A DNA stretch of 40,835 nucleotides from contig JBAZUN010000003.1 in assembly GCA_041661365.1 (NCBI GenBank), forward strand, positions 1 through 40,835, written 5' to 3'. The stretch comes from Candidatus Latescibacterota bacterium (GTDB taxonomy: Bacteria > Latescibacterota > UBA2968 > UBA8231). The notes below the pieces were generated by a model. That model searched no databases, had not been told where the DNA came from, and saw only the letters and a program-made list of their open reading frames with translations. Made by a program: the position numbers and the translations under genes. Below, piece by piece: positions 1-40,835 of this stretch. Each line of letters opens with the position of its first letter. The stretch's first letter is position 1.

Positions 1-6
1 GGGACT

Positions 7-942
7 TCAGCTCTCGAGGAACCGCTCCGCCTCGATCGCCGCCATGCAGCCGCTGCCGGCGGCGGTGATCGCCTGCCGGAAGATCCGGTCGCGCACGTCG
101 CCGCAGGCGAAGACACCGGTCACGCTGGTGGCCGTGGAGTCGGGCCGGGTGCGGATGTACCCCTGGGCGTCGACCTCGAGATAGGGCTGGAAGGCGGCCG
201 AGTTCGGCTCGTGCCCGATGGCCATGAAGACCCCGTCGCAGGGGTACTCCCAGATCTCCCCGGTCTGGGTATGTCGCAGGCGGACCCCGCGGACCGCCAG
301 CTCGCCCTCGGTCTGCAGGATCTCCTCGACCGCGGCGTTGAGCACCATGGCCGTCTTCGGGTTCTCCTTCACCCGCTGGAGCATGATCGGCGAGGCCCGG
401 AACCCCTCGCGGCGATGGATCACGGTCACCTTGCTGGCGAACTTGGTGAGGAAGTTGGCCTCCTCCATGGCCGAGTCGCCGCCGCCCACCACGACGACCT
501 CCTTCCCCCGAAAGAAGAAGCCGTCGCAGGTGGCACAGGCCGACATCCCGTGGCCCATCAGCCGCATCTCCGATTCCAGGCCGAGCAGCCGGGCGCTGGC
601 CCCGGTGGCCACGATCACCGCGTCGGCCGTGTACGCCGCATCGTCGGTGCTCACCTGGAAAGGCTGCGGCGCCAAATCGACCCCGGTCACGGTGCGGAAC
701 TGGCAGTCGGCGCCGAAGCGCTGGGCCTGCGCACGCATGCGGTCCATCAGCTCCGGCCCCATCACCCCCTCGGGGAAGCCGGGGAAGTTCTCCACCTCGG
801 TGGTGATGGTGAGCTGCCCGCCCGGCTGGATTCCTTCGAGCACGAGCGGGGCCAGGTCGGCGCGGGCGCTGTAGAGCGCGGCGGTCAGGCCGGCAGGTCC
901 GGACCCGATGATGATCAGACGTCGATGGCTGGCGCTACTCAT
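7..942 (-). CDS. trxB: thioredoxin-disulfide reductase
   Basis: ORF 7..1071. The internal ATG at 942 gives [18 protein letters not shown] (FAD GxGxxG). Redox-active CATCDG and a second dinucleotide motif GGGDSA are present. The 43 codons upstream of the ATG are not protein-like. Confidence 0.9.
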
Positions 943-997
943 CGCCGACTCCCTCCGGAGAGATGGATAACGGGCGCTCGTTGCCCGAGGGTGTGAG

Positions 998-1025
998 AAT
1001 ATAGCCGAGGGTCGAAAGCCGGCAA
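998..1025 (-). promoter_or_regulatory. sigma70-like promoter for trxB
   Basis: Minus strand: TTGCCG (1020-1025) - 16 nt - TATATT (998-1003), about 55 nt upstream of the trxB ATG. Sequence match only. Confidence 0.35.
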
Positions 1026-1026
1026 G

Positions 1027-1068
1027 ACAAGAAACAAAACGGGAGACCCAGGTTTCCCCGGCCTCCCG
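1027..1068 (-). terminator. Rho-independent terminator
   Basis: Minus-strand stem cgggaggccgggg / cctgggtctcccg (1040-1068) followed by TTTTGTTTCTT, 32 nt after the stop at 1100. Confidence 0.55.
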
Positions 1069-1099
1069 CACGACTACCGTCTTCCTGTTGGCTTGAGGC

Positions 1100-1621
1100 T
1101 CAGACCTGCAGGTCCACCGTGCCCCCGGTGCGCGGGGGGTCCTCGGCTACGGGGTTCTGGGTCGGGGTATTTTCCCTCGGCGCGGCCTGGACCACCTCTG
1201 CGGCGGACTCCGCCGAGTCGGCTCCCTGAGCCGGAGGGTTCTCCTCGGGGTCCGGAACGTCGGTCGCGTACCCCTCGGTCCCGGGCCCGGCGGATGCCAC
1301 GGCCTGCTGCGCGCGGGATTCCTGTCCCTCGCTGCCGACGATCCCGTCGATCCGGTTGACCTGACGCTGCAGCTCGTTGTATCGGGAGTAGAGCACCGAC
1401 CGCCTGGTGGTGCTCACGTCCTCGGCCTTCATGTGCTGGGCCAGGGTCTCCATCCCCTTCACCAGTTCGTCGACCCGCTTCATGATCCGGTCGCGCACCT
1501 CTCCCTCGGCCCGCGCCGCCTCGGTCCTGGCCTCGACTCGACGAGCCGCGGCAGCGGCAGCCTTGATCACGCCAGCCGCGGCGGCCTCTGAGCGGATGCC
1601 TGCAGAGATACCGACAGCCAT
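1100..1621 (-). CDS. hypothetical protein (Ala-rich N-terminus, coiled-coil middle, acidic/Pro-rich disordered C-terminus)
   Basis: ORF 1100..1657; ATG at 1621 (MAVGISAG) preferred. Has its own promoter and terminator. No family recognised. Confidence 0.5.
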
Positions 1622-1696
1622 GGTCGCACCTGCTCGAAACCGGAGTGACCGCACCAACCCGATCGGCGGTGCGGAGGGGAAGAAGATGACGAGGTA

Positions 1697-1725
1697 CTTA
1701 TACGGCGCGGCAGGCGGCCTGTCAA
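1697..1725 (-). promoter_or_regulatory. sigma70-like promoter
   Basis: Minus strand: TTGACA (1720-1725) - 17 nt - TATAAG (1697-1702), upstream of the 1621 start. Confidence 0.45.
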
Positions 1726-1925
1726 GGGGAAAGACAAGGTCAACGGACTCTCGGCCAATGAGTTACTCGAAGGTGCCCGGATGAGGGGCGGCGCGATCCG
1801 ACCTGACGGAACTCCGCAGCACTGACGGGAGCCGATCCAACCTCTATATTGCCAGGAGGTTGTACCGAATACGGCCGGCGCGGCATCGAGGTGACGCCGG
1901 TCCCCTCACCCGTCGAGGCCCTTCC

Positions 1926-2675
1926 ATGCTGCTGGCGCACCCGACCGGTCACTATCGCTTCCTCACCGGGATCGATCCCTACTCCTGCGGGGTGATCGCC
2001 GATCCGGGGTATCAGATCGTCCGCGCCGCCTTCGCCTGCCTGCTTCCCTGGCGGCAGGGGTTCGAGCGGATCGACGAGCACCTGCGGACCACCGGCCGGG
2101 GCCGGGAGGCGGTGTGCGCCGTGGAGCTGCGTTCGCCGGCCCCCTTCACCATGTCCGGGTTCATCGCCTTCAACCGGACCTACTGCGAGCTGCTGCGCGA
2201 CTGGAACCTGTACGTGGGCGAGTACAACCCCGTGGCGAGGACCAACGTGGCCCCGGTGCACCAACCTCCCTCGGAGGTCGTGCTGCATGCCTTCTCCTAT
2301 ACGGTTCCGGCGGCCGGACCGATGCGACCGACCCTGGTCGTAGCCGGAGCCGGCGAGCTGCGCGAGGGGGTGCTCGAGGAGGAGCGGATCATCCGCCCCG
2401 GCGAGGACAGCGCCGAGGCTCTGCGCGAGAAGGCGACCTACGTGATGCAGGTGATGACCGAGCGGCTATGCGGACTGGGCGGCGACTGGCCGATGGTGAC
2501 CAGCGTCAACGTCTACACCGCTCGCCTGGAGACCTGGGTTGCCGAGGAGATCGTGCTGGCCGGGACCGGGCCGGCACGTCGCGAGGGGCTCTGCTGGCAT
2601 TGCACCCGGCCGCCGGTGCAGCGGATCGACTTTGAGATGGACCTCCGCGGGGTCGCCACCGAGCTGGTGATCTAG
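1926..2675 (+). CDS. conserved hypothetical protein, possibly CnbZ-like deaminase family
   Basis: ORF 1860..2675. The TTG at 1860 abuts AGGAGG with no spacer, so ATG 1926 is preferred; the start is uncertain. Composition is globular. N-terminal HPTGHYRFLTGIDPYSCGVIA resembles my recollection of 2-amino-5-chloromuconate deaminase-like proteins (unverified). Confidence 0.55.
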   Translation: MLLAHPTGHYRFLTGIDPYSCGVIADPGYQIVRAAFACLLPWRQGFERIDEHLRTTGRGREAVCAVELRSPAPFTMSGFIAFNRTYCELLRDWNLYVGEYNPVARTNVAPVHQPPSEVVLHAFSYTVPAAGPMRPTLVVAGAGELREGVLEEERIIRPGEDSAEALREKATYVMQVMTERLCGLGGDWPMVTSVNVYTARLETWVAEEIVLAGTGPARREGLCWHCTRPPVQRIDFEMDLRGVATELVI

Positions 2676-2842
2676 TGTCGCGTCGCAGAAATAAGTTGTG
2701 TCATCGAGCGGGCCGAGGTGCCCGGCCAGCTAGGCGCGCGAACGCCCCGTATCGACAGCAAGATACAGGAAGTGAGCGCAACGACGCTGGCCGGGATGGA
2801 TCGGCCCGCGAATGCCAAGGTATTTCTGCGACGCGACACTAG
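2672..2842 (+). repeat. structured intergenic element, copy 1 (unassigned family)
   Basis: 22-bp perfect closing helix (2672-2693 with 2821-2842). Nested helices 2709-2716/2801-2808 and 2721-2730/2786-2795. Core blocks gctaggcgcgcga, gtgagcgNaacgNcg and ggcccgNgaatg are shared with the elements at 22423, 23853(-) and 35578. Confidence 0.7.
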
Positions 2843-2866
2843 CCCCCGTCCAGCGCCACCGTCGGA

Positions 2867-3622
2867 TCAGGCCTGTCCGGGCCGCCAGGAGCGGCACCGC
2901 GAGGACCAGTCGGTGCCTTCGGCGCAGAGTGCGGCCGCGTGGTCCGGCCCGGGACTCAGGTCCTCCAGCCGCCACCGGTCGGCGCGGACCGACTCATCGA
3001 ACCCGCGCCGGATCCGCGCCTCCTCGCCCGGGGCGCAGGAAACGGCAAAGCTGGACAGCGGCACGGTCAGTCCCTCGCCCAGGGCCTTGAGCAGGGCCTC
3101 CTTCCGGGTCCAGCAGCGGTAGAATCCCTCCAGTCGCACCTCGCACGCCAGGCCGCCCAGCACCTCGCGCTCCTCGGGGGCGAGGAACCGGCGGGCCAGG
3201 GCCTCGACGTCGATCCCGGGACGGACGTACTCCAGGTCGATCCCCACCGCCCGCCCCCGGCTGATCCCGTAGAGCGCCGTTCCCCGGGAATGGCTCAGGT
3301 TGAACTCCAGCCCGGATCCGGCGCCGCCGGCCAGGGCCGGCTTCCCGCGTGGACCGTAGGTGAATCGGAGCTCCGCCGGCGCCTGACCCACGTGCGCGGC
3401 CAGCAGCAGCCGCAGCGCGGCCCGCGCCACGACGAAACGGGCGCCGTGTCCCGGCAGCCGGAAACGGGTCGCCCGCTCGCGCTCGTCCGGAGACAGCAGG
3501 GGGATCAGACGCTCCGCCTCGTCGGGCTCCACGTCGAGGTGCACCAGCCACACGTGCACCTCCCCCTCGGGCAGAACGCCGTCCGGTCGGCCGCGCGGCC
3601 ATGCTCGTCCATCACCGGTCAT
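2867..3622 (-). CDS. 4'-phosphopantetheinyl transferase, Sfp type
   Basis: Sfp-type motifs: SPDERERATRF, FNLSHS, VGIDLE, WTRKEALLKALGEG. Confidence 0.85.
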   Translation of the reverse strand: MTGDGRAWPRGRPDGVLPEGEVHVWLVHLDVEPDEAERLIPLLSPDERERATRFRLPGHGARFVVARAALRLLLAAHVGQAPAELRFTYGPRGKPALAGGAGSGLEFNLSHSRGTALYGISRGRAVGIDLEYVRPGIDVEALARRFLAPEEREVLGGLACEVRLEGFYRCWTRKEALLKALGEGLTVPLSSFAVSCAPGEEARIRRGFDESVRADRWRLEDLSPGPDHAAALCAEGTDWSSRCRSWRPGQA

Positions 3623-3691
3623 GCCCGGAAAAACGCCGGGCCGGAAGCGGGTGTCAACCCGGGCTCTGGTCGCGGTCCGAGAGCAGGCCGA

Positions 3692-3720
3692 TTGACATTC
3701 AGGGGGGCGTTGATTACGCT
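3692..3720 (+). promoter_or_regulatory. sigma70-like promoter
   Basis: TTGACA (3692-3697) - 17 nt - TACGCT (3715-3720), about 50 nt upstream of the ATG at 3773. Confidence 0.35.
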
Positions 3721-3772
3721 ACACCGTCCCTCGCTCGATTATCCGCATCAAACCCCAAGGAGTCGGCCCGCG

Positions 3773-6091
3773 ATGACACAGGCCATTCCCCAGGACTACA
3801 CCTCCGGCGGCAAGTACCGGGTCATCGGCACCCGCCCGATCCGCCACGACGGGGTGGACAAGGTCACCGGACAGGCGATCTACGGCGCCGACGTGCGGCT
3901 GCCGGGGATGCTCTACGGCAAGGTGCTGCGCAGCCCGCACGCCCACGCCCGCATCCTGAGCATCGACACCCGCCGGGCCGAGCACCTTCCCGGGGTGCGC
4001 GCCGTGGTCACCGCCGACGACCTGGTGGCCACGGTCGACCGCGTGGCCCGCCTCGGCGAGACCAGCGTCAACATCCGCGAGGTGGCCGGCAACTCCCTGG
4101 CCTCGGGCAAGGTCCTCTACAAAGGGCACGCCGTGGCCGCGGTGGCGGCGATCAGTCCCCACGTGGCCGAAGAGGCCCTGGCGCTGATCGAGGTTTCCTA
4201 CGAAGTCTTGCCGGCGGTGGTCGAGGTGCGGGCGGCCATGGCCGCCGACGCACCGTTGTTGGACGAGCGGCGCACCACCCGGGAGCTGGGACAACCCACC
4301 GACCGGCGCAGCAACGTCGCCAGCCACCACCAGCACCGGATGGGTGATCCGGAGCGCGGCTTTGCTCAGGCCGAGGTGATCGTCGAGCGCGAGTTCTCCA
4401 CGGCCACGGTGCACCAGGGGTACATCGAGCCGCACAACACCACGGTCTGGTGGAAGGCCGACGGCAGCATCACCGTCTGGGTCAGCACCCAGGGGCCCTT
4501 CGACATCCGCGGCCAGTTGGCCGACGTCCTCCAGATCCCGGTCTCCCAGATCCGGGTGATCCCCTGCGAGATCGGCGGCGGCTTCGGCGGCAAGTTCCCC
4601 GCGTACATGGAGCCGGCCGCCGCGGTCCTGTCCCACAAGACCGGCCACCCGGTCAAGATGGTGATGACCCGGTCCGAGGTCTTCCAGGCCTCGGGTCCGG
4701 CCCCGGGGTCGTTCATCCGCGTGCGCCTGGGGGCGACGAAGGACGGACGCATCGTGGCCGGGGAGGCGTACCTGGCCTACGAGGCCGGGGCCTTCCCCGG
4801 ATCGGCGGTCGGCGCCGCGGCAGCCTGCATCTTCGCGCCCTACGACCTCGAGAACGTGGTCATCGACGCCTACGACGTGGTGGTCAACAAGCCCAAGTCC
4901 TCGGCCTACCGCGCTCCCGGAGCGCCCAACGCCGCCTTTGCCGCGGAGAGCGTGGTCGACGAGCTGGCCGAGAAGCTGGGGCTCGATCCCCTGGAGCTGC
5001 GGCTGCGGAACGCCGCCCACGAGGGCACGCGCCGGGCCGACGGCGCGGTCTTCCGGGTAATCGGCTGCGTCGAGACGGTCAAGACGGCGATGGCCACCGA
5101 GCACTACCGCGCGCCGCTGACCGGCCCGCATCGGGGCCGCGGGGTGGCCTCGGGGTTCTGGTTCAACGGCGGCGGCCAGTCAGCCGCGGTGGTCACCGTC
5201 AACGCCAACGGCACGGTCAACCTCCAGGAGGGATCGGTCGACATCGGCGGCTCGCGGGCGGCCATGGCGATGATCGTCGCCGAGACCCTCGGACTGCGGG
5301 CCGAGGAGGTGATCCCCAGCATCCCCGACACCAGCTCCATCGGGTACACCGACGGCACCGGGGGAAGCCGGGTCACCTACGCCACCGGTCACGCCTGCTA
5401 TCTGGCCGCCGAGAACCTCAAGCAGGCGATGGGCCGGCGGGCCGCGCTCCAACTCGAGGTACCGGAGACCGACGTCCACTTCGCCGACGGCGCCTTCGTC
5501 TGCACCTCGGATCCCTCGCGCCGGCTCACCTTCCGCGAGGTCGCCGAGGCCCAGGGGAGCACCGGCGGTCCGGTCGCCGGCACCGGGTCGGTGAACGCCG
5601 GGGCCCCGGGGAACGCCTTTGCCACCCATATCGCCGACGTCGAGGTCGACCCGGAGACCGGCAAGGTGACGGTCCTCCGCTACACCGCGGTGCAGGACGT
5701 GGGCAAGGCGATCCACCCGGCCTACGTCGAGGGGCAGATCCAGGGAGGCGCGGCCCAGGGGATCGGCTGGGCCCTGTCCGAGGGGTACGTCTATAACCCC
5801 GACGGCAGCATGGCCAACCCGACCTTCCTCGACTACCGCATGCCCACGGCGCTCGACCTGCCGATGATCGAGCCGGTGATCGTCGAGGTGGCCAATCCCT
5901 CGAGCCCGCACGGCATCCGCGGCGTGGGCGAGGTACCGATCGTGCCGCCGCTCGCCTGCATCGCCAACGCCATCCACCACGCCGTCGGCGTGCGGCTGAC
6001 CGAGTTGCCCATGTCCCCGGACCGCGTCCTCGCGGCACTGCAGACCCGTGCTGCCGCCCCGGGGGAAAAGACCAGAGGAGAAGCCCGGTGA
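3773..6091 (+). CDS. xanthine dehydrogenase / aldehyde oxidase family molybdopterin-binding subunit
   Basis: ATG 3773 lies in frame inside ORF 2939..6091 and is preceded by AAGGAG (3757-3762). N-terminal KYRVIGTRPIRHDGVDKVTGQAIYGADV (a/b hammerhead) and the CEIGGGFGGKF loop are present. 772 aa. Confidence 0.9.
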   Translation: MTQAIPQDYTSGGKYRVIGTRPIRHDGVDKVTGQAIYGADVRLPGMLYGKVLRSPHAHARILSIDTRRAEHLPGVRAVVTADDLVATVDRVARLGETSVNIREVAGNSLASGKVLYKGHAVAAVAAISPHVAEEALALIEVSYEVLPAVVEVRAAMAADAPLLDERRTTRELGQPTDRRSNVASHHQHRMGDPERGFAQAEVIVEREFSTATVHQGYIEPHNTTVWWKADGSITVWVSTQGPFDIRGQLADVLQIPVSQIRVIPCEIGGGFGGKFPAYMEPAAAVLSHKTGHPVKMVMTRSEVFQASGPAPGSFIRVRLGATKDGRIVAGEAYLAYEAGAFPGSAVGAAAACIFAPYDLENVVIDAYDVVVNKPKSSAYRAPGAPNAAFAAESVVDELAEKLGLDPLELRLRNAAHEGTRRADGAVFRVIGCVETVKTAMATEHYRAPLTGPHRGRGVASGFWFNGGGQSAAVVTVNANGTVNLQEGSVDIGGSRAAMAMIVAETLGLRAEEVIPSIPDTSSIGYTDGTGGSRVTYATGHACYLAAENLKQAMGRRAALQLEVPETDVHFADGAFVCTSDPSRRLTFREVAEAQGSTGGPVAGTGSVNAGAPGNAFATHIADVEVDPETGKVTVLRYTAVQDVGKAIHPAYVEGQIQGGAAQGIGWALSEGYVYNPDGSMANPTFLDYRMPTALDLPMIEPVIVEVANPSSPHGIRGVGEVPIVPPLACIANAIHHAVGVRLTELPMSPDRVLAALQTRAAAPGEKTRGEAR

Positions 6092-6996
6092 AACCACCGA
6101 TCCAGGGCGTGCTGCCGGTCGTGCACATGCCCTACCGCGACGACCTGGCCATCGATTATGACGTACTGCGCCGCGAGGTTGATTACCTGTTCGGCGTGGG
6201 CGCCGACGGCTGCACCCTGGCCCTGGTCTCCGACCTGCTGCGGCTCACCACCCCCGAGCGGCTGGAGCTGCCCCGCCGGCTGGTCGAGTTCGCCGCCGGT
6301 CGCGGCCCGGTGGTCATCAGCGTCGGCGCCGAGAGCACCCGGCAGGCGCGCCAATTCGCCCGCGCCGCCGAGGATGGGGGAGCCGCCGCGGTGATGGCCA
6401 TCCCGCCGATCTCCCAGGCGATGTCCGAGCCGCAGCTCCACGACTACTTCGGCGGTCTGCTGGACGAGGTCTCCCTTCCCCTGCTGGTCCAGGACGCCAG
6501 CTCCTACGTCGGCCGCTCGATGAGCCTGGACTTCCAGGCCCGCCTCTTCACCGAGAACCCCGACCGCATCCTCTTCAAACCCGAGGCCACGCCGCTGGGT
6601 CCCTGCATCTCGGCGCTGCGGGAGAAGACCGGCGGCCGGGCCGCGATCTTCGAGGGAAGCGGCGGCATTCTCCTGGTCGACTCCTATCGTCGGGGGATCA
6701 GCGGCACCATCCCCGGCGTGGAGCTGCTCGACGGCCTGGTGGCCCTGTGGCGGGCCCTGCGGGCAGGGGACGAGCGCCGCACCTACGCCGTGTACCTGCC
6801 GATCTGCGCCTTGATCTCGCTGCAGCTCCAGGGCGGGCTGGACGGGTTCATCGTGGCCGAGCGGTACCTGATGCACCGCCGCGGGCTCTTCCCCCGCCAG
6901 GTGCACCGGGGACCGATGGCCTATGCCCTCGACGCCGAGACCCGGGGTGAGATCGACCGACTCTTCGACCTACTCCAGGAGGTCCTGCGCTCGTGA
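6088..6996 (+). CDS. dihydrodipicolinate synthase / N-acetylneuraminate lyase family protein
   Basis: GTG start overlaps the preceding stop (GGTGA). DapA-family layout with a candidate Schiff-base Lys in ILFKPEA. Confidence 0.8.
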   Translation: MKPPIQGVLPVVHMPYRDDLAIDYDVLRREVDYLFGVGADGCTLALVSDLLRLTTPERLELPRRLVEFAAGRGPVVISVGAESTRQARQFARAAEDGGAAAVMAIPPISQAMSEPQLHDYFGGLLDEVSLPLLVQDASSYVGRSMSLDFQARLFTENPDRILFKPEATPLGPCISALREKTGGRAAIFEGSGGILLVDSYRRGISGTIPGVELLDGLVALWRALRAGDERRTYAVYLPICALISLQLQGGLDGFIVAERYLMHRRGLFPRQVHRGPMAYALDAETRGEIDRLFDLLQEVLRS

Positions 6997-8195
6997 CCTC
7001 ACCCTCGCCCGTCGCGGCCGCGGTCCGCCCGGGCGAGTCGGTGCGGCTGCGCCAAGTCCAGGACCCGGTCATCCCGATCGTCGCTGACCTGATCCGCGCC
7101 ACGCCCGACACCATCTCCCTGGGCCAGGGGGTCGTCCACTACCCGCCGCCGCCCCAGGCCCTGGCTGCTGCCGCCGCTTTCGGCGACCGCCTGAGCGACC
7201 ACCACTACCATCCGGTCGCCGGCCTGCCCGAGCTGCGGGCGGCCCTGCGCGCCAAGCTGGCCGCCGAGAACCGGCTCGAGGTGGGAGAGGACCAGGTCCT
7301 CCTGGTCACCGCGGGGAGCAACATGGGCTTCTGTCACTGCCTGCTGGCCATCGCCGATCCGGGCGACGAGGTGGTGATGATGTCGCCCTTCTACTTCAAC
7401 CACGAGATGGCGGCGACCATGACCAACGTGCGGCCGGTGCTGGCCGCCACCGACGCGCACGGCCAGCCGAGCCTGGAGGCGATCGCGGCGGCGATCACCC
7501 CGCGCACCCGGGCCGTGGTCACCATCTCCCCGAACAACCCGGCCGGCGTGGTCTACGAGCCGGAGCGGCTCCGGGCGATCAACGCGCTCTGTCGCGAGCG
7601 CGGCCTCTACCACGTCAGCGACGAGGCCTACGAATACTTCACCTACAGCGGCCACCGTCACCTCTCGCCGGGATCGCTCCCGGACAGCGCCGGCCACACC
7701 CTGTCCCTGTTCTCCTTCTCCAAGGGGTACGGGATGGCCAGTTGGCGCGTCGGGTACCTGGTCGCTCCCCGAGCCCTGCTCGGGGCCCTGGAGAAGATCC
7801 AGGACACGGTCCTGATCTGCGCCCCGGTGGTGTCGCAGCACGCGGCCCTGGGCGCCCTGGAAGCCGGTCCGGCCTACTGCCGCGGCTTCCTTCCGGAGAT
7901 CGACCGCGCCCGTGTCCTCTGCCTGGAGCGATTGGCCCAGCTCGGGGACCGCTGCGCGATCCTCGCGGCCAGCGGCGCCTTCTACCTGCTGGCCCGCCTG
8001 CGAACCTCGATGCCGCCGATGGCCCTGGTGGAGCGGCTGGTACGCGAGTACCGCGTGGCGGTCATCCCGGGCAGCGCCTTCGGGCTGACCGCCGGATGCT
8101 ACGTCCGCATCGCCTACGGGGCCCTGCCCCCCGAACGGGTGGCGCAGGGGATCGACCGTCTGGTCGATGGCCTCGACGTCCTGCTGCCGGCTTGA
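6993..8195 (+). CDS. PLP-dependent aminotransferase, class I/II
   Basis: GTG start overlaps the preceding stop (GTGA). Motifs: SPNNPAGVV and SFSKGYGMASWRVGY (PLP lysine). Confidence 0.85.
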   Translation: MTSPSPVAAAVRPGESVRLRQVQDPVIPIVADLIRATPDTISLGQGVVHYPPPPQALAAAAAFGDRLSDHHYHPVAGLPELRAALRAKLAAENRLEVGEDQVLLVTAGSNMGFCHCLLAIADPGDEVVMMSPFYFNHEMAATMTNVRPVLAATDAHGQPSLEAIAAAITPRTRAVVTISPNNPAGVVYEPERLRAINALCRERGLYHVSDEAYEYFTYSGHRHLSPGSLPDSAGHTLSLFSFSKGYGMASWRVGYLVAPRALLGALEKIQDTVLICAPVVSQHAALGALEAGPAYCRGFLPEIDRARVLCLERLAQLGDRCAILAASGAFYLLARLRTSMPPMALVERLVREYRVAVIPGSAFGLTAGCYVRIAYGALPPERVAQGIDRLVDGLDVLLPA

Positions 8196-8238
8196 CCGGA
8201 GCCTGGGGATCGATCAGGCGGAGCCGCGTGCAGAGCCC

Positions 8239-8267
8239 TTGACTTTGCCTTGGTACCTGGCTATTTT
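8239..8267 (+). promoter_or_regulatory. sigma70-like promoter
   Basis: TTGACT (8239-8244) - 17 nt - TATTTT (8262-8267). Confidence 0.45.
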
Positions 8268-8290
8268 TCCCCGCACAAGAGTGACCTGAA

Positions 8291-8374
8291 CCCGCAGAAG
8301 AATACCACTGAGGAAGTTCTCCACTTCCCTCCAGACGTGGAACTTCGACAAAGATAGTGCGGTATTCTGGCGGG
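8291..8374 (+). promoter_or_regulatory. extended 5'-UTR hairpin upstream of the repeat-protein gene
   Basis: Outer arms cccgc..agaatacc (8291-8308) pair with ggtattct..gcggg (8357-8374). Inner arms gaagttctccac (8313-8324) pair with gtggaacttc (8337-8346). Confidence 0.4.
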
Positions 8375-8439
8375 TTGGTCGCTCTTTTTTTGCCTGGCGC
8401 TTACCTCGCCGGAAAGCCCTGACCCGAGAACTCCCCGTA

Positions 8440-11208
8440 ATGAACAGAGCGACGTACCGCCTCCCGCCGACCCGGCGTCGGTGGGTCTTCCCATTGGCTA
8501 TCCTGTTGTCGGCCTGCCTGGTCGCCTCGGCATCGGCCGAGCCCCTTCAGGTCTATCCGCTGTCCGCCGACCTCGGCACGATCAAGGTGGGAGCCCGCAA
8601 GACGACCGAGGTTCAGGTCACCAACACCGGCACCGAGGCGATTGAGGTCGAGGTCACGGTCGACGGCCGCCTGTTCACCGTCTCGCCGGGCACGGTCCGT
8701 CTGGCCCCGGGAGAGAAACGACCGGTCGCGGTGTCCTTCTCCGCCGCGACCCCGGGAACCTACCAGGCCGAGCTGCTGCTGGCCCTCAAGGGGTTCCTGG
8801 CCACGCAGGAGGTCTCCGTCTCCCTGAAGGCCGCGGTCACCGCCGTCTCGGTCATCCTCGTGCCCGACCCGGCCGAGGGGCTGGCCCTGGGATCGGTGGC
8901 GGCCGGCGATACGGCCAAGCAGTCGGTGCTGGTGAGCAACGCCGGCGAGGTTCCGGTGGTCATCGACTCGGTGACCCTGGCGGCCGAGGACGGGGCCTTC
9001 GCGGTGCAGGTGCCGGCGCGTTCCGAGGTGCGCCCCGGCGACCGGCTGACCATCGCGGTGCGGTTCTCCCCCCCGACCGGCGAGCGGTACGAGAACCGGC
9101 TCGTCATCCACTCCGCTGACCTCAACCCCTCCCGCCAGGAATACGCCCTCACCGGCGACGGCCGGGTTCCCGACGCGGTCTTCTCGCCCCTGACCGACGT
9201 GGGCCTGACCTTCGGCGAGGTCGCCCTGGGCGAGACCCGCACCCTCGAGCTGACCGTGCTGAACCGCGGCCAGGCCGACCTGCGGATCGCCGAGGTGGAG
9301 ATCACCAGCGGCGCCTTTGCCACCACCTGGGACCCGACCACGGCGGCCCCGACCAGGCCGGGGCAGCGCCAGACCATCCCGATCGCCTTCCATCCCACGT
9401 ACGAAGGGCGGGCCAGCGGCCGGCTCATCGTCCACAGCAACGATCCGGAGCAGGGCGTGGCCGAGATCCCGCTGCTGGGCACGGCCCGCGGGAATCCGCC
9501 GCAGGTCGAGGTGCTGAGCGAGGAGCGGATGGAGTTTGGCAACGTGACCGTGGGCAAGCAGGAGCGCGACCAGCTCCTGCTCTGGAACCGGGGTGGGCTG
9601 CCGTATACGGTGGTCCTCGACCTGGAGGGGGAGGCGGCCGAGGACTACCTGCTCGAGAGCCCCTCGGTCGTCGTGCAACCCGCCGAGGTCCGCAAGGTGC
9701 CGATCCGGTTCAAGCCGCGGCAGAAGGGGGACCGCCGGGCCGAGCTGGTGGTCACCACCGAGTCGGGAACGCGTCGCATCGGCCTGCGGGGGATCGGCAA
9801 GTTCCTCGAGCTGTCGCCCCTGTCGGTCGACTTCGACCGGGTCGTGGTCGGCAAGACCGGGACGGTCCAGACCGAGATCCGCAACCTGGGGAACGCCGAT
9901 TTCACCGTGACCAGCGTGATCTCGACGAACCCGATCTTCACGGCCAAGTCGCCGGTCTCCGCCTCCTCCCGCTACGTGCTGCAGGCGGACACCCTCAAGT
10001 CCCTGCCGATCAGCCTCGGCTTCACCCCCCCGGGGCGGGGAGCCTTCAGCGGGGTGCTGCAGTTGCAGGGGTACTGGGACGACGCCCTGGAGACCCGCGA
10101 GCTCCTCCTCGGGGGCACCGGCATCGCCGCCGATCTGGAGCTCTACCCGGCCGGCCCGTACGAGTTCGACTACGTCGTCCTGGGTCAGGAGCTGGCCCAG
10201 TCGGTGGTGGCCACCAACACCGGCGACACCGACCTGAAGGTGGAGGCCCACGCCGAGTCGCCCGAGTTCCGCGTGGAACCGGCCGAGGCCTCGCTCGCCC
10301 CGGGCCAGGCCGCCACGCTCAAGCTGATCTTCACCCCGAGAGGCCTGGGCAGCCGCAGCGGCACCATCCGCCTCATCAGCAACGACGTGCGCGAGCGGGC
10401 CCTCGCCCTCCAGGTCAGGGGCAAAGGCGCCCTCGACAACGTCGACCTGGCGCGGGTGGTGTCGGTCCTCGGCTCGCGCAAGGGTAAAGCCGACACCCTC
10501 GAGGTGGCATGGACCAACACCCCCCTGGTGGTGGCCGACGAGACCAAGGTCGACGTGGTGCTGAACGTTCCCGAGGCCCTGCGGCCCGCCCTGGTCGGCC
10601 GGCGCTTCGACGTGGAGTGGATCCAGCTCGACAACAACTACGACGAGCAGGGCGGTCCACAGAAGACCGAGGTCCAGATCCTGGACGCCGGGGAGGAGCG
10701 GGTGCTGGCGGAGAAGCTGAGCCTCCGGCTGGTCGAGGCCGGTACTCGACGGGTGCGCCTCAAGGTCTCCACCCAGAACTACCCGGGGGCACCGGCCTAC
10801 GGCATCACCCAGATCCTCGAGGCCGGAGGATGGAAGTGGGAGTTCGAGGCCAAGCCGCTGGTCTCGTTCCTCTCCATCCGGCCGTCGCGGACCTACGTCG
10901 ACGACAAGGGGGACACGGTCAAGGGGGATACCGAACGGCTGGTGGGTCTGCCGGGGTTCGCCTTCTTCGGCTACCACAACGCCGAGAACCCGTCGATCTC
11001 CGGGGTCCACCTGACCGCCACCGGGAACGTTCTCGAGGCCCTGTCGACCGAAAACTCGATCGCGGTCTCTCTCGGGGTCTCGCTCTCGTTCTACAAGGAT
11101 CGCTTCATGTTCGGCGTGGGCTGGGACGTGTACGACCATCGTCCCAAGGCCAGACGCCGAGGCACGGCCGACTACATCACGACCTTCAAGTACTGGGGAC
11201 TTTTTTAG
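8440..11208 (+). CDS. secreted protein with six tandem Ig-like (ASH / choice-of-anchor-D-like) repeats and a C-terminal beta-barrel-like domain
   Basis: Signal peptide WVFPLAILLSACLVASASA. Six repeats of about 105 aa share the pattern L.FG.V.vG......l.v.N.G...l.v....…F.v......l.PG....l.v.F.P. The C-terminal ~250 aa have alternating-hydrophobic strands and end in YITTFKYWGLF. Confidence 0.85.
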   Translation: MNRATYRLPPTRRRWVFPLAILLSACLVASASAEPLQVYPLSADLGTIKVGARKTTEVQVTNTGTEAIEVEVTVDGRLFTVSPGTVRLAPGEKRPVAVSFSAATPGTYQAELLLALKGFLATQEVSVSLKAAVTAVSVILVPDPAEGLALGSVAAGDTAKQSVLVSNAGEVPVVIDSVTLAAEDGAFAVQVPARSEVRPGDRLTIAVRFSPPTGERYENRLVIHSADLNPSRQEYALTGDGRVPDAVFSPLTDVGLTFGEVALGETRTLELTVLNRGQADLRIAEVEITSGAFATTWDPTTAAPTRPGQRQTIPIAFHPTYEGRASGRLIVHSNDPEQGVAEIPLLGTARGNPPQVEVLSEERMEFGNVTVGKQERDQLLLWNRGGLPYTVVLDLEGEAAEDYLLESPSVVVQPAEVRKVPIRFKPRQKGDRRAELVVTTESGTRRIGLRGIGKFLELSPLSVDFDRVVVGKTGTVQTEIRNLGNADFTVTSVISTNPIFTAKSPVSASSRYVLQADTLKSLPISLGFTPPGRGAFSGVLQLQGYWDDALETRELLLGGTGIAADLELYPAGPYEFDYVVLGQELAQSVVATNTGDTDLKVEAHAESPEFRVEPAEASLAPGQAATLKLIFTPRGLGSRSGTIRLISNDVRERALALQVRGKGALDNVDLARVVSVLGSRKGKADTLEVAWTNTPLVVADETKVDVVLNVPEALRPALVGRRFDVEWIQLDNNYDEQGGPQKTEVQILDAGEERVLAEKLSLRLVEAGTRRVRLKVSTQNYPGAPAYGITQILEAGGWKWEFEAKPLVSFLSIRPSRTYVDDKGDTVKGDTERLVGLPGFAFFGYHNAENPSISGVHLTATGNVLEALSTENSIAVSLGVSLSFYKDRFMFGVGWDVYDHRPKARRRGTADYITTFKYWGLF

Positions 11209-11320
11209 GACCCTGTCGAAGGATCCGCTTCGTTGCCCACGGCCGCTTCCCGGCGACCGCGGGCGAATTTTAATCGTTGCCTGGTCCATGCCCTCGCCAG
11301 CTCCCTCCACGGCCTGCCCC

Positions 11321-11349
11321 TTGACAACTGAACGCATGTTTAGTATTGT
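11321..11349 (+). promoter_or_regulatory. strong sigma70-like promoter
   Basis: TTGACA (11321-11326) - 17 nt - TATTGT (11344-11349), inside a locally AT-rich patch. Confidence 0.5.
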
Positions 11350-11355
11350 TCAAAT

Positions 11356-11779
11356 GTGCAGCGCTTATCTTCCACACGTGGAGAAGACAGCGTGGTACCC
11401 ACCTTCACCCGGCGCTCCGAGTGGTTGGCCTGGGCCCTGTCAGCCGGAGGTACTGGCTACCTCTGCCTGCGCATCGGGCTCGCGCTTCTGCTCACCTAGC
11501 CTCCGTGACCACCCCCCGGACGGCCCTCCCGCGAGGACGTCCACGGTCGTTCCCGGCCGCCGGACTCTCCGGTTGACTTGCCGGCCGGATTCTCCTTCAT
11601 TTATCCCTGTTCCCCTGCGCCCAGCAGCCCGTGGCAGCGATGTAACCTCGCGCCCGCCGGCCCGGTACCATCGAGGTTGACCCGCGACCAACGGCAGGCT
11701 GCCCGGTAAGGGGGCGCCTCCCGCTCTCCGCGCACGTTTCCGCGCGTCACCGAGAGAAGCTAGCCACGGTCTTGCCACG
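11356..11779 (+). other. about 420 nt structured non-coding leader or ncRNA (unassigned)
   Basis: No protein-like ORF. Several GC-rich hairpins: 11368-11387, 11447-11463, 11518-11542, 11560-11572. Lies downstream of the promoter at 11321. Confidence 0.3.
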
Positions 11780-12226
11780 GTGCAGGAGAGGTTAGTCTGG
11801 CTGCTGGCCGTTGCGGCCGGAGCCATCCTGCTGGTTGCCGCTTTCTGGCAGCGCCCCGACAGTGGCGCCGCCACCGGCGCCCTCCCTGACCCCAGCGCCC
11901 CAGTTACTCCGCCTCCCCGGGTTTCTCAACCCGTTCGGGTGGAGGTGCTCAACGGCTGCGGTAAGCCGTTGATCGCCGGACGCATGACCAAGAAGGCCCG
12001 GGCCGCGGGCATGGACGTGATCGACGAGGGGAATGCCGAGAGCTTCGGCTTCCTCGAGAGCGTGGTGATCGATCGGCGGGGCAACCCGGCCAAGGCCCGC
12101 GAGGTGGCGGCGGTCCTGGGGATCCCGCGGTGCATCCAGCAGGTGCGCGATGACCCCTCGCGGCTGGCGGAGGTCTCCATCGTCATCGGCCGCGATTACC
12201 GGCAACTCCGACTCTTCGATCCCTGA
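11780..12226 (+). CDS. LytR C-terminal domain-containing membrane protein
   Basis: GTG start. N-terminal TM helix LVWLLAVAAGAILLVAAFW followed by a VRVEVLNGCGKPLIAGRM LytR_C-type pattern. Confidence 0.7.
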   Translation: MQERLVWLLAVAAGAILLVAAFWQRPDSGAATGALPDPSAPVTPPPRVSQPVRVEVLNGCGKPLIAGRMTKKARAAGMDVIDEGNAESFGFLESVVIDRRGNPAKAREVAAVLGIPRCIQQVRDDPSRLAEVSIVIGRDYRQLRLFDP

Positions 12227-12254
12227 GCCTCCCCTGAAAGGAGATCCCCCGCCG

Positions 12255-12673
12255 ATGAGTCTGTCCCAGGAGGAGCGGTTGGCCACGATCGTGGCCGCCT
12301 TGCAGGACAAGAAGGCTTCCGACGTCGTGGTCATGGACCTGAGGTCGCTGACCGACGCGGTCGACTGGTTCGTGATCTGCACCGCCACCTCTGACCAGCA
12401 CGTCCGGAGCCTGACGGACGAGGTAACGCGCCGACTGCGGGAGACCGGGGATCGGCCCTGGCACGTGGAGGGGTACGAGGCCCGCCGCTGGGTCCTGATC
12501 GACTGCGTCGACATCGTCGTCCACCTGTTCCGCCGCGAGACGAGGGAGTTCTACGCCCTGGAGCGGCTCTGGGGGGACGCCCCCCACATCCGCCACGCCA
12601 GCTCCTGGGACGGCGAGTCGGCCGAGGACGAGGCCGCGCCGGTGCCGGGCGAGATGGTTTTTTCGAGGCCCTG

Positions 12674-12674
<1 letters not shown>
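12255..12674 (+). CDS. rsfS: ribosome silencing factor
   Basis: ATG 12255 preceded by AAAGGAG. Motifs: KKASDVVVMDL, DWFVICTATSDQHVRS, VVHLF..E.REFYALERLW. Confidence 0.9.
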
Positions 12675-13755
<1,081 letters not shown>

Positions 13756-13759
<4 letters not shown>

Positions 13760-14508
13760 AGGTCCCGTCCGTCGCTCTGGCATCGGCCATCGCGATCGGC
13801 CTCGTCTGGGCCGGCCCGGTTTCCGCAGCCGCCGCTCAGACCGCCGCCGAAACCTTTGATCCGGAGTCCCTGCAGGAGGACCTGCTGCTGATCCCGTCGG
13901 CAGCACCGGAGACGCCGTCGATCACGGAGACGTCGGCTCCGGCTGCCGCACCCTCCCGGGAAGCGGAGGGCGCGACCGTCTTCCGGGTCCAACTGGCAGC
14001 GCTGAGCAGCCTCGAGGCGGCCAACCGGCTTCGCGACGAGCTGGCCGGACAGCTCGGGGTGCCGCTGGTCGTGGAGACCGAGCACGGCCTGTTCCTGGTC
14101 CGCGCCGGAGCCTTTACCACCGCCGAGGTGGCCGGCCGGTTCCGCGACGAGCTGCGTCTCCGACGCCCTAACCTCACCACGGCCTACGTCGTGCTCGGCG
14201 GCGGGAGCCCGCCTCCGGAATCGGGCGCGGCGGCCGCGGCGCCGCCGGCGATGGAGACCACCTTCGGCTGGCGGATCCTGCTCGACCAATTCCTCGCCCC
14301 CGAGGACGCCGACCGCCTGCGACAGGAGGCCATCCTCAACCTGGAGCGGACCGACGTGGAGGTCGTCTTCAGCGCCCCCTGGCACCGGGTTGAGGTCGGC
14401 AACTTCCGGACCGAATCCGAGGCTCAGGAGGCTCTGACCAGCGTCCGGTACGTCTATCCGGACGCCCTGAAGATCCGCGGCCAGATCCTCGTCCCCGGGG
14501 AGCCCTAG
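13756..14508 (+). CDS. SPOR domain-containing protein (two SPOR repeats)
   Basis: GTG overlaps the mtnA stop. Signal peptide present. Two SPOR-like segments: FRVQLAALSSLEAANRLRDEL..LFLVRAGAF and WRILLDQF..WHRVEVGNFRTESEA. Confidence 0.8.
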
Positions 14509-14511
14509 CGG

Positions 14512-16542
14512 ATGCCGCTCCTCCTCCTGCTGCTCCTCCTGCCCCTGATGAGCGGCTGCGCCCCGTGGCACCGCGGCGCGAGCCTGCCCGAATCCCCGGC
14601 GGCCGCCGACTCGCTGCAGCTCGACGAATGGTCCGGCGGACCGGCCGACGCGGGACTGCTCACGGCCCGCTGGTACCTGCTCCGGGCCCAGGAGGCCCAG
14701 CTCGACGGACGTTTCGAACAGGCCCAGGAGGACCTGGACGCGGCGTATAAAGCCGTCACCGGCCTGGACGTGGAGGAGGTCGACGAGGAGGAGACACAGC
14801 CGATCCTGGCAACCATCGAGCAGGCCTACCTCGAGCTGATCCCCCATCTCAAGAGCTTCTCTCCGGACAGCCCGCTGGTCCTGCTGCTCGAGGGGATCTC
14901 GGAGGAGCGGATCGAGAGCCTGCCCCCGGATGCCACCGAGCTGGTGCGCATCCACCAGCTCAGCCAGCGCTGCGACCTGCCGATCGACGCCAACGCCAAG
15001 GTCGCGGCGAGCATCCACTTCTTCCAGACCCGCGGCCGGGCCACCTACCTGGGCTGGCTGAAGCGCTCGGGCCGGTACCGCGACCTGGTCCTGCGGATCC
15101 TGGCCCAGGAGGGCGTCCCGACCGATCTGCTCTACCTGGCCATGATCGAGAGCGGCTTCAACCCGCACGCCTATTCGCGGGCCAAGGCGGTCGGGATGTG
15201 GCAGTTCATGGCCGAGACCGGCCGCGAGGAGGGACTGCGGCAGGACCAGTGGGTCGACGAGCGCCGCGATCCGGTGCGGGCCACCCGGGCCGCGGCCCGC
15301 TATCTGCGCGATCTCTACGCCGAGTTCCAGGACTGGCGTCTGGCCCTGGCCGCGTACAACGGGGGCGCGGGAAGGGTCTCCCGGGCCATCGCCCGGGCCG
15401 GACACCGCGACTACTGGCGGTTGGAGCTGCCGCGCGAGACCCAGAGCTACGTGCCCCTGTTCATGGCCGCGGCGGCGATCGCCAAGGATCCCGCGCTGTG
15501 GGGACTCGAGCCGGCCTCACCCGATCCGCCGTTCACCTTCGACGAGATCGAGCTGCCGGCCGACCTGGCCGCGATCGACCTCAAGACCGCCGCGCGCAGC
15601 CTGCAGGTCAACCTGACGGTCCTGCGCGAGCTGAACCCGGAGCTGCGCCAGCGGCTGACCCCACCGCGCAAGAGCGGTCAAACCTCGTACCGTCTCCGGG
15701 TTCCGGCCGGCTCAGGAGCGGGATTCCTGGCCCGGTACACCGCCCTGCCGGCCGCCGAGCGGCAGGCCGTGCGGCAGTACAAGGTCCGGCGGCGGGATAC
15801 CCTGTCCAGCATCGCGCAGAAGCTCGGCGTCGATCGCCGCGCCCTGGCCCAGGCCAATCGCCTGAAGAATCCCAATCGACTCCATCCCGGGCAGGTGCTG
15901 CGCATCCCCACCGCCGACGGTGCCGTGGAAGAGCCCGAGGCCGTAGCGGCGGCGGCCGACGACGGACCGGCGCCGGTCCACGACCGCAAGATCCACACGG
16001 TCAAGCGCGGCGAAACCCTGAGCGCCATTGCCCGGCGGTACGGGATCACCACCCGCAACCTGACCACCTGGAATCACCTGAAGAGCACGCGGCTGCAGCC
16101 GGGCGACCGACTGAGCGTGTGGCTGCCCAGCGCCGGAGGTGCCACGGCGGCCTCGCCGCCCAAGCGCCAGACCCCCCAGACCTCGAAGGAGCAGAAGCCG
16201 GCCTCGCGGCCGCAATACCACACCGTCAAGTCGGGCGAGTCCCTGTGGAGTCTGTCCCGTTCGCTCGGGGTGTCGGTGGCCGAGCTGAAGACCTGGAACA
16301 ACCTGAAGGGCACGGCCCTTCGTCCCGGCCAGCGCCTGACGGTGCGACCGTCGAAGGCCGGACAGCCGAAGACCGGCTCGCGCTCCGTCCGGTACACCGT
16401 GGTCAAGGGCGACACCCTGTCCAGCATCGCCCGCCGCTTCGGGATCGAAACCCACGACCTCGCCCGGCAGAACAACCTGAAGATCTCCAGCACCTTGCTG
16501 GCCGGCACCACCCTGACGATCCAGACCAGGAGCGGTCGCTAG
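14512..16542 (+). CDS. mltD: lipoprotein lytic transglycosylase with four LysM domains (MltD-like)
   Basis: Lipobox LMSGC. SLT catalytic region LYLAMIESGFNPHAYSRAKAVGMWQFM. Four LysM repeats (e.g. YKVRRRDTLSSIAQKLGV, HTVKRGETLSAIARRYGI). Confidence 0.85.
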   Translation: MPLLLLLLLLPLMSGCAPWHRGASLPESPAAADSLQLDEWSGGPADAGLLTARWYLLRAQEAQLDGRFEQAQEDLDAAYKAVTGLDVEEVDEEETQPILATIEQAYLELIPHLKSFSPDSPLVLLLEGISEERIESLPPDATELVRIHQLSQRCDLPIDANAKVAASIHFFQTRGRATYLGWLKRSGRYRDLVLRILAQEGVPTDLLYLAMIESGFNPHAYSRAKAVGMWQFMAETGREEGLRQDQWVDERRDPVRATRAAARYLRDLYAEFQDWRLALAAYNGGAGRVSRAIARAGHRDYWRLELPRETQSYVPLFMAAAAIAKDPALWGLEPASPDPPFTFDEIELPADLAAIDLKTAARSLQVNLTVLRELNPELRQRLTPPRKSGQTSYRLRVPAGSGAGFLARYTALPAAERQAVRQYKVRRRDTLSSIAQKLGVDRRALAQANRLKNPNRLHPGQVLRIPTADGAVEEPEAVAAAADDGPAPVHDRKIHTVKRGETLSAIARRYGITTRNLTTWNHLKSTRLQPGDRLSVWLPSAGGATAASPPKRQTPQTSKEQKPASRPQYHTVKSGESLWSLSRSLGVSVAELKTWNNLKGTALRPGQRLTVRPSKAGQPKTGSRSVRYTVVKGDTLSSIARRFGIETHDLARQNNLKISSTLLAGTTLTIQTRSGR

Positions 16543-17039
16543 TGCGCGTGGTGCGGCATATCCTGCTGCTGCTGCTGGCCTTCGTCCTCCAGACGACGTG
16601 GCTGCACCTGTTCGCCGTATCCGGGCTGCGGCCCGATCTCATCCTGGTGGTCCTGGTCCACGTCGCCCTGCGCAGTCCACAATTGGAATCGACCGTCCTG
16701 GGGTTCGGCGCCGGCTTTCTGCAGGACCTGTACTCACCGGCCGACCTGGGCCTGAACGCCCTGGCCAAATCCCTGGTCGGCTTTACCGTGAGCTACGGCC
16801 GCACCGGCGTGGTGGCCGACAGCGTACAGGTGCAGATCGCCTTCCTCTGCGGCTCGGTGGTGGTGCACGACCTGATCTGCTACCTCGGTTCGAGCGGGGT
16901 AACCTTGGCCACGGCACCGGGGTACTGGCTCGGACACGGCCTGGGGCAGGGGCTCTATACCTGCGTCCTCGGGACGCTGGTCTCGGGGGCGATGCTGGGC
17001 CGGCGCTGGCTGCTGACCGGGAACAGGCCCGAGCCATGA
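16542..17039 (+). CDS. mreD: rod shape-determining protein MreD
   Basis: GTG at 16542 overlaps the previous stop; GTGs at 16548/16551 are alternatives. Polytopic hydrophobic protein of about 165 aa immediately upstream of mrdA, with the stop overlapping the mrdA ATG (ATGA). Confidence 0.75.
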   Translation: MRVVRHILLLLLAFVLQTTWLHLFAVSGLRPDLILVVLVHVALRSPQLESTVLGFGAGFLQDLYSPADLGLNALAKSLVGFTVSYGRTGVVADSVQVQIAFLCGSVVVHDLICYLGSSGVTLATAPGYWLGHGLGQGLYTCVLGTLVSGAMLGRRWLLTGNRPEP

Positions 17040-18838
17040 TCTCCCGCCCGCCCAACGCCCAGCCGCGCCCCGTGCGGGAGGTGATGGCGTGCGTCTTCCT
17101 CCTCTTCGCCATCCTGGCCCTGAGATTGTTCTACCTGCAGATCACCACCTCCGCGGGGTATGCCCGCGAGTCGGACGAGAACCGCATCGCCCAGAAGCGG
17201 GTAAAGGCTCCCAGGGGCGTGATCTACGCCCGCGGCGGGGAGATGCTGGCCCGGAACCGGGTGTTCTACACCGTCTCCACCGAGCGCCCGGCGCGGCGCG
17301 ATTTCGACGCGATCGTGGCCGCCTTGAAGCCGATCGTCGGGGAGGATCGGGTAGCCACCCGGTACAGCCGCGGTCAGCGCTCGATCCGCCTGACCCGCGA
17401 CATCGACTTCAGCACCGTCTCGGTCGTCGAGGAGCAGCTCAGCGATCAGTGGCCGGAGCTGTTCATCGAGATCGAGGCGCAGCGGGACTATCCCTATGGA
17501 GCCACCGCGGCCCATCTCCTCGGCTACATGGGGGTGATCCAGGAGGACAACCTGGCCGCGATCCAGGGGAAGGGGTACCTGCCCGACGACTACATCGGGC
17601 GAACCGGGGTGGAGAAGGTTTTCGAGGACACCCTGCGCGGCCGCGACGGGGTCCGCTTCGTCGAGGTCGACGCCGAAGGGCGTATCCGGCGGGAGTTCGC
17701 CGGCCGCGAGCAGGTCGCCGAGTCGGGACACGACCTGCACCTGACCATCGACCTCAAGGTGCAGCAGGCGGCGGAGAAGGCCCTCCCCGACACCCTGGCC
17801 GGGGCGGTGGTCGCCCTCGACCCGCAGACCGGCGCCGTTCTCGCCATGGCCAGCAAGCCCGGCTTCGACCCCAACATCTTCGTCTCCTTCTCGGCGCAGG
17901 ACGAACGTCAGCGGGTGCTGCAGAGCGAGACCACCCTGCTCAACCGGACCATCCGCGGCCGCTATCCCCCGGGCTCGACCATGAAGATGGTCTCGGCGGT
18001 GGCCGGCCTCGAGACCGGCGCGACCGATACCCTGAGCGCCTTCGCTCCCTGCTCGGGGAGCCTGCGGGTGGGGAGCGCGGTCTTCCACTGCATGCACAAC
18101 CGGGGTCACGGCGCCCTGAACCTGCAGGGGGCGCTCGAGGTCTCCTGCAACATCTACTTCCTGCACCTGGCCCAGCACCTCGGCTTCGACACCTGGTACT
18201 CCTACGCCTCCCGGTTCGGCTTCGGTCAACCGACCGGGCTCGAGCTGGTGCCCGGCGAGTCGGCCGGCCTCCTCCCCTCGCGCGCCTACTTCAAGGAGCG
18301 GGGCGGGTACAGCCTGGGGCACCTGATGAACCTGGCCATCGGTCAGGGAGCCATGCTGGTCACGCCGGTGCAGATGGCCAGGTACGTCTCGGCGATCTGC
18401 AACGGCGGGTACCTGGTGACGCCCCACCTGTGCGGTCCGACGCCCCCCCCGCGACGGATCACCGGCGTCTCGGACCGCACCATCGAGACGGTCAAACGGG
18501 CCATGCGGCGGGTCGTGCAGGGGGACCGGGGCACCGGCCGTCGCGCGCGGATCGACGGTCTCGACGTCGGCGGCAAGAGCGGCACGGCTCAGGGCCCGCG
18601 CGAAGACGACGACGCCTGGTTCGTGGCCTTTGCCCCCTACTACCGGCCCACCATCGCCGTGGCCGTGGTGGTGGAGGCCGGCGGCAGCGGCGGTGCCGTG
18701 GCCGGTCCCGTGGCCCGCGAGGTCATCAAGGCCTACCTGCGGCCCGAGGAGCAGGAAGAGGAGGAGAGCGTCCCGGCCGGCGAGACCCCGGCCGCCGCCG
18801 CGGCTCCCGCCCCCGCCGACTTCTGGGCCCTGCGGTGA
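17036..18838 (+). CDS. mrdA: penicillin-binding protein 2 (elongasome transpeptidase)
   Basis: N-terminal TM helix. Transpeptidase motifs: STMK (PGSTMK), SCN, KSGTA. Confidence 0.9.
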   Translation: MISRPPNAQPRPVREVMACVFLLFAILALRLFYLQITTSAGYARESDENRIAQKRVKAPRGVIYARGGEMLARNRVFYTVSTERPARRDFDAIVAALKPIVGEDRVATRYSRGQRSIRLTRDIDFSTVSVVEEQLSDQWPELFIEIEAQRDYPYGATAAHLLGYMGVIQEDNLAAIQGKGYLPDDYIGRTGVEKVFEDTLRGRDGVRFVEVDAEGRIRREFAGREQVAESGHDLHLTIDLKVQQAAEKALPDTLAGAVVALDPQTGAVLAMASKPGFDPNIFVSFSAQDERQRVLQSETTLLNRTIRGRYPPGSTMKMVSAVAGLETGATDTLSAFAPCSGSLRVGSAVFHCMHNRGHGALNLQGALEVSCNIYFLHLAQHLGFDTWYSYASRFGFGQPTGLELVPGESAGLLPSRAYFKERGGYSLGHLMNLAIGQGAMLVTPVQMARYVSAICNGGYLVTPHLCGPTPPPRRITGVSDRTIETVKRAMRRVVQGDRGTGRRARIDGLDVGGKSGTAQGPREDDDAWFVAFAPYYRPTIAVAVVVEAGGSGGAVAGPVAREVIKAYLRPEEQEEEESVPAGETPAAAAAPAPADFWALR

Positions 18839-18860
18839 CCCGCCCCCGCCGAACGACGCC

Positions 18861-20102
18861 ATGCGCCGTCTATACCAGCTAGATCTCGGCATCCTGAGCG
18901 CCGCGGTGGTGATCACTCTCCTAGGGATCACCATGGTCTACAGCGCCGCCTACCACAGCGAGTCCGGGGTCCTGCAGAGCGCCTGGGAGCGGCAGTTGTT
19001 CAGCGCCGTCGTCGCCGTGGCGGTGAGCGTCGGCATGATCTACGTGCCGAACCGGTTCATCTACGGACTGGCCTACCCGCTCTACCTGGGGTGCCTGACC
19101 TCGCTGGTCCTGGTGCTGGTATGGGGAACCGGCGAGGACGCCACGCGGTGGCTCGACCTGGGCCTCACCACGGTGCAGCCCTCGGAGTTCGCCAAGGTCA
19201 TTGTGATCCTCGCCCTGGCGCGGTACCTCAGCGACCGGCGGGGCGACCAGCTCAACCGCTTCCCCGATCTGGCGGGCGCCCTCATCATTCCCGTGATCCC
19301 CATGGCCCTGGTGGTCCGCCAACCCGACCTGGGCACGGCCATGGTCCTCGGCGGCGTCCTCCTCCCCATGCTCTACTGGGCCGGCATGAGCCCGGTCGCC
19401 ATCTTCCTGCTGGTCTCTCCGCTGCTCAGCACGATCTTCTCCTTCGAGCCGCTCTGGCGGGGAGCGGCGCCGTTCGTCTTCGCGACCTTCATCATCCTCA
19501 GCACCGCGGCCGTTCACTACCTGCTCTCGCGGCTGTGGGTCACCATCGGCATGGTCAGCGCCAACCTGGCCGCCGGACTGGCGTCGGTCTACCTGTGGGA
19601 GCACATGCTGCGGCCGTATCAGCAGGACCGCATCCTCACCTTTCTCGATCCCGAGAAGGACCGGTTGGGCACCGGCTGGAACATCATCCAGTCCAAGATC
19701 GCCATCGGCTCGGGAGGGCTGACCGGTAAAGGGTTTCTGCAGGGAACGCAGACCAAGTTCGAGTTCCTGCCCGCGGCCCATACCGACTTCATCTTCGCCG
19801 TCATCGGCGAGGAGCTGGGGTTCATCGGCACCATGGTGGTCCTGGCCCTCTTCCTCTACCTGGTCACCCGCGGGGTACAGGTGGCGGCCGCGGCCGAGAA
19901 CCGCTTCTACAGCCTGGTTGCCCTGGGGCTGGCCGCCATGTTCATCTTCCACGTCTTCGTCAACGCCGGGATGACCATGGGGGTCATGCCGGTTACCGGG
20001 CTGCCCCTGCCGTTCCTGACCTACGGGGGATCCTCGCTCATCACCAACTTCGCGGCCGTGGGCCTCCTCCTCCACGTGCACCTCCACCGCCATGAGCTGT
20101 GA
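18861..20102 (+). CDS. rodA: rod shape-determining protein RodA (SEDS family)
   Basis: ATG 18861 lies in frame inside ORF 18630..20102. FtsW/RodA/SpoVE pattern includes QPSEFAKV, TDFIFAVIGEELGF and GLPLPFLTYGGSS. Confidence 0.9.
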   Translation: MRRLYQLDLGILSAAVVITLLGITMVYSAAYHSESGVLQSAWERQLFSAVVAVAVSVGMIYVPNRFIYGLAYPLYLGCLTSLVLVLVWGTGEDATRWLDLGLTTVQPSEFAKVIVILALARYLSDRRGDQLNRFPDLAGALIIPVIPMALVVRQPDLGTAMVLGGVLLPMLYWAGMSPVAIFLLVSPLLSTIFSFEPLWRGAAPFVFATFIILSTAAVHYLLSRLWVTIGMVSANLAAGLASVYLWEHMLRPYQQDRILTFLDPEKDRLGTGWNIIQSKIAIGSGGLTGKGFLQGTQTKFEFLPAAHTDFIFAVIGEELGFIGTMVVLALFLYLVTRGVQVAAAAENRFYSLVALGLAAMFIFHVFVNAGMTMGVMPVTGLPLPFLTYGGSSLITNFAAVGLLLHVHLHRHEL

Positions 20103-21183
20103 GCCGGCAGGCCGTCGCGCCGGTCTGATGGTCTGCGGCGCCATCCTGGCGGTGTTCGTGGTGCAGCGCCCACAGTGCGGCGAACACCGCTACGACCATC
20201 CGCAACTGGCGCTGGAGGCTCTGCAGGTCGGCCGGTACGACCAGGCCCTGCTCGAGGTTCGCCGATCCCTGCGGGAGGGAGCCGATACCCCCGGGGTGCG
20301 GTTGATCGCCGCGATGGCCCACCTGGCCGAGGACCGCGTAGAGGAGGCCGTGACCGAGCTCGGGGCAGGTCTTGCCGTGGCCCCCGACGACTCCCGGCTG
20401 CACCAGACCCTGCGGGAGGTGTCCCTGCAGGCCCGGCGGGTCGGGTTGGCCGACACGGTTCTCCAAGGCGCCTTGAGGCGTCACCCCGAAAGCACGGCCC
20501 TGTTGACCGCCCTGGGCTGGGCCGCCACCGAGCAGGGACAGGACCAGCGGGCGGCCGAGCTGCTGGCGCGTGCGGTGGAGCGATCGGCCGGAGATCCCGC
20601 GCCCCGGGTGGAGCTGGCCCGCCTGCACCTATCGCAGGAGCGGTTCGGCGCGGCGGTCGAGGTGGCCCAGGAAGGGCTGCGCGCCACCCCAGATGATCCT
20701 CATCTGCTGCTGGTGCTGGGAGAGGGACAGCTACGACTGGGGCGCCTGGCCGAGGCCGACACCGCCCTGGCCCAGGCCGTGCATCTGGGAGACTCCGAGG
20801 AAGTCCTGGCCGGCCGGGTGGCCCAGCTCTACTACGATGCCGGACACCGGCGTCAGGCCATCCGATACTATGAGGCAGCCCTTGCCGCCGGACCCCAGCG
20901 ACCTTCGGTGCTCAACAACCTAGCCTGGAGCATGGCCGAGGAAGGGGTCCGGCTCGACGAGGCACTGGAACTGGCCTCGCGGGCGGTGAAGCTCGACCCC
21001 GACAACCCCGTGTTCCTCGATACCTATGCCGAGGTCAACTTCCGCCTTGGTCGACCGGCCCGGGCCGCCGCCGTCATCCGTCGCGCCCTCGATGCCGAAC
21101 CGGTCGACGGCGAGCATCGGCTCTACCTCGAGCAGCAGCTCGCCCGGTTCACGGGTATCGCGGCCGCGGCCGGCGATCGATAA
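20092..21183 (+). CDS. tetratricopeptide repeat protein
   Basis: Multiple TPR-like units (e.g. AIRYYEAALAAGPQRPSVLNNLAW, LDPDNPVFLDTYAEVNFRLG). Start ambiguous: ATG 20092 overlaps rodA by 11 nt; ATG 20128 is the alternative. Confidence 0.75.
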   Translation: MSCEPAGRRAGLMVCGAILAVFVVQRPQCGEHRYDHPQLALEALQVGRYDQALLEVRRSLREGADTPGVRLIAAMAHLAEDRVEEAVTELGAGLAVAPDDSRLHQTLREVSLQARRVGLADTVLQGALRRHPESTALLTALGWAATEQGQDQRAAELLARAVERSAGDPAPRVELARLHLSQERFGAAVEVAQEGLRATPDDPHLLLVLGEGQLRLGRLAEADTALAQAVHLGDSEEVLAGRVAQLYYDAGHRRQAIRYYEAALAAGPQRPSVLNNLAWSMAEEGVRLDEALELASRAVKLDPDNPVFLDTYAEVNFRLGRPARAAAVIRRALDAEPVDGEHRLYLEQQLARFTGIAAAAGDR

Positions 21184-21222
21184 CCTGGAAAGCGGACCGT
21201 ACCACCAGGCCGGACCGACGGA

Positions 21223-22269
21223 TCAGCCGCGGAAGCGGTCGTAGTCGATCTCCAGGTTGTCCAGCTTCATGTAGAGATTCTTTCGCGACATCCCGATCGC
21301 ATCGGCCACCTGGGCGATGACCCCACGGTGACGGCGCAGGGCATCGCACAGATACCGGCGCTCGAACAGGGCCCGGGCCTCGTGGAAGGATACCGGTCCG
21401 GCAGCGGGTTCTTCCCCCGGCTCGCGCCAGTCGGCGATCTCCGCCGGGATATCGGCCAAGGTGAGGCGCTCACCCGCCGCCAGTACCACCATCTGCTCGA
21501 TCACGTTCTCCAATTCGCGCACGTTCCCCGGCCAGGGATAGGCCTGGAGCCGTTCGACGGCCGGTCCGGCAATGCTCCTCACCGGACTGCCGTTGCGGGC
21601 CGCGGCCTCGGCAAGGAAATGCTCGATCAGCAGGGGGATGTCCTCCCGTCGCTCCCGCAACGCCGGCAGTCGTACCGGCACCACGCTCAGTCGGTAGTAC
21701 AGGTCCTCGCGGAAACGCCCCTGCCGCACCTCGGCCTTCAGGTCGACGTTGGTCGCGGCCACCACCCGCACATCGACGCGCAGGGTCTCGGTCCCCCCTA
21801 CCCGTTCGAACTCGTGTTCCTGCAGCACGCGTAGGAGCCGCAGTTGCACCTTGGCATCGGCGGCTCCGATCTCGTCGAGCAGCAGGGTCCCCCCGTCCGC
21901 CAGCTCGAAACGGCCCGGCCGTTGACGGACCGCCCCGGTGAACGCCCCTCGCTCGTGTCCGAAGAGCTCGCTCTCCAGCACCCCCTCGGGAAGACTGGCG
22001 CAGCTCAGCCGCACGAAGGGACCGTCGCGCCGAGGACTCCAGCGGTGCAGGGCACGGGCGACCACCTCCTTGCCGGTGCCGCTCTCCCCCTCGATGAGCA
22101 CCGTGGCACTGGCCGCCGCGATCCGCGAGAGTCGTTCAAGGAGAAGCCTCATCTCCGGATTTTGCGTGAGGACCTCCCCTCTTCCATCAGAAGCCAAGGC
22201 CCCTTGGGCCGCTACCTGGACAGGGACAGGATGATCCGCGGACACGGAGGAGAACGATACATGATCCAT
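21223..22269 (-). CDS. sigma54-dependent transcriptional activator (bEBP) without a sensory domain
   Basis: ATG 22269 (MDHVSF) preceded by GGAGG (22276-22280). Walker [15 protein letters not shown] loop, and C-terminal Fis-type [22 protein letters not shown]. Only about 37 aa precede the AAA+ core. Confidence 0.9.
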
Positions 22270-22309
22270 GATATACCTCCAGTGGATATAACGGCCACTA
22301 TTTAATGTT

Positions 22310-22338
22310 GATATACGAATAAGAAATGTATTTGTCAA
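22310..22338 (-). promoter_or_regulatory. sigma70-like promoter in an AT-rich patch
   Basis: Minus strand: TTGACA (22333-22338) - 17 nt - TATATC (22310-22315), about 40 nt upstream of the bEBP ATG. Confidence 0.45.
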
Positions 22339-22422
22339 GTAATAAATGCAGGAGAAACGAACCGCGATCTTTGGTCCGGACTATTGGGCCAGGAAATGTC
22401 GAAGGGGGTCTGGCTAGAGCCT

Positions 22423-22573
22423 GTCCGAGTATTCGCTTCGCAGGCGAGGTCGAGTCATGGTGGTCGAGGGCCAGGCGCGCGAGTGAGGCGCATTGACCAC
22501 GAAATGCGCCGAGTGAGCGGAACGCCGCCCTCGGTCACCAGGGCCGGCCGCAGCCCGAATGGGATACTCGGAC
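22423..22573 (+). repeat. structured intergenic element, copy 2 (unassigned family)
   Basis: Closing helix gtccgagtat/atactcggac. The 41-nt block 22443-22483 is 31/41 identical to 35606-35646. The 3' block ggccgcagcccgaatggg matches 35744-35761 at 17/18. Confidence 0.75.
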
Positions 22574-22605
22574 CGGATCCTACGAGCGAGGGGCAGCGTC
22601 GCCGG

Positions 22606-23400
22606 TCAGGAGACCGGCATGACCTCAAGCCGCGAGGGGTGAACCTGCTCGCAGATCTCGGCGGCCAGACGAGCGTAGCTGAGGGCCCCGGTGGACAGGG
22701 GATCGTAGAGGATGATCGGCTGACCGAAGGCGGGAGCCTCGGCCAGACTCACGTTGCGGCGGATGAGGGTGCTGCAGACCTTGTCGCCGAAGTAACCGCG
22801 CACCTCAGCCGCCACCTTGCGGGAGAGTTGCAGCCGCTCGTCGTACATGGTGAGCACCACCCCTTCGAGGCGCAGACGGGGATTGAGGTGGCGCTGGACG
22901 AGGCGGATGGAGCCGAGCAGGTTGCTGAGCCCCTCCAGGGCATAATACTCACACTGGACCGGGATGAGCACCGAATCGGCAGCGGTCAACGCATTGACGG
23001 TGAGCAGCCCCAGGGACGGCGGGCAATCGATGAGGATGAAGTCGTAGTCCTCGCGGACCGGCGCCAGGGCCTGGGACAGCTTGCGCTCCCGCCCTATAAC
23101 GCTGGCCAACTCCACCTCGGCCCCGGCCAAACGGATATGGGCAGGCACCAGGGAGAGGTCAGGCACCTCGGTGGTGCGCGTCACGGCCCGGATGTCGGCC
23201 TGGCCCAGCAGAACCTCGTAGCTCGACCCGGCCAGGCTCTCCGCTGCCGCTCCGCACCCGCTCGTGGTATCTGCCTGGGGATCGAGGTCAACCAGAAGGG
23301 TCCGCCGTTGGTCGGCCGAAAGGCAGGCGGCCAGGTTCACCGTCGTCGTCGTCTTCCCGACGCCACCCTTCTGGTTCGCTACGGCGATGATCCTGCCCAT
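22606..23400 (-). CDS. parA: ParA/Soj-type partition ATPase (no adjacent parB)
   Basis: ATG 23400 (MGRIIAVANQKGGVGKTTTT, deviant Walker A). LVDLDPQ and the Soj-like remainder follow. The ORF extension to 23529 is not protein-like. Confidence 0.9.
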   Translation of the reverse strand: MGRIIAVANQKGGVGKTTTTVNLAACLSADQRRTLLVDLDPQADTTSGCGAAAESLAGSSYEVLLGQADIRAVTRTTEVPDLSLVPAHIRLAGAEVELASVIGRERKLSQALAPVREDYDFILIDCPPSLGLLTVNALTAADSVLIPVQCEYYALEGLSNLLGSIRLVQRHLNPRLRLEGVVLTMYDERLQLSRKVAAEVRGYFGDKVCSTLIRRNVSLAEAPAFGQPIILYDPLSTGALSYARLAAEICEQVHPSRLEVMPVS

Positions 23401-23596
23401 TCCCGCGATCCGCCCTGTTCCGCCGGCCAGACAACCACCCCAGAGGCTACCCTCAGACCCTGGCCATAGCAGGCCTGCGGGGCACCGTCGGGCAATACAC
23501 TGACCTTCATCCGAGGGCCGGAAATTCATCCGATCATTCGAATGTGCATGAACGAGAAAAATGTCATGCAGAGGTCAGGATCACCGCTGGGGCGAC

Positions 23597-23625
23597 AATA
23601 TACGGCGGTCCAGAACGGGAGTCAA
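23597..23625 (-). promoter_or_regulatory. sigma70-like promoter for parA
   Basis: Minus strand: TTGACT (23620-23625) - 17 nt - TATATT (23597-23602). Implies a leader of about 190 nt. Confidence 0.45.
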
Positions 23626-23705
23626 GGCCTGTTGAAACAGAACCTCAACAAAGCTCCTAACTAATTGATTTATTTGAGTATCTCAATGCTGAGAGGGGTC
23701 GAAAA

Positions 23706-23822
23706 TCACCCGGCGGAGAGGAAGGCCAGAAGGGCTCCCAGCGATAGGCCGGTGACGACGAAAAAGGCCAGGCACGCGCCCAGGGATGGCCAGGTTCTGT
23801 TGCCCGATCCACATTTGTGCAT
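23706..23822 (-). CDS. putative 38-aa single-pass membrane peptide
   Basis: Not in the ORF track (too short). GGAGG (23829-23833) - 6 nt - ATG. Sequence MHKCGSGNRTWPSLGACLAFFVVTGLSLGALLAFLSAG. About 76% G/C at third codon positions, as in genuine genes here. Confidence 0.35.
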   Translation of the reverse strand: MHKCGSGNRTWPSLGACLAFFVVTGLSLGALLAFLSAG

Positions 23823-23852
23823 GGCCGACCTCCAGGGCCTTTGGTCAAGGAA

Positions 23853-23950
23853 CTGTCCGACATCCCATTCGGGCCGCGACCGGTCCTTGCGGCTGAGATC
23901 GGCGTTCCGCTTGGCCGCAGGGACAGACCTTTATGCGGGTATATCGGCAG
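23853..23950 (-). repeat. structured intergenic element, copy 3 (reverse orientation, 5'-truncated)
   Basis: The reverse complement reads ctgccgatat..aagcggaacgccg..ccggtcgcggcccgaatggg atgtcggacag. It aligns with the 3' half of copy 2 and keeps a closing helix (one G-U pair and one bulge). Confidence 0.6.
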
Positions 23951-24091
23951 GCGGGTAACGGTGCCCTGTCTGGAAAGAAGTTCCGGGTAGGGCAGGCCAT
24001 TTCCTCGAGATCCAGGCCATAGCACCCTGGCACCCGCGGTTCTGACCGGTATGGGGGGAAGGGAGCAAAGCCCGAGCCTGCGTGAGCGGGC

Positions 24092-24973
24092 TCAGTGTTC
24101 GAGATGACCGCGCAACCGGCCGCCGAGCCGGGGATGCCGCATCTTGGCCAGGGCGACCTCCTTGATCTGGCGGACCCGCTCGCGGGTCAACCTGAGCCGG
24201 ATGCCGATCTGGTCCAGGGTCAGCGGGGGCTCCTCGTCCAGTCCGAAGTACAGCCGGACGATCTTGGCCTCGCGCGCGGCCAATCCCTGCAGTACTTCGG
24301 TCACCTGCTCGTGCAGGGATCGCCCGAGGACGCCGTCCTCGGGAGAGGGCTGCTCCGGGTCCCACAGATTATCGAGCAGACAGCTTCCCTCGCCGTCCTC
24401 GAACGGGGCATCCAGCGACCGCACCGGCTGCCCGTCGATCAGGGCCCGCTCGACCCTTTCGGTGGTGCAGCCGAGAACCCGGGCGATCTCCTGGCGGGTG
24501 ACGGGCTCGCCTGCCTGCTGCAGGGCCTCGGAGGCACGCGCGATCTTGGCGCAGGTGTCGACCCGACTGACCGGCAGACGCACCGCCGGCTGTTCGAGAA
24601 GGGCCTGGAGGATCGCCTGGCGGATCCACCAGACCGCGTAGGAGATGAACTTGAAGCCCCGGGTCTCGTCGAATCGTTCTGCCGCCACCAGCAGGCCCAG
24701 GTTCCCCGCGCTGATCAGCTCGGCCAGGGACAGGCCACGGCTCTGGTACTCCTTGGCTACCGACACGACGAAGCGGAGGTTCGCCTCCACCAGCAGGTTG
24801 CGCGCCTCGCCGTCCCCCCGACGGATACGGACGGCCAGCGCCGTCTCCTCGCCCGCGGTCAAAGGCCTGGAGTCGGCGATATCGGCAAGGTATGCTGCCA
24901 GCACCGGATCCCCGTCGCCGGGATCGCTGCGGCGCTGGCGGTCGATGCGTCCGGCTCTGATTCGGATGGTCAT
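24092..24973 (-). CDS. RpoD-like sigma70-family sigma factor, short form without region 1.1
   Basis: ATG 24973 (MTIRIRAG). Region 2: NLRFVVSVAKEY..GNLGLLVAAERFD..FISYAVWWIRQAI. Regions 3 and 4 present: LTLDQIGIRLRLTRERVRQIKEVAL. 293 aa. Confidence 0.85.
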   Translation of the reverse strand: MTIRIRAGRIDRQRRSDPGDGDPVLAAYLADIADSRPLTAGEETALAVRIRRGDGEARNLLVEANLRFVVSVAKEYQSRGLSLAELISAGNLGLLVAAERFDETRGFKFISYAVWWIRQAILQALLEQPAVRLPVSRVDTCAKIARASEALQQAGEPVTRQEIARVLGCTTERVERALIDGQPVRSLDAPFEDGEGSCLLDNLWDPEQPSPEDGVLGRSLHEQVTEVLQGLAAREAKIVRLYFGLDEEPPLTLDQIGIRLRLTRERVRQIKEVALAKMRHPRLGGRLRGHLEH

Positions 24974-25050
24974 GGCCCCTGCTCCGACAGGCTCCTGGGA
25001 TTCCCCTGTGAAACCCCCAGAACCGATTGCCGGTTCCCGCGGTTTGTCGG

Positions 25051-25079
25051 TTGACACCGGCACCGGCTTCGGGCTAATT
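25051..25079 (+). promoter_or_regulatory. sigma70-like promoter
   Basis: TTGACA (25051-25056) - 17 nt - CTAATT (25074-25079), 30 nt upstream of the ATG at 25110. Confidence 0.35.
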
Positions 25080-25109
25080 CGGTTCCCCATCCGCAACCGA
25101 CGAGGCGCC

Positions 25110-25499
25110 ATGTCCGAGGATCGCGATCAGCGTACCACCGTGGCCCAGCTCCGCCAGCGCATCCGCTCCTTCGTGCACGAGCGGGACTGGGAGCAGTACC
25201 ACCACCCCAAGGATCTGGCCATGGGCCTGGCCATCGAGGCCGCCGAGGTGATGGAGCACTTCCGCTTTCGCAGCAACGAGGAGACCGCGGCGCAACTGCG
25301 CGACCCCGCCTTCCGTCGCTCTATCGGCCACGAGCTGGCCGACGTCCTCTACTTCGTCCTGCTCACCTGCGACTACCTGGGCCTCGACGCCTCGTCCATG
25401 CTCGAGGAGAAGCTGGCCATCTCGGCCGAGCGCTACCCCGTCGAGCTGGCCCGAGGGAGCAACCGCAAGTACACCGAGCTGACCGGAGACTCCCGATGA
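25110..25499 (+). CDS. MazG-like nucleotide pyrophosphohydrolase (single-domain, small)
   Basis: ATG 25110 lies in frame inside ORF 24645..25499. EAAEVMEHF and ELADVLYFVL metal-binding helices present. 129 aa. Confidence 0.85.
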   Translation: MSEDRDQRTTVAQLRQRIRSFVHERDWEQYHHPKDLAMGLAIEAAEVMEHFRFRSNEETAAQLRDPAFRRSIGHELADVLYFVLLTCDYLGLDASSMLEEKLAISAERYPVELARGSNRKYTELTGDSR

Positions 25500-26314
25500 C
25501 CGACCCCGGCCCGTATCGACAGCTCGTCGAGATCATGGCCAGGCTGCGCGCCGAGGACGGCTGCCCCTGGGATCGACAGCAGACCCACGAATCGCTGCGC
25601 AGCTACCTCATCGAGGAGGCGTACGAGGTTCTCGAGACCATCGACCAAGGCCGCCACCACGAGCTGTGCAGCGAGCTGGGAGACGTACTCCTGCAGATCG
25701 CCTTCCACGCCCAGCTCGCCGCCGAGGCGGGGCGGTTCACCATGGACGACGTCTGCCGGGCGATCGTGGCCAAGCTGATCCATCGGCATCCCCACGTCTT
25801 CGGCGAGACCCGGGTCCAGGACGCCGCCGAGGTGCTGACCAACTGGGAGCGGCTCAAGCGCGAGGAAAAAGGAGAGGCTGCCGAGGCCCACTCGGTCGTC
25901 GACGGGGTTCCCGTGCACCTGCCGGCCCTCCTGCGCGCCCAGCGGATCCAGGCGCGCGCGGCCCGCGTCGGCTTCGACTGGGATCAGATCCAGGGTCCGC
26001 TGGACAAGGTGCAGGAGGAGTTCGCCGAGCTGCGGGCCGACTGGGAGCGGGGGGATCGCGTCAAGGTCGAGGAGGAGCTGGGTGACCTCCTCTTCTCCCT
26101 GGTCAACGTCTCGCGCTTCCTAAAGGTCAACCCGGAGGATGCCCTGCGTCAGGCCGTGTCCAAGTTCGAGCGGCGCTTCCGGGCGGTCGAGCAGACCTTT
26201 CGCGAACAGGGACGCGAGCTGTCGTCCGCCACCCTCGCGCAGATGGACGAGGTATGGGAGCGGGTAAAGGCGTCAGAATCGACGAACGGAACCGACGCGC
26301 GGAAGGAGGCCTGA
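25496..26314 (+). CDS. mazG: nucleoside triphosphate pyrophosphohydrolase MazG (two-domain)
   Basis: The ATG overlaps the preceding stop (ATGA). Motifs: CPWDRQQTHESLRSYLIEEAYEVLE, ELGDVLLQI; second domain EELGDLLFSLVN. Confidence 0.9.
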   Translation: MTDPGPYRQLVEIMARLRAEDGCPWDRQQTHESLRSYLIEEAYEVLETIDQGRHHELCSELGDVLLQIAFHAQLAAEAGRFTMDDVCRAIVAKLIHRHPHVFGETRVQDAAEVLTNWERLKREEKGEAAEAHSVVDGVPVHLPALLRAQRIQARAARVGFDWDQIQGPLDKVQEEFAELRADWERGDRVKVEEELGDLLFSLVNVSRFLKVNPEDALRQAVSKFERRFRAVEQTFREQGRELSSATLAQMDEVWERVKASESTNGTDARKEA

Positions 26315-27339
26315 TGGCAACGCAACCGAGCCGGAGCACCAGGGACGGAGGCTCCCGGTACCGCTGGGTACAGGTCAGCGGGCAGGCCGCCTTTGCGCCC
26401 AGGGACGGGGCCGGGGCCCTGGTCTTCAACGGCCGGATGTGGCTCCTGGGAGGGTGGAATCCTCCGGACCGCGTGCACTTCCCGTGGAAGTGCAGCAACG
26501 ACGTGTGGAGCTCGGTCGACGGTGCCCGATGGGTGCTGGAGAAGGAGAACACCTTCTGCGAGGGAAGGTTCGAGCCGGAGCGCGACTGGGAGGGACGCCA
26601 CACGGCGGGGTACGCGGTGCTACGCGACCGGATGTGGATCATCGGGGGCGACCCGCTTCAGGGCCACTATCAGAACGACGTCTGGAGTTCGGCCGACGGC
26701 CGCTCCTGGCGACACGAGAACCCGGGCCGCCAGGTCCCCTGGGGACCGCGGGCCCTGCACTACACCTTGGTCTTCCGCGACCGGCTGTGGGTGATGGGCG
26801 GTCAGACCGTGCCGCAGTTCGCCCCTGCGCCGCTGCACCTGCACGACGACGTCTGGTGCTCGACCAACGGCGTGGACTGGAGCCGGATCGAGCCGGCCGG
26901 GTCTCGCTGGTGTCCCCGGGGGATGATCGGCGGCAGCGCGGTCTTCGCCGACCGGATGTGGGTCCTCGGCGGCGGCACCTACGACACCCCGGAAACCCCG
27001 TCGCGCCAGTTCTTCAGCGACGTCTGGAGCTCGGCCGACGGTCGCCACTGGGAGTGCCACTGCGAGCGCGCCCCCTGGCATCCGCGGCAGTACCACGAGG
27101 TCGCGGTCTTCGACGGCCGGCTCTGGGTTCTCGAGGGCTGGAACCAGGCCAACCGGAACGACGTGTGGTATTCCGAGGACGGGGTCGAATGGCACGAGCT
27201 GCCCGACACCCCCTGGGCACCCCGGCACGCGGCCAGCGTCTTCGTCCACGACGACGCCCTGTGGATGGTCGCCGGGAACAACATGGAAAGCGACGTCTGG
27301 CGCCTCGAGCGTCAGCCGATTTCGACTTCAAGCTCCTGA
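26314..27339 (+). CDS. Kelch-type six-bladed beta-propeller protein (cytoplasmic)
   Basis: The ATG overlaps the mazG stop (TGATG) and is preceded by GGAAGGAGG. Six repeats of the type DR(M/L)W..GG....NDVWSS.DG..W. No signal peptide. Confidence 0.8.
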   Translation: MATQPSRSTRDGGSRYRWVQVSGQAAFAPRDGAGALVFNGRMWLLGGWNPPDRVHFPWKCSNDVWSSVDGARWVLEKENTFCEGRFEPERDWEGRHTAGYAVLRDRMWIIGGDPLQGHYQNDVWSSADGRSWRHENPGRQVPWGPRALHYTLVFRDRLWVMGGQTVPQFAPAPLHLHDDVWCSTNGVDWSRIEPAGSRWCPRGMIGGSAVFADRMWVLGGGTYDTPETPSRQFFSDVWSSADGRHWECHCERAPWHPRQYHEVAVFDGRLWVLEGWNQANRNDVWYSEDGVEWHELPDTPWAPRHAASVFVHDDALWMVAGNNMESDVWRLERQPISTSSS

Positions 27340-27340
27340 C

Positions 27341-29683
27341 CTACTCCACGTGGAAGGTGGTCGGGTGCAGCCCCTTCCCCCGCGGCACCGCGGCGACGCA
27401 GACCAGCCCGACTCCGCGCCGCTTCACCACCTCGAACTCCGCCGATATCGTCGCGCCCGGTACCAGGTCGCGGAAGACCAACCGCGGCGTGCCCTTCAGA
27501 CGAGCGCTTCCCCGGGGTAGTACCTCCAGCCGCAGCCGACCACTAGCAGTCATCTCGCCGAGGTTCTCCGCCATCACCCGGTACCGGCCGTCGCCCAGGG
27601 TCTCGTACCGCGTGCGCACCAGCTCTAGCGGCCGTTCGGTAGCGTAGGGCCAATCGGCATAGGACGTCGGTCGCCCCTGTCGGTCGCGCGGCCCGGCCAG
27701 CTCCGGCGCCAGGGGCCGGAACCCCAATCCCGCGGCCGGACCGTCTGCCCGCAGCGCGAAGTCGCCGCCGTCCGGATCGACGAACAGCGGATCAGCCACG
27801 ACCGTCCCCAGGTGCTGGCCTTGATCCTGCCAGTAGGCCAGCTCGACGCCCTCGGCGAACAGCGGCATCCCGGCGCCGGGCCAGAACAGGTTACCGCGAA
27901 ACAGGTAGTGGCTCACCGGCCAGTCGCGGGCCCGCAGGGTCCCCTGGCGCCAGCAGACGACGTTGCGCTCGAAGAGGGTGGTTCGGTGTTGCTCGAGCTT
28001 GCCCGGGTTGACGTGGTCGCGGCCGGACAGGGCAAAGAGGTTGTTGCGGACCCAGTTGTCGCGGCCGTAGTGGGTGGAGAACCCGGCGCCATCGGTTCGA
28101 TAGACCAGGTTGTCCTCGATGAGGATCTCCGAGCTCCCCTCGTCCGGGTAGATCCCCCAGCCGCCGTACTGGTAGCAGCCGATGTCGTGGATCAGGTTGC
28201 CGCGGAGCACCGTGCCCGGTTGAGTCCCCAGGGTGTAGATCCCGCCGTTGTCGCTGAGCACCCGGGCGGTGTTGATGTGGTGGATGTGGTTGTACTCGAT
28301 CCGGTTCGCCATTGTGGCCGTCGGCGCGTACCCCCAGGTCCAGCCGCAGGAGATGCCGGTGTAGTTGAGGTTGAAGATGCGGTTATGGCTGATCGTGTTC
28401 CGGCCGGCGTTCCCCACCCACACGCCGATGGCGCTGGGGTGCAGCAGGGCCCCGTCGTGGATGCGGCAGTCGGTCACCGTGGTGGCCATCGGCCGGGCTG
28501 TATCGCTCTGCCCGGCTCCACCCGGACTGGTCGCCTCAAGCGCTCCCATCCATTCGTGCCCGATCCGGACCCCGCCGGCTCCCATGTCGTGGATGGCGCA
28601 GGCGACGATGCGGTTGGCCGAGGAGCCGGTGCGCACCTCGAAGCCGTACTGGGCGATGCGCGACACGTCGCACCCGTAGAAGACGCAGCGCTCGGCCCGA
28701 TCGAGGAGGACGGCGCCGGGAACCTTGAAGGCCGCCTGGATCGAGCCCGGGTCGTCCGGGCCGTAGTCCCACTCGGAGTGCTGCAGTCCGAGGTTCTCGA
28801 AGCGGACGTCGTGAACCGGGACGCCTGGTTCGCCGCGGAGCACCACCAGGCTCTCCAGCCGGGGAGCGACCACCTCGGTATGCGCGGGATCCTCCCCCGG
28901 CAGGGGTAGGTAGTACAGACGGCCGGTCGGCCGGTCCAGGTACCACTGCCCGAGGGTGTCGAGCGCCTCGAAGACGTTCTCGACGCAGTACCGGGCCAGC
29001 TCGCCCCGCTCGTCCTTGAGGCTGCCCAGACTCGGAGCCCGGAAGACGACCAGACCGCGGTCCTCGTCGATCTCCTTGATCCGGTGGTGCGCCTCGAACC
29101 AGAGCTGCAGGGCGAGGATCTTGATGTCGTTCGGATTCCGCCATCCTGCTGATAGGTGTCCCGGTTGGAAGTGGACCCGGTCCGGCCCGTGCATCCACTC
29201 CACGTGATCGCTCGCGCCCTCGGGGAGGCGGGCGAAGCGGTACCAGCCCGTGCCGGGCAAGCGGGTGCGCGGCCGCCGAGCCCCGTTGACGAAGAGCTGG
29301 GTGAACCGCCAGGTACCGGCGGCGACCTCGGGCAGGTCCGCGGTCCAGCAGGTCAGACCGGCGTGCTCCCCCACCTGCCACGAGGTCACGGCCACGCCGC
29401 CGCTGAGGACCGCCGCCTCCCCCGGATACGCCGCGTAGACCACCGGAGCCTCGGGGGTTCCCGAGTCCCGCGGTCCCAACAGCAGGGGTTCGTCCAGCGC
29501 GTGTACGCCCCGACGGATCCAGACTCGAGCCGGGCCGACGGCAGACCGGGCCCGCAGGCGGTCGCGGGCCGCCTGCACCGTGCGCAGCGGGCCATCAGAG
29601 CCATCGGCCGAGGGTGCGGCATACTCGCCGGACCAGTCGTCGCGGCCGTCGAGGGCCACGTGGAGGATCATCGCGTTACCCAT
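27341..29683 (-). CDS. right-handed parallel beta-helix repeat protein (polysaccharide lyase/hydrolase-like fold)
   Basis: 780-aa ORF with periodic beta-helix turns (e.g. NRIVACAIHDMGAGGVRIG, NTISHNRIFNLNYTGIS, NRIEYNHIHH, NLIHDIG). No signal peptide seen. The ATG at 29671 is an alternative start. Confidence 0.75.
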   Translation of the reverse strand: MGNAMILHVALDGRDDWSGEYAAPSADGSDGPLRTVQAARDRLRARSAVGPARVWIRRGVHALDEPLLLGPRDSGTPEAPVVYAAYPGEAAVLSGGVAVTSWQVGEHAGLTCWTADLPEVAAGTWRFTQLFVNGARRPRTRLPGTGWYRFARLPEGASDHVEWMHGPDRVHFQPGHLSAGWRNPNDIKILALQLWFEAHHRIKEIDEDRGLVVFRAPSLGSLKDERGELARYCVENVFEALDTLGQWYLDRPTGRLYYLPLPGEDPAHTEVVAPRLESLVVLRGEPGVPVHDVRFENLGLQHSEWDYGPDDPGSIQAAFKVPGAVLLDRAERCVFYGCDVSRIAQYGFEVRTGSSANRIVACAIHDMGAGGVRIGHEWMGALEATSPGGAGQSDTARPMATTVTDCRIHDGALLHPSAIGVWVGNAGRNTISHNRIFNLNYTGISCGWTWGYAPTATMANRIEYNHIHHINTARVLSDNGGIYTLGTQPGTVLRGNLIHDIGCYQYGGWGIYPDEGSSEILIEDNLVYRTDGAGFSTHYGRDNWVRNNLFALSGRDHVNPGKLEQHRTTLFERNVVCWRQGTLRARDWPVSHYLFRGNLFWPGAGMPLFAEGVELAYWQDQGQHLGTVVADPLFVDPDGGDFALRADGPAAGLGFRPLAPELAGPRDRQGRPTSYADWPYATERPLELVRTRYETLGDGRYRVMAENLGEMTASGRLRLEVLPRGSARLKGTPRLVFRDLVPGATISAEFEVVKRRGVGLVCVAAVPRGKGLHPTTFHVE

Positions 29684-29789
29684 CGGTTCACTTGCCTTTC
29701 AGTGACGTGTCTACAGATGCTTGGGCTCAACCGGGTCCGATCTCCGTAAGCGGAGGCCCCATGCTCGTATCCCTCGGGGCGATTACCTT

Positions 29790-29813
29790 AAAAAGCGCCG
29801 GGTCACGCGGCGC
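29790..29813 (-). terminator. Rho-independent terminator overlapping the stop codon
   Basis: Minus strand: gcgccg - cgtgacc - cggcgc followed by TTTTT. The stem includes the TGA of the 29803 CDS. Confidence 0.5.
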
Positions 29814-30723
29814 GCAGCGCTCCTGCCAGGGCCTCCAGCCCCGGAACCGTGGCCGCCTCACGTGCGGCTGCCGACTCCAGCGTGGCCACCTTGGCGTCGT
29901 CGGCCAGGGCCTTATCGCTGGCCTTCCCCACCAGCTCGGCGATCTCGCCGAAGGCCGTGGCCAGCTCGAGCGCCGGGTCCGCCACGTGGGGATGCTCGGC
30001 GGCGATCTCGCGCAGGAACCGGGAAGCCATGCCGCGACACTCGGCCCAGACCGTGCCGTTCCACCAGTTCCCGTGGCTGTTGCCGTGACCGGCCCGCACT
30101 GCGTCGATCCAGATCTGGTACGCCCGCGGTCCGGCTCCGTACGGGGACCCACTGTGGTGCTCGGGATGGCGGTGCAGATCGACGGCGTACTCCAGGCCGG
30201 CGGCCGCGGCCTGCTGCGGCGCGATCGGCTGTCCCCGCCGGAGGCTGTAGAAGTTCAGGTGGATCCCCTCGTCCAGCTCGGTCCAGGTGTCGAAGGTCAG
30301 GTGCTTGGGCGGGAAGTCGACGTGCGGGGCCCAGGGCTGGGCCGTGAGCAGGCCGGTGTCGTCGAACCCGGTGATCAACTGGTTCTCCATGTTGAGCAGC
30401 GAGCACGGCACCCCCTGACGCAGCTCGGCCATCAGGATCGCCTCAATCTCGCCGCGGGGGACCGGTCCGTTCCTGGCCCCGAAGAACCCATGGTCGATCA
30501 CCTCGATGCCGAGGTTCCCGGCCAGACGCTCGAAGGGTTCGCGGTTCCAGCAGTACGGACCGCTGGGACAGAGCACCTCGTGGATGTTGATGAGGAAGGC
30601 GTGCCCGCTGGCGCCGAAGAGGAAGGCGTCGCTGACCGGCAGGCCGTAGTAGGTGGCCACCCCGCGCAGCACCCCCAGGGCCGTGGTGTTGAAACCCGCT
30701 TGCTTGAGATTGGCCAGTTCCAT
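29803..30723 (-). CDS. hypothetical protein, possibly BtrH_N/DUF4872-like
   Basis: ATG 30723 preceded by GAGGAGGTGGAG, in frame inside ORF 29803..30924. N-terminal FNTTALGVLRGVATYYGLPVSDAFLFGASGHAF loosely recalls BtrH-like peptidase-fold proteins (unverified). Confidence 0.65.
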   Translation of the reverse strand: MELANLKQAGFNTTALGVLRGVATYYGLPVSDAFLFGASGHAFLINIHEVLCPSGPYCWNREPFERLAGNLGIEVIDHGFFGARNGPVPRGEIEAILMAELRQGVPCSLLNMENQLITGFDDTGLLTAQPWAPHVDFPPKHLTFDTWTELDEGIHLNFYSLRRGQPIAPQQAAAAGLEYAVDLHRHPEHHSGSPYGAGPRAYQIWIDAVRAGHGNSHGNWWNGTVWAECRGMASRFLREIAAEHPHVADPALELATAFGEIAELVGKASDKALADDAKVATLESAAAREAATVPGLEALAGALRAA

Positions 30724-30811
30724 GCTCCACCTCCTCGAATGCGTCCCCCGGCGACGGACCGGGCATTTTCCTGAAGAGAAGACGCGAGGGTTGACCGCGG
30801 TTAGCGACGGG

Positions 30812-30866
30812 CATTCGTCACGAATGAACCGGCTTCTGTGATACCGCGGATTAGGGACCGTGTCAA
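30812..30866 (-). promoter_or_regulatory. sigma70-like promoter plus downstream palindrome
   Basis: Minus strand: TTGACA (30861-30866) - 17 nt - TATCAC (30838-30843). The palindrome CATTCG-tca-CGAATG (30812-30826) lies just downstream of the predicted start site. Confidence 0.35.
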
Positions 30867-31009
30867 CCCCGCCGAAGGCTGGGTCGGCGACGATCACCAG
30901 ACATCGCCGGGGTGAGCTTGACAAGGTTCCGGTCGAGGGGGTTCGTTGAGCCTCCGTTGACCGAGCGTCGGCCTATCTCCGTCCCAGCGCCTCCAGACAG
31001 GAGCCTTCC

Positions 31010-32260
31010 TTGCCCAGCGAGCCCGAGCCGGCAGAACGTCCTGATGACGCCCTGAACAGACCCTCCTTCCTCGTTGGCATCGTCAGCCGTGCCCTGCCCC
31101 GCGTCGGTCTGCCCTTTTCGCGCAACCTCGCCCTGCTGGCGGCCGCGGGGTTCTGCCTCTCCTTCGGCATGGCGGCCCAGAACGCGGTGGGGAACAACTT
31201 CCAGGTCGAGACCCTGGGGATGACCGCGGCCGACCGCGGGATCATGGAAGGGGGACGCGAGGTGCCAGGCCTCTTCCTGGTCGCCATCTCGGCGCTGACC
31301 GTGGCCCTGCCCGTACCCCGCCTGGCCATGCTGACCGTGGGCACCATGGCGGTCCAGTACTTCGGCTTCTACTTCGTCGAGGACATCTGGCAGTTGATCG
31401 GCCTGGTGATGTTCGGCAGCATCGGCTTCCACCTGTGGATGCCCCTTCACCGCGAGCTGAACCTGTCCCTGGGAGACCGCTCCCACTCGGGCCGCGCCCT
31501 GGGATTCATGGGCGGCGTGGGCTCGGCCGGTGGCCTGACCGGGATGGTGATGGTCTACATCCTGGCTCCGGCCCTGGGGTACCGCGCGGTCTTCCTCGTC
31601 AGCGCGGTGGCCCTGACCGCCGCGGCCGTCCTGGTCGGCAGGGTCACCTCGCCTCGAGCGCCGGAGCACGAGCGGAGGAAGCGCCTGGTCTTCAGGCGCG
31701 AGTACGGGTTCTTCTACGTGCTCAACTTCCTCGAGGGCTCGGCCCGCCAGATCTGGGGCTCCTTCGCCATGTTCACCCTGGTGAAGTCCTACGGCATCAG
31801 CGTGCGCACGGTCACCGCCATGTTGATCGCCAACAGCCTGCTGACCGTGTACATGAACCCGCGGATCGGCGCGTGGATCGATCAGTGGGGGGAGCGGAAG
31901 GCCCTGATGGTCGGGTACAGCGGGCTGGTGCTGGTCTTCCTGGTCTTTGCCTTCACCACCACGGCCTGGCAGGCGATCGCGGTCTACTTCACCTACTCGA
32001 CCCTCTTCGCCTTCAACATGGCCACCCCGAGCTACCTCCACAAGATCGCCAGACCGGGGGAGCTGTCCCCGAGCCTGGCCATGGGGGTGACCGCCGAGCA
32101 CCTGGCAGGGGTGGCCATCCCGGTCGTCGGCGGGATGCTCTGGGTGACCTACGGGTACCGGTTCGCCTTCCTCATCGGCGCGGCCGTGGCCGTGATCTGC
32201 TTCCTGACCGTGACCCGGCTGCCGCGCGGCCGGTTGGCACCCGCTGAGGCCGTTGCTTGA
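31010..32260 (+). CDS. MFS transporter
   Basis: TTG start 6 nt after AGGAG (30999-31003). About 12 hydrophobic segments. Start uncertain. Confidence 0.8.
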   Translation: MPSEPEPAERPDDALNRPSFLVGIVSRALPRVGLPFSRNLALLAAAGFCLSFGMAAQNAVGNNFQVETLGMTAADRGIMEGGREVPGLFLVAISALTVALPVPRLAMLTVGTMAVQYFGFYFVEDIWQLIGLVMFGSIGFHLWMPLHRELNLSLGDRSHSGRALGFMGGVGSAGGLTGMVMVYILAPALGYRAVFLVSAVALTAAAVLVGRVTSPRAPEHERRKRLVFRREYGFFYVLNFLEGSARQIWGSFAMFTLVKSYGISVRTVTAMLIANSLLTVYMNPRIGAWIDQWGERKALMVGYSGLVLVFLVFAFTTTAWQAIAVYFTYSTLFAFNMATPSYLHKIARPGELSPSLAMGVTAEHLAGVAIPVVGGMLWVTYGYRFAFLIGAAVAVICFLTVTRLPRGRLAPAEAVA

Positions 32261-32269
32261 ACCTGCGCC

Positions 32270-34528
32270 TCAACCGATCTCGGCATCCAGCACCACGGCG
32301 CCGCGGCCCGGGATCTTGACCTGAAGGGTCGATCCGGCCGGGACGACCGGGAAGAGCGGGAAGCGGCTCCTGACCTGCAGCCGGGCGATCGGTCGCTCGA
32401 GGTCGACCCCGGCGAGGACGTACCCGGGCCCATCGTTCCCGAGCAGCAGCCGGATCGCTCCCCCCTCCAGCTCGAAGGCGGTCACGCGCACCCGGGCCGC
32501 GCCGCGGATCACGCGCGGGGTGCCGGTGCAGCGCCGGATCACCTCAGCGCAGGCGTCGAGGAAGGTCCCGGATACCGGGACAAAGACCAGATCCTCGAGG
32601 AAGGACAGGGGCTCGGTCACCTCTTCGCTCGAGGTCGTGCGGGGGAACGAAGGCTCCTCTCCCTCTACGGCGGTTCCGCGGTCCGACATGCGCATCGGAG
32701 TGTCCTCCGAAAGGAGGATCCGATCAGCCGGCACCCCGTAGACCGCACAGGACGCGGCGCCTCGCTCAGGTTCGTCGGCAAACCCGACCACCGGCTCGGG
32801 CAGACCGTCCGCGGGAGGACCGAGCAGGATGACCGGAGCTCGAGCGCCAGCGAGGAGCCGCTCGAGCTCGGCCACGGGCCAGAGGTGGGGATGGAGAACC
32901 AGCAGGGGACCGGTGACCTGGTCGAGATGCCCCGCATCGACCGCGGCAACGACCGGCGCGCCGTGGGCTGCCAGGGCGTGGAGCCAGCGATGCGCGGTCC
33001 AGCCACGGCTTCTGGGGAACTCCTCGAGGTGTCGGTCGAGGGCCACGTCCGACCAGACCACGGTAGCCCCGAGGACCCGCACCGGGTGAACGGCGAAGGC
33101 CAGGTCCCAGGTCTCGCGCAGCCAGCGCCACTCCTCGGGCCGGATGCCGTCGGCCAGGCAGACCACCGGCCCTCGGGTGCACGGCTCGAGAGACAGGACT
33201 GGACGCCGAGGTCTCGACGTGGTGACAGGCGCGACAGGCTCCCCTGCTACATCGGCCGAACCCGTTGGCGAACTCGCTCCTGCTGACGCGGGCGAGCCAG
33301 GCAGGGGCAAGGCTGCTGGCCCGATCGACGGCTGCGGCGCTTCGATGCGATCCGCGCCGTCGGTAGCGGACTTCCACAGGTAGAGGTTCCCGAGGGTCAG
33401 GATCTCGCGCTCGAGCGAGGTCGGCGCGTGGCGCAGGACGTTCCACTGCTCGCGGGTGTCCTTGACCCCGCACAGATTGCGCAGGGGCACCCCCGGCATG
33501 GCGGCCTTGAGCAGCAGCAGCATGGCCGCGAAGTCGTGCAGCACCCGGGCCGAGGACTCCTCGCGCTCGGTCTCCGAGGCGGCCGCGGCAGCCTCGACGA
33601 TGAACCCGTCGACCCCGGCCCGCACCAGGCGCCGGTAGTCCACCCCGTAGCGGTACACGGCCTCGAAGGGATCGCGGGTCCAGCAGGAGTTGAGCACCAC
33701 CTGCCGGCCGATACCGTGCACCGCGTCCGTCACCTTGGCCCAGAACCGGGTGAAGCGCTCGACCCGGAAGCCGCGCCACGCCGAAGACCAATGCGACCAG
33801 ATCCAGTCGGCCCGGCCGCGGATACGGGCCGGATCGCCGTCCGTTGGCGCGGCCAGCGTCGCGGGGAGCCGCAAGCCCGTGGCCGTGAGGAACTGCCCGA
33901 CCAAGTCGTCGGAATAATCCCCGTCGTAGATCGCCAGCCGCGGGTGGCCGTACCCGTCGGCCCCGTGGTACCCGTCGAAGCCGTAGTCCCGCAGCACCCG
34001 CACCAACCGATCGACGAAGAAGTCCTCATAGAGCGAGCCGTCGGCCAGCCGCTTCTGCGGACAGACCGAGGCCAGGCGCTCGCCGGTGCGCCGGACGAAC
34101 AGGATCTCCGGGTGGCGGCCCAGCCATTCGTCGCTGACGAACAGGTCAAAGACCGCCGGGTACACGGCGATCCCGTGCCGGTGCAGGGTCTCGACCAGGC
34201 CGCGCAACTGGCCCCAGGTCCAGGCCTGCCGCTCCCGCTCCTCGTTGCGCGGGTGTCCGGCATAGGAGCAGCAATCGACCGGCAGCAGCCGATCCGGATC
34301 GAGGCGATCGTGGAGGTGAACGAAGTCCGGGTTGAAGAGGAGGAGGGAGACCGCCTCGGGCACGAACCCCGTGGTGTCGAGGAACCGGTCGACCCCGTAG
34401 TCCGGGGCCGCGTGGTCAAAGCCGATCAGCTCGATCCAGAACCAGCGCTCGTGGGTCGCGGCGCCTATCCCGGTCGGGGTACGAACCGCCGTGGCGTGCC
34501 CGCAGTCCGCAGGGGGATGCTTGCTCAT
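32270..34528 (-). CDS. hypothetical two-domain protein, N-terminal glycoside-hydrolase-like TIM-barrel candidate
   Basis: ATG 34528 (MSKHPP) overlaps the stop of the upstream gene (ATGA), in frame inside ORF 32270..35152. Contains GFDGYHGADGYGHP-type segments, a Pro/Ser/Ala linker, and a C-terminal domain of about 270 aa. Confidence 0.7.
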   Translation of the reverse strand: MSKHPPADCGHATAVRTPTGIGAATHERWFWIELIGFDHAAPDYGVDRFLDTTGFVPEAVSLLLFNPDFVHLHDRLDPDRLLPVDCCSYAGHPRNEERERQAWTWGQLRGLVETLHRHGIAVYPAVFDLFVSDEWLGRHPEILFVRRTGERLASVCPQKRLADGSLYEDFFVDRLVRVLRDYGFDGYHGADGYGHPRLAIYDGDYSDDLVGQFLTATGLRLPATLAAPTDGDPARIRGRADWIWSHWSSAWRGFRVERFTRFWAKVTDAVHGIGRQVVLNSCWTRDPFEAVYRYGVDYRRLVRAGVDGFIVEAAAAASETEREESSARVLHDFAAMLLLLKAAMPGVPLRNLCGVKDTREQWNVLRHAPTSLEREILTLGNLYLWKSATDGADRIEAPQPSIGPAALPLPGSPASAGASSPTGSADVAGEPVAPVTTSRPRRPVLSLEPCTRGPVVCLADGIRPEEWRWLRETWDLAFAVHPVRVLGATVVWSDVALDRHLEEFPRSRGWTAHRWLHALAAHGAPVVAAVDAGHLDQVTGPLLVLHPHLWPVAELERLLAGARAPVILLGPPADGLPEPVVGFADEPERGAASCAVYGVPADRILLSEDTPMRMSDRGTAVEGEEPSFPRTTSSEEVTEPLSFLEDLVFVPVSGTFLDACAEVIRRCTGTPRVIRGAARVRVTAFELEGGAIRLLLGNDGPGYVLAGVDLERPIARLQVRSRFPLFPVVPAGSTLQVKIPGRGAVVLDAEIG

Positions 34529-35556
34529 GGCGCGCACACGTCGCCGTGCTGCACGGCCTGGCGGTTCGCCTCGTCGACGATCACCTGGGCCATCAGCCCG
34601 TCGTGGCCGGTGGCCAGGGCCGCCGGCGGTGCGATCCCCTGGGTGACCACGGTCGCGAAGTCGGCCAGCAACTGCGGGATGACCGCCGCGTGCCCCTCGG
34701 TGGGGAACTCCCGGGTCTCGGTCAGACCGGCGCTGACCAGGCGGACTGTATCCCGACGGGCCGCGGTGTCCCGCCGGAAGTCGATCACCCCCGCGGTTCC
34801 GACCAGCACGATGCTGTCGTGCAGGTCGCGCGGCTCGATGTAGGCGGTGTACGCGAAGCTGGCGTTCAGGGTGACCAGCACCCCCAGGTCCAGCCTCGCC
34901 TGGACGGAGATGTGCGGCGGGAAACGGACCTGCTCGCCGAACCAGGCCCCGGTGGCGTGGACCTCCTGCCAGCGGCCGCCGCCGCAGTAGTACCGGGCCA
35001 GGTCGAGATGGTGGATGCCGCAGTCCAGGCAGCCGCTGGCCTCGGTGAACCGGTGCCGGCGCTCGGCCAGCGGGCCGAAGACCTTGTGGCCGTCCCAGAA
35101 CTCGTTCATGTGCACGGCGTGGACCCGGCCGAGATGGCCGGCCTGGACCCATTCCTGGATCTGCCGGTGAACCGGGCTGTACCGGTTCTCGAAGTCCACG
35201 GCGAGGAAGCGATCGGCAGCCGCGGCCGCGGTGACCATCCGCTCTCCGTCCACCGCGTTCATGGCGATCGGCTTCTCGGTGACCACGTGCAGCCCGGTGG
35301 CCAGGGCGGCCAGGACCGGTTCGAGGTGCACCTCGCAGGGGGTGGCCACGTAGATCGCGTCGAGCTCCTCGCGGGACAGCATCTCGGCGTAGTCTTGGTA
35401 CCGCGCCAGCCCGGGCTCAGGCCACTCGAAACGCTCCAGGCTCTCGGCCGAAAGGTCGGCGACCGCGGTCAGGCGGACGTTGGGACATTCCCTGAAGGCC
35501 GGTCCCACGGCCCAGCGCGCGTGGTTCCCGCAGCCGATCAAACCGAATCGCAGCAT
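34525..35556 (-). CDS. Gfo/Idh/MocA family oxidoreductase
   Basis: ATG 35556 preceded by AGGAGGAGGA. Rossmann N-terminus MLRFGLIGCGNHA and an EKP motif (VVTEKPIA). Confidence 0.9.
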   Translation of the reverse strand: MLRFGLIGCGNHARWAVGPAFRECPNVRLTAVADLSAESLERFEWPEPGLARYQDYAEMLSREELDAIYVATPCEVHLEPVLAALATGLHVVTEKPIAMNAVDGERMVTAAAAADRFLAVDFENRYSPVHRQIQEWVQAGHLGRVHAVHMNEFWDGHKVFGPLAERRHRFTEASGCLDCGIHHLDLARYYCGGGRWQEVHATGAWFGEQVRFPPHISVQARLDLGVLVTLNASFAYTAYIEPRDLHDSIVLVGTAGVIDFRRDTAARRDTVRLVSAGLTETREFPTEGHAAVIPQLLADFATVVTQGIAPPAALATGHDGLMAQVIVDEANRQAVQHGDVCAP

Positions 35557-35577
35557 CGTCCTCCTCCTGTTCCCCAA

Positions 35578-35777
35578 GCAGCCCGTTGAAAAAGCCGCTT
35601 TGCCTGGCGAGGCCGAGGGATGGCGGGGCCTGGCTAGGCGCGCGAGCAACAGCGCATCGAGGGAAGATGCGCAGCGCGAGCGGCACAGGGACGTGGCCGG
35701 ATCGAGAGCGATCCGGCACACGACGCCAGGGCCCGTCAGCACCGGCCGCAGCCCTAATGGGCTTTTCAACGGGCTGC
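35578..35777 (+). repeat. structured intergenic element, copy 4 (unassigned family)
   Basis: Closing helix gcagcccgttgaaaaagcc/ggcttttcaacgggctgc. Same core blocks as copy 2. An extra 9-bp hairpin lies at 35696-35717. Confidence 0.75.
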
Positions 35778-35780
35778 TAA

Positions 35781-35891
35781 GTCAGGTCCGCGGCACCCGC
35801 AGCAGGAGCACCGGCACCTGGACGAGGTGGCGCACCTTGTCGACGGTGCTGCCGTAGATCAGGTCGCTGAGGAAACGGTGGCCGTGGGTCG
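35781..35891 (-). pseudogene. orphan duplicate of the usp 3' end (last 36 codons plus stop)
   Basis: 110/111 identical to 37705-37815; the only difference is A35843 versus G37767. Confidence 0.85.
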
Positions 35892-36029
35892 GTGAGCAGG
35901 GAACCATCAAGGTGGACCGTCCGGGTCGTGGCCGCTTGGATCGGTTCTCCTGCCCGTCTCTCCGGAACTACCACCCGGCTAGGCCGGCGACGCCGGCCGG
36001 GTCAACCCCGTAGACAAGGAGATTGCCGC

Positions 36030-37577
36030 ATGGAACGACGCAACTTCGTCAAGAGTCTGGCCGCAGGGGCTGCACTCGTGCCCCTTCTCGCCGAGGTCGC
36101 CCAAGCCTTGTCGGACGGGCTGGAGGCCCTGCGCGCCGATCTGGCGGCAACCCCGGACGACGCGGCCTACTGGGCCAGGGTCCGGGAGGAGTTCACCGCC
36201 CTCGAAGTGGTCTACTTGAACAGCTCGACCATCGGCGCCACGCCGCGGTCGATCATCACGGCGCTGTGCGGGTACCTCGAGCGTCTGGAGAGCTATCCCC
36301 GCAGCTACGTATTCGGGGGCTTCCCCGGAGCCTCGATCGAGACGGTGCGCCAACGGGCCGAGGAGTTCCTCGGCGCGTCGGATGACGAGGTGGCCATCAC
36401 CCACAACACGACCGAGGGGATGAACTACGTCGCCACGGGGCTGAAGCTGCAGGCCGGCGACGAGGTGCTGATGACCGACCAGGAACACCCCGGCGGCACT
36501 GCCGGGTGGCAGTACCGGGCCAAGCGGGACGGCATCCGCATCGCCACCATGTCCCTGCCGACGCCGGTGGAGAGCAAGGAGCAGATCCTGCAGCTCGTCG
36601 AGGACCACCTCACGCCGAACACGCGGGTCTGTTCCTTCTGCCACATCATGACCGAGACCGGGCTGCAGATGCCCCTGGCCGAGATCGCCGCGATCACCCG
36701 TCCCCGGGGCATCTTGCTGGTCTGCGACGGCGCCCACGCCCCGGGCATGCTCCAGGTGGACGTCAAGGCCCTCGGGGTCGACACCTACGCCTCCAGCAGC
36801 CACAAGTGGATGCTGGCGCCCAAGGGCAGCGGCCTGCTCTACATCAGCAAGGAGGTGCAGGACCGGATCCAGCCGGTCGCACTCTCCGGCGGATACGGGG
36901 TGTATTCCGGCGCCTCGGGCACGCCCAATACCCCGCACGTCCTTGCCCACGGGGACACCATGGCCTTTCACAACACCATCGGCCGCGACCGCGTGGAGCG
37001 CCGCGTCCGGCAGCTCCAGGCCTACCTCCGCGCGCGGCTGACGGCGATCGGCGCGACGCCGCTGGTCCCAGACGTTCCTGAGCTGTCCTCCGGCGTCACC
37101 AGCTATGCCTTCTATTCTTTCAGGGGCCGCAACTCGGACAACCTATACCAAGAGCTCAAGAAACGGGGCATCGACGTGAAGGCGGAACCCCGGAACTCCC
37201 TGCGCATCTCGACCCACATCTTCAACAGCGAGGAGGAGATCGACCGGCTGACCGACGAACTGAAGAGCCTTCGGGGGGTCACCTCCGTCGGCGAGACCGG
37301 GAGCGCCCTGCCCAAGGCGGTCGGCCTGCAGCAGAACTACCCGAACCCGTTCAACGCTTCCACGCAGATCCGCTACGAGCTGCCGGCCGACGGCAACGTC
37401 CGCCTGGAGATCCTCGATGCCTTGGGGCAGATCGTCGACGTCCCGTTCCGCGGCTGGCAGACCGCCGGCCGGCACGAGCTGCTGTGGAGTGCCGGCCTCT
37501 TCGCCACCGGAACATACCTGTGTCGACTGGTCGCCGACGAGGAGACGCAGACGCGCAAGATGGAGCTGGTCCGGTAA
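36030..37577 (+). CDS. class V aminotransferase-fold PLP enzyme with Tat signal and T9SS C-terminal sorting domain
   Basis: ATG 36030 preceded by AAGGAG. Twin-arginine motif ERRNFVKSLAAGAA. PLP-lysine motif SSHKW. C-terminal LQQNYPNPFNASTQIRYELP...GTYLCRL is of T9SS/FlgD-Ig-like sorting type. Confidence 0.85.
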   Translation: MERRNFVKSLAAGAALVPLLAEVAQALSDGLEALRADLAATPDDAAYWARVREEFTALEVVYLNSSTIGATPRSIITALCGYLERLESYPRSYVFGGFPGASIETVRQRAEEFLGASDDEVAITHNTTEGMNYVATGLKLQAGDEVLMTDQEHPGGTAGWQYRAKRDGIRIATMSLPTPVESKEQILQLVEDHLTPNTRVCSFCHIMTETGLQMPLAEIAAITRPRGILLVCDGAHAPGMLQVDVKALGVDTYASSSHKWMLAPKGSGLLYISKEVQDRIQPVALSGGYGVYSGASGTPNTPHVLAHGDTMAFHNTIGRDRVERRVRQLQAYLRARLTAIGATPLVPDVPELSSGVTSYAFYSFRGRNSDNLYQELKKRGIDVKAEPRNSLRISTHIFNSEEEIDRLTDELKSLRGVTSVGETGSALPKAVGLQQNYPNPFNASTQIRYELPADGNVRLEILDALGQIVDVPFRGWQTAGRHELLWSAGLFATGTYLCRLVADEETQTRKMELVR

Positions 37578-37704
37578 GGGCTCGACAGAAGCCGCTGGCC
37601 GGCGACGCTGGAGGACCGGGTGCAGAGATTCCCGTGCCGCCGGAGCAGCGATGACGTCATAGGGCTACATCGCCTTCAGCGTCTTCCTGGCCAGGACCTC
37701 CGCG

Positions 37705-37815
37705 GTCAGGTCCGCGGCACCCGCAGCAGGAGCACCGGCACCTGGACGAGGTGGCGCACCTTGTCGGCGGTGCTGCCGTAGATCAGGTCGCTGAGGAAAC
37801 GGTGGCCGTGGGTCG
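37705..37815. repeat. direct repeat partner (genuine usp 3' end)
   Basis: Matches 35781-35891 at 110/111. Confidence 0.85.
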
Positions 37816-38134
37816 ACATGGCGATCAGGTCGACCTGCTTCTCCCGCGCCAGGCGGATGATCTCGTCCGCCGGCTCCCCCATGACCAGGGAGCACTCGAC
37901 CTCGAACCCCTCGGCCTGCAACTGCCGGGTCTGCTCCTCCAGGTAGGTCAGATCCTGTCGGATCTCCTCGCTGGCGGCCAGGTTCAACTGGTCGAAGTTA
38001 CGCGCCGCCCACCCGTCCGCCACGTGCACCAGGAGGAGGGTCGCACCGGTCAGCTTGGCCAGGGGGCGGATGTGGTCCAGGATGACCTGGTCGGCCGCGG
38101 TGTTCTCCAGCGGCACGAGAATCCGATTGTACAT
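37706..38134 (-). CDS. universal stress protein (UspA family)
   Basis: MYNRILVPLENT..LLLVHV..DLIAMSTHGHRFLSDLIYGSTADKVRH..PVLLL. AAAGGAG RBS. Confidence 0.9.
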   Translation of the reverse strand: MYNRILVPLENTAADQVILDHIRPLAKLTGATLLLVHVADGWAARNFDQLNLAASEEIRQDLTYLEEQTRQLQAEGFEVECSLVMGEPADEIIRLAREKQVDLIAMSTHGHRFLSDLIYGSTADKVRHLVQVPVLLLRVPRT

Positions 38135-38148
38135 CTGCCTAGCTCCTT

Positions 38149-39531
38149 TCAGCCGGCCGGATGGACGAGATACGCGGTCAGGCCGGAGAAGTCGGCCAGG
38201 TACTTCACGTTGAGGACGACGATGACCGTCGCCACGGTCCAGGCCAGGGTTTTGAGCCAGAGGGGATTGGTAAACTCACCCATCCACTTCCGGTCGCTGG
38301 TGCACACGATGAGTGGAATCACCGCAAACGAAAGCTGCAGACTGAGGACCACCTGGCTGAGGATCAGCAGCTTGGCCGTGCCGCTCTCGCCGTACAGGGC
38401 CGTGACCACCACCGCCGGGACAATGGCCAGGCCACGGGTGATCAGCCGGCGCAGCCAGGGCTTAAGGCGGATCTGGAGGAACCCCTCCATGACGATCTGA
38501 CCGGCCAGGGTGCCGGTGAGGGTGGAGTTCTGCCCCGAGGCCAGCAAGGCCAGGGCGAAGAGGGTACTGGCGATCGGCACCCCGAGCAGGGGCGAGAGGA
38601 GTTGGTAGGCGTCGGCGATCTCGGCCACCTCGGTCTGGCCCCGGGTGTGGAAGGTGGCCGCGGCGATGATCAGGATGGCCGCGTTGATGAACAAGGCCAG
38701 CATCAGCGCCACGGTGGAGTCGACGGTGGCGTAGCGGATCGCCTGCCGCTTACCCTCCGGAGTCCGCGCGAAGTTGCGCGTCTGCACGATGGAGGAGTGC
38801 AGGTAGAGGTTGTGGGGCATCACCGTGGCACCGAGGATGCCAATGGCGATGTAGAGCATCTCGGGGTTCCGGACGATCTCCAGGCGCGGCAGGAAGCCGC
38901 CGAGCACCTCCTGCAGCGACGGCTGGGAGAACAGGATCTCCAGGCCGAAGCATCCGCCGATCAGCGCGATCAGACTGATGACCAGGGCTTCGACGTACCG
39001 GAAGCCCCGGTTCTGCAGGTAGAGCACCACCAGCACGTCCAGCGCCGTGAGGCAGACCCCCCAGAGCAGCGGCAGCCCGAACAGCAGGTTGAGGGCTACC
39101 GCCGAGCCGATCACCTCGGCCAGGTCGCAGGCGCAGATGGCGATCTCGCACAGCACCCAGAGCCCGAACGATACGGGGGGTGAGTACCGGTCCCGGCAGG
39201 CCTGGGCCAGGTCGCGTCCGGCCACGACCCCGAGTCGGACGAACAAGGCCTGTAGCAGGATGGCCATCGCGTTGGACAGGAGGATGACCGAGAGGAGGGT
39301 GTAGCCGAAGGCCGACCCCCCGGCCAGGTCAGTGGCCCAGTTGCCGGGGTCCATGTAGCCGACGGCGACCAGGTACCCGGGCCCGCAGAAGGCCAGCATC
39401 CGCCGCCAGACCCCCGCGCCCTGGGGCACCGGGACGGTGGCGAAGGCCTCGGGCAGGCTCACCCGGGCGCCGCCTGCCGGTGACCCCGGCGGGCCGGTGG
39501 TGGGCGCCGGGGCAGCGGTTGGGGTAGGCAT
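38149..39531 (-). CDS. mntH: NRAMP-family divalent metal (Mn2+) transporter
   Basis: [24 protein letters not shown] and [13 protein letters not shown] motifs. ATG 39531 preferred; the GTG at 39573 is possible. Confidence 0.9.
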
Positions 39532-39676
39532 GGGGCTGCTCCCTGGTGTGACCGGACCGGTCCCGCGTGGCACGCCCGGCCCAGCCAGGTGGTGGTCGAG
39601 GCCGACCGAGTCGGTAGGGCGTGGGCTTGCCGAGGTGGCCCCCTAGACCTACTTTTCGTTGGCCTCTGGCCGCGTT

Positions 39677-39725
39677 ATTAGCATATCAGATGGCGCTAAT
39701 TTAGGAATAACCTAAACTCCGTCAA
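39677..39725 (-). promoter_or_regulatory. mntH promoter with embedded DtxR/MntR-type operator candidates
   Basis: Minus strand: TTGACG (39720-39725) - 16 nt - TAAATT (39698-39703). The spacer holds the palindrome TTTAGG-aataa-CCTAAA (39700-39716). An adjacent palindrome is ATTAGC-12 nt-GCTAAT (39677-39700). Confidence 0.45.
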
Positions 39726-39729
39726 CCCC

Positions 39730-40419
39730 ATGCCCACACACACGGTCGAGCAGTACCTCAAGGCCATCCACCGCCTGCTGGAGGTCCAAGGCAGGGTCGG
39801 CACCACCTCCCTGGCCCAGACCCTGGGCGTCAAGCCGGCGTCGGTGACCAACATGCTGCAGCGCCTGGCGCAGACGAGCCCGCCCCTGCTCGAGTACGAG
39901 CGCCACCGGGGGGTGACCTTCACCGCCGCGGGCCGGAAGGTGGCGCTGAGGGCCATCCGCCACCACCGTCTGCTGGAGTTGTACCTCCACCAGTTGCTCG
40001 GGTATTCCTGGGACCGGGTGCACGAGGAGGCGGACCGGATGGACCACGTGATCTCCACGGAGTTCGGCGACAAGCTGGCCGCCCTGATGGAGAATCCGCG
40101 GTTCGATCCCCACGGTGACCCCATCCCGACCCGAACCCTGGAGTTCCCGGAGTGCGACCTGGAGGCGCTGGGCGACCTGCAGGTCGGGCAGGTCGGGGTC
40201 CTGCGGCGCGTGCGCGACGACGACCCGGCCCTGCTGCGGTACCTGGGCGAGGCAGGGCTGGTACCCGGGGCGCGGTTGACCGTCGTCCGCAAGGAGCCGT
40301 TCGAGGGTCCGATCACGGTACGGGTCGGGCGGGGAGCGAAAGGGCCGGAGCAGTCGGTGGGCGTACGGATCGCCCGGGTCCTCCAGGTGGCCCGGGAAGG
40401 TAGGAGAGGACCGGGTTAG
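39730..40419 (+). CDS. mntR: DtxR/MntR-family metal-dependent transcriptional regulator with C-terminal FeoA/SH3-like domain
   Basis: N-terminal wHTH TVEQYLKAIHRLLE..TSLAQTLGVKPASVTNMLQRL. Metal-site helix RHHRLLELYL. Divergent from mntH. Confidence 0.85.
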   Translation: MPTHTVEQYLKAIHRLLEVQGRVGTTSLAQTLGVKPASVTNMLQRLAQTSPPLLEYERHRGVTFTAAGRKVALRAIRHHRLLELYLHQLLGYSWDRVHEEADRMDHVISTEFGDKLAALMENPRFDPHGDPIPTRTLEFPECDLEALGDLQVGQVGVLRRVRDDDPALLRYLGEAGLVPGARLTVVRKEPFEGPITVRVGRGAKGPEQSVGVRIARVLQVAREGRRGPG

Positions 40420-40528
40420 AACGGGGAACGAGTCGCCCGGACCGAGAACAGGGCCGGCAGCATGAGGTCGAGCTCGGACGGCGAGGGAGCCCGGAATCCA
40501 CGGCCCACTGAGGCGCGCAGGGCGGTCC

Positions 40529-40660
40529 CTTCCGGATGGTGTCTACCGATTCCTTGCAGCGAACGTCGCGGTGCTGCGCGAGCACCGCGGGATCATGCAT
40601 GCCACTGACGATCGCCCGGATGATCGTCATACCGGTGACCCCGGTCTCGGTAGCATCCAG
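40529..40660 (-). pseudogene. IS110-family-like transposase fragment
   Basis: LDATETGVTGMTIIRAIVSGMHDPAVLAQHRDVRCKESVDTIRK resembles the central segment of DEDD (IS110) transposases as I recall them. An in-frame stop lies upstream and the similarity is lost downstream. Confidence 0.35.
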
Positions 40661-40835
40661 CCCGTCCCCGCTGCCCGTCCCCGGTTTCGCTCGTCCCTAT
40701 CGCGTCCCCGCCGTGCCTAGGTCCAACTCGCCAACTCCCCGACTACCCCCAACCGGATCTGTCAAGTTCCTCATCGTCCGGGTCCGACCCCGTGGTAATG
40801 AAACGGGTCGGAGCGCCGGTCGGGGGATGGACGTG

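Follow-up and report, generated by a model that had tools for sequence, protein, structure and literature searches.

In ordinary MITEs, it is the ends that are conserved, and the interior is not. In Geobacter, a prokaryotic MITE known as Chunjie is reportedly paired with ISGur4, an insertion sequence of the IS5 family. The Correia elements of Neisseria are intergenic repeats of ~100-160 bp with long terminal inverted repeats and a TA duplication, which form a long hairpin when transcribed, contain an IHF site and promoter elements, and serve as RNase III substrates; to our knowledge, they are confined to one genus and have no core conserved across phyla. ERIC elements, or IRU, are imperfect palindromes of 100-170 bp that are also intergenic, are often transcribed and adopt rod-like folds with conserved internal loops; we know of no partner transposase and no clear target duplication for ERIC. 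Previous publications have covered these enterobacterial intergenic repeat units (PMC2759123), the general features of prokaryotic MITEs paired with insertion sequences (PMC10969869), and the REP/BIME/REPIN repeats of 20-40 bp, which have a GTAG head, produce no target duplication and depend on the HUH transposase RAYT (PMC2817692).

The element analysed here recurs in a window that comprises the whole 40,835-nucleotide stretch of Candidatus Latescibacterota DNA, and we put at roughly three in four the probability that it is a MITE whose movement depends on IS5-family DDE transposases acting in trans. Like the IS5-paired MITEs, it is small and non-coding, is bounded by terminal inverted repeats and short TA-containing target duplications, and is present in many copies, with filled and empty sites and with termini common to an autonomous IS5-family element (in Burkholderia). 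Unlike in those MITEs, the interior is not derived from an insertion sequence and is kept across loci labelled as nine phyla, while it is the terminal repeats that vary by subfamily; furthermore, the stems covary and one strand is favoured across the family. The size range, the long terminal inverted repeats, the TA duplication, the intergenic placement and the long-hairpin fold are shared with the Correia elements, but there is no sequence similarity and the present core spans phyla. With ERIC/IRU, the element has in common the imperfect intergenic palindrome and the rod-like fold with conserved internal loops, whereas the sequences are unrelated and the host range of ERIC is narrower. The copies and their parts are listed in Table 1.

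Table 1. Copies of the element in the window and the parts of copy 1
Feature	Position	Strand	Description
Copy 1 (type A)	2675-2839	+	complete element, 165 bp; perfect outer stem and nested fold
Terminal inverted repeats, copy 1	2675-2693 and 2821-2839		
Left TA of putative target-site duplication, copy 1	2673-2674		sequence reading; CTAG at 2672-2675
Right TA of putative target-site duplication, copy 1	2840-2841		sequence reading; CTAG at 2839-2842
P2 5' arm, copy 1	2709-2716	+	partner arm at 2801-2808
Core module, copy 1	2721-2795	+	from family alignments and covariance model
P3, copy 1	2721-2730 with 2786-2795		part of core module
Block 1 TAGGCGCGCGA, copy 1	2731-2741		part of core module
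Apical hairpin, copy 1	2749-2766		part of core module
Block 2 GAGCGCAAC, copy 1	2774-2782		part of core module
Conserved CGAATGCC block, copy 1	2809-2816		directly after P2 3' arm
Copy 2 (relative of type B)	22417-22579	+	163 bp; termini GAGCCTGTCCGAGTAT... and ...ATACTCGGACCGGATC
Flanks of copy 2	22414-22416 and 22580-22582		CTA on each side
Copy 3 (internally deleted remnant)	23849-23984	-	right arm CCCGAATGGGATGTCGGACAGTTCC, part of block 2 and first bases of left terminus kept
Copy 4 (type B)	35579-35776	+	198 bp; termini CAGCCCGTTGAAAAAGCC and GGCTTTTCAACGGGCTG

Copy 1 lies between two convergent genes, which encode a RidA-like protein and a PPTase. An earlier note had described here, at 2672-2842, a structured element of nested helices, and the sequence of this interval agrees with that description; RNAfold gives one nested hairpin that contains a perfect P1 of 22 bp, P2 and P3, and the apical hairpin of 5 bp. 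We redrew the limits such that 2675-2839 is the element proper, with perfect terminal repeats of 19-22 bp. The TA at 2673-2674 and G2675 jointly form the TAG stop codon of the upstream RidA-like gene, as had been recognized; the open reading frame of the convergent PPTase gene ends at 2867, which leaves 24 nt between it and base 2842. Both strands of 2672-2842 form highly stable structures in RNAfold, with an MFE of -109.4 kcal/mol and z of -11.5 for the + strand (0/200 shuffles as good), and an MFE of -110.4 kcal/mol and z of -12.8 for the - strand, the rod-like fold being due to the fact that the element is a long imperfect palindrome. The core covariance model matches copy 1 with 70.8 bits at 2709-2806, and the architecture of P2 followed by CGAATGCC is also found in L012, L092 and L129.

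The recurrence of the conserved blocks in the same order elsewhere on the forward strand holds at about 22417-22579 and 35579-35776, that is, in copies 2 and 4. Copy 2, which is antisense to both adjoining genes, is matched by the core covariance model with 60.6 bits at 22450-22547. Copy 4 is matched partially (18.9 bits at 35637-35686); an extra hairpin of ~31-36 nt (35684-35719) interrupts its block 2, and its flanks, CAAG vs CTAA, do not match. This copy lies upstream of a GFO/IDH-family gene on the - strand, the start codon of which is 23 nt beyond the end of the copy. As for the proposed reverse-strand copy, there is indeed a related remnant at 23849-23984, but the full block set is absent: block 1 (AGGCGCGCGA) and the apical hairpin are deleted, so that only AGCGGAACGCC, CCCGAATGGG and the right terminal repeat are left, and the core covariance model does not detect this copy. 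The claim that the stems differ in every copy yet stay complementary applies to copies 1, 2 and 4. Type B elements have CAGYCCGTTGAWAAAG at both ends, and the differences in P1 among the window copies reflect terminal inverted repeats of different subfamilies. The window copies are 136-198 bp long, and their relatives 146-410 bp; the settings of the window copies include sense and antisense placements and a divergent promoter region.

Comparison of orthologous loci and flanks identifies the element as mobile DNA rather than a housekeeping RNA gene. One locus (L121) has the same RidA (98% amino acid identity) and PPTase genes, with flanks ~95% identical on both sides, and a spacer of ~35 nt without the element; in two others (L122 and L123; 82% and 73% amino acid identity), the RidA/PPTase spacer is only ~21-22 nt long and the element is likewise missing. 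The presence/absence polymorphism that had been proposed as a check is thus apparent at this spacer. In addition, the sites of copies 2 and 3 are free of the core in a syntenic relative (L126). Matching flanks were observed in a number of loci: CTTAG on both sides in L012, CTAA on both sides in L073 and L074, ATAG on both sides in L019, and TA on both sides in L041, L052, L094, L016, L124 and L117. The arrangement of copy 1, TA/G...C/TA (slashes denote the element ends), is repeated in L041, L052, L094, L016 and L124, as well as in the insertion sequences of L125 and L025. The flanks do not match in about half of the copies examined (copy 4, L043, L114, L118, L037 and L062), so the target-duplication signal comes from a curated subset, in which the flank repeats and element boundaries were picked by eye, without a formal statistic; an automated finder of the widest-span terminal repeats was unusable, being misled by chance 9-mers in the GC-rich flanks.

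The further copies predicted from the window are seen in other genomes and metagenomes. One Gemmatimonadota MAG contains three 160-bp copies, 94-96% identical, on different contigs; the element occupies 12 places in one replicon of Burkholderia stagnalis, where it has a 30-bp perfect terminal repeat, and 7 places in B. cenocepacia; and L092 has four copies inside 2.2 kb. A metagenome scan with the terminus of copy 1 yielded three loci, namely one sibling (L129), which at an unrelated locus has the left 19 terminal bases of copy 1 exactly and 16/19 of the right ones, and two solo termini beside ordinary genes; no autonomous element was among them. Filled and empty orthologous sites, TA-centred direct repeats, near-identical copies at different loci and IS5-family termini, discussed below, bear out the mobile-repeat alternative that the earlier note had entertained.

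The link to the IS5 family comes from an insertion sequence of ~830 bp (L125, 3008-3836) that has two ORFs linked through a -1 frameshift site (A7G), and each half matches the IS5 family transposase model NF033580 (E 1e-40 and 7e-41). This insertion sequence is multi-copy, is annotated as IS5 family transposase in other plasmids and is flanked as cTA/.../TAg. It shares its first 14 bases (GGGTCTGTTTACAT) with the terminus of the B. stagnalis element (14/14), and the TA flanks are the same. The match is short, with an E-value of 0.02 for 22 nt and a local alignment score within the shuffle range, and it carries weight because it is located exactly at both termini, adjoining TA. A second insertion sequence of that family (tTA/GGGCCTGTCGACATAT.../TAg) is present in L025, a locus that also holds a type A copy. 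The termini of the family (GGGCCTGTTC, GGGTCTGTTT, GAGCCTGTCC and GTGCCCCGTTCC, flanked by TA, CTA, TTA or CTAA) start with G(A/G)G and adjoin TA-centred duplications of 2-4 bp, a combination that we take to be that of the short frameshifted IS5 subgroup (IS427/IS1031, ISfinder). As far as can be judged from sequence, the termini and target duplications appear to match those of short, two-ORF, frameshifted IS5-family insertion sequences (NCBIfam NF033580). The elements resemble MITEs also in being smaller than ~500 bp and devoid of transposase coding capacity, in having terminal inverted repeats and, in the set chosen by eye, target-site duplications, and in the dispersal of their copies among filled and empty sites.

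Termini in common with an autonomous insertion sequence were detected for the Burkholderia subfamily, and no match was found for types A and B: tblastn revealed no IS5 transposase in the window, and neither the loci examined nor the metagenome scan yielded an IS5-family transposase whose termini agree with those of copies 1, 2 or 4. That IS5-family transposases move the window's own subfamilies as well would thus be an extension from the relatives. Local alignment of the interior of the element with the IS5-family insertion sequence showed no similarity beyond the termini; the element did not, therefore, arise from it by simple deletion.

The strong fold, the conserved unpaired blocks and the covariation described below would all be expected of a free-standing family of structured non-coding RNA genes (riboswitch, sRNA or ribozyme) duplicated by chance, the other possibility raised previously. 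We consider such an identity very improbable: the element is an insertion relative to orthologous loci, with terminal inverted repeats and flanking direct repeats, copy 1 folds as well on one strand as on the other, neither genomic context nor orientation is consistent, and the decayed copy 3 is tolerated. With neighbour orientation called by a codon-position GC periodicity classifier that was validated on the window's known genes, the elements show no bias with respect to upstream genes (the same orientation in 15 cases, the opposite one in 16) or downstream genes (10 and 14, respectively); nor is there a bias relative to local GC skew in the 8-kb loci (21 against 29). This lack of orientation bias, along with the mixed contexts in the window, argues against the pure RNA gene as the primary identity. 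The suggestion that the element resembles no known RNA class agrees with the searches: Rfam (release 15) gave no match for the whole window at the gathering threshold, and thus for any window copy, none at E<=10 for 2600-2900, and none for copies in 18 other loci, and on a Burkholderia copy it produced only weak hairpin matches to miRNA models. The element family is not described in the literature searched by sequence strings and topic.

Several specific candidates were dropped. Integron attC sites (RYYYAAC ... GTTRRRY, R''/R') do not fit, on direct reading, because the termini depart from GTTRRRY and the window copies are scattered between housekeeping genes; retron ncRNA, IS200/IS605 or omega-RNA ends, bridge RNA, hammerhead and twister ribozymes, and a tRNA-like T-arm in the TTCGAATGCC block lacked defining features, had no Rfam match or occurred in the wrong context.

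The position of copy 1 between convergent genes, together with a very stable hairpin on both strands, would also suit a bidirectional transcription terminator or insulator. However, a T-run after the stem is lacking on both strands, and a consensus scan detected no intrinsic terminator in or at the three window regions with copies. Moreover, other copies have co-directional neighbours or occupy a divergent promoter region, and a 22-bp perfect stem with a 120-nt interior is unlike terminator anatomy. There is, then, little chance that termination is what the element is for, and it may have a secondary effect on read-through.

The feature that the plain MITE model does not explain is an interior conserved across phyla with changing ends. 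This module of ~95 nt has the order stem, AAGGCGCGCGA, hairpin, GAGCGCAAC, stem, and the core model has 55 matches with E<1e-4, in loci labelled as nine phyla. The loci were gathered by a pattern scan of a genome collection, which returned 120, more than half of them chance matches, and were filtered by hairpin and stem criteria and then by the covariance model; this search pattern in itself accounts for part of the invariance of the two blocks. The module is found inside at least four terminal-repeat types, namely type A, type B, proteobacterial doublets and GGGAACCTCTGATTAAGTCC mosaics. The compensatory change that had been proposed from the four window copies is confirmed, not from these copies alone but on the 55-sequence family alignment, where all 10 P3 pairs covary, with a covariation score of 0.525 vs 0.156 in shuffles (0/500 reach 0.525) and no more than 0.13 when slid. 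The GCGC/GCGC helix, invariant in the other sequences, is replaced in L129 by GCCT/AGGC through two compensatory double changes, with AAGG, GA/GA and CAAC kept around it.

One strand of the core behaves differently from the other. Among P3 mismatches in 32 de-duplicated clusters, there are 20 G·T vs 3 A·C pairs, an excess that makes one strand appear selected to fold; this register-fixed count is preferred over a whole-arm count by local alignment, which is noisy (124 vs 72, plus 177 other mismatches). In 25/33 modules, the core strand folds more stably than its complement (Wilcoxon p 2e-4); copy 1, where the complement folds slightly better, is an exception. The G·T excess and the one-strand folding point to a single-stranded phase, and the core appears to be under selection to fold single-stranded, on one particular strand, so that an RNA or single-stranded-DNA role is possible.

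It is possible, though less likely than not, that the conserved core itself is what functions: a structured motif, of RNA or single-stranded DNA, with tandem G·A in an internal loop, which is protein-bound or processed and sits on interchangeable IS5-type terminal repeats. The presence of the same module in several terminal-repeat types, the covariation of P3, the loops kept around the changed helix of L129 and the strand asymmetry all favour such a role. Set against it are the lack of orientation bias relative to neighbouring genes or GC skew, the antisense position of copy 2, the lack of a sigma-70-type promoter or terminator in the window copies, the better-folding complement of copy 1 and the contribution of the search pattern to block invariance. 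A more specific version, which we hold to be possible yet doubtful, is that the core is a strand-specific single-stranded module (P3, AA, G-C, 2x2 loop, GCGC helix, tandem G·A, hairpin), most plausibly a protein-binding or processed RNA, carried by various IS5-type MITE chassis and exchanged between them, in nine or more bacterial phyla. A functional core complements the MITE explanation and does not exclude it.

Strand-specific folding would also fit a single-stranded intermediate if the element were a repeat of the REP/REPIN type, mobilized in single-stranded form by RAYT, a HUH tyrosine transposase. Like REP/BIME/REPIN, the present elements are abundant extragenic, nested palindromes with mosaic or inverted-doublet arrangements, here in the proteobacterial loci. 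Unlike those repeats, they have IS5-like termini that match a DDE element and are flanked by TA-centred direct repeats, whereas HUH transposition makes none; the sequences read have no conserved 5' GTAG head, and the units, at 160-300 bp, are far above REP length. Such an origin is, accordingly, highly unlikely.

The scenario that we propose for the MITE is as follows. A DDE transposase encoded elsewhere in the genome would bind both terminal inverted repeats (P1), excise or copy the element and insert it at a TA-centred site (CTAG, CTAA or TTAG), with duplication of 2-4 bp. Copy 1 would have landed in the CTAG that overlaps the RidA stop codon, such that this codon was preserved. The core module presumably favours persistence of the element: it could work in cis while the element transposes, for instance by bringing the ends together or through a bound protein, or, alternatively, it could limit, as RNA, the harm to flanking genes. 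A double-strand DDE mechanism has no need of a single-stranded phase.

What is unusual for a MITE is the structured interior conserved across phyla. Even if the family consists just of MITEs, it matters for annotation: it is abundant in poorly studied phyla and absent from Rfam, having been found in Latescibacterota, Gemmatimonadota, Acidobacteriota, Planctomycetota, Actinomycetota, Myxococcota and several Pseudomonadota classes including Burkholderia, and, owing to its strong fold and its covariation, it will go on being taken for a new RNA gene. Copy 1 is placed at a stop codon and copy 4 ends 23 nt before a start codon, so copies may influence the expression of neighbouring genes. The family raises the question of how an internal fold benefits a non-coding transposon, and Burkholderia offers a cultivable host in which to test the role of that fold. 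If the core is indeed a functional unit, the family would represent a mobile RNA (or single-stranded-DNA) motif that spreads by virtue of what its fold does, rather than a passive palindrome.

The element wedged between two convergent genes (copy 1) has the sequence given in the earlier note and folds as the single nested hairpin described there, with the same P2, P3 and 5-bp apical hairpin and with 22 perfect pairs in P1, the terminal inverted repeats. Its minimum free energy is -109.4 kcal/mol on the + strand, compared with -60.8 ± 4.2 in dinucleotide shuffles (z -11.5), and -110.4 kcal/mol on the - strand (z -12.8). Copy 1 is sense to the RidA/CnbZ-like gene and antisense to the 4'-phosphopantetheinyl transferase (PPTase) gene; copy 2 is antisense to both adjoining genes, copy 3 is sense to both, and copy 4 occupies a divergent promoter region, ending 23 nt upstream of a start codon. 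Run unfiltered across the entire window, the core covariance model recovers three of the four copies claimed, the exception being copy 3, a remnant that it does not detect; the low score of copy 4 is due to an extra hairpin that interrupts its block 2. The GC content of the window is ~69%, and its origin is probably Latescibacterota, the label carried by the top named homologues of both the RidA-like and the ParA protein.

Features of the window and of the comparison loci (genomes, plasmids and metagenome contigs, L numbers)
Feature	Position	Strand	Description
Copy 1	window 2672-2842	+	core model 70.8 bits
Copy 2	window ~22417-22579	+	core model 60.6 bits
Copy 3	window 23849-23984	-	deleted remnant without block 1 and apical hairpin; no core-model match
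Copy 4	window 35579-35776	+	core model 18.9 bits; extra hairpin in block 2
RidA/CnbZ-like stop	window 2673-2675		TAG
PPTase gene end	window 2867		convergent with RidA-like gene
RidA-PPTase spacer	window 2843-2866; L121 1071-1105		unalignable despite ~95% identical flanks; may be an insertion or excision footprint
GAGCGCAAC	window 2774-2782		core block 2
Copy 4 extra hairpin	window 35684-35719		~31-36 nt (gccggatcg-agag-cgatccggc), interrupting conserved block 2; flanked by GGCAC direct repeat
Class-V aminotransferase ORF	window 35892-37577		weak C-terminal Por_Secre_tail match (type IX secretion sorting domain), E 1.4e-4, below curated cut-off
Insertion sequence	L125 3008-3836		~830 bp, flanks cTA-...-TAg
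GCCTGCTA	L124 1442-1449; L125 3000-3007		8 identical bases just outside the left ends of the MITE in B. stagnalis and of the IS5-family element in B. thailandensis; may be target preference or chance
Terminus matches	L127 67-85; L128 72-90		JGI metagenome contigs, lower GC; exact 23-28-nt matches to copy 1 terminus TAGTGTCGCGTCGCAGAAATAAG..., beside ordinary genes, without core or second terminus; may be solo termini
Unrelated repeat	L126 4822-4920, 4996-5095		~100 nt (gcagccgcatcactgaacccg...), ~175 nt apart, in the ParA/sigma-54-activator spacer of a Latescibacterota relative; unrelated to the hairpin element family
Mosaic elements	L084 1-1850		Burkholderiales MAG; ~410-bp elements with core and more conserved hairpin modules inside GGGAACCTCTGATTAAGTCC termini; a short gene is bordered by several neighboring copies or fragments
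Type A array	L092 5400-7700		Actinomycetota MAG; four copies within 2.2 kb in one shared orientation, set between small genes, cassette-like

The family extends far beyond the window. A scan of one genome per species with the pattern AGGCGCGCGA-N28-36-GAGCGNMAC, which is too loose and yields many chance matches, returned 120 loci, ~45 of which have the full arrangement (stem, AAGGCGCGCGAC, hairpin, GAGCGCAACGC, complementary stem). The covariance model, built from an alignment of 36 of these, gives 55 matches at E<1e-4, some of them outside the pattern's selection. By record title, the hosts span nine phyla, namely, Latescibacterota, Gemmatimonadota, Planctomycetota, Acidobacteriota, Actinomycetota, Myxococcota, Desulfobacterota-type "delta" lineages, Pseudomonadota (alpha, beta and gamma) and Bacillota, the latter represented by one Clostridia MAG of 47% GC.

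Across subfamilies, one core is common to different outer arms. Type A (~165 bp; termini like GTGYCNCGTY...AAATAMGG) includes copy 1 together with L012, L092, L027, L058, L025 and L129; the third block of the earlier note corresponds to its conserved helix GCACCGAG/TTCGAATGC. Type B (~160 bp; termini CAGYCCGTTGAWAAAG and a CCCGRATGGG block) includes copies 2-4 and elements from Gemmatimonadota and Latescibacterota MAGs. The beta- and gammaproteobacterial elements are doublets of ~280-300 bp, which open with TA-GGGCCTGTTCACA..., continue with a core module and a diverged inverted module and close with ...TGTGAACAGGCCC-TA, and some Burkholderiales, Gallionella and Nitrosospira loci carry a mosaic type of ~410 bp with GGGAACCTCTGATTAAGTCC termini. 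Type B elements of a Latescibacterota chromosome (L043, OZ242358) and of the Gemmatimonadota MAG RHO3_bin_7 (L019, L073, L114) are 87-89% identical along their full length, the chief difference being a 14-nt deletion; such identity between MAGs labelled as two phyla suggests horizontal transfer or else a binning or labelling problem.

Copy 1, whose terminal repeats are perfect, is a young insertion at a CTAG that overlaps a stop codon. The presence/absence comparison proposed earlier reveals that it is missing from the orthologous RidA/PPTase site of L121, where RidA is 98% identical in protein sequence and the flanking DNA is ~95% identical on both sides; the spacer there is ~35 nt, without the element, and in L122 and L123 (82% and 73% amino acid identity) it is ~21-22 nt. 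The stop codons of both genes differ between the window and L121. At the syntenic sigma-70/ParA/sigma-54-activator locus of L126, there is no core at the sites of copies 2 and 3. The boundaries of copy 1 read atC-TA-GTGTCGCG...CGCGACAC-TA-Gcc, and therefore the pre-insertion site would be CTAG; the element would have inserted there, across the RidA stop, such that the TAG codon survived. Flanking repeats, curated by eye, are CTA/CTA in copy 2, CTTAG/CTTAG in L012, CTAA/CTAA in L073 and L074, ATAG/ATAG in L019, and TA/TA in L041, L052, L094, L016, L124 and L117. Copies with mismatched flanks, copy 4 among them, are about as numerous and are taken to be older or rearranged. Recent copies are also apparent: in one MAG, different contigs carry three type B copies of 160 bp that are 94-96% identical, one B. 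stagnalis replicon carries the element at 12 places, and in L129, at an unrelated locus, the left 19 terminal bases are exactly those of copy 1. Of the two alternatives offered earlier, a mobile repeat is supported by empty sites, flanking repeats and recent copies.

When the terminal sequence of the B. stagnalis element is used as a query, it matches a B. thailandensis plasmid (L125) at an insertion sequence. The two ORFs of the latter are connected in the -1 frame at an A7G slippery site, and each half is a match to NCBIfam NF033580, IS5 family transposase (E 9e-40 and 7e-41). This insertion sequence is multi-copy and is annotated as an IS5 family transposase in other Burkholderia, Pandoraea and Paraburkholderia plasmids. 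It begins with the same 14 bases, GGGTCTGTTTACAT, as the B. stagnalis MITE terminus, and the similarity stops at the termini, the MITE interior being unrelated. A second insertion sequence of the same family (tTA-GGGCCTGTCGACATAT...-TAg) resides in L025 (Myxococcaceae), a locus with a type A copy as well, and the other subfamilies have related starts (GGGCCTGTTC, GAGCCTGTCC, GTGCCCCGTTCC and CAGYCCGTTG). Termini starting with G and a TA-centred duplication of 2-4 bp are typical of short, frameshifted IS5-family subgroups in ISfinder. Among the sequences searched, no insertion sequence has termini matching the window's own subfamilies. The best-supported reading, to which we assign a probability of about 0.75, is that the elements form a MITE family mobilized in trans by DDE transposases of the IS5 family.

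As the earlier note anticipated, the family is unlike known RNAs: Rfam 15 has no match in the whole window at the gathering threshold, none in window 2600-2900 at E<=10 and none for the copies in 18 other loci, and the Burkholderia copy gives nothing beyond weak, nonspecific hairpin similarity to miRNA models. Searches of Rfam and the literature returned no earlier description, and we provisionally call the family undescribed. When assessed as Rfam families, REP/RAYT elements, integron attC sites or terminators, the elements fit none of these classes; the known systems nearest to them are other IS5-paired MITEs, Correia elements and ERIC.

The compensatory change previously noticed in P3 holds throughout the helix, with double compensatory changes at 10/10 pairs and 86.7% of the alignment cells paired. 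The covariation score of the whole structure is 0.525 versus 0.156 in column shuffles (0/500 reach 0.525), and slid registers give <=0.13. The apparent invariance of the inner helix GCGC/GCGC stems from the search pattern, in which it was fixed; L129, found via its terminus rather than its core, has GCCT/AGGC instead, that is, two compensatory double changes, and CTCAC/GTGAG in P3 versus CCAGC/GCTGG in copy 1, while keeping AAGG, the tandem GA/GA and CAAC. The core strand runs from P3 through an AA/GCN loop, a G-C pair, a 2x2 loop (GC/AA), a 4-bp helix, a tandem G·A, two covarying pairs and a loop to the variable apical hairpin. GAGCGCAAC and the L084 terminal string TTAAGTCCCGC are also strings in the universally conserved 16S rRNA region ~1090-1110, probably by coincidence.

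With the P3 register fixed by the flanking blocks, 32 de-duplicated clusters contain 266 Watson-Crick pairs, 20 G·T, 3 A·C and 31 other mismatches. If a double-stranded palindrome mutated symmetrically, G·T and A·C would be equally numerous, and therefore one strand appears to be selected for single-strand folding, as RNA or as single-stranded DNA. In 25/33 modules, folding favors the core strand over its complement (mean difference -3.8 kcal/mol, Wilcoxon p 2e-4). Read-through RNA function is disfavored by the orientation of neighboring genes, called by a codon-periodicity classifier that miscalled none of the known genes in the window: 15 upstream genes are co-oriented and 16 opposed, and 10 downstream genes are co-oriented and 14 opposed. 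With respect to local GC skew, the two orientations number 21 and 29. The varied orientation of the window copies, in which neither a sigma-70-type promoter nor an intrinsic terminator was detected, counts against it as well. The IS5-moved MITE model alone does not explain the conserved, covarying, strand-biased core. That the core has a function of its own is a tentative proposition, less likely than not, for which the candidate roles might be protein binding, RNA processing, or a single-stranded DNA fold that promotes transposition.

Follow-up and report, generated by a model that had tools for sequence, protein, structure and literature searches.

The spacer between the parA and bEBP genes of this Latescibacterota-like chromosome contains a long hairpin, and the question it raises is whether this hairpin controls either gene or is an insertion that came to lie beside them. 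The analysis covered a whole stretch of 40,835 nucleotides, hereafter called the window, in which the hairpin was designated c2. Its parts and its two neighbours are arranged as follows:

21223 to 22338, minus strand: bEBP open reading frame, with a Sigma54_activat domain (Pfam), on the other side of c2 from parA
22414 to 22416: left flanking CTA, a direct repeat with 22580 to 22582 and a candidate target-site duplication
22417 to 22579, plus strand: c2, the full element, 163 nt between terminal repeats, GAGCCTGTCCGAGTATTCGC...GGGATACTCGGACCGGATC
22473 to 22482, plus strand: 5' core block AGGCGCGCGA, identical in c2 and in the further window copies c1 and c4
22487 to 22510, plus strand: variable apical hairpin ggcgcatt/aatgcgcc, between the core blocks
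22513 to 22524, plus strand: 3' core block GTGAGCGGAACG, conserved
22580 to 22582: right flanking CTA, read from the sequence
22606 to 23529, minus strand: parA open reading frame, with domains AAA_31, CbiA and ParA (Pfam)

A preliminary description had placed a 151-nt structured element at 22423 to 22573, 33 nt from the parA stop, and had implied a dedicated RNA for parA or bEBP. All the sequence details it listed were checked and are correct. The 33-nt gap arises because parA is on the minus strand, the distance being counted from 22573. The block at 22443 to 22483 matches 35606 to 35646 without gaps at 31 of 41 positions (76%), and the 18-mer GGCCGCAGCCCGAATGGG occurs again at 35744 to 35761 with one mismatch; allowing up to three mismatches, five matches to this 18-mer were found, against 0.31 expected. 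The closing helix (22423 to 22432 with 22564 to 22573), the helices P2 and P3 and the apical hairpin are all recovered when the plus strand is folded to its minimum free energy of -97.2 kcal/mol (z = -6.6; 0 of 200 shuffles were as good). The minus strand folds at -77.9 kcal/mol (z = -2.8). The 35-nt difference in spacing between the two copies corresponds in the alignment to a 35-nt insertion in c4, at 35684 to 35718, and the argument against a peptide stands, as a conserved open reading frame is absent and the indels are not multiples of three.

The element is therefore real, but its extent had been underestimated. The termini of c2 (GAGCSTGTCCSAGTATTCGCTT... / ...AATGGRATRCTYGGAC) are common to a copy in another Latescibacterota MAG (L251), and alignment of the two places the true ends of c2 at 22417 and 22579; the 'closing helix' is thus part of longer terminal inverted repeats, GAGCCTGTCC.../...GGACCGGATC. 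L251 scores 97.8 bits with the covariance model R1, which was built from c2, c4 and one metagenome copy (L201) only. The scores of c2 itself are 135 bits with R1, in which it is included, and 120.7 bits with R2.

Three further copies, two full and one truncated at its 5' end, are present in the window, 1.3 to 20 kb apart among housekeeping genes:

2672 to 2842, plus strand: c1, with a 27-bp terminal helix (inverted repeat I16, 93%)
23853 to 23912, minus strand: c3, a remnant of the c2 subfamily that lacks its 5' part and reads from AGCGGAACGCC to the right terminal repeat
35578 to 35777, plus strand: c4, with termini GCAGCCCGTTGA...TCAACGGGCTGC and an extra 35-nt hairpin at 35684 to 35718

Although c1 was not part of R1, the model found it at 2688 to 2826 (41.7 bits, E = 5e-8), and its score with R2 is 78.3 bits. 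It reads C-TA-[GTGTCGCG...CGCGACAC]-TA-G, its left end overlaps the TAG stop of the open reading frame at 1860 to 2675, and its fold has z values of -10 to -11 on the two strands. When both strands were computed, c4 folded like c2. The remnant c3 sits between the sigma70 gene and parA, in the opposite orientation to c2; it was recognised from an inverted repeat (I1, 23862 to 23911, 50 nt at 82%), from a blastn match (81% over 58 nt) and from its alignment with c2, and was undetected by R2. The flanks of all four copies are unrelated, so that we are dealing with a discrete element, and duplication of a larger segment, which had been named as the observation that would overturn this, is not seen.

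The closing helices of c2 and c4 had been called unrelated. They do differ between copies, but they are also conserved termini of subfamilies that recur in other genomes. Those of c4 recur in the metagenome contig L201, there adjoining different genes (SDR, amidohydrolase), and twice in a Gemmatimonadota MAG (L261), while c1-style termini are found in elements of other Latescibacterota and of deltaproteobacterial MAGs. Since the termini of c2 and c4 recur in this way, the outer helices mark subfamilies and are not structures that arose separately at each locus.

The distribution of the element was then addressed by scanning a genome collection with the core pattern AGGCGCGCGA-N26-34-GYGAGCGSMACG. 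About 65 of the 112 matches listed are long hairpin elements and not chance matches in coding regions. Among the matches listed, the hosts, as named by MAG or strain labels, cover at least seven phyla, and include Planctomycetota, Latescibacterota, Gemmatimonadota, Acidobacteriota, Elusimicrobia, Myxococcota and other deltaproteobacteria, and Alpha-, Beta- and Gammaproteobacteria. Cultured hosts are represented by Arhodomonas sp. AD133, Andreprevotia lacus DSM 23236 and strains of Wenzhouxiangella and Halomonas. Within one genome, a dozen or more near-identical copies can occur (more than 15 in one Planctomycetota MAG), and many copies are at contig ends, which is typical of repeats that break assemblies. 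R1 added copies in the same loci that the pattern had not selected (L261, 6944 to 7079; L259, 773 to 896; L285, 2172 to 2306). Searches with the 3' block, by comparison, yielded little: in genome contigs, GGYCGCRGCCCKAATGGG and a 20-nt version of it gave chance matches inside coding regions only, and the metagenome scan contained one real copy among 18 matches. In viral contigs, four core-pattern matches were obtained, and no convincing element.

Elements measure 163 to 200 nt in the window and 165 to 270 nt elsewhere, full elements being typically about 165 nt long; forms of about 265 to 270 nt, with two core modules on opposite strands, occur in several gammaproteobacteria. Terminal repeats were clear in 29 family members. 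The anatomy consists of subfamily-specific terminal inverted repeats, variable complementary arms and a conserved apical module, itself made of AGGCGCGCGA, a variable hairpin and GYGAGCGSMACG, with an optional extra stem just 3' of it in some copies. In c4 and several Planctomycetota copies, these extra stems are inserted at one fixed site 3' of the core. Rfam 15 returned no match for the whole window at the gathering score, no relevant family around c2 at E <= 10, and no family for the element in four other members (L201, L298, L308 and L292), searched along with ERIC and Correia sequences, at E <= 1. Our literature search found no paper on the core motif; as text, the core matched only the lac promoter region in cloning vectors. 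The element thus belongs to a family for which we found no description.

If these elements are mobile, traces of insertion are expected at their borders. C-TA-G borders c1 at either end, as it does many further members, and over the family the flanks are TA, often within CTAG, or TNA. TA and CTAG are ambiguous as duplications, because both are palindromic. More can be said of the Planctomycetota subfamily: TNA stands to the left of 12 of its 13 copies, and the middle bases of the two flanks agree as a direct repeat in 8 copies, as an inverted one in 2; such agreement of the middle base is what a 3-bp target duplication would predict. The flanking repeats are short, and several are imperfect (they read CAA/TAA at c4 and are indistinct at L201). 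Truncation is a second trace: c3, L240, L269 and L280 break off at different points, after which unique sequence follows. Copies that seemed to miss one end proved to be truncations of this kind. Orientation relative to the flanking coding strand is random, with 21 copies in the same and 18 in the opposite direction with respect to the upstream gene, and 12 and 15, respectively, with respect to the downstream gene.

Empty sites were found as well. The gene order RodA-TPR-bEBP-ParA-sigma70-MazG is kept in lineages at 75 to 79% ParA identity, and in these relatives neither the ParA-bEBP spacers (197 to 655 nt) nor the roughly 100 kb around them contain a family member. The orthologous parA-bEBP spacers of four related lineages are empty, and relatives at 69 to 79% identity are without a spacer copy. 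Tandem repeats of about 185 nt in one of the spacers (L192) were considered as diverged copies; this was ruled out by blastn and by both covariance models. The closest ParA relative, P0001, is a protein of 264 amino acids with 98% identity, compared to 307 amino acids for the window open reading frame, and the called parA gene probably starts at a later codon than this frame.

These observations bear directly on the possibility that c2 is a cis-regulatory RNA (a riboswitch, an attenuator or a 3'-UTR element) for parA or bEBP. Its position, 33 nt past the parA stop and upstream of bEBP, is what suggested such a role. However, the strand that folds better is antisense to both genes, the neighbours of other copies share no function (in the window they include an oxidoreductase, an aminotransferase and a phosphopantetheinyl transferase), orientation to genes is random, and orthologous spacers do without the element. 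This reading is largely refuted, and we give it almost no credit. The dedicated RNA implied by the preliminary description is accordingly not supported: c2 is one copy of a dispersed repeat that has unrelated neighbours, lies in both orientations, includes truncated copies and is missing from orthologous spacers. We conclude that c2 is not a dedicated regulator of parA or bEBP.

We consider it probable, instead, that c2 represents the insertion of a non-autonomous, MITE-like mobile hairpin into the parA-bEBP spacer. The family is small and non-coding, has terminal inverted repeats and dispersed copies, and differs in presence or absence between lineages, all of which are marks of MITEs. One mark is missing, namely a parent insertion sequence with the same termini, which was looked for among the window open reading frames and in 19 Planctomycetota loci. 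Pfam domains in the 40 window open reading frames were housekeeping ones, or there was no match, and no transposase, integrase or reverse transcriptase was among them. In the 19 Planctomycetota loci, the terminal repeat was never encountered without a nearby core, and no parent insertion sequence was present. That the element is mobile is something we infer from its anatomy and from the empty sites, the latter being in fairly distant relatives.

The mobile-hairpin reading has to be confronted with the structural evidence, which was gathered from pair counts in 41 copies aligned to R1. In this alignment, which is fitted to the structure, standard pairs occupy 90.5% of pair positions (one sequence, one pair), compared to 62% in shuffles, and compensatory changes on both sides are seen in 37 of 45 pairs. 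The covariation score is 0.60, against 0.17 in shuffles, 0 of 500 of which reach 0.60, and about 0.07 when partners are slid. All 7 pairs of the apical hairpin show compensatory changes in the 41 copies, with 91% standard pairs. The helix substitutions first noted between c2 and c4, for which neutral drift had been named as a possible explanation, form part of a covariation far above shuffled and slid controls. This shows that the hairpin is maintained. Covariation alone is no proof of an RNA function, because the alignment is fitted to the structure and the arms of palindromic DNA are complementary by origin.

The strands also differ from each other. In 37 of the 41 copies, and likewise in 17 of 19 groups of genomes, it is the modelled strand that has the better fold (by a mean of 7.4 kcal/mol). 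G-U pairs outnumber A-C mismatches by 124 to 44, an excess to which the covariance-model alignment itself contributes in part; when only the arms are counted, the figures are 74 and 30 (12 groups versus 3), and the arms of the Planctomycetota subfamily show the reverse (5 G-U versus 15 A-C). In addition, many members have the motif GAGYGA on each arm, in direct and not inverted repetition, and c2 is among them, with GAGTGA on both arms; in a single-stranded fold, these repeats would give tandem G.A pairs. Strand asymmetry, together with the conserved G.A mismatches, indicates that the functional form is single-stranded, and this would fit an RNA gene just as well. Given the random orientation to host genes, we think that selection on one strand more likely concerns the element's own propagation than host gene control.

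The RNA-gene alternative supposes a family of independently transcribed structured small RNAs with a functional core, whose outer helices need only pair and are therefore free to drift. It would account well for the strong covariation, for the better folding of the same strand in 37 of 41 copies, for the conservation of unpaired and G.A positions and for the optional extra stem at a fixed site, a feature of many structured RNAs. Nevertheless, scans of three window copies for promoters (sigma-70-type sites) and terminators yielded nothing, and there is no Rfam match. Such genes would also have to end in terminal inverted repeats and lie between flanking repeats of TA or TNA, be repeated by the dozen in near-identical form in one genome and at contig ends, exist as truncated copies and be absent from related lineages, and the long gammaproteobacterial forms would have two modules on opposite strands. 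On balance, we regard this alternative as unlikely. Some known RNA structures were also considered from the sequence. A k-turn was rejected since 3 bp separate the 3-nt bulge and the G.A pairs, known ribozymes since the sequence has none of their catalytic-core motifs, and a retron RNA since there is no reverse transcriptase.

A single-stranded form might also be DNA. The hairpin could then be a substrate for recombination, transferred in single-stranded form like IS200/IS605 ends, REPINs with RAYT, or attC sites, the enzyme reading the folded core of one strand; the terminal TA would be target site and cleavage site, and not a true duplication. Arms that conserve structure and not sequence, strand-specific folding with G-T pairs tolerated, and conserved mismatched positions, which would exist only in a folded single strand, all fit this proposal, as does the failure to find a DDE transposase partner. 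The direct TNA repeats with a variable middle base, however, look like real duplications, and no Y1/HUH transposase or integrase domain is encoded by the window open reading frames scanned. The comparison with attC, in particular, had to be rejected: the order of the end motifs RYYYAAC and GTTRRRY is wrong, that of c4 (GTTGAAA...TTTCAAC) being the reverse of attC, the centre is conserved and the ends vary, and the copies are dispersed and do not form arrays. We hold transfer as single-stranded DNA to be quite improbable.

A role as double-stranded DNA was the last alternative weighed. The element would then serve as a protein-binding palindrome or a cruciform, for nucleoid proteins or chromosome partition, for example, or as a bidirectional barrier to transcription. 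The vicinity of c2 and parA, the long and near-perfect palindrome of c1, which folds equally on both strands, and the invariably intergenic location of the element are in line with this. But the genes beside other copies are unrelated, the core is not palindromic, GAGYGA is direct and not inverted on the arms, folding is asymmetric between strands, and relatives with the same parA-bEBP synteny are without the element. A double-stranded role thus appears very unlikely.

Returning to the mobile hairpin, we propose the following course of events. An enzyme cutting at TA or TNA, and not encoded in the window, would move the element in trans. A single-stranded form of a defined strand, transcript or DNA, would matter for the element's own propagation; this is suggested because the core, unlike the termini, is conserved across phyla and because one strand folds better. 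Consequences for parA or bEBP, if there are any, would be incidental: read-through into c2 would produce a long mRNA hairpin that could block or attract RNases, as reported for Correia (RNase III) and ERIC (RNase E) repeats.

The proposal removes a candidate regulatory RNA for parA or bEBP in the window, and insertions of a selfish element explain the four window repeats at once. It does not explain everything, since the contrast between a conserved centre and variable termini is not accounted for by a simple MITE model. Ordinary MITEs are conserved above all at their termini, which they have in common with a parent insertion sequence. In the present family, the termini differ by subfamily, it is the centre that persists from phylum to phylum, and a parent was not found. 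The MITE pattern is reversed, with a structured centre conserved over at least seven phyla and ends that are interchangeable. Other properties are shared: MITEs are small, have terminal inverted repeats and short TA or TNA duplications, are intergenic and multicopy, and form hairpins at the RNA level (PMC3184786), and ordinary IS5- or IS630-type MITEs have these features in common with the present family, where the duplications are candidate ones. A MITE census of 183,232 genomes described largely genus-specific elements; at 95% identity, none of the bacterial clusters mixed phyla (PMC11602168).

A likeness also exists with REP/BIME sequences and REPINs, which are extragenic palindromes, selfish and recognised as structures. 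REPs are 20 to 40 nt long, have a conserved 5' tetranucleotide of the GTAG type, make no target duplication and are mobilised by RAYT transposases. No RAYT-like gene was seen among the window open reading frames.

Two well-known repeat families, Correia and ERIC, are closer. We entertain, as a possibility that we still find rather doubtful, that the window element, Correia and perhaps ERIC form one ancient superfamily of mobile hairpins extending over at least seven phyla, in which an apical module of about 50 nt that folds on one strand, with tandem G.A pairs, is conserved. If this were true, a mechanism of mobilisation or maintenance that reads a single-stranded form, RNA or DNA, would be shared. 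To our knowledge, neither Correia nor ERIC has a known transposase, a question open for more than 30 years, and the superfamily would offer a handle on what moves them. The core would then serve as a search key, and the map of the superfamily could be correlated with candidate mobilising enzymes.

The comparison with Correia made use of a consensus that has at least 40 matches in N. gonorrhoeae, with 97% identity. Its left half (CAGGACAAGGCG-ACGAAGCCGCAGACAGTACAAATAGTACG) is similar to three betaproteobacterial members, L241, L247 and L313 (z = 10.7 to 13.6), which carry the family core and score 33 to 43 bits with R2. For c1, c2 and c4, by comparison, z was 0.3 to 1.3 (0.4 for c2, that is, no direct similarity), and a gonococcal Correia copy was undetected by R2 at E <= 1. 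As R2 misses Correia and c2 shows no similarity of its own to these repeats, the tie is real but indirect, passing through intermediate betaproteobacterial members. Correia elements resemble the present family in being intergenic hairpin repeats (about 105 to 156 nt) with terminal inverted repeats and TA flanks; they differ in their termini (TATAGTGGATTAA..., a 26-bp terminal repeat), which the present family does not share, and in having an AT-richer central part of about 60 nt instead of a compact apical hairpin. This central part holds an IHF site.

ERIC, or IRU, a hairpin repeat of about 127 nt in Enterobacteriaceae and Vibrionaceae, is like the family intergenic and in either orientation. 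R2 aligns an ERIC copy end to end and in register, with 14 bits and an E value of 0.07 in 16.6 kb; R1 found nothing on ERIC. The Rfam model V_AS5 matches E. coli ERIC (46.9 bits) and none of the members L201, L298, L308 and L292. With 14 bits only, and with V_AS5 matching ERIC but no family member, homology of ERIC to the family is suggestive, not shown. ERIC has terminal inverted repeats, target duplications and TA flanks (PMC3184786). As for the transcripts, RNase III cleaves those containing Correia, and RNase E those containing ERIC (PMC10969869). The layout of the E. coli ERIC copy, AAGGCG..GCGAGTGA, a hairpin and GGTGAGCGAACGCAG, is the same as that of the family.

Two departures from the simple hairpin plan of the element were found among members of the family. 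The long members encountered in Gammaproteobacteria, of about 265-270 nt, are the following:

L246, 5398-5640
L285, 3738-3980
L272, 4286-4555
L277, 5575-5843

Each of these contains two core modules lying on opposite strands, with a CCTTCGGG-like turn joining them and a single pair of terminal repeats around the whole. This gammaproteobacterial form is a head-to-head 'dimer' of the element. The second departure concerns additional hairpins of 35-40 nt, present in the window copy c4 (at 35684-35718) and in several copies from Planctomycetota (L264, L299 and L331). All occupy one common site, immediately 3' of the conserved ...GAGCGSMACG block, and the sequences found there in c4 and in the Planctomycetota copies are unrelated to each other. 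The extra hairpins look like either an optional third stem or the product of an insertion hot spot.

The surroundings of the copies were also considered. At the right end of c4, the repeat finder returned a duplicated segment (D2), one copy of which belongs to a gene:

35781-35891 and 37705-37815, pair of 111-nt duplicates, 99% identical
37706-38134, minus strand, universal stress protein gene (Usp domain)

The intact duplicate corresponds to the final 36 codons and the stop of the universal stress protein gene; the other is an orphan fragment, placed 3 nt from the right end of c4, with an aminotransferase gene on its other side. The presence of this orphan fragment abutting c4 suggests a recent rearrangement at the edge of the element. 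At the copy c1, the TAG stop (2673-2675) of an ORF spanning 1860-2675 is made of the TA flank and the first base of c1. A Pfam search with this ORF gave no match; if it is a real gene, its stop was supplied or replaced by the insertion of c1. The internal repeats D1 and D3-D5 (26254-27339, period of about 171 nt) were rejected as non-coding repeats, since they belong to a gene for a Kelch-repeat protein and correspond to its blades.

Two intergenic spacers, one on each side of parA, were compared with those of relatives:

23706-23822, minus strand, 38-codon ORF (MHKCGSGNRTWPSLGACLAFFVVTGLSLGALLAFLSAG) between parA and the sigma-70 gene
L192 1196-1570, tandem array with a unit of about 185 nt (two units and a partial third), within the ParA-bEBP spacer

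Relatives carry hydrophobic mini-ORFs resembling the 38-codon ORF at the equivalent position. Such an ORF can be read in both L110 and L190, and in L338 and L340 the mini-ORFs are called as genes of 36-39 aa. The mini-ORF probably encodes a conserved small membrane protein. L192 comes from a relative whose ParA is 79% identical, and its ParA-bEBP spacer is 655 nt long. Comparisons with blastn and with the two covariance models of the family (R1 and R2) showed the tandem repeats in this spacer to be unrelated to the element; a different repeat has therefore colonized the same spacer.

Regarding the known hairpin repeats used for comparison, the E. coli ERIC sequence located between ybhJ and ybhI (L332 109-232) matched the Rfam family RF02818 'Vibrio RNA AS5' with 46.9 bits, which falls below its gathering score of 96. 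This match suggests that RF02818 represents an ERIC-type repeat of Vibrio. The plasmid collection includes, labeled as plasmids, two N. gonorrhoeae records of 2.17 Mb, NZ_CP119142.1 and NZ_CP119140.1, which contain at least 40 Correia copies each and are evidently chromosomes.

Follow-up and report, generated by a model that had tools for sequence, protein, structure and literature searches.

A stretch of 40,835 nucleotides from a “Candidatus Latescibacterota” bacterium (contig JBAZUN010000003.1), analysed here as a whole and called the window, contains several copies of a structured element. The fourth of these, copy 4, lies between a fragment of a usp gene and a gene of the Gfo/Idh/MocA family. 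From the sequence alone, the copies had been taken either for an element associated with gene 3' ends or terminators or for a mobile repeat that targets such sites. The question raised by the locus is whether copy 4 is a terminator, an RNA gene, or a piece of mobile DNA.

Structure of copy 4

Copy 4 comprises the following features.

35578-35777, + strand: copy 4, a diverged, 200-nt palindromic copy of a probable MITE that contains about 35 nt of inserted sequence; the alignment includes 16 further family members
35578-35596, + strand: left terminal inverted repeat, GCAGCCCGTTGAAAAAGCC, which forms the 5' side of the closing helix; a diverged form of the GTGCC... end of the family
35759-35777, + strand: right terminal inverted repeat, which forms the 3' side of the closing helix; a reverse-complement match with 2 mismatches
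35611-35615 with 35743-35747, + strand: P2, GGCCG paired with CGGCC
35636-35645, + strand: core 5' motif, AGGCGCGCGA, with no difference between copies 1, 2, and 4
35652-35672, + strand: apical hairpin, GCGCATC (35652-35658) paired with GATGCGC (35666-35672); the pairing is kept although the sequence of each copy differs
35678-35686, + strand: core 3' motif, GAGCGGCAC, for which the family has the consensus GAGCGSAAC; GCG is base-paired to the 5' motif, and GA lies opposite the GA there
35687-35722, + strand: copy-specific insert of about 35 nt at the SAA bulge, holding a perfect 9-bp hairpin

The closing helix joins 35578-35596 with 35759/60-35777 (18 to 19 bp). A sequence search with the reverse complement of the left arm returned a single site, 35759-35777, where 0 were expected by chance. 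The minimum free energy of the + strand is -123.7 kcal/mol, compared with -87.4 ± 3.9 for shuffled sequences (z = -9.27; 0 of 200 shuffles were as good). This fold contains the closing helix, P2, the apical hairpin, and the extra hairpin, and the original prediction had thus placed all four correctly. The - strand folds less well (-113.4 kcal/mol, z = -6.0). Copy 4 has no open reading frame (ORF) of its own; the ORFs listed over it are neighbouring frames that read through.

The extra hairpin, GCCGGATCG-AGAG-CGATCCGGC (35696-35717), is a perfect 9-bp stem located at a 3-nt bulge after the GAGCG(S)(M)AC motif. It had been described as inserted relative to copy 2; the alignment agrees and indicates a true insertion relative to copy 1 as well. 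At this junction, two unrelated copies in another genome (L068 and L071) also have inserted sequence, about 34 nt that differ from the insert of copy 4. The insertion of a modular helix had been read as typical of RNA families, which is true in general but not diagnostic for copy 4, because the arms of a palindromic transposon co-vary regardless.

Other copies in the window

2675-2839, + strand: copy 1, 165 nt, closed by a perfect helix of 22 bp and flanked left and right by C-TA-G; it lies at the stop codon of the upstream RidA-like gene
22417-22579, + strand: copy 2, 163 nt, with CTA on each flank
about 23850-23915, - strand: “copy 3,” a solo right half that keeps the 3' core motif AGCGGAAC and the terminus

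A trimmed covariance model of 131 positions was scored at every window position. It finds three full copies only, all on the + strand, namely, copy 1 (2692-2823, 95.1 bits), copy 2 (22433-22562, 95.6 bits), and copy 4 (35596-35761, 55.9 bits, E = 4.5e-13), the last with the lowest score of the three; the next best score in the window is 14 bits. The numbered copies of the original prediction are therefore full elements in the case of copies 1, 2, and 4, but copy 3 is a right half, which was missed by the covariance model and does not fold by itself (z = -0.66). Copies 1 and 2 fold into long rods (z = -11.5 and -6.5, respectively). The window copies are 44 to 61% identical among themselves, and copy 1 is nearer to copies of other phyla (62 to 65%) than to its genome-mates. 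Copies 1, 2, and 4 have a common layout of AGGCGCGCGA, exactly 32 nt, and then GAGCG(S)(M)AC.

Some further features were observed beside these copies. Two element arms in inverted orientation enclose a ParA/Soj gene; they are the right side of copy 2 (22516-22565) and the - strand fragment, copy 3 (23850-23915), which lie 1,296 nt apart and are 82% complementary. This arrangement may be what a deletion or a composite structure has left behind. An AT-rich island (22300-22360; 57% GC over 400 nt amid about 69% GC) adjoins copy 2 directly upstream of the sigma-54 activator gene, and a promoter scan found no sigma-70 consensus promoter in it. At 26497-27192, an ORF contains five in-frame repeats of 141 to 177 nt that are 66 to 81% identical; they are probably Kelch/beta-propeller blades, since a Kelch-domain gene occurs nearby in a syntenic relative (L206). 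Downstream of copy 1, an ORF on the - strand (2867-3622) overlaps an ORF on the + strand (2939-6091). Because two relatives (L208 and L209) show a convergent gene after the RidA-like gene, the - strand ORF is probably the real neighbour of copy 1. The + strand ORF, which is xanthine-dehydrogenase-like, probably starts later than 2939, because its Pfam matches begin at residue 310.

A family in several phyla

Genomes, one per species, were searched with a pattern built on the shared core motifs. The hits mixed true copies with chance matches in coding DNA, and the covariance model confirms 25 strong matches in genome loci. Copies of the family occur in MAGs under five phylum labels, Planctomycetota (several), Acidobacteriota, Nitrospirae, Latescibacterota, and delta-proteobacteria, labels for which MAG binning is a caveat. 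Judging by the names of its closest protein homologues, the window itself probably belongs to “Candidatus Latescibacterota”; exact-match look-ups with three window proteins returned no entry. A looser pattern run over metagenome contigs gave 120 stretches, and in the loci obtained from this search the covariance model has 56 and 20 matches at its cut-offs; these dozens of copies derive from many soil and sediment samples. Viral contigs yielded two weak, partial core matches only, which we judged to be due to chance, and BLAST of an element and of a putative IS end against a plasmid collection gave no useful match.

Members of the family are mostly 161 to 165 nt long without inserts and about 200 nt long with the extra hairpin (range, 161 to 208 nt, with L086 at 208 nt). 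The length variation is symmetric or located at the bulge, for example in L086, L068, L071, and copy 4. A canonical member starts with GTGCC... (or GTACC or GAGCC), has the inverted complement at its other end, contains no ORF, and is imperfectly palindromic throughout; more than 30 copies show conservation of the ends GTGCC.../...GGCAC. The flanking genes are unrelated, and neither ORF clustering nor Pfam revealed a conserved neighbouring gene. In two distantly related genomes, the equivalent spacer just upstream of a trmD-like gene is occupied by different element subfamilies (L067, 3748-3910; L115, 3838-4114; the second subfamily is described below), each in sense orientation and at a position that normally belongs to an operon.

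Rfam 15 gave 0 matches at the gathering score in the window and 14 loci, and a search of two elements in E-value mode gave matches at chance level only. Literature searches with motif strings and with the terms MITE, IS5, and Planctomycetes found no description of the family, which is apparently undescribed in Rfam and the searchable literature.

Mobility of the family

The family combines inverted terminal repeats, a target duplication, small and noncoding copies, their dispersal, and presence in some genomes with absence from their relatives, all of which are properties of a MITE. Perfect 3-nt repeats (TAA, TTA, TCA, or CTA) flank 14 of the 32 distinct full copies, and 6 more copies have TA on both sides within C-TA-G; a control with a 3-nt shift has none among 32. 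C precedes the flanking repeat in 22 of 32 copies, and G follows it in 16. One MAG of Planctomycetia, CAYMRB01, carries at least 8 copies that are 98 to 99% identical and have unrelated flanks.

The site of copy 1 is empty in three relatives (L207, L208, and L209). The closest, L207, is 93.9% identical up to window position 2673 and 90.2% identical from 2872 on, with 36 nt where the window has 198 nt; the spacers of L208 and L209 are similarly short. Copy 1 is inserted in a stop codon, ATC-TA-[G...C]-TA-G, such that TA and the first G of the element re-create a TAG stop. Likewise, no copy is present in the spacers of copies 2 and 3 in the syntenic relative L206 (sigma-70, ParA, and sigma-54 activator genes). 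In this relative, the spacer between the ParA and sigma-54 activator genes (L206, 3810-4180) has, in the place of the MITE, two tandem units of about 185 nt that are unrelated to it.

Copy 4 belongs to this family of inverted-repeat elements, which are mobile, duplicate their target, and prefer a particular target site. We conclude that copy 4 is probably an old, immobile copy of a MITE, that is, of a non-autonomous DNA transposon (probability, about 0.85); past mobility of copy 4 itself is suggested by its homology to the family. Of the two readings originally offered, a mobile repeat that targets such sites is the one that gains strong support from the terminal inverted repeats, the T(N)A duplications, the near-identical copies, the empty site of copy 1, and the break of synteny at copy 4.

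Copy 4 at a rearrangement junction

35575-35577, + strand: left flank of copy 4, CAA; it does not match the right flank and is not an intact target duplication
35778-35780, + strand: right flank of copy 4, TAA, the typical target of the family (C-TAA-G), 1 nt from the stop codon of the usp fragment
35781-35891: copy of the usp 3' end, 111 nt, abutting the right flank of copy 4, with a Usp Pfam match; its twin at 37705-37815 is 99% identical

The ends of copy 4 (GCAGCCC.../...GGGCTGC) have diverged from the GTGCC of the family. The closest relative of the Gfo/Idh/MocA locus (L203) is 92.7% identical over 2,225 nt, is colinear with 33351-35575 only, and loses homology 2 nt before copy 4. Its upstream genes are a creatininase and a fucosidase in place of usp, and a more distant relative has the same creatininase-Gfo order. 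The intact usp gene has no element after its stop codon. As judged from these comparisons, copy 4 is not a simple insertion but marks the junction of a rearrangement, with a left and a right flank of different origin. In the simplest reading, an old copy that had inserted just after the usp stop codon would later have been caught in a rearrangement, for which recombination between copies and aberrant transposition are candidate mechanisms.

The usp 3' end itself forms a direct repeat of 111 nt (35781-35891 and 37705-37815) that brackets a segment of 1,813 nt, and the left repeat begins 1 nt before the stop codon. The bracketed segment contains a class-V aminotransferase gene (36030-37577) with a Tat-like signal and a weak Por_Secre_tail match.

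A second subfamily and the putative transposase

A T(N)A duplication of 2 to 3 nt is typical of groups of the IS5 family. Within this family, the IS1031 group has a 3-nt target (PMC2516522). We infer that the transposase belongs to the IS5 family: a DDE transposase of this kind, supplied in trans, would bind the terminal inverted repeats and insert the element at C-T(N)A-G, duplicating TA or T(N)A.

Among the metagenome matches, a second subfamily is common. It consists of MITEs of about 275 nt with the same G•A-rich core; one such copy (L127, 2000-2273) has CTAA on each flank. The ends of subfamily 2, GGAAGCGCTGAACAAATCC, match the end of Escherichia coli IS5, GGAAGGTGCGAACAAGTCC, at 14 of 20 positions. 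The ends of subfamily 1 (GTGCC...) have no match to any named IS. An element of about 200 nt (L123, 611-812) has the IS5-like ends of subfamily 2 and lacks the G•A-rich core, which makes the core an optional part of the subfamily-2 scaffold.

In about 1.2 Mb of flanking DNA, we detected neither an autonomous IS with matching ends nor a gene for a transposase. Across all loci, there were no inverted-repeat pairs 300 to 4,000 nt apart with T(N)A flanks, and a regular expression for IS5-like ends returned MITE-sized pairs or solitary ends only. Clustering of the flanking ORFs together with Pfam gave ABC transporters, two-component systems, and similar genes, with no transposase among them. In CAYMRB01, contigs begin within another repeat (L014, 9-48; L028, 11-50; L034, 23-41). 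The end of this repeat, GTGCCGTCGGTCAGAAGTTCTTGTGCAT (GTGCCGTCGGTCAGAAGTTCTTGTGCATTC...), resembles the MITE end GTGCCGTGTTTCGCAAATATCTGTGCAT, and in L014 and L034 the repeat abuts a MITE copy at a common TTA. This contig-start repeat is a candidate for the autonomous partner IS, cut by assembly.

Proximity to stop codons

The copies had been reported to lie near stop codons in either orientation, and the larger family agrees. According to a crude gene call for 65 copies, they face gene ends 62 times and gene starts 33 times, and the distance to the stop codon is 5 nt or less in 13 of the 62. Relative to the flanking genes, 52 orientations are sense and 43 antisense, which is no bias; nor did orientation follow local GC skew, which served as a proxy for the replication strand. 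The proximity to stop codons results from the C-T(N)A-G target, since in DNA of about 70% GC the codons TAA, TAG, and TGA are among the few such sites, which are rare except at stop codons and in short spacers. Distances to stop codons of up to about 150 nt, for copies of both orientations, are thus explained without a function at gene 3' ends. A terminator scan found no U-tract terminator in or beside the three window copies, and a promoter scan found no sigma-70 promoter at them. Two copies upstream of trmD lie between genes that are apparently co-transcribed.

Possible selection on the fold and on the G•A-rich core

Pairing in an unmodified MAFFT alignment (17 members) amounts to 80.8% of cells, compared with 34 to 40% (about 37%) when the partners are slid; double changes occur at 54 of 67 pairs, and 0 of 500 shuffles reach the observed values. 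The metagenome set, in a model-fitted alignment, gives 79.5% versus 27 to 40%. Covariation alone is no proof of RNA, because the two arms of a palindromic transposon co-evolve regardless. The strands differ in stability: the sense strand is the more stable one in 23 of 24 distinct elements with RNA parameters (by a mean of 13.5 kcal/mol) and in 24 of 24 with DNA parameters. Its mismatches are purine-rich (G•A, 155 versus C•U, 51; G•U, 144 versus A•C, 97). The counts of strand asymmetry depend in part on model-fitted alignments.

The core consists of AGGCGCGCGA, a spacer of 31 to 33 nt, and GAGCGSAAC, which form two tandem G•A loops around a 2-bp helix, together with a GCGC/GCG helix whose 3-nt bulge tolerates inserted hairpins. 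The same core is found within two MITE scaffolds with different ends (subfamilies 1 and 2). Its “invariance” is partly circular, as the public scans required the core motifs; in copies that were recovered without the pattern, changes in the core are compensatory or coordinated. Thus, L139 and L106 have the core helix GCAG/CTGC in place of GCGC/GCGC, and both core arms of L105 are 2 nt shorter.

The strand asymmetry, the purine-rich mismatches, and the conserved G•A core, with its recurrence in the otherwise unrelated scaffold of subfamily 2, suggest selection on a single-stranded fold of the sense strand. The rod-like fold arises because the halves of the element are inverted repeats, and pairing beyond that seems to be actively maintained. 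A single-stranded form of the sense strand would probably matter to the element, most likely as a hairpin RNA produced by read-through of a copy and less likely as snap-back DNA. The G•A-rich core may even be a functional single-stranded module, such as a protein-binding or processing RNA, carried as cargo by IS5-type MITEs across phyla. The occurrence of the core in two scaffolds, the core-less relative of the second scaffold, the compensatory helix changes, and the stability bias of the sense strand fit this reading, which we regard as tentative and rather doubtful.

Weighing of alternative explanations

The same observations can be set against other readings of copy 4. Several observations, namely, the very strong covariation, the conserved purine-rich core with its tandem G•A loops, the better folding of the sense strand in 23 of 24 elements, the hairpins of variable length at one junction (copy 4, L068, and L071), and the presence of one core in two different scaffolds, would also be expected if the copies were non-mobile genes for structured noncoding RNAs (paralogous small RNAs or protein-binding RNAs) with the extra hairpin as a variable domain. 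Such genes are an improbable explanation for sequences that have target-site duplications, near-identical dispersed copies, and an empty site in relatives at 94% identity. Moreover, there is no match in Rfam 15, promoter and terminator signals are absent at the three window copies, the orientation is unbiased relative to genes or local GC skew, a conserved neighbour gene is lacking, and the co-variation of the arms is expected of any palindromic transposon. Hairpins that arose in place at gene ends as terminators or 3'-UTR stabilizers would account for the great stability of the copies, for the roughly twofold excess of gene ends over gene starts, and for the many copies that touch a stop codon. 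This part of the original prediction lacks support and is highly improbable: the stems of the window copies are not followed by a T/U tract, sense orientation is about as frequent as antisense (52 versus 43), some copies are inside apparent operons, such as the two upstream of trmD, the orthologous spacers of close relatives lack the element, and the T(N)A target already accounts for the proximity to stop codons.

A different mode of mobility, in which an HUH/Y1 transposase (REP/REPIN-RAYT or IS200/IS605 “PATE” type) transfers the hairpin as single-stranded DNA, can draw on the long palindrome and on the strand-asymmetric fold, which suits a single-strand substrate. However, HUH-type elements make neither target duplications nor terminal inverted repeats of this kind, whereas the duplications of the present family change in step on both sides (TAA/TAA, TTA/TTA, and TCA/TCA). 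In addition, there is no bias relative to local GC skew and no RAYT or TnpA gene nearby, and 160 nt is far above the length of a REP. We find this mode scarcely credible. The preferred reading is still that of a MITE, putatively of the IS5 type, of which copy 4 is probably an old representative.

Implications

One window contains three or four stable hairpins beside stop codons because, in GC-rich DNA, stop codons coincide with the C-T(N)A-G target of a mobile element. The case calls for caution in the discovery of RNA motifs, as a palindromic transposon yields textbook covariation, modular helices, and extreme fold z-scores without being an RNA gene. The family is widespread in uncultured bacteria of soil, sediment, and groundwater, marks rearrangement junctions such as that between usp and Gfo, and may merit description. 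If the core is indeed a selected RNA or DNA structure, it would be one of the few cases in bacteria in which MITEs spread a structured module.

Comparison with known systems

Several known structured elements were considered as candidates and rejected. An integron attC site needs RYYYAAC at its 5' side and GTTRRRY at its 3' side; copy 4 has a GTTGAAA-like box at the 5' side and TTCAAC at the 3' side, which is the wrong order on either strand, and the ends of the other copies are unrelated. A Pfam scan of ten window ORFs, the neighbours of every copy among them, revealed no cassette array or integrase. A retron noncoding RNA is rejected because there is no reverse transcriptase and there are several copies, and a k-turn is rejected because the bulge is 3 bp from the G•A pairs.

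REPs are 20 to 40 nt long, have a GTAG or CGTC head, do not duplicate their target, and are accompanied by a RAYT gene (PMC3733652). Like REPs and REPINs, the present elements are numerous extragenic palindromes near gene ends, but they are about 160 nt long, have duplications, and lack a recurrent neighbour gene. Bacterial MITEs in general are small palindromes that are transcribed into hairpins, and the transcripts of ERIC/IRU, RUP, BOX/SPRITE, and bcr1 are suspected to affect mRNA stability or termination (PMC10969869). The family resembles these four in consisting of small, dispersed, imperfect palindromes with long-hairpin transcripts, whereas the hosts, ends, and targets differ. To our knowledge, none of the four has been reported to have one structured core common to two transposon scaffolds.

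The Correia elements (NEMIS) of Neisseria are noncoding palindromic MITEs of about 100 to 160 bp that have a TA-containing target duplication, often lie near genes, and are co-transcribed with them into stable hairpin RNA. The elements described here are likewise noncoding palindromic MITEs with terminal inverted repeats and a TA-containing target duplication. There is no sequence relation between the two: Correia elements belong to one genus and are AT-richer, whereas the present family has T(N)A or TA within C-T(N)A-G, occurs in MAGs of several phyla, and possesses a conserved G•A-rich core. With the IS5 family (IS5, IS1031, and IS427 groups), the elements share short duplications of the T(N)A type and, in subfamily 2, 14 of 20 end positions with IS5, although they are without a transposase gene. 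The eukaryotic relatives of IS5, PIF/Harbinger and the Tourist MITEs, have a TWA duplication.

Follow-up and report, generated by a model that had tools for sequence, protein, structure and literature searches.

We asked how one gene came to be enclosed between two nearly identical copies of the 3' end of usp, which encodes a universal stress protein. The locus lies in a stretch of 40,835 nt, read on one strand and referred to here as the window, and the repeats were compared within its whole length. An earlier note on this DNA had described the repeats and had read the enclosed gene as captured at the usp 3' end, by either site-specific or homology-mediated insertion.

Two copies of the usp 3' end differ at one base

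Two direct repeats of 111 nt, at 35781-35891 and 37705-37815, are identical at 110 of their 111 positions (99%). The sole difference, A35843 in the left copy and G37767 in the right, is a C to T change at position 49 in the sense of usp, by which an Ala codon (GCC) in the right copy becomes a Val codon (GTC) in the left. This pair is the only repeat of at least 40 nt in the 40.8-kb window. Its 62-nt core occurs there exactly twice, against 0.00 occurrences expected (none in 100 shuffles). The earlier note had proposed a search for other loci with the same 111 bp. A 41-nt core of the repeat gave 0 matches in viral, metagenome and genome collections, in scans that sought exact matches only and were of correspondingly limited sensitivity.

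The right copy (37705..37815, minus strand) is the functional 3' end of usp by repeat alignment and Pfam Usp match. The complete gene (37706..38134, minus strand) encodes 142 aa and matches Pfam Usp at 1.2e-28 over residues 1-138, and the repeat starts 1 nt past its stop codon. The left copy (35781..35891, minus strand), by repeat alignment and frame check, is an orphan duplicate that comprises the stop codon and the last 36 codons of usp but lacks the body of the gene: read in the frame of usp, the DNA upstream of THGH... translates as GQENRSKRPRPGRSTLMVPCSP, which is not usp-like. What the earlier note had claimed for the pair therefore agrees with our analysis, namely that the repeats differ at one base, that the right one is the genuine end of usp (36 codons and the stop) and that the left one is an orphan with Val for Ala. 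So does the overall geometry that it described, in which a single gene separates a displaced orphan tail from a regenerated usp.

Reading from left to right, the arrangement has a junction between a small element and the left copy (J1, 35780/35781, CAACGGGCTGCTAAGTCAGGTCCGCGGCACC), a novel joint between the left copy and the remnant of a gene that we call X (J2, 35891/35892, GGTGGCCGTGGGTCGGTGAGCAGGGAACCATC), a junction between an intergenic spacer and the right copy (J3, CCAGGACCTCCGCGGTCAGGTCCGCGGCACC), and one between the right copy and the body of usp (J4, GGTGGCCGTGGGTCGACATGGCGATCAGGTC). Further right, usp starts 14 nt downstream of a gene for an Nramp/MntH transporter (38149..39573, minus strand; Pfam match), which is its conserved partner and forms the right-flank context of the locus.

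One intact gene and the remnant of another lie between the repeats

The repeat copies are separated by 1,813 nt, in which one ORF has a coding signature (35892-37577, GC3 0.88, start ATG at 36030). The gene (36030..37577, plus strand) encodes a PvdN-like class V PLP enzyme (Aminotran_5, 6.8e-55). The N-terminus of the protein is of the twin-arginine type (MERRNFVKSL...), and at its C-terminal end lies a T9SS sorting domain, which scores 32.1 bits for TIGR04183 Por_Secre_tail (cut-off 23). PvdN is a Tat-exported periplasmic enzyme. The match of the window's protein to the PvdN family, at 3.9e-48, is below the family cut-off, yet it is the best family match. At the amino acid level the protein is 94% identical to P0001, encoded on a related contig, L001.

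To the left of this gene, about 42 nt (35941..35982, plus strand) form the 3'-terminal remnant of X, an upstream gene cut on its 5' side. By comparison with L001, the remnant reads ..VLLPVSPELPPG followed by a stop codon; in L001 the end of X reads ..VAVILPVSPEPPPG, also followed by a stop, and closes an ORF that exits the contig. The only tblastn matches of X are those to L001 and to the remnant in the window. A 474-aa gene beside a fucosidase in another relative, L015, was considered as gene X, and the comparison rejected it. The claim of the earlier note that exactly one gene lies between the repeats holds for intact genes, of which the Tat/T9SS PLP gene is the only one; the X remnant had been overlooked.

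The 49 nt that separate the clear X remnant from the left repeat (35892..35940) have about 56% identity to L001. This segment may be either decayed X or filler; blastn carries the L001 match out to 35911, and no other match to the segment was found. The joint at 35891/35892 is sharp, and L001 stops about 17 nt short of it. On the other side of the PLP gene, the PLP-usp spacer (37578..37704) is common to the window and L001 and holds the palindrome ATGACGTCAT at 37651-37660.

The earlier note had also suggested that the GC content and codon usage of the inserted gene be compared with those of its neighbours. The GC content and GC3 of the insert are those of the neighbouring genes, and the DNA would therefore stem from a close relative or from within the same genome.

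DNA after the usp stop codon is of three types

Exact-protein look-ups with the window's usp and PLP proteins returned no identical record elsewhere, and a genome scan with the Nramp protein found only relatives at 73% amino acid identity or less, from many phyla, with no close reference genome among them. Named homologues of usp, of the PLP enzyme and of a Gfo/Idh/MocA oxidoreductase encoded on the left flank point to Latescibacterota- or Gemmatimonadota-like bacteria. The comparisons below were made with related contigs.

L001, from another sample and an independent assembly, has the same PLP-spacer-usp junction at 93% identity. The right junction of the window has thus been assembled independently in a second sample. 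We also considered whether the end of the L001 contig, which falls 30 nt past the variant site (k-1 for k=31), signals a second repeat copy in that sample. We rejected this argument because an L013-type usp allele in the same sample would share the following 31-mer and account for the break just as well.

The closest usp relative, L012, is 97% identical at the nucleotide level over Nramp-usp and loses homology 2 nt past the stop codon; downstream of usp lies another gene, convergent with it, whose end is T9SS-like. Two further relatives, L013 and L100, whose usp genes are about 83% identical in nucleotide sequence, carry one and the same 31-nt motif as L012, and at an equal offset (p < 1/300). 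The DNA after the usp stop codon thus comes in three types: the PLP spacer (type a), in the window's right copy and L001; the flank of L012, L013 and L100, from which the PLP insert is absent (type b); and the small element followed by the MocA gene (type c), found only at the window's orphan copy. Type b is probably the ancestral flank.

Homologues of the PLP enzyme with 71% and 56% identity have unrelated genes around them and are never beside usp. Because L012, L013 and L100 carry another flank and the distant PLP homologues lie elsewhere, the PLP-usp arrangement appears not to be ancestral; as far as these contigs allow us to judge, the PLP gene beside usp is a variable, derived arrangement.

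In L104, a relative with a usp 77% identical, a split tyrosine-recombinase gene lies about 3 kb downstream of usp. We searched this contig for a duplicate usp tail and found none, and its integrase was dropped as evidence for an attachment site. In the window itself, an ORF at 40313-40630 was considered as a transposase, its N-terminus recalling one; it has no NCBIfam match, and we make no claim for it.

A hairpin-forming element adjoins the left repeat

The left flank of the orphan copy is of a different character. A 202-nt element (35577..35778) with perfect 16-bp terminal inverted repeats (TIRs) lies 2 nt from the left repeat. It is small, lacks coding capacity and has strong hairpin potential (fold z = -8.1), and we read it as MITE-like. 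The window holds 1 copy of it. Rfam gave no match over 35300-38300, and the element is absent from viral contigs and from the other 98 loci examined. Two unrelated metagenome contigs, L098 and L099, have hairpin elements of about 192 nt (z = -12 and -7, respectively) with the same termini and unrelated interiors. The bases that flank the window's element differ from each other (CAAG and CTAA); those of the elements in L098 and L099 are CTAG on both sides.

Beyond this element lies the gene for the Gfo/Idh/MocA oxidoreductase (34525..35556, minus strand; Pfam match). On this side the homology with L015 reaches to 35575, a position 19 nt upstream of the start codon of MocA, and the TIR element spans the gap from there to the left repeat at 35781. 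In L015 (93%) and L016 (78%), the upstream neighbour of MocA is a creatininase gene, not usp, and among the relatives compared only this contig places MocA next to usp. No relative among the loci examined links the MocA block to the PLP block. An allele with an empty site, in which the TIR element is followed by an intact usp, was likewise not found among the relatives searched; the earlier note had pictured such an allele as usp adjoining MocA, and L015 and L016, with the creatininase in that position, contradict this.

The repeat copies resemble two alleles

We next compared the repeat copies with the usp tails of relatives. The one difference between them falls on 1 of the 13 positions that are polymorphic among relatives, and the left copy has the base of L013 and L100. 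For this single site only, the chance that a random new mutation would give the L013/L100 state is about 4%. The copies look like two alleles because their sole difference sits on a polymorphic site. This pattern modestly favours a reading in which two alleles that already existed in the population were joined by recombination, over duplication followed by a fresh mutation.

The same comparison bears on age. The PLP-spacer-usp junction diverges by 7% from the L001 lineage, against 0.9% between the repeat copies. Since the L001 junction stands at 93% identity and the repeats at 99%, the junction in the donor lineage would be older than the duplication. Either, then, the duplication is by far the younger of the two, or gene conversion has homogenised it, and the earlier note had drawn the same pair of possibilities from the near-identity of the repeats. 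We also looked for a clue in the divergence of the repeat region from L012 relative to that of the rest of usp; both are about 97% identical with no step between them, and the comparison is uninformative.

Homology at the usp end may have anchored an insertion from a related strain

The repeat is most likely a real and recent recombination scar, of a kind that is ordinary between related strains, with no new kind of mobile element involved. Its origin is less certain, and we give tentative preference to the possibility that a related strain's PLP segment, anchored by homology, was inserted at the end of usp, so that the usp tail already there was displaced. From the observed structure, flank types and allele pattern we infer the sequence and the route of recombination as follows. 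The donor would have carried X-PLP-spacer-usp, with the PLP gene already tail-to-tail with usp, as in L001. A fragment of about 1.9 kb from this closely related type a strain would have entered a genome whose usp had another flank, so that the usp end was the sole homology available and served as the anchor. Integration could have proceeded through one RecA-type crossover of a circularised fragment (Campbell-type) or through homology-facilitated illegitimate recombination (HFIR), with the illegitimate joint at 35891/35892. Either route would leave the resident usp tail (left, Val), the truncated X, the PLP gene, the spacer, and the incoming tail joined to the usp body (right, Ala), and neither would require a dedicated integrase. 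The repeat would begin at the stop codon because the homology between the donor and recipient flanks ends there. The TIR element abutting the left copy would mark a separate, earlier rearrangement that set MocA beside usp. Throughout these changes usp would have stayed intact.

This sequence of events accounts for the geometry of the repeats and their exact boundaries: a 111-nt anchor, above the minimal recombination substrate, is duplicated in direct orientation. It also explains why an intact usp stands beside an orphan that carries a different allele, and it fits the resemblance of the copies to two population alleles (about 4% by chance). The donor-type arrangement exists independently in L001, where the PLP-spacer-usp tail is 93% identical, and the flanks of L012, L013 and L100, together with PLP homologues that are never beside usp elsewhere, are consistent with an arrangement that is not ancestral. 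An insert with the host's composition is what a close donor would supply. Against it, the relatives did not yield the recipient-type allele, in which an intact usp would come directly after the TIR element, and the creatininase before MocA in L015 and L016 obliges us to suppose one more rearrangement at an earlier time. The argument from alleles amounts to one base, and the position of the TIR element 1-3 nt from a stop codon stays an unexplained coincidence.

The candidate mechanisms would all lead to one end product, and we rank second a duplication that arose within the genome. A 1,924-bp segment (35892-37815) in an X-PLP-spacer-usp genome would have been duplicated in tandem. Most of the first copy, and the DNA upstream of that copy, would later have been lost in a rearrangement with its end point at the MITE-like element, perhaps through recombination between two copies of the element, which brought MocA alongside and left 111 nt. 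The joint expected from such a duplication, 37815/35892, where the end of the segment is fused to its start, is the one observed at 35891/35892. The place of the TIR element coincides exactly with the boundary of the left repeat and with the end of L015 synteny, and there is no target-site duplication around it, as expected if the element mediated the rearrangement. The 110/111 identity suits a young event within one genome, as does an insert whose composition is identical to the host's. We nevertheless hold this history to be unlikely. The trimming would have to stop 1-3 nt from the stop codon of a fragment that is not functional, a chance of about 1 in several hundred, and the single difference between the copies would have to recreate a state seen in relatives (again about 4% by chance). 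Three events are required, a second copy of the TIR element is absent from the window, and neither the PLP gene nor the spacer has a second copy there; only the 111-nt tail is doubled, with no other repeat of at least 40 nt.

Direct repeats of which one regenerates a target gene, with identity that stops at the gene end, are also the classic signature of attL and attR sites of an integrase-dependent element at the usp 3' end. The insert would then be a decayed remnant from which the integrase and the 5' part of X were deleted, or a cis-mobilisable element serviced in trans. The variation in gene content downstream of usp among close relatives, with its three flank types, would suit an integration site, as would the split tyrosine-recombinase gene of L104. 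But a recombinase domain is absent from the insert, as the earlier note had stated, and also from the 26 ORFs scanned in the 40.8-kb window; the repeat core was found at no second locus in the viral, metagenome and genome collections; and L104 is without a usp-tail duplicate. The left flank is not the ancestral neighbour of usp, creatininase being the neighbour of MocA in L015 and L016, and the flank of L012, L013 and L100 is unrelated to it. In composition the insert is native, and on the left it ends in a truncated gene with no element arm. We regard true attachment sites as improbable. Of the two modes of capture that the earlier note had named, the homology-mediated one is the one that we tentatively retain; for the site-specific one we found no indication, and no integrase domain.

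An artefact of assembly, in which two co-occurring strains or loci were joined through the usp tail or the TIR element, so that the left flank (MocA and the TIR element) would share no single genome with the rest, seems to us comparably doubtful. Related strains at 83-97% nucleotide identity occur in related samples, the left junctions at 35780/35781 and 35891/35892 lack support from an independent contig, and synteny on the MocA side breaks exactly at the TIR element. Joining through a shared repeat, however, gives one copy and not two, some real molecule must contain the joint between the repeat and the X remnant, and the right junction was assembled independently in L001. At 111 nt the repeat is shorter than the largest k-mers of common metagenome assemblers (127-141) and than read lengths, which would also count against a chimera. 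A more far-reaching idea, which strikes us as highly improbable, is that single-gene, integrase-less cassettes are exchanged at a dedicated attachment site around the usp stop codon by a recombinase encoded elsewhere in the genome. The cargo of such a site would be secreted, T9SS-tagged enzymes, for example the PLP enzyme here or the product of the different T9SS-tailed gene of L012.

Consequences of the duplicated usp tail

As an observation, the duplicated tail leaves current understanding unchanged: it is a known kind of recombination scar and would not surprise a specialist. If the insertion anchored on the usp end is the correct reading, the locus offers a clean natural case of a gene moving between close uncultivated strains by way of a short shared coding stretch, and it illustrates pangenome turnover at a hot spot beside the widely transferred Nramp-usp module. 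Whichever way the arrangement arose, usp is left intact by it. With the PLP gene between 111-bp direct repeats, general recombination could be expected to delete it precisely and restore a single usp tail. The locus would gain in importance only if the usp tail were a recurrent attachment site for cassettes; in that event it would point to a system for swapping secretome cassettes, distinct from integrons, in an uncultivated FCB-group lineage.

Comparison with known systems

The arrangement is like an integron gene cassette in that a single-gene unit lies between similar repeats of about 100 nt. Unlike an attC hairpin, the repeat here is usp coding sequence, and no intI, attI or cassette array was found in the window.

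Among integrative elements, CIMEs are integrase-less, cis-mobilisable elements that are bounded by attL and attR and reside at the 3' ends of genes. The arrangement shares with integrative elements the bracketing direct repeats and the regenerated target gene, and with CIMEs the lack of an integrase of its own. It differs from both in having no nearby integrase, no recurring site and no matching empty site, and in an insert that is compositionally native and whose left end is a truncated gene of host type.

Displacement of C-terminal ends, which leaves orphan 3' fragments, is described for Rhs, CDI and T6SS effector loci (PMC5361080, where Jackson et al. 2009 is cited). There, as in our preferred reading, an incoming new end with its downstream gene is anchored on a conserved upstream part, and the old end is pushed downstream. 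The displaced ends of those loci are divergent toxin domains, in arrays under selection, whereas the window has ends that are 99% identical, one orphan, and as its passenger a secreted PLP enzyme unrelated to usp.

The nearest counterparts of the proposed insertion are recombination events between partially homologous molecules. In E. coli experiments, a single crossover of a circular molecule with a partial homologous segment produced direct duplications, 109-950 bp long (PMC3240628), a range that includes the length of the repeat found here. In natural Vibrio T6SS and Rhs loci, HFIR is the route suggested for orphan gene ends that were displaced (PMC5361080, which cites de Vries & Wackernagel 2002 and Prudhomme et al. 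2002 for the process). Campbell-type integration and HFIR are laboratory events, whereas the event considered here is deduced from one natural contig. What they would have in common with it is an anchor of homology on one side, a direct-repeat duplication around the insert and independence of a dedicated recombinase, and, for HFIR, an illegitimate joint at the opposite end, for which 35891/35892 is the candidate.

A recurrent Nramp-usp module with variable downstream DNA

The universal stress protein gene, usp, is paired with Nramp and accompanied by a divergent DtxR/MntR-type regulator (window 37706-40419), an arrangement also present in L018-L097 and in L104, a locus whose usp is a 77% relative. 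It recurs across very different phyla, with Nramp identities of 62-73%, and the pair is found in Verrucomicrobiota, Gemmatimonadota, Bacillota, Bacteroidota and Alphaproteobacteria, a spread that suggests wide transfer of the module.

Content downstream of usp is variable, perhaps because the usp stop codon is the module boundary. In L012, which carries the closest usp relative (97%), the gene convergent with usp (L012:904-1007) has a C-terminus, VYLCRMQAGPWVATRKVVLLR followed by the stop, like the end of a T9SS sorting domain, pointing to a different T9SS-tagged gene at the position held in the window by the PLP enzyme gene. In L104, usp is followed by CMD, two PhyH genes and then, about 3 kb downstream of usp, a tyrosine-recombinase gene split into two ORFs (L104:8654-9994); no usp-tail repeat was found alongside this split gene. 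Within the window's own PLP-usp spacer lies a perfect 10-nt palindrome, ATGACGTCAT (37651-37660), kept in the 93% relative L001; the palindrome could be a regulator binding site.

A hairpin element at the synteny breakpoint

The synteny breakpoint coincides exactly with a 202-nt element (window 35577-35778) bounded by perfect 16-bp terminal inverted repeats beginning AGCAGCCCGTTGAAAA. Its predicted fold is very stable (z = -8.1), and an Rfam search with it gave no match. Two unrelated metagenome contigs (L098:459-651 and L099:1720-1911) have hairpin elements of about 192 nt that share these termini, flanked by CTAG, but not the interior sequence, and the three probably constitute a MITE family.

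On the minus strand beside the element, an ATG lies ahead of the orphan usp tail and in frame with it, which gives a putative 41-aa ORF, MVPCSPTHGHRFLSDLIYGSTVDKVRHLVQVPVLLLRVPRT (window 35782-35907). Downstream of the oxidoreductase gene MocA is a large minus-strand ORF (window 32270-34600; an internal start would give about 776 aa) that is about 93% conserved at the nucleotide level in L015, the relative on the MocA side, and that matched nothing in Pfam and NCBIfam searches.

Export signals of the PLP enzyme

The PLP enzyme (window 36030-37577) combines a twin-arginine-type signal (MERRNFVKSLAAGAALVPLL) and a T9SS C-terminal sorting domain in one protein. In MAGs of Latescibacterota and Gemmatimonadota, many of its homologues likewise pair Pfam Aminotran_5 with a T9SS sorting tail. 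Sec is the export route usually given for T9SS cargo, so a cofactor-bearing enzyme predicted to pass through Tat and then T9SS may merit attention.
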